Part shown: one piece after another, positions 1 to 32,000 of the stretch
How the letters are laid out: each line of letters starts with the position of its first letter
How positions within the stretch are numbered: the stretch's first letter is position 1
Origin: Candidatus Velamenicoccus archaeovorus
GTDB taxonomy: Bacteria > Omnitrophota > Gorgyraeia > Velamenicoccales > Velamenicoccaceae
Direction: 5' to 3'
DNA: 32,000 bases
Assembly: GCF_004102945.1 (NCBI RefSeq)
Contig: NZ_CP019384.1
Span: 1,080,001 to 1,112,000, forward strand
Translations under genes and position numbers: made by a program
Notes under the pieces: model-generated
What the model was told of the DNA's origin: nothing
Database searches by the model: none
The model's input: the letters and a program-made list of their open reading frames with translations, nothing else

Positions 1-610
1 GAGGGCCCACAAGAAGCACGCCTTTGGGAATCTTGCCCCCAAGACGCTGGAACTTCTTGGGATCCTTAAGGAACTCTATGACCTCCTGGAGTTCTTCTTT
101 GGCCTCGTCGACCCCGGCCACATCGGCAAAAGTCACCTTCTCCTTGGGCTCCGTCCCCAAGCGCGCCTTCACTTTGCCGAAAGACCAGATCCGGTTGCCC
201 ACCTCGGCCCCCCGATAGCTGAAATACCACAAAAAGGCGATAAAAAGGACAACGGGACCCAGAGAAAACAAAAGATTCGTCCAAATCGTCCGGGCCGGCT
301 TGACCTGAAAATCAGGCGCATGAGTACGCAGGAGCGCCAAGAGGTCTTTGTCGTCAGGGGGGATATTGACAAAAAAACGCGAGCCATTCACGAACTCCCC
401 CTGGAGGATGTCTTCGGACATCGTGACAACCTTGAGCCGCGACGGTTCCTCTGTCAAGACACGATAGAACTCGGTGTATGAAAGCTCTTTGCGGGCCACC
501 CCATTGTTCTGCAAAAGCCCCATCAGATAAAGGGTGCCGACAATAAAAAGGATCCACACGAAAACAGAAAGATTGTTCTTCTTAAATCTTTGTGCAGGAG
601 ACTGTTTCAT
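1..610 (-). CDS. ftsH: ATP-dependent zinc metalloprotease FtsH, N-terminal part (gene runs off the left edge)
   Basis: Absent from the ORF track because there is no stop in the window. My translation from ATG at 610 gives [34 protein letters not shown]... (TM1), ...[22 protein letters not shown] (TM2), ...[45 protein letters not shown]. This is the canonical FtsH N-terminus up to just before Walker A. tilS-ftsH adjacency is a common synteny. Confidence 0.9.
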
Positions 611-672
611 TTTACGGGGATTGGATTTATTCATGGTTTTCCTATTATAACCTAACGCGTCTTAAAAGCAAA

Positions 673-1695
673 TCATCTTTTGGCACAAACTTTTCTCCGG
701 GAAAGGCGGTGACGGCGAGACTTGCGGCAAGCGAAAGAAAGCGTACAAGCCTCCTTGGACACAACCACGCCTCCCGGCAGATGGACCTCGGATCCGGCAG
801 GGCGCCCAAACAGCAACTCTTCCAATTCGAGAGAATGCCGGAACCCGAGCAGGCCGGGAATCCCCGTCAACGACGAAATCGCCATCCGCACAACCATGCG
901 CCTCAACGCTATATCCAGCGACTTCAACGGTTCTTCTGCTATCATCAGCTGTCCGGCGACCGAGCGGCCGTGTCCCTTAAGGAAATCCCAGGCACGCTGT
1001 TCCAAATAATCATAATCAGCGCCCACGGACAAGGCCGTATTCACAAGCACTCCCCTGACATTGGCATTGAATTCTTTCTCAAGAAAAGGAAGAAGTCTAA
1101 GTCGGATTTTATTGCGCAGGTAAACTTCTTCTTCGTTCGTTTCATCCACCCGGTAATCCAATCCCTCTTTCTTGAGATATCGAAGGACGTCTTTCCTGGA
1201 AACGCCGATCAACGGCCGGACAATCTTCAGCGCCCCCTGCCGCCTCACGGGCAAGACGGCCATCAACCCCCACAATCCGCTGCCGCGCACAAGACGCATC
1301 AAAACCGTTTCCGCCTGGTCGTCGCGCGTATGCCCCAATGCCATCGCATTCGCGCCCGTGTCCGCGGCAATCCTTGTCAGAAAATCATAGCGTGCCCGGC
1401 GCAAAAAATCCTCGGAAAGACGGCTTTTCCCTTTATGTTTCAAACGCTCCGTGAAAAAAGGATACCCCAGGCTTTCAGACAACTGCCTGACAAATGCCAC
1501 ATCGCGCCCGGAGTTCTTGCGGATGCCGTGATCAAAGGAAGCGACGGAAATTTCCAAACCAAGGGCCGCCTGGAGGCGTTTCAGAACACTCAGGAGCGCA
1601 ACGGAATCCGGCCCGCCGGAAACAGCCGCCAATACCTTATCTTGCGGCGCAAACATCCGATAGGTTTCGACAGTCTTCTTGACGCATGCGTACAT
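673..1695 (-). CDS. tilS: tRNA(Ile)-lysidine synthase TilS
   Basis: 340 aa. PP-loop motif AVSGGPDSVALL near the N-terminus, followed by HTRDDQAETVLMRLVRGSG, typical of TilS. ATG start verified at 1695. Confidence 0.9.
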   Translation of the reverse strand: MYACVKKTVETYRMFAPQDKVLAAVSGGPDSVALLSVLKRLQAALGLEISVASFDHGIRKNSGRDVAFVRQLSESLGYPFFTERLKHKGKSRLSEDFLRRARYDFLTRIAADTGANAMALGHTRDDQAETVLMRLVRGSGLWGLMAVLPVRRQGALKIVRPLIGVSRKDVLRYLKKEGLDYRVDETNEEEVYLRNKIRLRLLPFLEKEFNANVRGVLVNTALSVGADYDYLEQRAWDFLKGHGRSVAGQLMIAEEPLKSLDIALRRMVVRMAISSLTGIPGLLGFRHSLELEELLFGRPAGSEVHLPGGVVVSKEACTLSFACRKSRRHRLSRRKVCAKR

Positions 1696-1724
1696 GGTTA
1701 CATCCCCACTATTCTAAGCCGAGG

Positions 1725-2204
1725 TCAAGCCGGAGGGACACCGTATTTGAATTGGCGGACAATGTTGGGATGGGAAAAAAAATAGATCAGGCCGAGGTAA
1801 TAAGAAAAAGACAAAACAATCCCTATGATCAGAAAAACGACGGGGACATCCGTCATGACTTCCTGTGCCAGGAAAACATTGAGACAGATATTGACCAAAA
1901 AGTTGATGAGATAAACGGACATGACGACGCGCAAGGTCTGACGCGCCCAGTCCTTCAGATGAAGAGCGCCGATCCCGCAGACCACCCACGCCAAAAAGAT
2001 CAAAAGGTTCAGGATGGACGATAACCAAAAAACGGGCAAGGAGATCATTCCCACCGGCAAGACTGCCGCCACCTCCGGAAGGTTCCTCAAGCTCATCAGC
2101 GCCATGGAAAGGATCATGAGAAAAGCGTTAAAAGCGCCGAAGGCGATGAGGGAAATCGAAAAGACAACGACTCCCTTGGAACGGGTAATGAATTTATAAA
2201 CCAC
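1725..2204 (-). CDS. Hypothetical integral membrane protein (about 5 predicted TM helices)
   Basis: 159-aa ORF with a GTG start preceded by GAGGAG. Hydrophobic segments run throughout. I recognise no family. Confidence 0.5.
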   Translation of the reverse strand: MVYKFITRSKGVVVFSISLIAFGAFNAFLMILSMALMSLRNLPEVAAVLPVGMISLPVFWLSSILNLLIFLAWVVCGIGALHLKDWARQTLRVVMSVYLINFLVNICLNVFLAQEVMTDVPVVFLIIGIVLSFSYYLGLIYFFSHPNIVRQFKYGVPPA

Positions 2205-2245
2205 TAATTCTCCTCATTGAGGCCGCCGCAGAAGACCGGCGGGGT

Positions 2246-2677
2246 TCAAAGCAACTGCACACACTGGGTCGTATTAGCCGTGAAATTACCGCCGGCCGTA
2301 ATATTGAAACGGCAGCTGACGGCCTGAAAGCTTTCCAGGGTCGTCCTTATTGCAGTGGCAACAGGGACGGTGGCGCCGCTAAGGTCTGTCCCCCCAAGGA
2401 CCGAATAGGAAAAATACTTTGCCGGCGGGAGATTGATGTCCAAACGGCTGCTGTCGCTGGCATAGACGGCGTAACTGACAGCATACCTCAATTGCGCACG
2501 GCGCAAGGCGCCCAGTATCGTCTTGGCCTCATTCACTCTAGCCCGCTCAGCCCCTTTGATCAATAAAGGCAAGGCGATACTGGCCAGAACAGTCATAATG
2601 ATGACGATCGCGACGAACTCGATTAACGTAAAACCTTTAGGCTCTATGACTAGGGGCTTGCGCGCCATCTCCTCCAT
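2246..2677 (-). CDS. Prepilin-type N-terminal cleavage/methylation domain protein (type IV pilin or T2SS pseudopilin-like)
   Basis: Leader ...EPKG|FTLIEFVAIVIIMTVLASIALPLL matches the G|FTLIE prepilin peptidase site with Glu+5. A C-terminal Cys...Cys pair (SCRFNITAGGNFTANTTQC) resembles a pilin D-region. The start could be M1 (2677) or M4 (2668). Confidence 0.8.
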   Translation of the reverse strand: MEEMARKPLVIEPKGFTLIEFVAIVIIMTVLASIALPLLIKGAERARVNEAKTILGALRRAQLRYAVSYAVYASDSSRLDINLPPAKYFSYSVLGGTDLSGATVPVATAIRTTLESFQAVSCRFNITAGGNFTANTTQCVQLL

Positions 2678-2755
2678 TATGGAGGAATTTTATCACATTC
2701 TTAAAAAAAGAGCAACGCCGAAAATATGAAGGCCTCTGCCTGAAGCGTCCCTCTT

Positions 2756-3451
2756 TCAGCTGGCTTCTGCACCGGCCGCAGGAGGAAGCACGCGATCTTT
2801 CATCTGCAAGGTGTAACCGAAGCCCCCGAGCCCCTTGATCACCAGGGGGACCCTTGAAGCATCGCTGGAAATCCATATTTCAAACTTACGGGGTTCGCTG
2901 ATAAAATGATAGGCCTTGTATTTTTTGCCGGAGACTTCAATGTCATCCAGCGACGCCAAGGAAACCTTGTAGACATCCGGCAAACGGATTTCGTAGGACC
3001 ATCCCGGCGCCAAATGCTCTACGCGGCGCAAATAAAAAGGCAACAGGACCGCATTATGGATCGGGCCGTCGGCCGTAAACTTGTACTCTTTGACCTGTTT
3101 CCCATCGATGTATTTCCGGATGACCAAGGTATGCTGCGCTGCCGCATATTCTTCCGTGAGATTTTCTTTGGAAAAGACCCAAGAGATGTCCCGTTCCACC
3201 CTGACCGGCAGCCCGGTCTCCGGATCCGCGTAGATCTTCTCTAAGTCGTCGAAGCCCGGCATGACCGTCCTGAAGGTGATAAGCTTGAGTTTGCGTCCTT
3301 CAAGATCGACCAGCCCCAGGTCGCGATATTCTGCGCGACCGATAGGAGAAATCGCATACGCGATCTCTTCTCCTTTATATCCCGATGGAAAAGCCGTGCT
3401 TGCGATGCACAGAAACGACAAGAAGAATAATGTGCTGCGCCTTATTTTCAT
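2756..3451 (-). CDS. Secreted DUF3108-like protein
   Basis: 231 aa with an N-terminal signal peptide (MKIRRSTLFFLSFLCIASTAFP). The C-terminal pattern LLPFYLRR...G...KAYHF...EIWISSDASRVPLVIKG..GFGYTLQM resembles my memory of DUF3108. The family assignment is from memory only. Confidence 0.55.
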   Translation of the reverse strand: MKIRRSTLFFLSFLCIASTAFPSGYKGEEIAYAISPIGRAEYRDLGLVDLEGRKLKLITFRTVMPGFDDLEKIYADPETGLPVRVERDISWVFSKENLTEEYAAAQHTLVIRKYIDGKQVKEYKFTADGPIHNAVLLPFYLRRVEHLAPGWSYEIRLPDVYKVSLASLDDIEVSGKKYKAYHFISEPRKFEIWISSDASRVPLVIKGLGGFGYTLQMKDRVLPPAAGAEAS

Positions 3452-3772
3452 CGCCGCCTCCCTGCGTTCCTGTATGCCCCCTTTATAACAAAACCCCGCC
3501 AGGACCCAAGGCCTCTGACGGGATGATTGAGAGCCTTGTCGTTTGTCCCTCGATATATCGCTTGCGTTTTTTGCCTACTCCGGCAAAAAACTCTGCGCAA
3601 TCATCGGGACAAAATTTGCAAGGAAAACTCTCAAATACCAATTTTGGCGACAGGGAATATTTTGCCGCCGATTCCTTCAATCGCTCTCCCGGCGAAGCTG
3701 CCCCTCGTTTCCAAAAATAGATCAGACAGAAACTCGGGACAAAATTTGAATGAAAAAAGATCAAACAAATTT

Positions 3773-3845
3773 TGGTGGCGGAGAGTGCCTGCCGGCAGGC
3801 AGGGATTTTTGAGCACCTCAATATCCCATCCAGCGAAATCCCGCC
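3773..3845 (-). pseudogene. Decayed tRNA-like remnant (acceptor plus T-arm) interrupted by a 16-bp GC palindrome
   Basis: The minus strand reads GGCGGGA...GGTGCTCAAAAATCC[CTGCCTGCCGGCAGGC]ACTCTCCGCCACCA. Removing the bracketed 16 nt leaves AAATCCACTCTCCGCCACCA, identical to the 3' end of the intact tRNA at 3911-3987. It is about 57 nt without the insert, too short to function. Confidence 0.45.
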
Positions 3846-3910
3846 TCGGCCTCCGGCCGAAGCGGGGAAACCACCCTCGCTCAAATGACGATGCTCTCTA
3901 TGACAAAAAG

Positions 3911-3987
3911 TGGTGGCGGAGAGTGGATTTAAACCACCGACCAAGCGGGTATGAGCCGCGTGCTCTATCAGGCTGAGCTACTCCGCC
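3911..3987 (-). tRNA. tRNA with CAU anticodon (elongator Met or Ile2/lysidine type), CCA encoded
   Basis: Reverse complement: GGCGGAG-TA-GCTC-AGCCTGATA-GAGC-A-CGCGG-CTCATAC-CCGCT-TGGTC-GGTGG-TTTAAAT-CCACT-CTCCGCC-A-CCA. It folds as a full cloverleaf with a 7-bp acceptor and anticodon loop CU-CAU-AC. It is not initiator-like: 1:72 is paired and there is no GGG/CCC anticodon stem. The T-arm GGTCGGTGGTT.AA.TCCACTC resembles bacterial tRNA-Ile. Confidence 0.9.
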
Positions 3988-4060
3988 ATAAAGCCATTCC
4001 AATGTCAAAACAAAATGAATACCGGGCAACCCCGTCCTTCGCCAAAAACGAAAAACCACA

Positions 4061-4124
4061 AGTCAACCCATATTCCCCGGTCTGCCCTGTGGGCGCCGCC
4101 CGCGAAGACAGGCATCAGACTGGG
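4061..4124 (+). repeat. Repeat: 17-nt box AGTCAACCCATATTCCC followed by a long GC-rich hairpin (copy 1 of 2)
   Basis: The 17-mer at 4061-4077 is identical to 30711-30727. It is followed by an imperfect hairpin CCCCGGTCTGCCCTGT...ACAGGCATCAGACTGGG. It lies 74-137 nt upstream of the tRNA in the transcription direction. Confidence 0.7.
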
Positions 4125-4405
4125 TCCTTCGACGCGCTTCGCTTGCTCAGGACTCCCTTCGGTCGCTACTCCGCCGATATTTTCAAAAATTCTCGAGGAC
4201 ACCTCTCTGGCACCCGACTATATTATACTGAAACCCCGTATTTGACAAGAAAATTCAACCCATTCGTCACCCTCCCAAGCCCAAAAACATACTTGGGGAT
4301 TTGCTCAGGGTTGATCCTGAGGCTGCGCCTGTCGGGGCGCCGCCGAACGTATCAAAAGACGAACAACGACGAATTCCGGTTTGGAAAAACCAGCACTTCC
4401 CTGTT

Positions 4406-6367
4406 TCATCTGCCAGACCCTGACTCAAGATCCCGGACTCTTTGAAAATACTGCTCGGCCCTCGCCCGGTCTCCATGATTACCGTAGAGGGCCCCCAGAT
4501 TCTCCAGCGCCTCCACACAACCAGGATCCAAAACAAGGATCCTTTCAAACAACAGCCGCGCTTCATCAAAATAGTCCAGTGAAGCCAAAACCACGCCGCC
4601 TTTCAGAAGGACGGCTTCATCATCCGGCCTAAGGGCCAGCAAGGGCTGCAAAATACCCAGGGCTTCGTCAAAGCGTTTCTCGCTGATAAAAACATCCAGG
4701 AGAGCGGTATATGCCAGCGCAGAATCCGGATTCAAAACAGACGCCTTCCTGAAACAAGCGACGGCATCTTCTCTCCGTCCAAGCCCGAGATAAGCCTTGC
4801 CGAGATTGAAATAGGCTTCATCCGAATAGTCATTGATCTGAAGCGCCTGACGGAACAACACGGCCGCCTCCTCCAGATGTCTGCGGCCGCGCGCTATTTC
4901 CACCAGGCCGAGATTATTATATGCCTGAAAAGCGCCGGGATTGATACGCAAAACCAAGCGATAGCACTCTTCGGCCTTGTCCATCCGGCGCTGCCCATAA
5001 TGGATATTGCCGAGCAAAAGGAGCGCATCCCAGGCGCCGGGCTCCAACCGCAAGGCCTCCAAGGCATGTTGCCTGGCCAGGGCGTTATCGCCTTTCTCGG
5101 CATAGGCATAAGCGACATTAAGATGCGCGGCAGAGACCCCGGGGTATTTTGCCAATACATCTTCCCACAGAGAGATACTGTCATGCCAGACAAGCGCGCG
5201 CTGAAAAGTCAGAGTTGAAAGCAAACAGACGAAACCTATTCCTATCGTCACCAAGAGGACCCTCAAGACCCGGCGGCCGCTCAACCGCGACACCCATAAC
5301 CTCCGGACGTATGCAGCCGCGAGATAGAATATGCCAAGGGCTGCGATGTACACATAACGGTCGCTGACGGCATAGGATGCCCGGGCGGCCAGAACGGGAA
5401 TAAGACTCAAAACAAAAAAGCCGAGCGAGAATGCAAAAATGCCTCGCCCCCCATCGCGGCGCAGGACCACGTAAAAATATCCCAGAAAAAGCAGCGATAG
5501 GAGACATGGCCAGACAGTAAAAAGAAAACCCTGCGCATAAGGATAAAAACATGACAGGCGGACAGGCCAAAGGATCATAAAGATATAAATCAGGATCCGC
5601 TGGAGCCATTCCAGCGGCATGGAGGATACGCTGTACTGGGCGTGAAACCAGCACAAGGCGGCATAATTAAGCAGGATCATCAAGAACGAAATGACAAAAA
5701 ACGGTATCTTGTCCCACCAGGAAAGGAGCGGTTTCTTTTCGAGCGCGGCGTCGAAAAAGAACAAAAGCAGCGGGAATGCGATCATCATGGGCTTGGCCAT
5801 CAAGGAGAGAGCAAAAAGAATCAGGGACGCATAATAGAGGGCGCGGGGGCGCGCCAGACGGTAAAGCACATATGTGACGGCGGCGGCGAGGAAGAAAAAG
5901 CCGTAGAGCAGGTCTTTTTGCTCCGTCACCCATGCGACCGATTCTACCCGGAGAGGATGAATGGCGAACAACACAGCCACGAACCAGGCAAGGAAAATAT
6001 CCTTGCGCAGGAGAAAAAAGAGCCAGAAGACAAAAAAGGCATTGATGAGATGCAACAGAAGACTGACGGCGTGATAACCTCTGGGATCCAGGCGGAACAA
6101 ACGGTTTTCCAGGGCAAAGGCAAGGAAGGACAAGGGTTTATACTGGACCCTCTCGAACGAGGTGAATATTTGAGGTATCTTTTCTGGAGTAAAATTCTTC
6201 GCGCGCGGGTTCTGCGTCAAATAGACATTGTCGTCCCAATTCACAAATCCGTTATGAAGAATAGGCCGGAAAGAAACATAAGTCAGAACGGCCAAGAGCG
6301 ACAAGAGCACAAAAATGGCGGCTCTGTCGGAACGGGTGCATCGCTGTTCTGCTGCCGGGTCGGCCAT
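4406..6367 (-). CDS. TMTC-like GT-C glycosyltransferase: polytopic membrane domain with C-terminal TPR repeats
   Basis: 653 aa. The N-terminal ~400 aa hold many TM helices with motifs FVNWDDNVYLTQNP and YHAVSLLLHLINAFFVFWLF, typical of bacterial TMTC/PMT_2-like proteins. The C-terminal ~230 aa are tandem TPRs (AYAYAEKGD..A, AYNNLGLV, AYFNLGKAYLGLGRREDA, ALENLGALYGNHGD). Confidence 0.7.
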   Translation of the reverse strand: MADPAAEQRCTRSDRAAIFVLLSLLAVLTYVSFRPILHNGFVNWDDNVYLTQNPRAKNFTPEKIPQIFTSFERVQYKPLSFLAFALENRLFRLDPRGYHAVSLLLHLINAFFVFWLFFLLRKDIFLAWFVAVLFAIHPLRVESVAWVTEQKDLLYGFFFLAAAVTYVLYRLARPRALYYASLILFALSLMAKPMMIAFPLLLFFFDAALEKKPLLSWWDKIPFFVISFLMILLNYAALCWFHAQYSVSSMPLEWLQRILIYIFMILWPVRLSCFYPYAQGFLFTVWPCLLSLLFLGYFYVVLRRDGGRGIFAFSLGFFVLSLIPVLAARASYAVSDRYVYIAALGIFYLAAAYVRRLWVSRLSGRRVLRVLLVTIGIGFVCLLSTLTFQRALVWHDSISLWEDVLAKYPGVSAAHLNVAYAYAEKGDNALARQHALEALRLEPGAWDALLLLGNIHYGQRRMDKAEECYRLVLRINPGAFQAYNNLGLVEIARGRRHLEEAAVLFRQALQINDYSDEAYFNLGKAYLGLGRREDAVACFRKASVLNPDSALAYTALLDVFISEKRFDEALGILQPLLALRPDDEAVLLKGGVVLASLDYFDEARLLFERILVLDPGCVEALENLGALYGNHGDRARAEQYFQRVRDLESGSGR

Positions 6368-6401
6368 CTTGATGAGCGGTTGGGAAAGCGGCTCCTCATA
6401 C

Positions 6402-7202
6402 CTAAGATTTGAGTTTGCTCTTCAGGTACGCCTCGATATAGGAATCACAGTAGATCGCCTTGTTGAGGATCAACGCACCCGTGATCAAAGACCGCATCAG
6501 CTCCTGGTCCAGGGGATCAAGGATGGCCGCCTCAAGCCCGGCGGCCTGCGCCATGACCAAAAATGTCCTGTTGATGATCGAGCGGTTCTTCGATCCTTGG
6601 GAGATATTGCTCAACCCCACGACGCTCTTGACCGCGGGCGTCGTCAATAATTTAAAATCACCGATGACGCGCAGGATATCCTCAAGCTGGTTCTGGGCGA
6701 CGTTGACCGGCAGAAGAACCGGGTCCAGATATAATTCGGCAGCGTCAAGACCGGCGCCGGCTGCGCGCTCAAGGATAAAAGCCGCCAGTTCCAGGCGCCT
6801 CTCCTTGTCCTGAGGCACGCCTTTCTTGTCGACGGTCAACGCGATCAAAGATGCGCGGTGTTTCAAGGCCAAAGCCAGATAGGCGTCGAGCTTGTCGGTG
6901 TCTGCCGTCGTGGAATTGATGATCGCCTTGCCGCGGCATGCCTTCAATCCTTCCTCGATCACCGCCTGTTTTGTGCTGTCCAGGCATAAAGGCACGGCGA
7001 CCTCGGACTGGATCGCCTCCACGAGCCACCGCATATCCTGCACGGGGTCCTTCGACAATGGGCCACAGTTAACATCCAGGGCATCCGCGCCTGCTTCGAC
7101 CTGGCGGCGGGCCAACGTCTTGATGGCGGAGGCGTCCCGTTCCGCCAAGGCCTCCCTGACGTTACGATACATCCCATTGATCAATTCGCCGATAATATAC
7201 AT
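6402..7202 (-). CDS. acsE: Methyltetrahydrofolate:corrinoid/iron-sulfur protein Co-methyltransferase AcsE
   Basis: 266 aa, collinear with Moorella AcsE as I remember it: MYIIGELINGM..., ALDVNCGP, CLDST, IINSTT, LYLDPVLLPVNVAQ, VGLSNISQG..NRSIINRTFL, YCDSY. Pterin-binding fold. Confidence 0.92.
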   Translation of the reverse strand: MYIIGELINGMYRNVREALAERDASAIKTLARRQVEAGADALDVNCGPLSKDPVQDMRWLVEAIQSEVAVPLCLDSTKQAVIEEGLKACRGKAIINSTTADTDKLDAYLALALKHRASLIALTVDKKGVPQDKERRLELAAFILERAAGAGLDAAELYLDPVLLPVNVAQNQLEDILRVIGDFKLLTTPAVKSVVGLSNISQGSKNRSIINRTFLVMAQAAGLEAAILDPLDQELMRSLITGALILNKAIYCDSYIEAYLKSKLKS

Positions 7203-7231
7203 AAATAAGCTGTGAGTCGTAAGCTATAAGT

Positions 7232-8209
7232 TCAAGACTGGGCCTTCTTCATCAATTCCTGGATTTCAGACTTGACGATCTTGATGGCCTGCGGATGTCT
7301 CATCGTCAGGATGTCTGCGCCTGCCTGCAGACAAGACATGGCCGTGACGACCTCCCACATAATGCCCCTTTCTCTCTGGTCTCCCCACGCCGGGGATTCG
7401 CTTGCGGGGACTTTCGCCTCCTTGGCGCGCCAGCTCTCCTGGCCGACAAAACAGATAAAAGGCATGGCCAGCATCCTGTCGCCCGAGAGCGCCGCGTTCC
7501 TGGCGCGCTCCATGATGGAATAGGCGTATTCGAGACCATACCCCAGAGCGCCGATCGTAGGATTGATGATGATGCGGTCCAGGGGCATCCCCAGATCGGA
7601 GATCAGGATATTCAGCTGTTTGGCGATATTCACGTCGATCGGCGATTCGGCAATGATGTTGTGGCCGTCGGCGATGCAGGCGGCCGTCAATGTCTTGTAA
7701 TTTTCCTGAACGGCATCGCCGAAAAGCAGGCGCTCCCCCTTCGTCGCCTCCGAGACAAGCGGCAGGACCTCGTTATCCCGACCCGCCTCGCCGCATCCCA
7801 GAACGATCAGAGGTCTATCGACGGCGCCAAGGATCTTTGTGACCAGATTTACGGCCTGGCCTGCCGATGTATTGGCACCGTCCGGATGGATGCCTGCAAG
7901 CTTGACGCAGACCAGGTCAGCCCCAATGTCTTCGACCATGGCCTTGGCCCATGTCACCGGATCTTTACTGATCCCCCTGAGATCGCGGCGCAGGGCCTCC
8001 GGCTCGTCGTCCTGAGGAACGTCAAAGATCTCGACGGCAATAAGCGGTGTATGCGGCAGGGCGCCTTCCTTGAATAAAAACGGCAAAGTCTCTTCGCCGC
8101 CTACGGTCAAAGTCACCTTGCGGCTGCCGCCCTCCTGTCGTCCGGCGCCTAACCGCATCTCACAGACAGCCTGGGACCATGTCGTAATCATCTTCAATTC
8201 TTCGGCCAT
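7232..8209 (-). CDS. acsD: Corrinoid iron-sulfur protein small subunit AcsD (CdhD-like)
   Basis: Strong match to remembered AcsD blocks: VTLTVGGEETLPF, GADLVCVKL, PLIVLGCG, ENYKTLTAACI..HNIIAESP.D.N.AKQLNILI, DPTIGALGYGLEYAYSIMER, WRAKEA, ILTMRHP. I place the start at ATG 8209 (MAEELK, 325 aa). The track ORF extends to 8266 inside cooC. The chosen start overlaps the cooC stop by 16 nt. Confidence 0.9.
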   Translation of the reverse strand: MAEELKMITTWSQAVCEMRLGAGRQEGGSRKVTLTVGGEETLPFLFKEGALPHTPLIAVEIFDVPQDDEPEALRRDLRGISKDPVTWAKAMVEDIGADLVCVKLAGIHPDGANTSAGQAVNLVTKILGAVDRPLIVLGCGEAGRDNEVLPLVSEATKGERLLFGDAVQENYKTLTAACIADGHNIIAESPIDVNIAKQLNILISDLGMPLDRIIINPTIGALGYGLEYAYSIMERARNAALSGDRMLAMPFICFVGQESWRAKEAKVPASESPAWGDQRERGIMWEVVTAMSCLQAGADILTMRHPQAIKIVKSEIQELMKKAQS

Positions 8210-8949
8210 ATGACTTCTCCGGCTTTGACAATAGCCTGTCTCATTGCAGAATCCTGCGCCAGACATGACAAAGAAACGCCCTTGGCGGACAGATCCGAAA
8301 CGGCGGCATCATAGGGAATGAAGAAAACCTTATCCAGTCTGCAGTCTTTTCCCATGCTTCCCGTATCTTTCGGCCCCTCGACTTTATTCACAAAGAGAAA
8401 CCGCCTTTTGGAAGAAATCCCAAGCTCATCCGCCAGCTCAAAAATCCGTCCGGCGGAACGCAGGCCGACAGCTGTGGTATCGGACACGACGATCATCTCG
8501 GAGCAAGCCCGCGTGGTCTTCCTCGAAAAATGCTCAAGTCCCGCCTCGTTGTCGATAACGATATACCGGTAGTCGTCAATGAGCTTCGCCATGCAGTTGC
8601 GCAAGACGTTGTTGATATAACAATAACACCCGGGTCCCTCGGGACGCCCCATCACCAGAAGATCGAACCCTTCGCTCTCGGTGATGCCGGTATGGATCCT
8701 GTATTCGATAAAGGCGTCCTTGCCCATATTCTTGGGTACGGACTCTGGGTTCTTTGCGACCTCATCGACGATATCCGCGATCGTCCCGACGTCTTTCAAT
8801 CCCAAAGCGTCGCATAGATTGCTGTTAGGGTCGGCATCAACGGCCAGAACGCCCCCTTGCGCCTTCCTGGCCAGATCAAGGACCAGAAGAGCCGAGATCG
8901 TCGTCTTGCCCGTCCCCCCTTTGCCGCCGATCACGATCACATCATTCAT
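8194..8949 (-). CDS. cooC: CooC/AcsF-type nickel-insertion accessory ATPase
   Basis: Deviant Walker A VIGGKGGTGKTT and the CooC Cys-X-Cys metal motif in GPGCYCY. The track ORF begins at a TTG (8961). ATG at 8949 (MNDVIVIGGKGG...) gives the usual short N-terminus. Confidence 0.88.
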   Translation of the reverse strand: MNDVIVIGGKGGTGKTTISALLVLDLARKAQGGVLAVDADPNSNLCDALGLKDVGTIADIVDEVAKNPESVPKNMGKDAFIEYRIHTGITESEGFDLLVMGRPEGPGCYCYINNVLRNCMAKLIDDYRYIVIDNEAGLEHFSRKTTRACSEMIVVSDTTAVGLRSAGRIFELADELGISSKRRFLFVNKVEGPKDTGSMGKDCRLDKVFFIPYDAAVSDLSAKGVSLSCLAQDSAMRQAIVKAGEVIWPKN

Positions 8950-9032
8950 CGTCGCACCCAAAATCTTGGAACAGCCATCAATTGTACTGTTTAAATGTCA
9001 AGCCTACACCCACAACCAAAATAACCAATCAC

Positions 9033-9052
9033 CCTGCCTGCCGGCAGGCAGG
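9033..9052. repeat. 20-bp perfect GC palindrome CCTGCCTGCCGGCAGGCAGG
   Basis: Self-complementary. Its 16-nt core CCTGCCGGCAGGCAGG recurs at 3788-3803, where it interrupts a tRNA-derived sequence. It sits in the AT-rich RACo/cooC spacer. Confidence 0.8.
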
Positions 9053-9183
9053 CAAGAAACAAATCACAAACAAATTCCAATATCCAATAATCAAATAAAA
9101 AATCCGCCTTTTTGTTTGGTCGTTCGAATTTGGTGATTGATTATTGTTTGGTCATTGTATCTTGGAATTTGATCATTCTTTTT

Positions 9184-11115
9184 TTAATACTTTACGCTTG
9201 GAAACCTGCCGGCGTCGGTATGCGGAAAGAAAAGCGCCGCCATATATTCGTCCATATACGCGGCATCCGTCGAAAGCTCAAAATAAGTAATATTGCCTGC
9301 GATCCGGTCGCATGCCTGCGCGGCGTCACGGGACAAAAGGACCTCCCTGGCGCCCGCCAGAGAACTGTTCCCGACAAAGACATACCTCTCGCGCGGCAAA
9401 TCCGGGATCAGGCCGATAAAAACGGCGCTCTCCACGTTCAGCGACGTGCCGAATCCGCCCGCGACAAAGACCCTGCGGATATCGCCGGCCTTCAATTCCA
9501 TGTGCCTGACCAGAAGCGATACCGCCGAATAGATGGCCGCTTTGGCCCTTTTGAAATTATCAAGGTCGGCGTCGGTCACCACGATGTCATTGTCAAGCCC
9601 TGCCTGAGGACCGGAAACCACAACAAACTCATAGCCGGCTGAAGACGGCCGCAGACGTGAATGGGCCTTCTCTCTGTTGAGCTTACCGTTCTTGTCGACC
9701 ACACCGGCGCGCAACAACTGCATCACCAGATCGATATAGCCGGAGCCGCAGATGCCCCGCGGCTTGTCGCCGCCGATCGTCGTATAGGCGACATCGAGGG
9801 ACTCAGGATCGACGTGGACCGCCTGGATGGCGCCGCGCACGGCACGCAGACCGCATGCCATGCCGCTACCCTCGAAAGCAGGGCCCGCCGATGCGGCGCA
9901 GCTGATCAGCCATTCGTTATTCCCCAGGACGATCTCTCCGTTCGTCCCGATGTCGATCAACAACTCCAAATCCTTGGATTTGAAGATCTCGCACGACAAG
10001 ACCCCTGCCGTGATATCGCCGCCCACATAACTGGAGACTCCCGGCAGGCAATAGAGGACACCGTGAGGATTGATCTTGAGGCCGGCCTCCGCCGCCCTGA
10101 TCGCAGGGATATAATTCGCCGTCGGCACATAAGGCGCCTGGCGGATATGCGACGGGTCTATGCGCAACAGCAGGTGGATCATGGTCGTATTTCCGGAGAC
10201 GCAGACGCACGTCACATCGTTCAAGTCTACATCGTGCTCTTCGATAAAAGACTCCGCCATCTCATTCAAGACATCGACGACCGCATGGTGAAGTTTCTCC
10301 AAGCCATCGGCCGCCTGGGCATAGATGATCCGCGTGATGATATCCGAGCCAAACGTCGCCTGCCGGTTATAGGTCGCCTTTGTCCCCAGGACCTTCTTGT
10401 GCGTCAAATCGACCAGCTGTCCGGTGATCGTCGTCGTGCCGATATCGAAAACCAGGCCGAAATTCTTCTGCGAACTGTCCCCAGGCTCAATGGCGAGGAT
10501 CTCATAAACCGGCCCTTTTGCGGCCACGGCCACGGTCACACTCCAGGAACTGGTACGCAATAACTCTCCCAGCTTCCTTAAGTTCGCCAGGCCCGTATGC
10601 AGGGGCGCGTCGCCGATCTTCTCCTGGACGGCCCGACAGACACGCTCCAGATCGCTCAACTTGTCGTTGAAATCCGGCGCAGGCAGCTCAAAATGGAATT
10701 TTTCCACCAAAGGCCGGAACGCAAACACCTCTTGCGTCAACCCCGGCTTGGCCTCCTGAATATCTTCTGCCGGCGCATAGATACCCCGCAGGCGCAAGGC
10801 GAGCTCCTCGCGGCTCAAAGCGCTCAGATCCAGGCGGGACTCCGGAAAAATCTCGACTGTCAGATCGGATTCCGCCAATGTCTGACATGCCAGATAGACG
10901 CCGGCATTCCTGTCTTGCGGAGCAATGCGGCCCGATGGCTCGGCATGGACCTTGCCGCTTTTGACCAGGACGCGGCACTTGCCGCAAACCCCGTCGCCGC
11001 CGCAGCTGGAATTCAGATGGATGTGGGCGGTAAGGGCCGCGGACAAAAGGCTCGTCCCCCGGTCCACGACGACCTTCTTGTTATCCGGCAAAAATGTGAT
11101 GATACACTTGTCCAT
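9184..11115 (-). CDS. Reductive activator of corrinoid Fe-S protein (RACo-type; [2Fe-2S] ferredoxin domain plus ASKHA ATPase)
   Basis: From ATG 11115 (MDKCIITFLPDNKKVVV). The N-terminal plant-type ferredoxin motif is SSCGGDGVCGKCRV...YLACQT. It is followed by ASKHA-like blocks (FDIGTTT, IDIGTNGE, GICGSG). 643 aa, and it sits at the 'orf7' position between acsC and acsF/cooC. The track ORF's extra 22 codons lie in a repeat element. Confidence 0.88.
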   Translation of the reverse strand: MDKCIITFLPDNKKVVVDRGTSLLSAALTAHIHLNSSCGGDGVCGKCRVLVKSGKVHAEPSGRIAPQDRNAGVYLACQTLAESDLTVEIFPESRLDLSALSREELALRLRGIYAPAEDIQEAKPGLTQEVFAFRPLVEKFHFELPAPDFNDKLSDLERVCRAVQEKIGDAPLHTGLANLRKLGELLRTSSWSVTVAVAAKGPVYEILAIEPGDSSQKNFGLVFDIGTTTITGQLVDLTHKKVLGTKATYNRQATFGSDIITRIIYAQAADGLEKLHHAVVDVLNEMAESFIEEHDVDLNDVTCVCVSGNTTMIHLLLRIDPSHIRQAPYVPTANYIPAIRAAEAGLKINPHGVLYCLPGVSSYVGGDITAGVLSCEIFKSKDLELLIDIGTNGEIVLGNNEWLISCAASAGPAFEGSGMACGLRAVRGAIQAVHVDPESLDVAYTTIGGDKPRGICGSGYIDLVMQLLRAGVVDKNGKLNREKAHSRLRPSSAGYEFVVVSGPQAGLDNDIVVTDADLDNFKRAKAAIYSAVSLLVRHMELKAGDIRRVFVAGGFGTSLNVESAVFIGLIPDLPRERYVFVGNSSLAGAREVLLSRDAAQACDRIAGNITYFELSTDAAYMDEYMAALFFPHTDAGRFPSVKY

Positions 11116-11124
11116 CGTCAAACC

Positions 11125-11196
11125 CCTAATCCAAAAAGGACAGGTCTCCGCATGGCTCCTCCGATAGAATCGGGTAACCACATAAAAGAGAACCTA
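11125..11196 (-). repeat. Two-hairpin 'Y' module filling the acsC/RACo spacer
   Basis: Minus strand: TAGGTTCTC-[long loop with TTTTATGTGGTTA...CCATGC]-GGAGACCT-GTCC-TTTTT-GGAT-TAGG. This is homologous to the modules at 21958-22050 and 29706-30095. Its TAG head is the acsC stop codon. TAGG occurs at both ends. Confidence 0.6.
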
Positions 11197-12534
11197 TCCT
11201 TGCGCAAGGTTCTTTAAAAACACAGGCAACCCCGAAGCCTCGCGCGGCCCGACCACGACGCGCCAGCCCGACTTATCCTCCAGGTCCCCGCTCATCATGG
11301 CCACGTATCCCGGGATCACAATGCTCTTGTGCCGCACCGTATCCGCCAGCTTGAATTTCGTCAGCGTATCGGCGATCTGTTCGGCTCCGAATTTTTCCGC
11401 GGCCCAGGCCGTCAATACGGACATCCCCTCGGTATCCATGCACAACAGATAGCATGGCCGGCGGCTGGATTCGATCTCACCCAAGACCGTGTAATACGTC
11501 AGGGAGAAATTCGTCGTCACAAGCAAAGGCGAATCCTGCGAAACAGCCCCGACAGGATAGACGTTCGGCTCGACCTGGAGGGGCTTCTGCGGATCCGTAT
11601 AAATATTCTGCCTCAGCGTCAACAAAGGCAGGATGTGCTCCGGTTTCGTCGTCCTCACCAATAAGATGCTCGCATATTTGGCGATGTAGGCGGCGGCCTG
11701 GCAAACGGCCTCGCTTTCCACGGCGGTATTCACGACCACCATCGTCGGGAATCCAAGACTGCGTTCGCCTTTTTTCAGGCTCAATCGCCTGATCTGGGTC
11801 AACTGCCACAGCCGCTCTGTCGTTGTATTTTCGGGAATGTCCAGGACAAGATCCGCAAAGCCGGCCTGGGCCGCTTTCTTTGTCGCGGCAGAAAATTCCT
11901 CAAGACTGGATGCCCGAAACGCCAGAGGAACATGGGACTCCTTGCAGACGGTAACAAAAGCCTCAAGATCCGTCGCTTTCGGGCAATAAACCAGAGGCCG
12001 CTCGGACGCGCAAAGACGGAGGGCGGCCTTCAACGTTTCCGCAGAACAAGCCATCAGGACAAGCGGCAGGGAAACAGCCGCGCGTATGCGCCGAAGCTGT
12101 TCCACAAAAACCTCCGTCCTGGCGCTTGTGTTGCGCAGCGCGACCAGCTCGACGCCGATCTGTTGGCCGACGCGCTCAAACCTTAAAGACCGTATCTGTC
12201 CCAGCGTCCGGTCAAGCTCAGCTACAGGCAGATCGTCTTCCACAATCAACCCGATTGCCGTCGGGTGGTGGAATTTTTCTTCGTGACGAAAGAGGACGGT
12301 CTCCTGGCCTACGGCCACACGCCTCTCGCCGGTGCCGATCTCGACGAGACGGATGGCAGGCAGGGAAGCTTCCTCAAGTTTGAGCCGCACCGATTCGCCG
12401 ACAGACGGACACTTGTCCAAGCTGACGGCTTTCTTGGCCAACTGCATCGCAAAAGCCAGGCACGTCTGAAAACCGCACTTCTTGCAGTTGGTCTTGGGCA
12501 AAAGCTTATAAATATCCAATCCCGACAAAGCCAT
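11194..12534 (-). CDS. acsC: Corrinoid iron-sulfur protein large subunit AcsC (CdhE-like)
   Basis: 446 aa. The N-terminal [4Fe-4S] motif is LPKTNCKKCGFQTCLAFAMQLAKKAVSLDKCP (CX2CX4CX16C). A TIM-barrel and a C-terminal corrinoid-binding domain follow. Length matches Moorella AcsC. Confidence 0.92.
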   Translation of the reverse strand: MALSGLDIYKLLPKTNCKKCGFQTCLAFAMQLAKKAVSLDKCPSVGESVRLKLEEASLPAIRLVEIGTGERRVAVGQETVLFRHEEKFHHPTAIGLIVEDDLPVAELDRTLGQIRSLRFERVGQQIGVELVALRNTSARTEVFVEQLRRIRAAVSLPLVLMACSAETLKAALRLCASERPLVYCPKATDLEAFVTVCKESHVPLAFRASSLEEFSAATKKAAQAGFADLVLDIPENTTTERLWQLTQIRRLSLKKGERSLGFPTMVVVNTAVESEAVCQAAAYIAKYASILLVRTTKPEHILPLLTLRQNIYTDPQKPLQVEPNVYPVGAVSQDSPLLVTTNFSLTYYTVLGEIESSRRPCYLLCMDTEGMSVLTAWAAEKFGAEQIADTLTKFKLADTVRHKSIVIPGYVAMMSGDLEDKSGWRVVVGPREASGLPVFLKNLAQG

Positions 12535-12536
12535 CT

Positions 12537-13667
12537 CTATGTCCTCTTCTTGACAAATTCCATGATCTCCTGCAGGGGCCGTCCGGTCCTTTTGGCCGCC
12601 CGAAGGCAGTCTTCGTATTCCGGAAGGCTGCGCCGCGAACCATCCGGAAGAACAACTGTTTTGATCTTCAAGGTCTCGCCGGCCACCCTCACCTTGCCGC
12701 AGGAACGCGGCAATTTGATGCGGCTGACAGGATAATAACGCAAACCGATCGTGGTTGTTTCGCGAAAGACGATGTCAGATATCTTATCGAAATTACTCGC
12801 ATCTGACAAGACCGTCAGCAAAATTCCCGGCCGAGACTTCTTCATGATGACGCCCTGCAGAGAAACATCCAAGGCCCCCGCTTCAAGCAGGCGCTCGCAC
12901 ACATAAGCATATATCTGAGGCTGGGTGTCGTCGATATTCGCCTCAAGGACCAGCACCGTGTCGCTCTCAAGGAAGCGCTTTGCGGCATCAAGCTCCGCAA
13001 TGCGCAGGACGTTGGCCATGCCCGGCGGATCAGCCGTGCCTGCGCCGTAGCCGCATCTGCCGTAAACAAAACGTTCCTGCACCTGTCCGGATGTCTGCGT
13101 CCCGAGCGCCCTGAGGATCGCCAGGCCCGTCGGCGTCACGTTCTCAAACGGCCAGGACGTAAAATAGACCTCCTGTCCCTCCAGCATGACCGAGACGGCA
13201 GGAGCGATCTTCAACCCCAGAGGAATGGCGGAATACAGCAGGCGCGATGCCCTGCACGCATCCATACAGATACAGGCGGCAGCAATATCCACGAAAGAGT
13301 CGACCTCGCCGAGCTGATGGAAACGCATGTCATGATGCGCGTGGCCGTGGACGCGCCCCTCGGCGGCCTTCAGCGCCTCATAAACCTTGACCATCCGTTC
13401 CTGGACGCCGCGGCCCAGGCGGCTCGTCTTGATGAGTCGCATAATCTCCTGATAAGAAAAATTTTTCTCACGGCGAACAACCACATCAAACCGTAAAGCA
13501 TTCCCATGCCCCCTCTGGACACGATGGGTCTTCACCGTGTAGCCGTCTAAGTCGATCTTTCTGAGCCCGCGGCGCACGCAGTCCAGGTTGACACCCATAT
13601 CAATAAAAGCGGCGACCGTCATGTCGCCGCTGACTCCTCCCAAGAGATCGAAATAGACCGTTTTCAT
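12537..13667 (-). CDS. larC: LarC-family nickel insertion protein (nickel-pincer cofactor cyclometallase family)
   Basis: 376 aa. The N-terminus MKTVYFDLLGGVSGDMTVAAFIDMGV and HGHAHHDMRFHQLGEVDSFVDI are LarC/UPF0272 hallmarks. Its stop lies 2 nt before the acsC ATG, and its start overlaps the larB stop (ATGA). Confidence 0.85.
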   Translation of the reverse strand: MKTVYFDLLGGVSGDMTVAAFIDMGVNLDCVRRGLRKIDLDGYTVKTHRVQRGHGNALRFDVVVRREKNFSYQEIMRLIKTSRLGRGVQERMVKVYEALKAAEGRVHGHAHHDMRFHQLGEVDSFVDIAAACICMDACRASRLLYSAIPLGLKIAPAVSVMLEGQEVYFTSWPFENVTPTGLAILRALGTQTSGQVQERFVYGRCGYGAGTADPPGMANVLRIAELDAAKRFLESDTVLVLEANIDDTQPQIYAYVCERLLEAGALDVSLQGVIMKKSRPGILLTVLSDASNFDKISDIVFRETTTIGLRYYPVSRIKLPRSCGKVRVAGETLKIKTVVLPDGSRRSLPEYEDCLRAAKRTGRPLQEIMEFVKKRT

Positions 13668-14338
13668 CTGCGAACCACCAATCCGGCAAAATAGCCGGCG
13701 CCGAAACCGTTGTCGATATTCATGACCGCGATCCCCGGAGAACAGCTGTTGAGCATCGTCAGTAGAGCCGACAGACCTTCGAAGCTCGATCCATAACCGC
13801 AGCTCGTCGGAACGGCGACGACCGGACAGCTGACCAAACCGCTCACGAGGCTCGCCAGCGCACCCTCCATCCCTGCGACGACGATGATGACGGCGGCCCG
13901 GTGCAGAACATCCATCCTGTCCATCACGCGGTGCACGCCGGCAACGCCAACGTCATAAAGCTTGCGCACGGATACACCCATGAGCTCCAGGGTCAACGCC
14001 GCCTCTTCTGCAACAGGGATATCACTCGTCCCTGCCGTCACAACAAGAACCTCGCCTTTGGCGGCTGCCGGGGACCGGAGCCCCTTGCGGAAAGCCGCCC
14101 GGGCCTTCTCGTTGTAAGAAAGACCTTTTAATTTCGGTTTCAGGAAAGCGTAAGCCCGGGGTTCCAGGCGCGTCAACAAAAGCGGAGTTTCCCGGTCCCG
14201 ATCGAGCTCGCGCGCGATCTTGAAGATCTCCTCTTTTGTCTTCTTTTGACAAAAGATGACCTCCGGGAACCCCCGTCTCGTTTGCCTGCCCGTATCCACG
14301 CAGGCAAAACCAAGGTCCACGTAGGCCTGTTTCTTCAT
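13664..14338 (-). CDS. larB: LarB-family pyridinium-3,5-biscarboxylic acid mononucleotide synthase (AIR-carboxylase fold)
   Basis: 224 aa. Motifs GFPEVIFCQKKT, VVTAGTSDIPVAEEA, VGVAGVHR, VVAGMEGALASLVSGLV..PVVAVPTSCGYG and NIDNGFGAG match the LarB/PurE-like family. Confidence 0.85.
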   Translation of the reverse strand: MKKQAYVDLGFACVDTGRQTRRGFPEVIFCQKKTKEEIFKIARELDRDRETPLLLTRLEPRAYAFLKPKLKGLSYNEKARAAFRKGLRSPAAAKGEVLVVTAGTSDIPVAEEAALTLELMGVSVRKLYDVGVAGVHRVMDRMDVLHRAAVIIVVAGMEGALASLVSGLVSCPVVAVPTSCGYGSSFEGLSALLTMLNSCSPGIAVMNIDNGFGAGYFAGLVVRR

Positions 14339-14637
14339 AATTTGACGATAAAATAAAGGAGGAAGAAGATGACGATCAGGGACAGGATATAAAAATCGTT
14401 ATGATAGATAAAATCTCTGACTTTCTCGATCAAAGTCCCCTCGATGGTGACGAGCGACTGGTTGGGCTTGATGCCGGGCCGGACCTGGTCCAATTGCTCT
14501 TTTTTGAACCGCAGATAGACGCCGCCGACTTTATAGGCGGGGATCACCCCGCTCTCAGCCAGTTCGACGACTTCTTTTTCCGTGATATTGAGATAGCTGG
14601 CCACCTCACGGATGGTCAGCAGTTTATGGGTTGCCAT
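14335..14637 (-). CDS. Small membrane-anchored protein with an N-terminal excisionase/MerR-type HTH (HTH_17-like)
   Basis: 100 aa. LLTIREVASYLNITEKEVVELAESGVIPAYKVGGVYLRFKKEQLDQV is a typical HTH_17 domain. The C-terminus FYILSLIVIFFLLYFIVKL is a single TM helix. Its stop overlaps the larB start (ATGA). Confidence 0.7.
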   Translation of the reverse strand: MATHKLLTIREVASYLNITEKEVVELAESGVIPAYKVGGVYLRFKKEQLDQVRPGIKPNQSLVTIEGTLIEKVRDFIYHNDFYILSLIVIFFLLYFIVKL

Positions 14638-14648
14638 GGACTAATGCC

Positions 14649-15158
14649 TTAACCGATCTTTCCGGCGGATATCCACTCGTCTATCTTTTTACGCTCGAAC
14701 TTCCAATCGTTCGATTCCTTGAACGCGGGGATCTTACCGCTGTTGGCCCACTCGAGGATGGTATTGAGGTCCACCTCCAGATAACGGGCCAAGGTTTCTG
14801 TGTCGAAAATATCTCCCAGCATGGTACACCGCCCCTGAAAGACAGCCCCTTCGTTAATGTGCAACGATGGCGTCTTGATATTGCCCTCGATAACGGCATG
14901 CTCCTTTAAATGGATCCTTTTGGTCGCGGTCACTTCGCCCTTGACGCGGCCGGCAACCTCAATGTCGTCACCGGATATGGCGGCATCCACCACCGCCTCC
15001 TCCCCGATCTCAAGAACACCCCGAACCTCAAGGGTCCCCTCAAACTTGCCGTTGATACGCAGGTGCACGGGCTCCTTGAAAGAAAGGCTGCCCTGCATAG
15101 CTGAATCGACAGTGATCACCTTGTCCTCAATCTCCTTCTTCCTGTCTCTTATGGCCAT
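14649..15158 (-). CDS. Bactofilin-domain protein fused to a C-terminal excisionase/MerR-type HTH
   Basis: 169 aa. Residues ~20-115 show the bactofilin beta-helix repeat pattern (GSL.F...V.I.G.FEG.L.V.G.LEIGE.A.V.A.I.G..IEV.G.V.G.V.A...I.L...A.I.G.I....L.I.EGA.F.G). Residues ~117-165 (FDTETLARYLEVDLNTILEWANSGKIPAFKESNDWKFERKKIDEWI) are paralogous to the HTH of the next gene. Confidence 0.75.
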   Translation of the reverse strand: MAIRDRKKEIEDKVITVDSAMQGSLSFKEPVHLRINGKFEGTLEVRGVLEIGEEAVVDAAISGDDIEVAGRVKGEVTATKRIHLKEHAVIEGNIKTPSLHINEGAVFQGRCTMLGDIFDTETLARYLEVDLNTILEWANSGKIPAFKESNDWKFERKKIDEWISAGKIG

Positions 15159-15597
15159 GCGGCACCCCCTTATTTAGCATCACCCTCTCGAATCCTCTTA
15201 AAAACAAGAGAACCAAAAGAACCAACAAGGTCACAACGACGGAGACCTTGAAGAACCCGCATCCGATGCTCAAACCCAACGCTGCCACAACCCACAGGCT
15301 CGATGCTGTTGTCAATCCCCGGATCCCCTCGGGGGAGCGGATGATCGTGCCGGCGCCGAGAAACCCGATGCCCGTGATGACACCGGCGGCAATCCGCGTC
15401 GGATCCATATTTGCTACAGATTTATATATATCAAAAACATGCAGCGATGTCAACATAATGAGGCACGACCCGACGCAAACAAGGATGTGCGTACGCAACC
15501 CCGCTTGGTGACGGCAAATTTGGCGTTCCAGCCCGATCAGGCCGCTTAACACAAAAGCGATCAAAATCCTGAGTACCATTTCATTGTCTGTGATCAT
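15127..15597 (-). CDS. mgtC: MgtC/SapB family membrane protein
   Basis: 156 aa. RILIAFVLSGLIGLERQ...GLRTHILVCVGSCLIM...AAGVITGIGFLGAGTI is the MgtC family signature. Its 3' end overlaps the bactofilin gene start by 32 nt. Confidence 0.85.
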   Translation of the reverse strand: MITDNEMVLRILIAFVLSGLIGLERQICRHQAGLRTHILVCVGSCLIMLTSLHVFDIYKSVANMDPTRIAAGVITGIGFLGAGTIIRSPEGIRGLTTASSLWVVAALGLSIGCGFFKVSVVVTLLVLLVLLFLRGFERVMLNKGVPHGHKRQEEGD

Positions 15598-15614
15598 GCA
15601 ATCCTCCTTAATTC

Positions 15615-15741
15615 CGCCTCTGGCGGAATTAACTCCGAGTGTAGCTGAAAAATTTCTGGTTGCCCGTCCGAGCTCTGCGAGGACTGGTCGCAGGCATAAA
15701 TTGTCAAGATGCTTACACGGGGAACAACGTCTCTTTAGATT
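15615..15741 (+). repeat. 127-bp repeat-element segment bounded by a 10-bp direct repeat TCCTTAATTC; contains the conserved 'X' box
   Basis: TCCTTAATTC occurs at 15605-15614 and 15742-15751. The interior holds hairpin TTAATTCCGCC-TCT-GGCGGAATTAA, which uses the left repeat. It also holds box 15662-15747, homologous to 29969-30048 (first 32 nt 31/32 identical). Confidence 0.7.
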
Positions 15742-15767
15742 TCCTTAATTCTCATATGTCTTTATCC

Positions 15768-16766
15768 CTACCCCATCAACGTATCCAGGCACGCCCGCTT
15801 GCTGCTTTTGCCGGCCTCAAGCAGACGAACGCCAAGGCTCGCCACCATGGCAGCGTTGTCCAGACAATATGCTTTCGGCGCCAGCCGAAGCTCTATATTC
15901 CTCTGGCGCGTCTCTTCCTGAAGCCGGGAACGCAATGCCGTGTTGAACGCGACCCCTCCGCCCACAGCCAAAAGCCTGCTGTGGCTTTTTTGCGCCAAGC
16001 GGCAGGCCTTGCCGACTAGGTCTTCGACGACTGCAGACTGGAATGACGCGGTCAGGTCCGCGACCGTCGCCGGAGAAAGCCTGCCATACAGCTTTTTTAA
16101 ATCCCGGGCTTTATAAAGAACGGCTGTCTTGATGCCGCTGAAACTGAAATCAAACCCCGGCCCGCAATCGCAGCGGAACCGGAATGCTTCACTGGAGCCC
16201 TTGCGGGCTGCCGCCTCGATGGCCGGTCCTCCGGGATACCCCAGGCCGAGAATCTTGGCCACTTTATCAAAGGCCTCGCCGGCGGCATCGTCGCGGGTCG
16301 ACCCTACCAGTTTCTCGCGGCCGATACCTGTGACCTCGTAAAGACTGGTATGCCCGCCTGAAACAACAAGACCCGTGAAGGGGAAAGATATCCCGCTTCC
16401 GATAAAAGCGGCGTAAAGATGGGCCTGTAAATGATTGATGCCGATGAGCGGAACCCGCCAGGCCAGGCTGAGTGCCCGCGCAAAAGACAACCCCACAAGC
16501 AGAGAACCGATCAGGCCGGGCCCCTGAGTGACGGCAATAGCATCCATCTCGCCGGCCTTCAGGCGGGCCTTTTCCATCGCTTCGCGCACGACCGCGCAGA
16601 TAAATTCCATCTGGGCGCGCGAAGCGATCTCCGGGATGATCCCGCCATAGGGCGCATGTTGCGCCAAGCTTGAGGCGACTACATTGGAAACGACATCTCC
16701 GGCGCCCCGCACCACAGAAGCGCCTGTCTCATCGCAGGATGTTTCGATACCCAAAACGTTCAACAA
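15768..16766 (-). CDS. tsaD: tRNA N6-adenosine threonylcarbamoyltransferase TsaD
   Basis: 332 aa. LGIETSCDETGASVV, HLQAHLYA, VSGGHT and GGGVAFN match TsaD/Kae1. It has a TTG start preceded by GAGGGGGGG. Confidence 0.92.
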   Translation of the reverse strand: MLNVLGIETSCDETGASVVRGAGDVVSNVVASSLAQHAPYGGIIPEIASRAQMEFICAVVREAMEKARLKAGEMDAIAVTQGPGLIGSLLVGLSFARALSLAWRVPLIGINHLQAHLYAAFIGSGISFPFTGLVVSGGHTSLYEVTGIGREKLVGSTRDDAAGEAFDKVAKILGLGYPGGPAIEAAARKGSSEAFRFRCDCGPGFDFSFSGIKTAVLYKARDLKKLYGRLSPATVADLTASFQSAVVEDLVGKACRLAQKSHSRLLAVGGGVAFNTALRSRLQEETRQRNIELRLAPKAYCLDNAAMVASLGVRLLEAGKSSKRACLDTLMG

Positions 16767-16775
16767 TGCCCCCCC

Positions 16776-17693
16776 TCAAGGGTTTTTGACGGCATCCGAT
16801 ACTTCTATAAATTCATACCCTTGTCTCTGCAGAAAAGGGATCATTTCCTTCAAAACAGCGATAGTATTGGGACGGTCGTGCCCGATGCCGACGGCCACGC
16901 CGTTCTGCCGGGCCAAATGCGCCAATTTCATCAGCTGTTCACGGATCGATGCCGGATCAGTGCTGTTATCGAGGAAAACGTCCCGGCTGGCGAATTTCTC
17001 ATGCAAGGTTTTGGCGACCGAACGAGCAATACTCTTGGGCGCCGTCATGCTGTCCACAAAAAATAAATCACGGTCTTTAAGATATCCCAGGACGATACGC
17101 ATCATGCGCGCATCCCCCGTCGCCTTGGAACCCATATGGTTATTGATCCCTTTGGCGTAAGGAATCTCTGAAAAGGCCTTGTCCAGGATATGGACGATCT
17201 GGGAGGCATTCATCGTCGTCAGAAGCGTATTCGCCTCCAGGCCGTACTGTTCCTTGTGAAGAGGCTCCATGGGCATATGAATAATCACTTCCTTGCCGTG
17301 AAAATGGGCCAATTCGGCCACTTTTTTGGAATATTCCTGGAAAGGCAAAATAGCCAAGGTCAGATGATAATTATTATCCGTTATGATGCTTTTGTTTTTC
17401 AGGCTGTATCCCCAATCATCGATGATCAGAGCGATCTTGCCGACAGCCGGAACCGGGACCGGCGCTTCCTCTCCAGCGGGTGGCAGGGGTTTCACTTCTC
17501 CAGGAAAGACTGCAGGAAACTTCCCGCCGGGCTTGGCGGCTGTGCGCGTCACCGCCGAAGGCCTCCTTACCGCAGGGGCCGGCCGTCGCAGAAGATAAAA
17601 AAGAATGAGTGACTGAAGAATGACGAGGATGGAAAGAAGCAGAATGACAAAATTCTTGGCGTTATTCATGAGACGCTTTCTTCCCTGCAGCAT
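16776..17693 (-). CDS. Divergent polysaccharide deacetylase family protein (YibQ-like)
   Basis: An N-terminal TM helix is followed by IALIIDDWGY, LAILPF, IIHMPMEP and GINNHMGSKATGD, characteristic of Polysacc_deac_2/YibQ. An alternative start at ATG 17669 (MNNAKNF) would overlap the ctpA stop by 8 nt. Confidence 0.8.
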   Translation of the reverse strand: MLQGRKRLMNNAKNFVILLLSILVILQSLILFYLLRRPAPAVRRPSAVTRTAAKPGGKFPAVFPGEVKPLPPAGEEAPVPVPAVGKIALIIDDWGYSLKNKSIITDNNYHLTLAILPFQEYSKKVAELAHFHGKEVIIHMPMEPLHKEQYGLEANTLLTTMNASQIVHILDKAFSEIPYAKGINNHMGSKATGDARMMRIVLGYLKDRDLFFVDSMTAPKSIARSVAKTLHEKFASRDVFLDNSTDPASIREQLMKLAHLARQNGVAVGIGHDRPNTIAVLKEMIPFLQRQGYEFIEVSDAVKNP

Positions 17694-18984
17694 CCGGGCC
17701 AGCAGATGCCGCAGGCTTCAGCATCTGCTGGTAAACCTTGATCCCCTTGATGATGTCGACAGCGCGCGATAAAGCCTGATCGTGCTGGTAAAGCTTGGCC
17801 AAAGCGGTAGAATCCGTTTTCTTCTCAACGCCTTCAAAAATCTCTTCCAGCGTGGTTTCTTTTTCCGGGGCATCCATCTCTGCAGAAGATACCTCGGGAA
17901 CGATCACGTCGGGCGTAACGCCCTTTTCATGGATCGAAGCGCCCAGGGGCGTGTAATAGCGGCTTGTCGTCAGCTTCAATGCCGAACCGTCACGCAAAGG
18001 CAGGACCGTCTGGACCGATCCCTTACCGAATGTCTGGGAACCGACAATGATGGCCCTTTTCTGGTCCTGGAGGCAACCGGCCAATATCTCGCTACCGGAA
18101 GCACTCCCTTCGTTGACCAAAACCACCAGAGGCATGTCTTTATAGAGCGGCCCCGAACGGGATGTAAAAACCTCGTCCTGCGAAGGATCGCGGCCCTTGA
18201 TGGAAACGATCACCTCTCCCTTGGGGACAAAACGCTCAGTCACTTCCACGGCCTTATCCAAAAGGCCTCCCGGATTATTGCGGAGGTCGAGGATCAGCGC
18301 ATTCATCCCTTTTGACTTGAGATCCGCCAAAGCCCGGTCGAAATGACGAGGCGTCTCTTCGCTGAATTCGACGAGTTTGATATAAGCGACACCCTGTTCG
18401 AGAAGCTGGGTTTCCTTGATATCCCTGATCTCGATGGTCGCCCTCGTGATCTTGAATGTCAAAAGCTTCGCTTCTTTTTCGCGCCAGACCGCCAAAGTCA
18501 CCCCCGTCCCCGGCTTGCCGCGGAGCATCTTGACGGCCTGATTGAGCGTGACGTCCCTCAACACGGTGTCGTCGATCTTGACGATACGGTCATTGGGCTG
18601 CAATCCTGCCTCCCATGCCGGCGTTCCTTCGATCGGCGTAATGACGGTAACCAGGTGGTCCTTGAGCGTGATTTCGATGCCGATGCCCCCGAAATGCCCC
18701 GACGTGTCCGCCATCAAATCCTCATATTCTTCAGGCGTCAAAAACTGGCTATGAGGATCCAGGTTTCCCAGCAACCCCGCCAGCGCTCCGTAAATCAGAT
18801 CTTTGGGCGGCACCTCGTCCACATAATGCGCCTCCACAAAAGCGAGGGCGTCAGCAAAAATTTCCAGTTCCTTATACGTCTCATTTCGGCGGGCCTGGTT
18901 GATGGCTGTCATGCCGAAATTCGCCACCGCCAGCGCAAGAAATACAGCCATGATCCACACACAGACCCTGAGGACCCTTTTCAT
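17662..18984 (-). CDS. ctpA: Carboxy-terminal processing peptidase (S41 family, PDZ-containing)
   Basis: 440 aa with an N-terminal TM/signal segment and a PDZ region (GGIGIEI...PAWEAGLQPNDRIVKID). The catalytic blocks are LDLRNNPGG, GSASGSEILAG and FGKGSVQ. Confidence 0.88.
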   Translation of the reverse strand: MKRVLRVCVWIMAVFLALAVANFGMTAINQARRNETYKELEIFADALAFVEAHYVDEVPPKDLIYGALAGLLGNLDPHSQFLTPEEYEDLMADTSGHFGGIGIEITLKDHLVTVITPIEGTPAWEAGLQPNDRIVKIDDTVLRDVTLNQAVKMLRGKPGTGVTLAVWREKEAKLLTFKITRATIEIRDIKETQLLEQGVAYIKLVEFSEETPRHFDRALADLKSKGMNALILDLRNNPGGLLDKAVEVTERFVPKGEVIVSIKGRDPSQDEVFTSRSGPLYKDMPLVVLVNEGSASGSEILAGCLQDQKRAIIVGSQTFGKGSVQTVLPLRDGSALKLTTSRYYTPLGASIHEKGVTPDVIVPEVSSAEMDAPEKETTLEEIFEGVEKKTDSTALAKLYQHDQALSRAVDIIKGIKVYQQMLKPAASAGPDAAGKKASHE

Positions 18985-20411
18985 GCCTTCAACCTTTCGA
19001 TCAGCATCTCTCTGGCCGTCTTCGGATTGGCTTTGCCCCTGGACAGACGCATCACCTGGCCGACCAGAAACATCACGGCGTTTTCCTTACCGGCCTTGAA
19101 GTCATCGACGGATTTCTTGTTGGCGGCAATAACCTCTTCAATCACGGCCGACAGGCTCCCCGCATCCGAAACCTGGGCAAGATTCTCTTCTTCCACGATC
19201 TTGGCGGCGGGCTTGCCGCTCTCAAGCATTTCCTGCAGGACCTCTTTGCCGGCGAGTTGACTGATCTTGCCGGTTTCAACAAGATCAATAAGCTCTGTGA
19301 GAAAAGCGGGGCTCAGACGCAATCCTGCGATATCCTGCCCGCGGGAATTCATCTGGAACGAAACAGGCCCGATCAACCAATGGGCGATTTTTTTAGGGTT
19401 ATCATAAAGCTTCAGGCATGCCTCAAAGAAATCCGCAAGGCTTTTGGCGGCCGTCAACGTCGCGGCATCCTTGTCGGAAAAACCGAAAGACGCGACAAAA
19501 CGACCGCGCTTTTCTTTGGGCAGCTCCGGCAACCCCTGCCTCGCTTCTTCGATCTCGGAAGCCGAGATCACAAAAGGCGGCAGGTCGGGCTCCGGGAAAT
19601 AGCGGTAATCATGCGCCTCTTCCTTGGACCTCATCGGTAACGTCATCTGTTTCTTTTCATTCCACAGCCGCGTCTCCTGAACGACAAGCCTGCCGTCGCC
19701 CAGCTCGGCCTCCTGACGCCTGATCTCATAATCGAGGGCGAGACGCACGGCGCGGAAAGAATTCATGTTTTTAAGTTCCGATTTGACGCCGAGGCCCGTG
19801 GTCCCGGCCGGCCTCAAAGAGACGTTCGCATCGCAACGCAGGCTCCCCTTCTCCATATCGCAGTCGGAAATATCCAGATACTGCAGGATCAGCTTCAGGT
19901 CTGTCAGGTAAGCATAAGCTTCATCAGGAGAGTGAAGGTCGGGCTCGCTGACGATCTCCAGAAGCGGCGTGCCGGCCCGGTTGTAATCCACGAGACTATC
20001 CGCGCCTTCCTCGGGATGGATCAATTTGCCGGCATCCTCTTCCAGATGCACGCGCTTGATCCTGATATGTTTCGTGCCGTCCTCCAGAGAAATATCAAGG
20101 CTTCCGTGCTCGGAGAACGGCATATCATATTGGGAAATCTGAAAATTTTTCGGCAGGTCAGGATAATAATAATTCTTGCGGTCGAATTTCGTGAATGACC
20201 GCACCTGACACCCCAGGGCGAGGGCGACTTTCAACGCAGCCTTCAAGGCCTTTTCGTTCAAGACGGGCAGCGACCCCGGCAAACCCAGGCAAACCGGACA
20301 GATATTCGAATTTTCTTTCGATCCGAAAACGTTGGCACAGCCGCAAAATGCCTTAGTCGCGGTTTTAAGCTGCACGTGGACTTCCAGGCCTATGACAGGT
20401 TCATATTTCAT
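18981..20411 (-). CDS. gatB: Asp/Glu-tRNA(Asn/Gln) amidotransferase subunit B
   Basis: 476 aa. MKYEPVIGLEVHVQL.T.TK.FC.C and the downstream GatB blocks are present. Its stop overlaps the ctpA start (ATGA). Confidence 0.95.
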   Translation of the reverse strand: MKYEPVIGLEVHVQLKTATKAFCGCANVFGSKENSNICPVCLGLPGSLPVLNEKALKAALKVALALGCQVRSFTKFDRKNYYYPDLPKNFQISQYDMPFSEHGSLDISLEDGTKHIRIKRVHLEEDAGKLIHPEEGADSLVDYNRAGTPLLEIVSEPDLHSPDEAYAYLTDLKLILQYLDISDCDMEKGSLRCDANVSLRPAGTTGLGVKSELKNMNSFRAVRLALDYEIRRQEAELGDGRLVVQETRLWNEKKQMTLPMRSKEEAHDYRYFPEPDLPPFVISASEIEEARQGLPELPKEKRGRFVASFGFSDKDAATLTAAKSLADFFEACLKLYDNPKKIAHWLIGPVSFQMNSRGQDIAGLRLSPAFLTELIDLVETGKISQLAGKEVLQEMLESGKPAAKIVEEENLAQVSDAGSLSAVIEEVIAANKKSVDDFKAGKENAVMFLVGQVMRLSRGKANPKTAREMLIERLKA

Positions 20412-20417
20412 ATTTTC

Positions 20418-21857
20418 TTATAGTTTCGGTTTTTGTTTATGCCAGGAAGTGCCCTGCTCATAATGGAAGGCCGCCCGGTAAAGGTCTGTCTCCCCAAAAG
20501 GCCGGCCGATCAGCTGCATGCCTACCGGCAGGCCGGATCCGGTAAAACCGCAAGGAACGGATATCGCGGGGACGCCTGCCAGATTGACGGAAATCGTATA
20601 GATGTCGGACAGATACATGCTCAAGGGGTTATCCATCTTTTCGCCGATCCTGAAGGCCGGCGTCGGAGACGTCGGCGTCAGCACCACGTCGTATTCCTTA
20701 AAGACCTTGTCGAAATCTTCCCTGATCAGCCTCCTGACCCTCGAAGCACGCAGATAATAAGCGTCATAATAACCGCTGGAGAGAACATATGTCCCGAGGA
20801 TCAGGCGGCGCTTGGCTTCCGCCCCGAATCCTTTATCGCGCGTTTCCTTATACATGCCCACAAGGGCCGATTCGTCCTTAGACCCTCCTGTCTGCCTTAG
20901 ACCGTATTGGACGCCGTCGAAACGCGCCAAATTCGAAGACGCTTCAGCCGTCGCAATGATGTAATACACCGCCACCGCATAATCCGTGTGGGGCAGGCGG
21001 ACTTCACCGAAACGCGCCCCAAGAGATTCCAGCTTTGCTTTCGCCTCCATCATCGCCTGCCGGACATCGGCGTCCATGCCTTCAACAAAATACTCCCGCG
21101 GGATGGCGACGCGCAAACCGCGGATGTCTTTCTCCATCTCGGCCAGATAATCCGGGACATCCATGTGGGCCGATGTCGCGTCGCGATCGTCATGCCCGGC
21201 AATAACACCCAGGACCAGGGCGTTATCCCGAACGTCCTTGGTGATAGGGCCGATCTGGTCGAGACTGGATGCAAAAGCAACCAGGCCGTAGCGCGACACA
21301 CGACCGTAGGTCGGTTTCATGCCGACGACGCCGCACAACGACGCCGGCTGACGGATGGAACCGCCCGTATCCGACCCCAGCGCGACGATCGCTTCGTCAG
21401 CCACCACGCAGGCACAGGAGCCGCCGCTCGAACCGCCGGGGACGCAATCCAGGTTCCACGGATTTCTCGTCGGATGAAAACAGGACGTTTCGCAGGAAGA
21501 ACCGAAAGCAAACTCGTCCATATTGGCCTTCCCCATGATCGAAGCCCCGCTTTTTTTAAGCCTCTCGACCACTGTCGCGTCATAGGGCGCGACAAACCCT
21601 TTAAGGATCTTCGAACAGCATTCTGTCAGGTCTCCCTGGCTGCAGATGTTGTCTTTGATGACGACAGGGATGCCTTTGAGGGCGCCGGCCGCGGCCCCAT
21701 CGCGATATTCGAAAGACGGCGGACGCGCAAAGGCCATGACTTTTTTCTCAACGGCTTCATAACGGCCGCGAAGGTCCGCCAGGATATCCTGCGGTTTGAC
21801 TGAACCGCGGTCCAGCCGCGACCTCAATTCCAGGGCCGTCAATGTATGCAGATTCAT
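20418..21857 (-). CDS. gatA: Glu-tRNA(Gln) amidotransferase subunit A
   Basis: 479 aa with the amidase signature GGSSGGSCACV...GSDTGGSIRQPA. ATG start verified at 21857. Confidence 0.95.
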   Translation of the reverse strand: MNLHTLTALELRSRLDRGSVKPQDILADLRGRYEAVEKKVMAFARPPSFEYRDGAAAGALKGIPVVIKDNICSQGDLTECCSKILKGFVAPYDATVVERLKKSGASIMGKANMDEFAFGSSCETSCFHPTRNPWNLDCVPGGSSGGSCACVVADEAIVALGSDTGGSIRQPASLCGVVGMKPTYGRVSRYGLVAFASSLDQIGPITKDVRDNALVLGVIAGHDDRDATSAHMDVPDYLAEMEKDIRGLRVAIPREYFVEGMDADVRQAMMEAKAKLESLGARFGEVRLPHTDYAVAVYYIIATAEASSNLARFDGVQYGLRQTGGSKDESALVGMYKETRDKGFGAEAKRRLILGTYVLSSGYYDAYYLRASRVRRLIREDFDKVFKEYDVVLTPTSPTPAFRIGEKMDNPLSMYLSDIYTISVNLAGVPAISVPCGFTGSGLPVGMQLIGRPFGETDLYRAAFHYEQGTSWHKQKPKL

Positions 21858-22054
21858 CCCGTTAGACCTCCCGAGTATGCGGATCTTCCAACAAAAATCG
21901 TTTTCTTCACGGCATTTTATGCTTGAGTTACATCAAAACGTCAGACGCAAGGTCTAACCCAGAAAGGGTAGGTCTCCGCATACCATATTAGAGGAGGACC
22001 TAACCGAGAAAAGGCAGGCCTCCGCATACCGCACACTAAGGAGGGCCTAACGGG
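21858..22054. mobile_element. 197-bp non-autonomous (MITE/REPIN-like) element with terminal inverted repeats and a 6-bp target-site duplication, inserted at the gatC/gatA junction
   Basis: The TIRs are CCCGTTAGACCTCCC (21858-21872) and GGAGGGCCTAACGGG (22040-22054). They match 12/15 as inverted repeats, and the outer 8 nt are identical. The flanking direct repeat is ATTCAT at 21852-21857 and 22055-22060. The interior holds two tandem Y modules (21958-22003, 22004-22050) and a large terminal hairpin. Confidence 0.8.
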
Positions 22055-22056
22055 AT

Positions 22057-22344
22057 TCATTCAATCACCTTGGGCACTTTATAGAACTGCCCCTGCGCGG
22101 CCGGCGCGATCTTCAGGACCGCCTGTGGATCGATGGATGGCGACACGCTGTCTTTCCGATAGACGTTCTTCAAGTCAAGAACGTGCGTCATCGGATCAAC
22201 ACGACTGACATCTACGGTTTTAAGCTTATCCACATATTCCAGAATGCTTTCCAGCTGACCCTGAAAATGCGATATTTCTTCCTCTGTCAATCCCAGCCTT
22301 GCCAGATGGGCTATGTGCTTGACGTCATCACGGGATATGGGCAT
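22057..22344 (-). CDS. gatC: Asp/Glu-tRNA(Asn/Gln) amidotransferase subunit C
   Basis: 95 aa. ISRDDVKHIAHLARLGLTEEE...F..QL..IL.YV..L matches GatC. Confidence 0.92.
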   Translation of the reverse strand: MPISRDDVKHIAHLARLGLTEEEISHFQGQLESILEYVDKLKTVDVSRVDPMTHVLDLKNVYRKDSVSPSIDPQAVLKIAPAAQGQFYKVPKVIE

Positions 22345-22422
22345 TTCTCCCTCTCGGTTTTAACCTTCGCGAAACAAACACAGAAAGATTTATATTATCA
22401 TTGACGCCGGAAAAAGTAAACC

Positions 22423-22449
22423 CCGTTAGAGAATTTCGTTCTGTAACGG
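22423..22449 (-). terminator. Candidate intrinsic terminator after rsmA
   Basis: Minus-strand RNA is CCGUUACAGAA-CGAAA-UUCUCUAACGG (10 bp plus 1 mismatch), followed by GGUUUACUUUUUCC. It lies 38 nt after the rsmA stop. The stem shares the CCGTTA...TAACGG ends seen in other hairpins here. Confidence 0.45.
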
Positions 22450-22487
22450 CTTGCGACGCCGCTGGCATGGAACACGGCCTCTTAAAG

Positions 22488-23297
22488 CTACCCAAAGATG
22501 CGATTACTCAGACGCGCAAACTCCTGCACCGGCACTGTTTGGGGCCTCCGCTCCAGGAGATCGTCTTCGCCAAGACGTCTAAGAAATGTCCTGCCCAGCA
22601 AACGCGACAGACTCGCCCTGAGCGTCTTGCGCCTCTGTCCGAATGACGCCCGGATCAGCCTGAAGAACTCTTCTTCCGATGAGCGCAAACATAGACGTTC
22701 CTTACGGTCACGACGCGGCACCAAGTGGATGAAAGCGGAATCTACCTTCGGCTTAGGCCTGAAACATGCAGGCGCAATGGCAAACAACACAGCCGCCTCG
22801 CAGTAATAATCGACGAAGCACGACAAAGACCCGTAAGACGGGTCACCGGCCTTGGCGATCAGGCGTTGTGCGACTTCCCTCTGGACCGTCAAGAAGATAT
22901 CATCGATGAGGTCGATCCTCCTAAAAAGATATTCGACGACCGGGGTGGTAATGTAATACGGCAGATTTGAGACGACCCTCACGCGATCCACCTTTTCCCG
23001 CCGCAAGAAATCCTCCAGATCAAACTTGAGGATGTCGGCACAGATCAGGGTCAGGCGAGAAATTCCCGCTGTCTGTGAAGAAAGACACGCGCACCGCTTT
23101 TTGTCGATCTCGACGGCGTAAACCCATCTCGAAGCAAAGGCCAGCTCAAGCGTCAATGCGCCGTCGCCCGGCCCGATCTCCAGAATACGATCTCCCGTAC
23201 CGGGATGCACAGCGGCAAGGATCTTTCTTTTAATATTAGGGTCAACGAGAAAATTCTGTCCGAAGCGTTTGAGGGGTCTCAGAGAAGAATATTTCAT
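22488..23297 (-). CDS. rsmA: 16S rRNA (adenine1518/1519-N6)-dimethyltransferase RsmA/KsgA
   Basis: KRFGQNFLVD, LEIGPGDGALT and SNLPYYITTP are present. I place the start at ATG 23297 (MKYSSLRPLKRFGQNF), which overlaps the pdxA TGA as ATGA. The track ORF's extra 11 codons lie inside pdxA. Confidence 0.92.
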   Translation of the reverse strand: MKYSSLRPLKRFGQNFLVDPNIKRKILAAVHPGTGDRILEIGPGDGALTLELAFASRWVYAVEIDKKRCACLSSQTAGISRLTLICADILKFDLEDFLRREKVDRVRVVSNLPYYITTPVVEYLFRRIDLIDDIFLTVQREVAQRLIAKAGDPSYGSLSCFVDYYCEAAVLFAIAPACFRPKPKVDSAFIHLVPRRDRKERLCLRSSEEEFFRLIRASFGQRRKTLRASLSRLLGRTFLRRLGEDDLLERRPQTVPVQEFARLSNRIFG

Positions 23298-24247
23298 CTG
23301 TCGGCGCGCCGGAGCCCGGCAAGGTCGCAAGCAAGCTCCAACGCCGCAAGCATCGAGCCTTCATCGGCCTTATTCTTTCCGGCGATATCATAAGCCGTGC
23401 CGTGGACCGGAGACGTCCGCACAACAGGCAGCCCTGCCGTCACATGGACGCCGCGGCTGAATTCCGTCATCTTGAAAGGAATCAAACCCTGGTCGTGATA
23501 CATCGCCATGACCATATCGCAGGCCCCGTCCCAGGCCCGGTGAAACAGGGCGTCCGCCGCCGCAGGTCCGCTGAAAGCGCCGCGGCATAAACGGTTGAGT
23601 TGTTTGACGGCCGGGGCGATCTGGGTAATCTCTTCTTTCCCGAACAACCCTTTCTCGCCGGCGTGCGGATTCAATCCGCAGACGGCAATGCGCGGAGACG
23701 CCAACCCGCACGTGCGGCGCAAAAAATCATAGATCAAAAGGCCGCAGGCGACAATCCTGTCCTTTTTTACGGCACGCACCGCGCACGCCAGGCTCATGTG
23801 CCGGGTGACCAAAACGACGCGCAGGCGCGACGAGACAAATACCATCTCCACCTGGGACGCACCCAGGGCATGAGCCAGGAATTCCGTATGGCCGGCCCAT
23901 CGAAATCCGACAGAACGCAAGACTTCCTTGGAGATCGGGGCAGTCACAAGCCCGTCGGCCTGGCCCGCGCGGACCATACGGACGGCTTCTTTAAGATATC
24001 CGTAGGCGGCTTTTGCGCCGGCACGCGACGGCTTCCCGGGATGCAAATGCCCCAGACCCGCATGGGCCATATCATGCAGACAAACACGGGCCGCAGGCCG
24101 AAAACCATGACGCCGCAAAATGCAGGCATCACCAATCAGATGGAACTCCGTATCCGCCTGCGGCTTCAGGCGCCGCAAGGCCTTGACAAGGACCTCCGCG
24201 CCGATACCTGCAGGATCCCCCATGGTCACAGCTATCCGCGTTTTCAT
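23294..24247 (-). CDS. pdxA: 4-hydroxythreonine-4-phosphate dehydrogenase PdxA
   Basis: 317 aa. IAVTMGDPAGIGAEV, GHTEFLA, LNPHAGE and MYHDQGLIPFK are present. It sits in the conserved surA-pdxA-rsmA order. Confidence 0.92.
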   Translation of the reverse strand: MKTRIAVTMGDPAGIGAEVLVKALRRLKPQADTEFHLIGDACILRRHGFRPAARVCLHDMAHAGLGHLHPGKPSRAGAKAAYGYLKEAVRMVRAGQADGLVTAPISKEVLRSVGFRWAGHTEFLAHALGASQVEMVFVSSRLRVVLVTRHMSLACAVRAVKKDRIVACGLLIYDFLRRTCGLASPRIAVCGLNPHAGEKGLFGKEEITQIAPAVKQLNRLCRGAFSGPAAADALFHRAWDGACDMVMAMYHDQGLIPFKMTEFSRGVHVTAGLPVVRTSPVHGTAYDIAGKNKADEGSMLAALELACDLAGLRRADR

Positions 24248-24273
24248 TAACCTTACCTTGTAAAAGAGAATGT

Positions 24274-25179
24274 CTATTGTCGAATGGAAATATAGGCCTT
24301 GTCTTTCAGATCTTCAATCCAGGCTTTCAGCAGCTTTTCGGATTTTTCGTTCGTAAGTATAGACTCAATCTTACCCTTGACCTCATCAAGGCTTTTTTCC
24401 ACCGGGGGCATCTTTTCCTTCACCAGAAAAATGTAATATCCGTTATCAAAAGCAAAAGGTTTTGACGGCTTGCCTATTTCACAGGCAAAAAGAAAATCCT
24501 CAAGCTCCTTCTTCAGCTGTCCCCGCGATACCGTACCCAGATCGCTCCGCTTTGAATATGTCTTGGACAATGCCGAAAAATCCTCTCCCGCCGTAAGCTT
24601 CTGCATGACCTCCTTAAGGACATCCTTATCTTCAACAAAAATAGACTGCACCACGACGGACTCCGGAACCATGAAACGGTCTTTGTGCTGCTCGTAGTAC
24701 TCGGTGACTTCCCGCGGAGAAACCTGCGTTTTATTCTTAATTTCCTTTTGCACGGCCATATAGATCAACAGCTGGTTTTTAAGCTTCTCTCTCAATTCCG
24801 TCAGGGATATCCCCTGGCTGGCCAGCGCTTGTTGAAATGCCATTTCGCTGCCGGCGCGGAACCGGATGTCCTTGATCCTATCCTCAATGATCTTCTCGTC
24901 GGCCTTGAGCTGCATTTTTTTCGCCTCCTGGAGGATAAGGCGGTCTTCGATCAAACGGTCCAGAAAATACCTGAATCTCTGCGTCTCGTCCTTCATGGCC
25001 GGCTCGGCTTCGCCGTCCAAGAGCGACATCTTGGTGAACATATCCAGTTCGTCCTGCGTGATCACGTCGCCGTTGACAATAGCGACAATGCGATCGATCC
25101 TCTCTGCGCGCGCAGAGACCGCCCCCCATATGGCCATCCACACAAAACCGGCCAAAACTACCATCGCCTTGATACGCAT
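24274..25179 (-). CDS. surA: SurA-like periplasmic chaperone/peptidyl-prolyl isomerase (single parvulin domain)
   Basis: It has a signal peptide, a SurA_N-like region (IDRIVAIVNGDVITQDELD) and a parvulin domain (FSALSKTYSKRSDLGTVSRGQL...FLF....G..S.PF....GYYIFLV). Synteny with pdxA-rsmA supports the call. Confidence 0.7.
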   Translation of the reverse strand: MRIKAMVVLAGFVWMAIWGAVSARAERIDRIVAIVNGDVITQDELDMFTKMSLLDGEAEPAMKDETQRFRYFLDRLIEDRLILQEAKKMQLKADEKIIEDRIKDIRFRAGSEMAFQQALASQGISLTELREKLKNQLLIYMAVQKEIKNKTQVSPREVTEYYEQHKDRFMVPESVVVQSIFVEDKDVLKEVMQKLTAGEDFSALSKTYSKRSDLGTVSRGQLKKELEDFLFACEIGKPSKPFAFDNGYYIFLVKEKMPPVEKSLDEVKGKIESILTNEKSEKLLKAWIEDLKDKAYISIRQ

Positions 25180-25199
25180 ACGCCTCCTTTAATGAACGG

Positions 25200-25237
25200 A
25201 TGATTTATGGAATCTATATATAGATTCCATAAATCAT
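25200..25237. repeat. Perfect 38-bp AT-rich palindrome ATGATTTATGGAATCTATA|TATAGATTCCATAAATCAT
   Basis: The 19-nt arms are exactly reverse-complementary with no spacer (checked base by base). It ends 21 nt upstream of the surA-like ATG and 13 nt upstream of its AAAGGAGG Shine-Dalgarno. Confidence 0.9.
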
Positions 25238-25373
25238 AGGCCTGCTTTACTTCTTGCGGCCGGCCGTCCGTGAATTAAACCCAGCACAAATTTTACCGAT
25301 GTTTTTATCTTGAACACGAACCTTGAGTTTAGACATCTGATCTCTCCGCTAAAATTAGTGCCGGGTCAAATTC

Positions 25374-25415
25374 GGCCATGCAACTTTGCTTCATCTTGCT
25401 CGCAAAGTTGCGGCC
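25374..25415 (-). terminator. Candidate terminator hairpin after mfd
   Basis: GGCC-AT-GCAACTTTGC-(12-nt loop)-GCAAAGTTGC-GGCC gives a perfect 10-bp inner stem plus a 4-bp outer stem. It begins 9 nt after the mfd stop. The downstream tract is only weakly U-rich. Confidence 0.35.
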
Positions 25416-25423
25416 TCATTTGA

Positions 25424-27319
25424 TTAACGCGCTAACGTCTCCTGCAAGGCCGCCACAGATTCCCTCAAAAGACGGCAATAAAGATCGAAGCCGACTGCCG
25501 TGATATGACCGTGCTGTTGAACACCCAAAAGATTACCCGCACCGCGGATCTCAAGGTCTTCCATTGCGATCCTGAAACCCGCCCCCAGATGGGCATATTC
25601 ATGGATCGCCTCCAGGCGCTTGCGCGCCTCCGTCGATAGCGCCTTGCGCGGATGCACCACAAAATAGGCATAAGCCTTCTTGGTAAAACGCCCCACCCTG
25701 CCCCTCATCTGATGCAGGTCCGCCAGACCGAAATTTTCGGCATTATTGATGATGATGGTGTTGGCATTGGGCACGTCGATACCCGATTCAATGATCGTCG
25801 TGGACACCAGAACATCGATCCGGTTGTTGAGAAAATCCACCATGATCTTCTCGAGCACATGCGACGGCATCTGGCCGTGGGCGAAGGCCACGCGCGCCCC
25901 CGCAGGCGCCAGGGACACCACATCATCCCTGATCTCTTCAATGTCCTCGACGCGGTTATGCACGAAATAAACCTGGCCGCCTCGCTTCAATTCCCGCTCC
26001 AACGCCTGGGACAAAAGGGTCTTGTCATAGGCCACTACGTGCGTCTCGATGGCGATGCGGTTCTCCGGCGGCGTATTGATGACCGAAATGTCCCTGGCCC
26101 CCATCAGCGACATGTAAAGCGTCCGCGGGATAGGCGTCGCCGTCAACGTCAGGACATCCACCAGGGAACGCATCTCTTTGAGCTTTTCCTTGTCCTTGAC
26201 GCCGAACCGCTGCTCCTCATCGATGATGACAAGCCCCAGTTCCCGGAAGCGGATGTCGGCCGACAACAAGCGGTGCGTGCCGATCAAAATGTCGATGCGC
26301 CCTTCGGCCGTATCCTTGATGATCCCGGCCTGCTGCGCCTTTGTCCTGAACCGTGAGAGCATCTCGGCCCGCACGGGAAAATCCTTGAGACGTTTCTTGA
26401 AATTCTGATAATGCTGCTCGGCCAAAATCGTCGTCGGCACCAAAAAGGCCGCTTGTTTATTGTCCATAACGCATTTGAACGCTGCGCGCATGGCGACTTC
26501 GGTCTTGCCGTAACCGACATCCCCGCAAAGCAGCCTGTCCATGGCAAACGTCGCTTCCATGTCGCGTTTAGTGTCTAAAACAGCCTGGGCCTGGTCCGGC
26601 GTCTGCGCGTAGGGAAAAGCCTTTTCAAAATCGGCCTGCCACGGCACGTCTTTACCAAAGGGGTGGCCTCCGAGCGCCTTGCGCATGGCCTGGATCTTCA
26701 AAAGATCGCACGCCACTCTCACGGTGGCCTTCTGGGCGCGCAGCTTTGTCCGCTTCCACTCCCCCGACCCCATGCGATAGATCTTGGGCTTACGGTTTCC
26801 GAAACCCACATACTTCTGCACCACGTGCATCTGTTCCACGGGCACAAAGAGACGGTCTTCGCCCTGGTAGCGGATGACCATGTGCGGACGGTCCTGCCCT
26901 CCCAGACGGACATTGTCCATGCCCTGATAGACCCCGATGCCGTGCTCGGGATGGACGACATAATCGCCCTTCTTGATGTCCACAAAGGCATTGAGCGGCG
27001 TTTCCTGAGAGAGAGCAGCGATCTTTAAAGGCCGGCTTTGCGCCTTCTTGGGCAGGAGAATGACGATCTTGTGTTTCCAAAAAGGTGCGCCTGTCGTCAG
27101 GCTATAGCTGTCAATGGAACGGATGAGCTCGCCGTCCCATTCGATACGCAGGGGGTATTCGAAGGTCGTCGGGAAGACATCGATGATGCCTCCGCGACGG
27201 GCAAACTCCCCCTCTTCAGACACCTGGGCCTGCCGCTTATAGCCGAACTCCGCCAGTGTGCGGTTGAAGATCTCTGGGGATAGCTGTTGTCCTTCGAAAA
27301 ACTTAAAAGACCTGAACAT
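25424..27319 (-). CDS. mfd: Transcription-repair coupling factor Mfd, unusually short form (631 aa)
   Basis: The CarD/TRCF RNAP-interacting domain (GDYVVHPEHGIGVYQGM...FVPVEQMHVVQKYVG) sits at residue ~118. SF2 translocase motifs follow (GDVGYGKTEVA, DEEQRFGV, TATPIPRT, QVYFVHNR, HGQM, VSTTIIESGIDVPNANT, LHQMRGRVGR). The protein ends at GFDLYCRLLRESV... Confidence 0.88.
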   Translation of the reverse strand: MFRSFKFFEGQQLSPEIFNRTLAEFGYKRQAQVSEEGEFARRGGIIDVFPTTFEYPLRIEWDGELIRSIDSYSLTTGAPFWKHKIVILLPKKAQSRPLKIAALSQETPLNAFVDIKKGDYVVHPEHGIGVYQGMDNVRLGGQDRPHMVIRYQGEDRLFVPVEQMHVVQKYVGFGNRKPKIYRMGSGEWKRTKLRAQKATVRVACDLLKIQAMRKALGGHPFGKDVPWQADFEKAFPYAQTPDQAQAVLDTKRDMEATFAMDRLLCGDVGYGKTEVAMRAAFKCVMDNKQAAFLVPTTILAEQHYQNFKKRLKDFPVRAEMLSRFRTKAQQAGIIKDTAEGRIDILIGTHRLLSADIRFRELGLVIIDEEQRFGVKDKEKLKEMRSLVDVLTLTATPIPRTLYMSLMGARDISVINTPPENRIAIETHVVAYDKTLLSQALERELKRGGQVYFVHNRVEDIEEIRDDVVSLAPAGARVAFAHGQMPSHVLEKIMVDFLNNRIDVLVSTTIIESGIDVPNANTIIINNAENFGLADLHQMRGRVGRFTKKAYAYFVVHPRKALSTEARKRLEAIHEYAHLGAGFRIAMEDLEIRGAGNLLGVQQHGHITAVGFDLYCRLLRESVAALQETLAR

Positions 27320-27347
27320 GCCCCGTCATCCCCTCGCGCCCCGGTCG

Positions 27348-29531
27348 TTACCGTCCCGGCTTCATCAAACCTCGACAAGCCAGGACAATGGGACTGGCGA
27401 TAAAGATCGTCGAATAGCAGCCGATGATAAAACCGAACAAAAGGGACAGCGCAAAAGAATTCAGGATCTCGCCGCCCAGGACATACATGGAGACAACGAC
27501 CAGAAGCGTCGCCAATGATGTCAGAATCGTCCTCGCCAGCGTCTGGTTCAAGGCCAGATTAATAACATCCCGCAATCCCACCTTGAATTTCGTGCGCATG
27601 AGCTCGCGGACCCTGTCGTAAATGACGATCGTGTCGTTGATCGAATAACCGGCGATCGTCAAGAGGGCCGTCACGATCAAAAGATCGATCTGGCGGTTCA
27701 TGAACACGAGAAAACCGGCCGTCAGCACCACGTCGTGAAGAAGCGCGAACACGCCGCCCACCGCAAAATCAAAATGCTTGAAACGGATCGCGACATATAG
27801 AAGAATGCCGATCAGCGAATAGACGATGGCAAGCGTCGCTTTCTTCTTCAGTTCCCTGCCGACGGTAGGGCCGATCTTCTCGATCCTCATCACCTCAAAA
27901 GGATTGTTACCGAATATCTTTTTGAATTCCGCCTGCACGGCATCCGCCGAATCCTCTCCGGAGCGGATGATCACCTGGCGCGGGTCTTCCTTCACCTGCT
28001 GGATATTGGCGTCGGGTAACCCCATGTCCTTCATCGCGGTGCGCAACTGTTCGATCGGCACGGCCGTCTGGAACCTGTATTCCTGGAGCTGCCCTCCGGA
28101 AAACTCGACGCCGTAGGCCGTATTCCCTTTCTTGACAAAAGAGACGATGCCGACGACAAAAATCAACCCTGAAAGCGCATAGGCCCAATAACGTCTCTTG
28201 ATAAAATCAAAATGCGTCTCCTTTTTAATGAACGAACGGAAAGACAGACCCTTGATGGCGTTCTTGTAGAGCAAAAAGTCAAAGATGAGCCTCGTGACGA
28301 CAATCGCCGTAAACATGCTTGCCACCAAACCGATCGTCAATGTCACGGCAAAACCGCGAATGGGACCTGTCCCGAACTGGAAAAGGAAAAATGCCGCGAT
28401 CAGCGTCGTCACATTGGAATCGAATATCGCCGAAAACGCCTTGTCGTAACCGTTGGCGACCGCTGTGCGCAAAGGTCGTCCGAGCGCCAGCTCGTCCCTC
28501 ATGCGCTCATTGATCAGGACATTGGCGTCAACAGCCATACCGATGGTCAAGATGATACCGGCGATGCCCGGCAAGGTCAACGTGGCATGAAAAAGGCCCA
28601 AACCACCCAGGATGATAAAAACGTTGAATAAAAGGGCGAAATCCGCAATCAACCCCGTCGCGCCGTAGTAAAAAACCATAAAAAGGAAGACGAGGGCCGC
28701 GCCGACCAGACACGCGAACAACCCCTTGCGGATCGAATCCTGTCCCAGGAGCGGCCCCACCGTCCGCTCTTCCTCGATGATCAAGGGCGCCGGAAGGGAA
28801 CCCGAGCGCAAGACAATGGCAAGGTCCTTGGCCTCATCGGGAGTAAAACGGCCCGAGATGACGGCCTCGCCCGTCGGAATAGGCTCATCGATCCTCGGCG
28901 CCGAATATATGTTGCCGTCCAGGACGATCGCCAGGCGCCGCCCGACGTTATTCTTCGTCAAATCGGCAAACTTTTTGATACCGTCGCCCTTCAGCTTCAT
29001 GCTGACGATCGGCTGACCGAAAGCGCTCTGGTCGAATTTGACATCTGCCGTCTCAAGATATTCTCCCGTGACCGCCGGTGTCTTGCTCAACAGAAGCTTT
29101 TCGCCTTCGAGCTCTTTGAGTTCGAATCCCTCTGGGACATTTCCCGCGATAGCGTCGGAGATGGCCTTTGTATCGTTGCTGACAAGCTTGAATTCAAGCA
29201 GGGCCGTACGGCCGATCAATTCCAGCGCGCGTTTCCTATCCGTCATACCAGGGAGCTGGACGACGATCTGGTCCGCCCCTTGGATCTGGATCAAGGGTTC
29301 GCGGACCCCAAATTGATCGATCCTGTTACGGATGATCTCCAAAGCGCGCTCCACGGCGTCTTCTTTGGCCTTATCGCTCAACTTGCTGGTATCCACCTTC
29401 AGGATCAGATACATTCCTCCCTGAAGGTCGAGACCAAGGCTGATCCGTTTGTTCAACGGAAAGGCCAACAAGGCGGTCACCAGGATGACGCCGAGAATCA
29501 ACAGACCCCGATACAACAGACTTTTTTGCAT
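27348..29531 (-). CDS. secDF: Fused protein-export membrane protein SecDF
   Basis: 727 aa. The SecD periplasmic region (GLDLQGG, LEFKLV) and its TM bundle are followed by SecF-like blocks (GVEFSGG, IGPTVG, YDRVRE). Confidence 0.92.
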   Translation of the reverse strand: MQKSLLYRGLLILGVILVTALLAFPLNKRISLGLDLQGGMYLILKVDTSKLSDKAKEDAVERALEIIRNRIDQFGVREPLIQIQGADQIVVQLPGMTDRKRALELIGRTALLEFKLVSNDTKAISDAIAGNVPEGFELKELEGEKLLLSKTPAVTGEYLETADVKFDQSAFGQPIVSMKLKGDGIKKFADLTKNNVGRRLAIVLDGNIYSAPRIDEPIPTGEAVISGRFTPDEAKDLAIVLRSGSLPAPLIIEEERTVGPLLGQDSIRKGLFACLVGAALVFLFMVFYYGATGLIADFALLFNVFIILGGLGLFHATLTLPGIAGIILTIGMAVDANVLINERMRDELALGRPLRTAVANGYDKAFSAIFDSNVTTLIAAFFLFQFGTGPIRGFAVTLTIGLVASMFTAIVVTRLIFDFLLYKNAIKGLSFRSFIKKETHFDFIKRRYWAYALSGLIFVVGIVSFVKKGNTAYGVEFSGGQLQEYRFQTAVPIEQLRTAMKDMGLPDANIQQVKEDPRQVIIRSGEDSADAVQAEFKKIFGNNPFEVMRIEKIGPTVGRELKKKATLAIVYSLIGILLYVAIRFKHFDFAVGGVFALLHDVVLTAGFLVFMNRQIDLLIVTALLTIAGYSINDTIVIYDRVRELMRTKFKVGLRDVINLALNQTLARTILTSLATLLVVVSMYVLGGEILNSFALSLLFGFIIGCYSTIFIASPIVLACRGLMKPGR

Positions 29532-29583
29532 ATCAAAACTCCTTGATTTTGCCTATAACCAGGTCTTTTCCTTACAAAATCAA

Positions 29584-30092
29584 TCCCGAGTCTGCGCAGG
29601 AAATTTTTGCCGACCGGCCAGCTTCGCTGGCCGAGTCGTGGCAAAAATTTACAAGCGTTGAGACGAGGGATAAACAGTTATTCCTTAATCCTGCCTCCGG
29701 CGGGATTAGACCCTTCGCTTATTTGGTATTGCGAAGGTCTACCCCCTTGTGGGGTTAACTCCTCCACCCGGCCTCATCGGATGGCCGCACCTTGCCTCAT
29801 TCGGACGGCAAGTGCGCCACCTTCTGTGGCGGTGTGCCGCTTTCTGCTTGCCTGCTATGGCAGGCAAAGCGTATCTTGGAAATATCTGGCTGCACCTGGC
29901 CCCATCTGAAGGGCCAGTGTTCCGCTTCCTGCGGAACCCGCCCCGTTACAAATTGCATTTGTAACGGGGCCCGTCCGAGTTCTGCGAGGACTGGTCGCAG
30001 ACAGATATTGACAAGATGTTTACGCAAGGAGTGACGTATATTTCCTTAGGCCCTTCCCTTATGTGGTATGGGGAAGGCCTACCCCTTGTGGG
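29584..30092 (+). repeat. 509-bp composite of nested or tandem hairpin repeats between yajC and secDF, bounded by a 12-bp direct repeat
   Basis: TTACAAAATCAA occurs at 29572-29583 and 30093-30104. The contents in order are:
- Diverged X copy 29584-29682, enclosing hairpin 29601-29650.
- Hairpin TTAATCCTGCC-TCC-GGCGGGATTA (~29687-29709).
- Y1 at 29706-29757.
- Six back-to-back GC hairpins at 29769-29937.
- A perfect 14-bp-stem hairpin at 29940-29970.
- X box at 29969-30048.
- Y2 at 30046-30095. Confidence 0.8.
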
Positions 30093-30100
30093 TTACAAAA

Positions 30101-30382
30101 TCAAGCGCCGGCTTTCTCCAGGCGTCCGATGGCGCTCTTGTCGATCTCGATGCGCGTGTTATCGTCGATCCTGACGACCAGCGTCTTGTCTTTGACGTTG
30201 ATGATCGTCCCGTGGATGCCGCCGACCGTCACGATCTGGTCATTTTTTTTCAGGGCTTCCAGCATCTTTTTGAAATCCTTCTGCTGTTTCTGCTGGGGAC
30301 GGATGAGGATAAAATAAAAAATAAGGAAGATCAGCGCTAGGGGAAACAGATTGGCCAGCATACCGGCCTGTGCCGTATTCAT
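30101..30382 (-). CDS. yajC: Preprotein translocase subunit YajC
   Basis: 93 aa. A single TM helix is followed by IRPQQK..K....M...L.K.D.V.T.GG..G.I, the YajC signature. Confidence 0.9.
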   Translation of the reverse strand: MNTAQAGMLANLFPLALIFLIFYFILIRPQQKQQKDFKKMLEALKKNDQIVTVGGIHGTIINVKDKTLVVRIDDNTRIEIDKSAIGRLEKAGA

Positions 30383-30434
30383 GAGAGGACCTCCGGAAAA
30401 GTATTGATTGTAGAGTGTCTAAATCCTAAAAACG

Positions 30435-30677
30435 CTATTTTACCTTCTTGATCAAACTCTTGAGCGTCTGGCTTGCCACGGCGCCTTTTTTCTGCCAATC
30501 CTCGAACTTCTGCTTGTCGATCTTGAGGCTGGCGGGCGTCTTGGAAGGGTCATAATAACCGATCTCTTCGATGACGCGCCCGTCGCGCGGTTGACGCTCG
30601 TCTATGACGACGACGCGGAAGTTGAAACGCTTTTTAGCCGTATCCGAGATTCTACGCAATCTGATCTTTACTGACAT
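30435..30677 (-). CDS. rpsP: 30S ribosomal protein S16 (bS16)
   Basis: From ATG 30677: MSVKIRLRRISDTAKKRFNFRVVVIDERQPRDGRVIEEIGYYDP... is canonical S16. AGGAG lies 9-10 nt upstream. The track ORF's 48-codon N-terminal extension runs through a GC hairpin repeat and is rejected. Confidence 0.92.
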   Translation of the reverse strand: MSVKIRLRRISDTAKKRFNFRVVVIDERQPRDGRVIEEIGYYDPSKTPASLKIDKQKFEDWQKKGAVASQTLKSLIKKVK

Positions 30678-30710
30678 GTCGCTTATCTCCTCTCTTGCTT
30701 TTATACCCTT

Positions 30711-30788
30711 AGTCAACCCATATTCCCAGGCCTGACCCTGGCCTTGTCCTCGGCCTGCCCTTCGGGCAAGGCCAGGGTCAGGCCGGGG
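30711..30788 (+). repeat. Repeat: 17-nt box AGTCAACCCATATTCCC plus long GC hairpin (copy 2 of 2)
   Basis: The 17-mer matches 4061-4077 exactly. It is followed by AGGCCTGACCCTGGCCTTG...CAAGGCCAGGGTCAGGCC, a ~19-bp stem. It lies 34-111 nt upstream of rpsP in the transcription direction. Confidence 0.7.
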
Positions 30789-30864
30789 CTTGTTCCGGGT
30801 ACCTCTAAGCGGTCCCAACACTCACCGCCCTAAAGGGCGGAGCTTTAGGCCGCGCAGAGTAAAC

Positions 30865-30966
30865 CACGTTAGAAAATAATGCTGCGTCCTTGCGCACCAC
30901 AAACCTAACGTGTTGCCTCATATAAAATGATCCCTTCCCCCGTTCGCCATATTATTTTCTAACGGG
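30865..30966. mobile_element. 102-bp MITE-like element with 16-bp TIRs and a 6-bp target-site duplication, overlapping the trpE stop codon
   Basis: The TIRs are CACGTTAGAAAATAAT (30865-30880) and ATTATTTTCTAACGGG (30951-30966), matching 15/16 as inverted repeats. The flanking direct repeat is GTAAAC at 30859-30864 and 30967-30972. The terminal octamer C(C/A)CGTTAG is shared with the gatC/gatA element. Confidence 0.75.
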
Positions 30967-32000
30967 GTAAACATAGGCCGCGGCCTCCAACAGCGCCTTG
31001 GCCTTATTGACAGTCTCTTGATATTCTTTGGCAGGATCGGAATCGCTGACGATGCCCGCCCCCGCCTGGATATACAGGTCGTTATTTTTGATCAGCATGG
31101 TGCGGATTATTATACAAGAGTCGAGATTTCCTGAAAAGCTGAAATAACAAACGGCGCCGCCGTAAGGCCCCCGGCGCGTCGTCTCGATCTCATCGATGAT
31201 CTCCATGGCGCGGATCTTGGGCGCGCCCGACAGTGTCCCTGCGGGGAAACAGGCGATCAGGGCATCCAGGGCGCTTTTGCCCTTCTTAAGCCTGCCGGTG
31301 ACGTTGCTGACGATATGCATGACATGGGAATATTTTTCAACAGTCATAAACTCGTCGACCTTCACCGAACCGTAATCGCAGACACGACCCAGGTCGTTGC
31401 GGCCCAGATCGACCAGCATCAGGTGCTCCGCCTTCTCCTTGGCGTCGTTCAACAATTCTTTAGCCAGCTTTGCGTCTTCCTGCTCATTGGTCCCTCTGGG
31501 CCTGGTCCCGGCGATCGGCCTGGTCTCGACGATGCCGTTTTCGCAGCGCACCAGAAGCTCCGGCGATGACCCCACCAGCACAAGACCCCCGAGCTTCAAA
31601 TAAAACATATACGGCGATGGGTTAATGCCCCTCAAGGAACGATAGATGTTGAAAGGCTTCTGGTGAAGCTTCATATGAAAACGCTGCGACAAGACAGTCT
31701 GGATGATGTCGCCGCACCGGATATACTCCTTGGCCCTGCGGACACCCTCCTGGAATCCGGCCCTGCCGACATTAGACACGATGGCCGGCTTCTGTAATCC
31801 TTTGGCCGGTTCTGCGTCCATCTTAAGGGGCCGGCCCAGCTTAACGACGAGCGCGTCGATCCTGTTTAAAGCGTTCTTGTAAGCGCGCCGGAGAGCCCGG
31901 GGCGTCTTTGCATCCAAGACGCAGTTGGCAACGATCTTGATCCTGCGGTTGACATGGTCGAAGACGATAAGGGTTTCCGCCAACATCAACACGCAGTCCG
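30952..32000 (-). CDS. trpE: Anthranilate synthase component I, C-terminal chorismate-binding part (gene continues past the right edge)
   Basis: NPSPYMFYL, VGSSPE, RPIAGTRPRG, EHLMLVDLGRNDLGRV, FPAGTLSGAPKIRAMEIIDE.E...RG.YGGAV and IRT...AGAGIVSDSDP..E..ET.NKA are present. The reading frame stays open to position 32000. TrpE is favoured over PabB by the PYMFYL block. Confidence 0.8.
   Translation of the reverse strand, partial: DCVLMLAETLIVFDHVNRRIKIVANCVLDAKTPRALRRAYKNALNRIDALVVKLGRPLKMDAEPAKGLQKPAIVSNVGRAGFQEGVRRAKEYIRCGDIIQTVLSQRFHMKLHQKPFNIYRSLRGINPSPYMFYLKLGGLVLVGSSPELLVRCENGIVETRPIAGTRPRGTNEQEDAKLAKELLNDAKEKAEHLMLVDLGRNDLGRVCDYGSVKVDEFMTVEKYSHVMHIVSNVTGRLKKGKSALDALIACFPAGTLSGAPKIRAMEIIDEIETTRRGPYGGAVCYFSFSGNLDSCIIIRTMLIKNNDLYIQAGAGIVSDSDPAKEYQETVNKAKALLEAAAYVYPVRK

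Follow-up and report, generated by a model that had tools for sequence, protein, structure and literature searches.

A modular, probably BOX/MITE-like hairpin repeat in the gatC-gatA overlap of the Omnitrophota bacterium Candidatus Velamenicoccus archaeovorus

What separates gatC from gatA in the Omnitrophota bacterium Ca. Velamenicoccus archaeovorus, and how can two essential tRNA-amidotransferase genes accommodate it? In the window, i.e. the 32,000-nt stretch of DNA analysed here, the list of open reading frames contains gatC (95 aa, 22344..22057, minus strand, stop TGA at 22059-22057) and gatA (479 aa, 21857..20418, minus strand). The former encodes a protein that exactly matches QAT17135.1, the GatC protein of this organism, and orthologous loci carry the Pfam GatC domain, while the product of the latter is 100% identical to QAT17134.1. 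Between the gatC stop and the gatA ATG lies a spacer of 199 nt (22056-21858). We propose, with a probability of roughly 0.7, that a non-autonomous MITE-like element with a modular, BOX-like architecture makes up this spacer, having inserted into the overlap of the two genes and spread by recombination and/or loss.

Insertion into the stop/start overlap

On the minus strand the junction reads ...GTG ATT GAA TGA AT, followed by CCCGTTAGGCCCTCC...GGGAGGTCTAACGGG and then ATG AAT CTG CAT, i.e. a 197-nt segment is flanked on both sides by ATGAAT (22060-22055 and 21857-21852), as an earlier reading of the sequence alone (sequence-only reading) had stated. The left copy (22055..22060, minus strand) holds the gatC TGA and an overlapping ATG whose context is that of the native gatA start, a Shine-Dalgarno-like GGTGAT lying directly upstream of this ATG, and the right copy (21852..21857, minus strand) corresponds to gatA codons 1-2. 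Sequence and CDS coordinates thus confirm that the left copy provides the gatC stop and the right copy the gatA start. The ends of the segment, CCCGTTAG and CTAACGGG, are an exact inverted match, in agreement with the same reading. The inverted repeat runs over 13 nt with 92% identity (21856-21868 / 22044-22056) and thus includes the neighbouring AT on each side, giving a left end (AT)CCCGTTAGGCC (22044..22056, minus strand) and a right end GGGAGGTCTAACGGG(AT) (21856..21872, minus strand) that pair with each other in minimum free energy (MFE) folds. ATCCCGTTAGA is present at both ends in L008 and L031, two other carriers of the element, and over 10 nt the ATCCCGTTAG/CTAACGGGAT ends match exactly in the window and in both of these carriers.

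Tandem and inverted repeats can cause misassembly, and the contigs L003 and L010 break inside the element. Nevertheless, the same sequence is found in the closed 1.97-Mb genome and in at least six independent assemblies from four sources, the spacer recurring in NCBI, Logan, ENA and JGI assemblies (L001, L002, L003, L008, L009, L010, L018), and an assembly artefact is effectively refuted.

The empty site predicted by the sequence-only reading exists in relatives. It has the form GA-ATGA-A(T/C/A), with gatC and gatA overlapping by ATGA, and reads GATTGAATGAATCTA / GAATGAATCT in L007 and GAATGAAC/GAATGAAA in L011, L032 and L028. More than 20 contigs show the ATGA overlap, and a -4 overlap is present in 24 of the 29 contigs of the local tree, including the outgroup L028/L029. 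Filled and empty alleles differ solely in the element and the duplicated bases. As the insert is located at exactly that point in some lineages only and is missing in others, the comparison shows an insertion into the ATGA overlap, with a duplication that re-creates the gatC TGA and the gatA ATG. Both genes are intact because the stop/start overlap was duplicated.

The duplication is shorter than the 6 bp originally assigned to it. In L031 and L033 ATGAAT on the left is accompanied by ATGAAC on the right, and the empty site of sister strains reads ATGAAC, so that at most 5 bp (ATGAA) were duplicated; counting AT as part of each inverted end (ATCCCGTTAG/CTAACGGGAT) leaves a duplication of 2 bp (GA). 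A target-site duplication is thus present by comparison of filled and empty sites, its length being ambiguous (ATGAA at most, or GA), and junction bases occur twice under every parse.

The lineages with the element do not form a single clade in the local tree, a pattern that can be explained by repeated gain, by repeated precise loss, or by recombination, and among strains that are 99.7% identical upstream some are filled and some are empty. A tree based on GatA protein identity suggested that the empty L007 is closer to the window than the filled L008; this was set aside since a 20-kb nucleotide comparison revealed a mosaic region, which precludes a firm count of gains and losses. Upstream, L031 has 5 differences from its empty sisters in 1489 nt; in gatA, 19 differences fall within the first 406 nt and 4 within the ~690 nt that follow. 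These differences next to the element constitute a recombination signal, and the divergent gatA tract points to an unsampled donor. An import of the element into L031 from the clade of the window was rejected as the flanks adjoining the element are of the local type.

A core with exchangeable hairpin units

The sequence-only reading described the insert as a hairpin element. It is indeed structured, but it is not a single simple hairpin, as its left half consists of two tandem units of 46/47 nt. The element contains a 104-nt core with the inverted ends ATCCCGTTAG...CTAACGGGAT, and the units are located behind the left end: unit 1 (47 nt, TTAGGCCCTCC-loop-GGAGGCCTGCCTTTTCTCGG, 22004..22050, minus strand, nhmmer E = 8.8e-10) is followed by its direct repeat, unit 2 (46 nt, TTAGGTCCTCC-loop-GGAGACCTACCCTTTCTGGG, 21958..22003, minus strand, nhmmer E = 1.3e-12). 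The core itself is made up of two inverted partial units around a loop. Within the ~340 kb of DNA examined the core interior (21873..21957, minus strand) occurs at this locus only, element positions 105-197 matching gatC/gatA sites alone in a blastn comparison of the element with all loci. The interior includes a weak terminator-like hairpin, GTTAGACCTTGCGTCTGAC + GTTTTGATGT (21958-21940).

The number of units varies. The window, L001 and L008 have two, L031 and L033 lack both, and L003 lacks unit 2, although this one-unit form, the only one observed, comes from a short-read contig of 562 nt in which a repeat may have collapsed. The spacers of 199 and 106 nt differ by exactly 93 nt, i.e. by two units between GTTAG repeats. 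In L008 the first slot is occupied by a different unit type, which can also be found in L027. Two end modules thus flank a variable tandem number (0, 1, 2) of an internal module, which is the layout of BOX elements; by "BOX-like" we mean this shared architecture only and do not claim membership of the streptococcal family.

Intergenic tandem arrays of the unit are present at a minimum of ten other loci in Omnitrophota, and exact-pattern scans detected arrays in other MAGs and in metagenomes. In the window nhmmer locates five units at four loci; the syntenic regions of L007, L011 and L028 yield none. The second locus is the spacer between the cdhD stop and the start of a RACo-like gene (11116..11193, minus strand), which contains one degenerate unit in the window versus four tandem units in L008 and L015. 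Two further units (29706-29744 and 30046-30091, i.e. 29706..30091, plus strand) are oriented opposite to the genes and lie on either side of the yajC-secD spacer, which is rich in hairpins and exceeds that of L008 by ~420 nt. The unit stem pairs in 94.6% of cells, as compared to 30-61% for shifted controls, and both sides have changed in 6 of 13 pairs, i.e. the stem is kept by compensatory changes. These repeats also break short-read assemblies and yield spurious gene calls, e.g. a 76-aa ORF in the locus-2 array of L008. Two possible roles of the units were dismissed: a CsrA-sponge-like RNA via GGA in the unit loops, as many units have GGU instead, and an att-like core, with AGATTCATT, the 3'-end motif of larger composite arrays, matching ATGAATCT at gatA, as the other array end has no matching copy.

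As the units are short imperfect extragenic palindromes with compensated stems that form mosaic clusters in both orientations, they resemble REP/BIME/REPIN sequences, and the core with its two inverted partial units around a loop resembles a REPIN. The element might thus be of this type, with single-stranded hairpins as the substrate of a RAYT-like (IS200/IS605-type HUH) enzyme that moved it, and what looks like a duplication would be sequence brought in by the element. Small palindromes elsewhere that share the CCCGTTA(G/C) ends (L014:215, L022:311-365, window 29958-29985), none of which has a consistent flanking duplication, fit this scheme. Members of the IS200/IS605 family produce no target duplication, and REP sequences move without a known one, whereas in the gatC-gatA spacer some target bases are present twice however the junctions are parsed. 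Moreover, the window contains neither a Y1/HUH nor a RAYT gene, and in contrast to REP sequences the units are arranged head-to-tail in tandem with a fixed period of 45-47 nt. We therefore consider a REP-type origin unlikely.

Conservation and expression of the operon

The sequence-only reading held that the insertion is tolerated. The genes are intact, but that it is merely tolerated is in doubt, as the core is 91-98% identical between lineages, whereas flanking third-codon positions are only 62-82% identical. An insert so much more conserved than neutral sites may be more than tolerated, and a parasite that is tolerated and vertically inherited would not be expected to show such conservation. 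About 45 nt of the interior (AACTCAAGCATAAAATGCCGTGAAGA.AACGATTTTTGTTG) exhibit a single change across all carriers, and the right end, which contains the Shine-Dalgarno-like GGGAGG (21872-21867) 8 nt before the gatA ATG, is invariant in the window, L001, L008, L031 and L033. The RNA is predicted to be highly structured: the region 21840-22075 folds with -85.1 kcal/mol versus -65.6 +/- 4.5 kcal/mol for shuffled sequences (z = -4.3; 0 of 200 shuffles as good), the z-scores of the folds range from -4.3 to -4.7, and a stem connecting the two ends is predicted for the two-unit, the variant-unit and the zero-unit form.

These features, together with element distances that scale with host distances, as for vertical descent under constraint, would also suit a spacer that serves the gatCAB operon as a selected cis-acting RNA, or has come to do so, with an old and secondary mobile origin. 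Such an RNA might be a structured leader controlling the ratio of GatC to GatA, provide a standby or ribosome-binding platform, or contain a processing site or an internal promoter. However, strains that are nearly identical upstream differ in the possession of the element, which is thus dispensable, most relatives including the outgroup have the plain ATGA overlap, and number and type of the units vary freely. Rfam 15 at gathering score identifies one tRNA in the whole window and no family at the element, a search of 21780-22130 yields no matches even at E <= 10, and a promoter scan detects no sigma-70-like promoter at the element. Taken together, a selected RNA is a serious but doubtful alternative to the MITE-like element.

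For the MITE-like element we suggest a way in which expression is probably kept, namely through pairing of the ends and an element-borne ribosome-binding site. The right end would bring its own strong ribosome-binding site, GGGAGG, for gatA. In the transcript the element ends may pair so that the 199 nt are looped out, which would place the gatC stop beside the gatA start and partly cover the ribosome-binding site. A small decoy ORF of 39 codons (MNPVRPSLVCGMRRPAFSRLGPPLIWYAETYPFWVRPCV*, 21941..22060, minus strand) starts at the left ATG and runs through the left arm and both units; in L031 this frame comprises 8 codons and ends at the same GTC TGA. Ribosomes finishing gatC, or restarting at the left ATG and translating the decoy ORF, may melt the left arm, and this would in turn expose the gatA start and allow translational coupling to survive at a distance.

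Taking this idea further, the insert might be self-accommodating and site-preferring, with the paired ends acting as RNA bridge that keeps gatC-gatA coupling over 100-200 nt and hides the ribosome-binding site until upstream translation, and with the same site being hit or precisely vacated repeatedly in separate lineages. This is speculative and in our view improbable; if true, it would define a class of mobile DNA adapted to the stop/start overlaps of essential operons and would explain why the core is conserved far above neutral level.

Mobility and relation to known repeat elements

Inverted ends and a duplication support the earlier view of the locus as footprint of a mobile element, but mobility is inferred from this one site; neither a second core nor a partner transposase was found in ~340 kb of DNA. 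The element shares with MITEs its terminal inverted repeats (13 nt at 92%; 10 nt exact), the target-site duplication seen from filled and empty sites, its small size (104-197 nt) and the lack of an own transposase, the 39-codon decoy being the only ORF inside. A blastn search of the ~340 kb of DNA examined revealed no second copy of the core, only the end motif and the hairpin units recurring; multi-copy status, a defining trait of a MITE, is thus unproven. As already noted by the sequence-only reading, no window protein contains a transposase domain, a result for which the Pfam domains of syntenic genes were also checked, and no partner transposase was found in the ~340 kb. IS5, IS110 and IS1634 families have been reported in Omnitrophota (bioRxiv 10.64898/2026.06.07.730766), which is a lead only. 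Viral contigs gave 0 matches each to a 22-mer of the core, the degenerate unit pattern and the right end, and neither a 53-aa ORF that lies antisense across the core nor the 76-aa ORF in the L008 array shares words with any database protein, which is uninformative.

The finding of the core at a single locus in ~340 kb would also agree with an insert that arose independently of a transposase, i.e. was copied from another array or locus by template switching or microhomology-mediated repair and then distributed by homologous recombination. Short GTTAG repeats flank the units and loci have exchanged unit types, indicating that recombination and slippage act on these sequences, and the recombination tract in L031 adjoins the element. 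However, inverted ends that are perfect over 10 nt and border directly on a clean short duplication represent the classic signature of a transposase, and a donor locus was not found. We regard such an origin as very unlikely. The MITE-like reading has to cope with carriers that are not monophyletic, and its coupling step is predicted from folding. The spread of filled and empty alleles among related lineages would in this reading be due to homologous recombination, to precise loss between the short direct repeats, or to both, and the unit number may change by slippage or unequal exchange.

Of the known systems BOX elements from S. pneumoniae and S. suis are similarly composite, non-coding and intergenic, with end modules that pair together. 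In them boxA and boxC flank boxB, which is present in a variable tandem number and folds alone; its copy number can thus vary while the overall fold is kept (PMC3049150). The present element likewise has an internal module of the 45-nt class in variable tandem number (0, 1, 2; locus 2: 1 vs 4). It differs in that the host phylum is unrelated, the likeness claimed being one of architecture, that at many loci the units also build separate arrays with other end modules, and that several unit types, which differ in their stems, are mixed. Correia/NEMIS elements from Neisseria and ERIC/IRU elements from enterobacteria resemble it in their length of 100-200 nt, inverted ends and short target duplication, and they also occur between operon genes, form long hairpins in the transcript and can contribute expression signals (PMC3049150). 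The present element differs by its tandem hairpin modules, and Correia elements duplicate TA and are present in hundreds of copies, whereas here GA to ATGAA is duplicated and one core copy is found in ~340 kb.

Rickettsia palindromic elements (RPEs) are located in-frame inside coding sequences and are translated into protein. Like the gatC-gatA insert they are palindromic repeats at positions where disruption should be lethal, yet gene function is kept; in contrast to RPEs, the present element is situated between two frames and restores their stop and start. Literature searches on Omnitrophota and MITEs and on OP3 LiM returned no description of these repeats, and those on MITEs in translationally coupled junctions and on REP effects near stop codons returned nothing usable.

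Thus, the spacer can probably be regarded as a new example of the known BOX/MITE-like kind of repeat, with a unit that belongs to a family scattered in intergenic DNA of Velamenicoccus-like Omnitrophota. A 4-nt overlap in an essential operon is a risky target, yet it can take an insert of 100-200 nt where the duplication restores both signals and the element would bring its own ribosome-binding site. Filled and empty alleles in strains that are ~99% identical constitute natural test pairs for coupling across a structured spacer, and the units represent an undescribed family of modular hairpin repeats from Omnitrophota, a phylum with no isolates in culture.

Insertion in the gatC-gatA overlap

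In the window, gatC (22344..22057, minus strand) ends GTG ATT GAA TGA and gatA (21857..20418, minus strand) opens ATG AAT CTG CAT, with a spacer of 199 nt from stop to start; GatA and GatC are 100% identical to Ca. Velamenicoccus archaeovorus proteins (1,974,201-bp contig). On the minus strand the gatC TGA is followed by AT, CCCGTTAGGCCCTCC, the remainder of the element, GGGAGGTCTAACGGG and the gatA ATG. ATGAAT flanks the element on both sides (22060-22055 and 21857-21852, minus strand), just as described in the sequence-only reading, which proposed a mobile hairpin inserted in the overlap with a 6-bp target duplication and suggested a search for empty junctions in related genomes.

Such empty sites, i.e. 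plain ATGA overlaps, were found when the junctions were read in loci of close GatC/GatA relatives (contigs and MAG loci, here given L numbers): in L007 (GTGATTGAATGAATCTACAT), in L011-L013 (GTGATTGAATGAACCTGCAT), as a 4-nt overlap in L032 (GTGATCGAATGAACCTGCAT) and about 15 more contigs whose GatC is identical or nearly so, and in the outgroup L028/L029 (81% GatA identity; GATCGAATGAAACTT). Filled sites, interrupted at the same point, have the 199-nt spacer in the window, L001/L002 and L008/L009/L010/L018 and a 106-nt spacer with zero hairpin units in two separate MAGs, L031 and L033; L003 has one unit fewer, which could be a collapsed repeat since this contig is short. The number of independent assemblies rules out an assembly artefact as source of the spacer. 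Taken together, the junctions show that the insertion is genuine, lies exactly in the overlap, as proposed, and is the derived state.

The length of the duplication has to be revised. In L031 and L033 the hexamer is ATGAAT on the left and ATGAAC on the right, and ATGAAC also stands in their empty sister strains (99.7% identity upstream, 97.7-98% downstream); no more than ATGAA can therefore be duplicated, and 6 bp would be tenable only by assuming a later AAT>AAC change. An inverted-repeat search gave ends of 13 nt at 92% that take in the AT beside each end, and ATCCCGTTAGA is present at both element ends in L008 and L031. The most economical reading would be perfect 10-nt inverted ends (ATCCCGTTAG/CTAACGGGAT) and a 2-bp duplication, GA, which accounts for all filled and empty sequences without added mutations. 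The proposed 6 bp is accordingly replaced by an upper limit of 5 bp, 2 bp being the probable length.

Modular build and proposed working of the junction

In the left half of the element a 47-nt and a 46-nt unit stand in tandem (direct-repeat search, unit HMM), which the sequence-only reading had overlooked. The 106-nt spacer is shorter than the 199-nt one by exactly 93 nt, the length of the two units, and two GTTAG motifs bracket the units. L008 has a different kind of unit in first position, with AGACCCTTCGC/GCGAAGGTCT as its stem in place of AGGCCCTCC/GGAGGCCT; this kind also occurs in L027, a case of module exchange and not of point mutation. Among the window and the collected relatives' loci, the core interior (window 21957-21873) has no match beyond gatC-gatA junctions. 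The element is modular.

Both the gatC TGA and the gatA ATG are kept through the duplication. The right end of the element supplies GGGAGG 8 nt before the gatA ATG, and the native SD-like GGTGAT of the gatC 3' end now stands ahead of the left ATG, which opens a 39-codon ORF across the left arm and both units. The spacer region folds as RNA far more stably than shuffles (z = -4.3), and pairing of the left with the right end is predicted in the two-unit, variant-unit and zero-unit forms; thus, the spacer would be looped out, placing the stop beside the start codon and partly covering the ribosome-binding site. Ribosomes terminating on gatC 2 nt ahead of the left arm may open this stem and permit gatA initiation or, alternatively, translation of the 39-codon decoy ORF may do so. 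A weak terminator-like hairpin at 21958-21940 might reduce read-through.

Distribution and neighboring repeats

In a tree built on gatC and the first 480 nt of gatA the carriers are not one clade: L008 is the first branch, the window and L001 are joined by the empty L007, and L031/L033 are nested in an otherwise empty clade. Over 20 kb, identity to the window is higher for L008 (89-95%) than for L007 (81-92%), and the region is a mosaic. Compared with its empty sisters, L031 has 5 changes in 1489 nt upstream, 19 within the first 406 nt of gatA and 4 within the ~690 nt that follow, a pattern that looks like a recombination tract beginning at the element. The gatA of L033 (1595-2688) is called in two pieces (217 aa, 305+ aa), its translation containing stops, and may reflect a frameshift or an assembly error. 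Core identity among carriers is 91-98%, vs 62-82% at third-codon positions of the flanking genes, suggesting either selection on the element or recent spread of related copies, the latter with recombination as one route and recurrent insertion and precise loss at this one site as the other. Slippage can precisely remove a strong palindrome between flanking short direct repeats.

The gatA-gatB junction has a second, unrelated small element (140-260 nt, inverted ends like GTRTCAGAGAGTC / GACTCTYTGATRC) in L001 (4812-4959), L008 (11441-11612), L010, L028 (4450-4705) and L029; the window (6-nt gap, 20412-20417), L007 (4 nt) and L011 (33 nt) are without it. As L001 and the window are ~98% identical downstream, this gain or loss is recent. 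A 75-nt direct repeat (81% identity; window 15662-15736, tsaD-mgtC, and 29969-30043, yajC-secD, both intergenic) holds a perfect TTGACA, ends CGGACGGGC and has no Rfam match; both spacers are much longer in the window than in relatives.

The 11-mer ACCCCGTTAGA (ATCCCGTTAGA in the gatC-gatA element) is far commoner than chance (window 22420-22430(+), 30863-30880 / 30951-30968; L014:215-245, L014:12710; L022:311-365). Some copies are paired as 29-106-nt mini-palindromes; the arm 30951-30968 coincides with the coding 3' end of a trpE-like gene and has its inverted counterpart 70 nt downstream. Several copies are immediately followed by GGGGTTTACT, which resembles a -35 motif and stands ahead of gatC, rpsP and a csp-like gene, and a solo motif lies directly downstream of tRNA-Arg (L014:12624-12698). 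Relative to L007, L011 and L028, the ksgA-gatC spacer (window 22345-22487) is ~58 nt longer in both the window and L008; the added stretch ends TTCTCTAAC just ahead of a conserved promoter-like TTTACT-N17-TAATAT. Window 25200-25237 is a perfect 19+19-nt palindrome (ATGATTTATGGAATCTATA|TATAGATTCCATAAATCAT) in an intergenic stretch ~195 nt longer than that of L008. The GC-rich palindrome TGCCTGCCGGCAGGCAGG(G) is found in identical form at 3786-3804 and 9032-9052, with a third near-copy inside gatA (20519-20536).

The hairpin-unit family and its relation to known elements

Exact-pattern scans revealed tandem arrays of this 45-47-nt unit in two other genomes and in 13 metagenome stretches, a 14th match being a chance match within a gene. 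A larger composite recurs at no fewer than five unrelated loci: a 5' hairpin (TCGAGCCGCAGCATGCGGCGAAGAT) abutting a stop codon, two to five units of several types and a long 3' hairpin. In the window the unit HMM found five units at four loci (11131-11153; two at 21958-22050; 29706-29744; 30046-30091), whereas the syntenic stretches of L007, L011 and L028 gave no hit. The cdhD/RACo junction has one unit in the window vs four in L008/L015. The unit hairpin pairs in 94.6% of cells across 21 distinct units, cell counts that reflect only ~5 unit types, and both sides are changed in 6 of its 13 stem pairs, vs 30-61% of cells and 0-2 doubly changed pairs in shifted controls. The conserved feature is the hairpin, in DNA or RNA. 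An annotated protein of 76 aa that contains a 15-aa repeat (AQKGQVSASHIEEDL; L008:20937-21167, minus strand) is the antisense translation of the L008 four-unit array, a spurious gene arising from the repeat. One composite array lies directly downstream of tRNA-Arg (L017:1263-1337), and another hairpin repeat, GGCCATAACTTACGG...CCGTAAGTTATAAGGCC, adjoins unit arrays in several MAGs (reverse-oriented coordinates L005:7540-7640, L019:10850-10880 and L021:515-700; tandemly duplicated in L021).

In pneumococcal BOX elements, the end modules pair and enclose a 45-nt-class module that folds on its own and varies in tandem copy number (PMC3049150), and the gatC-gatA element has the same architecture. 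Its inverted ends and target duplication resemble MITEs; the units alone resemble REP/BIME mosaics, and the target duplication speaks against RAYT-type movement. The element has no counterpart in Rfam, and we found no description of these repeats in the Omnitrophota literature. The element may thus be regarded as a MITE/BOX-like candidate whose core is known from the gatC-gatA site alone, and it is unusual in its insertion in a stop/start overlap, its presence at the same site in separate lineages and its conservation well above neutral expectation.

Follow-up and report, generated by a model that had tools for sequence, protein, structure and literature searches.

The Y Copies of the Window

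Intergenic DNA beside yajC and secDF, between gatC and gatA, and between cdhD and the RACo gene in the 32-kb window (the whole stretch of DNA that was analyzed) holds five copies, Y1 to Y5, of Y, a two-hairpin DNA repeat of 46–52 nt found across Omnitrophota (table 1). All five sequences were checked against the window and lie where a preliminary description had placed them. With a covariance model built from 26 unique Y units, from other genomes and the window, four copies were recovered at E values of 1e-7 to 1e-15 and the fifth, long-loop Y5, was found weakly; in a second model scan Y5 scored 25 bits (E = 0.0026). Y5 is nevertheless a real member because its 24-nt loop insert is homologous to the inserts of other long-loop copies (L015:3339, L045, and L080). 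Its head is ATAG, of which TAG is the stop codon of cdhD. The rest of the window gave nothing above noise with the model.

Y3 and Y4 are joined head-to-tail such that the terminal TTA of Y3 (22001–22003) doubles as the head of Y4, and their stems differ while staying paired (GGCCC/GGGCC in Y3 vs. GGTCC/GGACC in Y4). Y1 and Y2 are associated with a mosaic cassette, M, pieces of which also occur in L006, L009, L010, L015, L017, L020, L021, L025, L027, L031, and L033. Y2 is antisense to yajC and secDF. An exact look-up of SecDF returned no record, probably reflecting a differing start-codon call.

Table 1. Positions of Y copies, empty sites, and associated repeats in the window. Bits are covariance-model scores with filters off.
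Feature	Positions	Strand	Bits	Description
Y5	11125–11197	−	12	Variant with a long loop that contains a 24-nt hairpin; sense, with cdhD and the RACo gene on either side
M, short copy	15598–15767			Upstream of mgtC
Empty site	15607–15653	+		X hairpin, single TTA (15629–15631), then ACTCCGAG
X, second copy	15611–15628			
Y4	21955–22003	−	68	Second unit of pair, between gatC and gatA
Y3	22001–22050	−	37	First unit of head-to-tail pair, sense, 6 nt after gatC stop codon
Empty site	29550–29596	+		TTTTCC-TTA-CAAAATCAA, TTA at 29572–29574
M	29597–30045	+		Chain of small hairpins upstream of secDF; hosts Y1, abuts Y2
X	29688–29705	+		ATCCTGCC-TCC-GGCGGGA; TTA on both sides; directly 5′ of Y1
Y1	29706–29757	+	66	52 nt; TTA, then G and long stem with bulged C, loop TTATTTGGTATT, mini-hairpin CCCC/GGGG, TTA; directly after X, within the cassette upstream of secDF, antisense to genes
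Y2	30046–30095	+	72	50 nt; 5 nt from yajC stop codon (30101–30103)

Structure Is Conserved across Diverged Copies

The core of Y is 43–49 nt long, ends in TTA, and is directly preceded on its own strand by another TTA. A long hairpin (6 bp, a bulged C, 5 bp, and a loop ending in GGWAT) spans ~36 nt and is followed by a mini-hairpin of 3–5 bp, which is unlike the 11-bp bulged stem. All five window copies fold into this long stem and mini-hairpin, and folding bears out the bulged C originally reported for the compact copies and the bulged T/U reported for Y5. Folding of single sequences gives modest z-scores (−3.5 to +0.3) and by itself is little proof. Covariation in both stems is strong: 96% of cells are paired and both sides have changed in 10–11 of 14 pairs. 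None of 500 shuffles matched this, and slid controls all dropped to 31–58% paired. The compensatory stem changes first listed from the window copies are real and general, and Y is a true family whose substitutions preserve structure.

The preliminary description held both the head and the loop core to be conserved. The TTAG head is (101 of 120 unique copies), but the supposed GGTAT core is GGWAT, with GGAAT in 54 and GGTAT in 53 of the 120. Positions T2, A3, and G4 of the head pair with the CTA that forms the 3′ base of the long stem, and 97% of cells preserve this pairing. Across the family, the GGWAT loop and the bulged C persist, and a subfamily with an entirely different stem (ATACCCCGCGC) has the same loop. 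The ends of Y (GRYCC... and ...GGRY) do not form terminal inverted repeats (TIRs).

Y Is Dispersed within Omnitrophota

An exact pattern (TTAGRYCCTYC N8–16 GGTAT N3–6 AGRYCTRYC) was matched 34 times in 185,579 species genomes totaling 596 Gb, against ~5 matches expected by chance in our own estimate, which assumes equal base frequencies. Sixteen assemblies account for 33 of the matches; by title, 13 are Omnitrophota/Omnitrophica, two are "Planctomycetia," and one is "bacterium." The single outsider, in a Chitinophagaceae genome, is without the stem. Viral contigs had no match to the pattern. A scan of metagenomes yielded 115 further stretches; in total, the model gave 177 hits, and the unique sequences number 120. 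The 177 copies lie in dozens of unrelated sequence contexts in the 16 genome assemblies and many metagenome contigs, but copy counts do not equal independent insertion events because many copies ride in larger cassettes. Species-representative metagenome-assembled genomes (MAGs) have 1–7 strict-pattern matches each, which are underestimates because MAGs break at repeats; the window alone has five copies in 32 kb.

In an Rfam scan of the window at the gathering threshold, tRNA-Met was the only hit and nothing fell on Y, and a permissive Rfam scan of 29500–30150 returned only noise, none of it on Y1 or Y2. Nor did we find a counterpart of the family in the searchable literature, in agreement with the initial impression that it is not a described one. 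The preliminary description had named three findings that would count against the family, and none of them arose: a covariance-model scan finds further copies in genome assemblies and metagenomes, the stems covary, and no named family was matched.

Copies Are Bounded by TTA and Precisely Present or Absent

The sequence of a filled site is TTA[G...]TTA, and its empty counterpart has a single TTA. The TTA/TTA combination flanks 114 of ~139 unique copies. Among 44 unique copies found by the model only, and thus missed by the pattern that requires TTAG, 29 have TTA as the left triplet and one has TAA, so the polarity of Y relative to TTA is fixed. Duplication of a nonpalindromic target by a staggered cut is expected to yield both polarities. 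Three copies have odd flanks that covary (TTG/TTG, CTA/CTA, and CTG/CTG).

Comparisons with other strains and species reveal the empty counterparts of window copies. Y4 is precisely missing from L005, in which Y3 occurs alone and the flanks of the Y4 site are 99.6% identical; L005 reads CTCGG-TTA-GACCTTGCG and the window reads CTCGG-TTA[G..GGG-TTA]GACCTTGCG. Y2 is missing from L001 (GCA_041890195.1) and L002, whose adjoining yajC region is 99.7–99.8% identical, and in those strains the allele without Y2 reads TCAA, not TTA. A copy identical to Y2 is present in L010. The site at 29550–29596 is the position that has a Y2-type copy in L010 and at 30046 of the window, and it is 91% identical to the joined flanks of L010:4422. 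Y1 is found unchanged in L006 and L025 of other species (52/52 in L025), with flanks that are just ~75–97% identical. The Y1 site is empty in L044, L096, L061, and L144, as well as at 15629–15631 of the window, where the surrounding sequence (15607–15653) corresponds to the cassette position filled by Y1 at 29706 and has 94% identity with the flanks of the filled L006 site when these are joined.

Away from the window, the same TTA[unit]TTA versus TTA difference separates L030 from L048 (100% flank identity), L027 from L025, L024 from L095, and the RS_11_35 composite from L019. Presence and absence also differ between syntenic loci of related species. Y is a discrete insertion/deletion module that is precisely gained or lost at TTA between near-identical strains, and it behaves like a tiny mobile element.

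Y Copies Are Intergenic and Mostly Embedded in Larger Cassettes

All model hits are intergenic. Relative to co-directional genes, 52 copies are antisense and 26 are sense (2:1), and adjacent units are arranged head-to-tail with a TTA in common in Y3–Y4, L020, L036, L080, and L104; tandem arrangement and the use of both orientations had been noted from the window copies and extend to the family. A GC-skew test for replication-strand bias gave 64:30, a result that adds nothing because it is confounded with gene orientation. Inverted pairs of Y occur ~0.8–1 kb apart around ordinary housekeeping genes which, judged from ORF translations, encode a cupin, an EamA-like membrane protein, a cytidine deaminase, and a CobU-like kinase.

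Most copies lie within larger cassettes that are themselves repeated. In leader cassettes, the reverse complement of Y often occupies a fixed place directly upstream of hairpin X, and in 26 of 27 cases X abuts a Shine–Dalgarno sequence and a start codon. In the cassette of another lineage, the opposite strand of Y faces the downstream gene. Units are also nested in the loop of a terminator-like hairpin, and contigs of MAGs end at Y copies or at the mosaic. We rejected reading Y itself as an intrinsic terminator or a sigma-70 promoter, since promoter-like sites were lacking and Y is not followed by a U-tract. The preliminary description was sound on the family but had left out its TTA bounds and single-TTA empty sites, its phylum-wide spread, and this embedding in larger cassettes.

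Searches for a Mobilizing Enzyme

Neither an HUH/Y1 transposase nor a RAYT was found in the 32-kb window. In ~1 Mb of copy-bearing loci, a motif regex and a phmmer search with E. coli RayT, which have limited sensitivity for a distant homologue, returned no RAYT or IS200/IS605 tnpA; the best phmmer match (E = 0.011) is noise. A tnpA of this type flanked by inverted Y copies had been put forward as something to look for; it was not seen, and there is no transposase among the genes bracketed by inverted copies. No autonomous Y with a gene between split ends was seen in the copy-bearing loci. No protein family recurs next to Y; the largest clusters consist of spurious ORFs that run across the repeated cassette. 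In a Pfam scan of 121 neighboring ORFs, the 25 commonest families listed are housekeeping proteins and one phage-integrase-type protein. The motif regex identified only an IS630-family DDE gene in L011, and this IS630-like element was rejected as the mobilizer because its TIRs (CTAGTGTAGTG...) are unrelated to the ends of Y.

Comparison with Known Repeats

The parallel with REP/BIME/REPIN elements drawn in the preliminary description holds in part. Like REPs and their relatives associated with RAYTs, Y is short, intergenic, and imperfectly palindromic, with a bulge and a conserved end tetranucleotide (PMC3733652; PMC2817692), and it falls under the description of a REP as a repeated, intergenic imperfect palindrome of 20–40 bp. 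It is likewise multicopy, in both orientations, between genes of operons, near stop codons, and in mosaics with small motifs, and even its start (TTAGGCC) resembles that of the E. coli REP (GTAGGCC). Y also behaves as a mobile or unstable repeat. But a defining feature of REPs is a GTAG or CGTC tetranucleotide that is left unpaired at one end (PMC3733652), whereas TAG of the Y head is paired. In addition, Y has an obligatory second mini-hairpin and a terminal TTA, is flanked on both sides by TTA with single-TTA empty sites, and forms direct head-to-tail arrays instead of the inverted dimers of BIMEs and REPINs. One sequence family spans the phylum, and no RAYT was found in ~1 Mb of copy-bearing DNA. 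REPs often exceed 100 copies per genome and Y appears modest, with at most seven strict matches per MAG (an underestimate), though with five copies in the window. Y is not a canonical REP.

Similarities with IS200/IS605 elements and PATEs lie in the ends and the site of insertion. Y has no TIRs and is located strand-specifically, immediately 3′ of a short, fixed T-rich word, although a 3-bp duplication is possible. The corresponding insertion words are TTAC for IS608 and TTGAT for ISDra2. As in those elements, an imperfect hairpin with an extrahelical base would be recognized and excision would be precise. Unlike them, Y is far smaller (46–52 nt), has one dominant hairpin instead of similar hairpins at both ends, targets the triplet of its own 3′ end, which leads to tandem arrays, and has no linked TnpA or TnpB in the copy-bearing loci.

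Bacterial MITEs with TA or TTA duplications (IS630/Tc1 and IS5/PIF; e.g., Correia) are similarly small, intergenic, and nonautonomous, with short A/T direct-repeat flanks, polymorphism among strains, and nesting in other repeats. Y differs in having no TIRs, in its fixed polarity relative to the flanking triplet, and in being two to three times smaller than is typical. With integron attC sites, Y shares an imperfect hairpin in which structure rather than stem sequence is conserved, a retained extrahelical base, and, probably, being read as single-stranded DNA. An attC reading was rejected on the arrangement of boxes: Y is without RYYYAAC...GTTRRRY boxes, and the TTA of its TTAGGCC/GGCCTAA arms is outermost, where attC has AAC/GTT facing inward. 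Y is also dispersed singly in housekeeping operons, with no cassette ORFs or integrase.

Discussion

We suggest that Y is a nonautonomous, REP-like miniature element that is recognized by its hairpin and moved strand-specifically in the style of IS200/IS605, and put the probability of this reading at roughly 0.4. The strand that begins with TTAG would fold as single-stranded DNA into the long imperfect hairpin followed by the mini-hairpin. A trans-acting single-strand transposase of the HUH/Y1 type, similar to IS200/IS605 TnpA or RAYT, would bind the shape of the hairpin and make its cuts after two TTAs, the flanking one and the one that ends Y, and the unit would then be reinserted 3′ of another exposed TTA. 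Such a mechanism would account for loss that is precise and leaves a single TTA, for a fixed polarity of Y with respect to TTA, and for insertion into hairpin loops. It would also account for head-to-tail arrays, since each unit ends in a new TTA target. IS200/IS605 elements have a hairpin at each end and separate guide sequences, and we know of no direct precedent for one main hairpin that serves both cuts. Replication slippage between 3-nt repeats across a hairpin can also give precise loss, a counterpoint to the involvement of an enzyme. Likewise, the covarying odd flanks also fit a true target duplication, a counterpoint to a single-strand mechanism.

In the leading alternative, the two TTAs are a target-site duplication and Y is a conventional MITE, mobilized by a DDE transposase (IS5/PIF-Harbinger-like or related) that makes a 3-bp staggered cut. 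Pairs of TTA at filled sites, the single TTA at empty sites, and the three copies with odd flanks are all consistent with this, TIR-type MITEs are present in these genomes (e.g., a composite of ~195 nt with TIR ACCCCGTTAGAGAA), and L011 has an IS630-family transposase. We regard it as unlikely. A MITE of this kind is difficult to reconcile with ends that do not form TIRs, with the 29:1 ratio of TTA to TAA in model-only copies, with the unrelated ends of the element in L011, and with a core that is very small as a substrate for a DDE enzyme.

It is quite unlikely that Y is primarily a functional structured RNA (for example, a hairpin of 5′ UTRs or intercistronic regions that binds a protein and controls mRNA stability, processing, or translation) that was spread by selection and recombination of leader cassettes rather than by transposition. 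Both orientations relative to genes are common, and the cassettes of two lineages present opposite strands to the downstream gene. Mismatches in the long stem are about equally G:T (17) and A:C (14), with no clear strand asymmetry and no G:U excess over A:C. Strains that are >99.6% identical differ in the presence of Y, as do related species at syntenic loci, and Y has neither a terminating U-tract nor a match in Rfam. Against these points, a role in RNA could account for a loop and bulge that are constant throughout the phylum while stems covary, for stronger conservation of Y than of its surroundings (a perfect Y1 in L025 within a cassette of ~75% identity), for the fixed leader position upstream of X and the Shine–Dalgarno sequence, and for the stop codons that adjoin Y2, Y3, and Y5.

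Very improbable is that Y is a double-stranded or cruciform site of a host protein (a nucleoid protein, topoisomerase, or attC/dif-type recombinase) multiplied by recombination: its structure is equally good on both strands, its extrahelical base and imperfect palindrome recall attC and REP sites, the latter of which are bound by gyrase or IHF, but TTAGGCC lies at the outer and not the inner end of the stem, contrary to the R/L boxes of attC, the window copies have housekeeping operons as neighbors with no integrase or cassette context, and binding alone leaves TTA-bounded insertion polymorphism at unrelated sites unexplained.

The reading of Y as a hairpin-recognized, strand-specific element can be extended to the system that would move it. 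It is possible, but doubtful, that Y is the substrate of an unrecognized, vertically inherited single-strand transposition system of Omnitrophota in which a single bulged GGWAT hairpin directs cuts at TTA. If so, Y, at ~46 nt, would be among the smallest self-defined mobile elements in bacteria, it would make its own next target and thereby head-to-tail arrays, and its enzyme would be a divergent RAYT-like protein or a member of a new class. If the rule of a hairpin plus TTA holds, Y offers a compact substrate with which to seek new domesticated or divergent HUH transposases.

Omnitrophota are uncultivated, often ultra-small, and known almost only from MAGs, and neither Rfam nor the searchable literature yielded a description of their repeats. 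Y and the mosaic that hosts it coincide with the points at which contigs of MAGs break, and Y is a ready marker of strain-level variation. Its loop and bulged C, kept phylum-wide, amount to stronger constraints than those in classical REPs and bear on the question of whether REP-like repeats are selfish, domesticated, or both. Were such a transposition system at work, Y would insert into loops of hairpins and at the TTA in ribosome-binding regions of the TTAAGGAGG type and so contribute to the modular leader cassettes that precede many genes, and the system would show tiny TTA-seeking hairpins assembling portable leader cassettes right before ribosome-binding sites.

Results

The two-hairpin repeat Y (a 46–52 nt unit comprising a long stem with a bulged C, a GGWAT loop, and a mini-hairpin, with TTA on both sides) is almost certainly a real family with a real structure. 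The preliminary description placed all five window copies correctly (table), and its assignment of the unpaired base in the 5′ arm, C in compact copies and U (T) in Y5, agrees with folding. Each copy forms a long stem with this one unpaired base, a 10–16 nt loop, and a mini-hairpin of 3–5 bp. Folding energies of single copies improve only modestly on shuffles (z of −3.5 to +0.3), so the case for Y is made by comparison rather than by folding. Simple word searches within the window are not significant by themselves; the whole unit is significant there with R1, a covariance model of 26 unique units from the window and other genomes. Y5 scores weakly because its loop has a 24-nt insert, and R1 finds no further above-noise match in the window.

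Y copies, other repeats, and related features in the window (R1 scores in bits)
Feature	Position	Strand	R1 score	Setting or description
Y1	29706–29757	+	66	570-nt yajC–secDF spacer, antisense to genes
Y2	30046–30095	+	72	Same spacer as Y1, antisense to genes
Y3	22001–22050	−	37	gatC–gatA spacer, sense
Y4	21955–22003	−	68	Same spacer as Y3, sense
Y5	11125–11197	−	12–25	cdhD–RACo gene spacer, sense; Y5 head supplies the cdhD stop codon
Empty site	15607–15653			Counterpart of the Y1 site at 29706
Empty site	29550–29596			Counterpart of sites with a Y2-type copy (L010; window 30046)
M cassette	29597–30045			Upstream of secDF; many small hairpins
Short M copy	15598–15767			Upstream of mgtC
D1 repeat of M	15662–15736, 29969–30043			
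X hairpin	15611–15628, 29688–29705			
mgtC start codon	15597			ATG
YCAWTCGGAYG-loop hairpins	29771–29830			
Palindrome	29931–29968			34 nt, near-perfect, CCCCGTTACAAAT..ATTTGTAACGGGG, CCCG both sides
Tandem and inverted repeats	9057–9185			32 nt (TTTGTTTGGTCATTG...), AT-rich spacer
Inverted repeat	30725–30788			25-nt arms, 92% complementary; spacer upstream of rpsP
Direct repeat	3604–3635, 3734–3765			TCGGGACAAAATTTG..., spacing 130 nt; adjoins tRNA-Met gene
tRNA-Met gene	3911–3987	−		

The window consists of successive minus-strand housekeeping genes (tilS, pilin-like, TPR, and acetyl-CoA-synthase/corrinoid genes; larC-like, bactofilin, mgtC, tsaD, and a peptidase; gatB, gatA, gatC, ksgA, pdxA, surA-like, and mfd; secDF, yajC, rpsP, and a chorismate-binding enzyme) and encodes no transposase. 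Exact protein matches link it to the MAG GCA_041890195.1, which is 95.7–99.8% identical to it in nucleotides, and two contigs of this MAG stop within repeat-rich spacers, at ~15.6 kb and ~30.0 kb of the window. In their flanks, Y copies of L013, L022, and L024 (L numbers denote collected loci that carry or are related to Y) have TTGGTTATTGGTCATTG motifs similar to the repeats at 9057–9185. The region at 30725–30788 is 83–86% conserved in L015 and L036, possibly as a leader structure or as a further repeat.

The further copies anticipated outside the window genome exist, in species genomes and metagenome contigs. Across 185,579 species, each represented by one genome, the exact IUPAC pattern of Y matches 34 stretches, where our own estimate, assuming equal base frequencies, gives ~5 by chance. 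All but one are in 16 candidate Omnitrophota assemblies, 13 of them titled Omnitrophota or Omnitrophica, two Planctomycetia, and one “bacterium”; the two Planctomycetia-titled assemblies have cassettes in common with Omnitrophica UBA6210. The single outsider match, in Chitinophagaceae, lacks the stem. In metagenome contigs, 115 stretches match the pattern with GGWAT. R1 detects 56 + 121 copies over the collected loci (120 unique sequences), mostly 45–52 nt in length, with a long-loop subfamily of 71–92 nt. The TTAG head is conserved as proposed (101/120), but GGTAT is not the general loop core (53/120), GGAAT being equally common (54/120). A TAG-RYC-C-YYY arm with its extra C occurs in 100/120. 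Rfam holds no family matching Y, and full-text literature searches turned up no account of Omnitrophota repeats or a TTAG-tagged family, in line with the earlier impression that Y is not a described family.

Compensatory stem changes, first noted among window copies, are genuine and recur across the family. In two independent sets, 96% of cells are standard pairs versus 86–87% when shuffled (0/500 shuffles as high), fractions that are somewhat inflated because alignments were fitted to the model; 10–11 of 14 pairs change on both sides, and slid controls all drop to 31–58% paired. Model-fitting aside, the compensatory classes are plain in raw sequences, in the long stem (GACC/GGTC versus GGCC/GGCC; TTCGC/GCGAA versus TTCCT/AGGAA versus TCCGC/GCGGA) and in the mini-hairpin (ACCC/GGGT versus ATCC/GGAT versus GCCC/GGGC). 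In one rare subfamily the stem is entirely different (ATACCCCGCGC) and the loop unchanged.

We estimate a probability of about 0.8 that Y is a discrete unit, bounded by TTA and either mobile or unstable. Loci L001 (GCA_041890195.1) and L002 are 99.7–99.8% identical to the window in yajC and lack exactly Y2. Locus L005, 99.6% identical, has Y3 and precisely lacks Y4, reading CTCGG-TTA-GACCTTGCG versus CTCGG-TTA[G...GGG-TTA]GACCTTGCG in the window. When each copy's flanks were joined around one TTA and searched against all collected DNA, many filled sites had empty counterparts: L048 for L030 (100% flank identity), L019 for six filled copies of a composite repeat in isolate RS_11_35, L025, L117, and L061 for L027 and L031, L095 for L024, and two window sites (table). 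Of about 139 unique copies, 114 have TTA on both sides. Several empty sites have TCA in place of TTA, and the Y2-lacking allele has TCAA, which fits TTA as the preferred target, yet leaves room for imprecise events.

Other differences between close strains were seen. At L002:520–535, a near-identical strain lacks ~69 nt of cassette (window ~29848–29916) bounded by short direct repeats GAAGCGG(A/C)AC, another sign that this spacer is highly plastic. In a strain with 96–98% identity to the window, a 143-nt insert separates the gatA stop from the gatB start (L003:4811–4959) and is missing at window 20412–20417. The insert seems to end in imperfect inverted repeats (GCGTATCAGAGAGTC and GACTCTTTGATGC), suggesting another MITE-like element.

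Discussion

Y acts most like REP or IS200/IS605-type elements and is best rated as hairpin-type miniature mobile DNA. The REP-like architecture put forward in the preliminary description thus stands as a likeness to hairpin elements and fails for canonical REPs: the TTAG head of Y is paired, its arrays are direct rather than inverted, and searches of the window and ~1 Mb of copy-bearing loci found no RAYT, other HUH/Y1 transposase, or TnpB-like partner. No autonomous version was found in the collected loci, no protein family recurs next to Y copies, and between inverted copies, the suggested place to look for a transposase, the bracketed genes are ordinary. Fixed polarity and the lack of terminal inverted repeats in the unit argue against a DDE MITE, and the box arrangement is wrong for an attC site.

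We tentatively infer the enzyme class and suggest, at a little under even odds, that a single-strand, HUH-type mechanism moves Y. The polarity of Y is fixed relative to the non-palindromic triplet: of 44 unique copies that only the model found, with no TTAG pre-selection, 29 have TTA on the 5′ side, most of the rest differ from it by one base, and a single copy has TAA. A staggered double-strand cut at TTA is expected to allow insertion in either orientation; strand-specific insertion beside TTA is the rule in single-strand (IS200/IS605-type) transposition. The bulged base and loop that Y conserves are features read by hairpin-binding enzymes (IS608 TnpA, RAYT, IntI–attC). The terminal TTA of each unit would be a fresh target for the next, matching head-to-tail arrays of up to 4–5 units whose neighbours have a triplet in common (L020, L036, L080, L104). 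Compensatory stem changes frequently distinguish adjacent units, Y3 and Y4 among them, so these units did not arise simply by recent tandem duplication. In isolate RS_11_35, Y lies within a terminator-like hairpin, in its TTAAAA loop; another genome has this hairpin without Y.

A true 3-bp target duplication would also fit the flanks of Y, and three copies have co-varying odd flanks (TTG/TTG, CTA/CTA, and CTG/CTG), but two of the three belong to arrays, so that their left flank is just the end of the preceding unit. Replication slippage across the hairpin between 3-nt repeats could precisely remove Y with no enzyme, but cannot account for dispersal to dozens of unrelated sites.

Y is usually one component of larger repeated mosaics. 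In the window's lineage this is the M cassette, which hosts Y1. Further M copies precede many genes in UBA6210, CAYYFL, CAZAYJ, and JBAZJY, and pieces of M occur in ten or more loci from related genomes. Y is better conserved than its surroundings; by our calculation, Y1 is 52/52 identical in L025 and the cassette ~75%. Within M, small hairpins of another type have a conserved loop on unrelated stems (GGCC-TCATCGGAT-GGCC, CCTTGCC-TCATTCGGAC-GGCAAG, and CTGGCTC-AATCGGAT-GAGCCAG) and are also inside long-loop Y copies (L010:4585–4676, L015:3339–3412). The palindrome in M is missing in the homologous L010 cassette, and its arms resemble the terminal inverted repeat (ACCCCGTTAGAGAA) of the ~195-nt RS_11_35 composite (JAGLUN01; L007, L012, L014, L032, L034, L037). 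This composite has 14–17 bp terminal inverted repeats and carries an X-like hairpin plus Y inside the terminator-like hairpin loop; across its six copies, Y is identical and the enclosing stem has compensatory changes. The hairpin is without Y at L019:4296–4339.

Y occurs in both orientations relative to genes, as claimed; by a crude longest-ORF gene call, 52 copies between co-directional genes are antisense and 26 sense (p = 0.004), with 16 between divergent and 10 between convergent genes. We attribute the antisense excess largely to copies carried along with a leader cassette. That Y generally functions as RNA is unlikely: copies are common in both orientations, the opposite strand of Y faces the downstream gene in another lineage's cassette, and neither a U-tract after the hairpins nor a promoter-like site is present. 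Long-stem G:T and A:C mismatches are about equal (17 versus 14; 20 versus 9 in the smaller set, counting both helices), giving no clear sign of selection on one strand only, as RNA. Individual copies may be co-opted for RNA function.

On the gene strand, M is closed by X (AATYCCGCC-NNNN-GGCGGRA), a small hairpin next to Y1 with TTA on both sides, also present in L008, L017, L021, L025, L027, L031, L044, L061, L078, L091, and others. X is followed by TTA-AGGRG in 27 unique cases before many different genes, including window mgtC, with a start codon 3–11 nt on in 26; the complement of Y is directly upstream of X in 16 and not there in 11. Lying directly 5′ of the Shine-Dalgarno, X resembles a leader or ribosome-binding cassette that is portable. 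Since the extended Shine-Dalgarno TTAAGGAGG includes TTA, we infer that TTA-seeking hairpins would accumulate just upstream of ribosome-binding sites.
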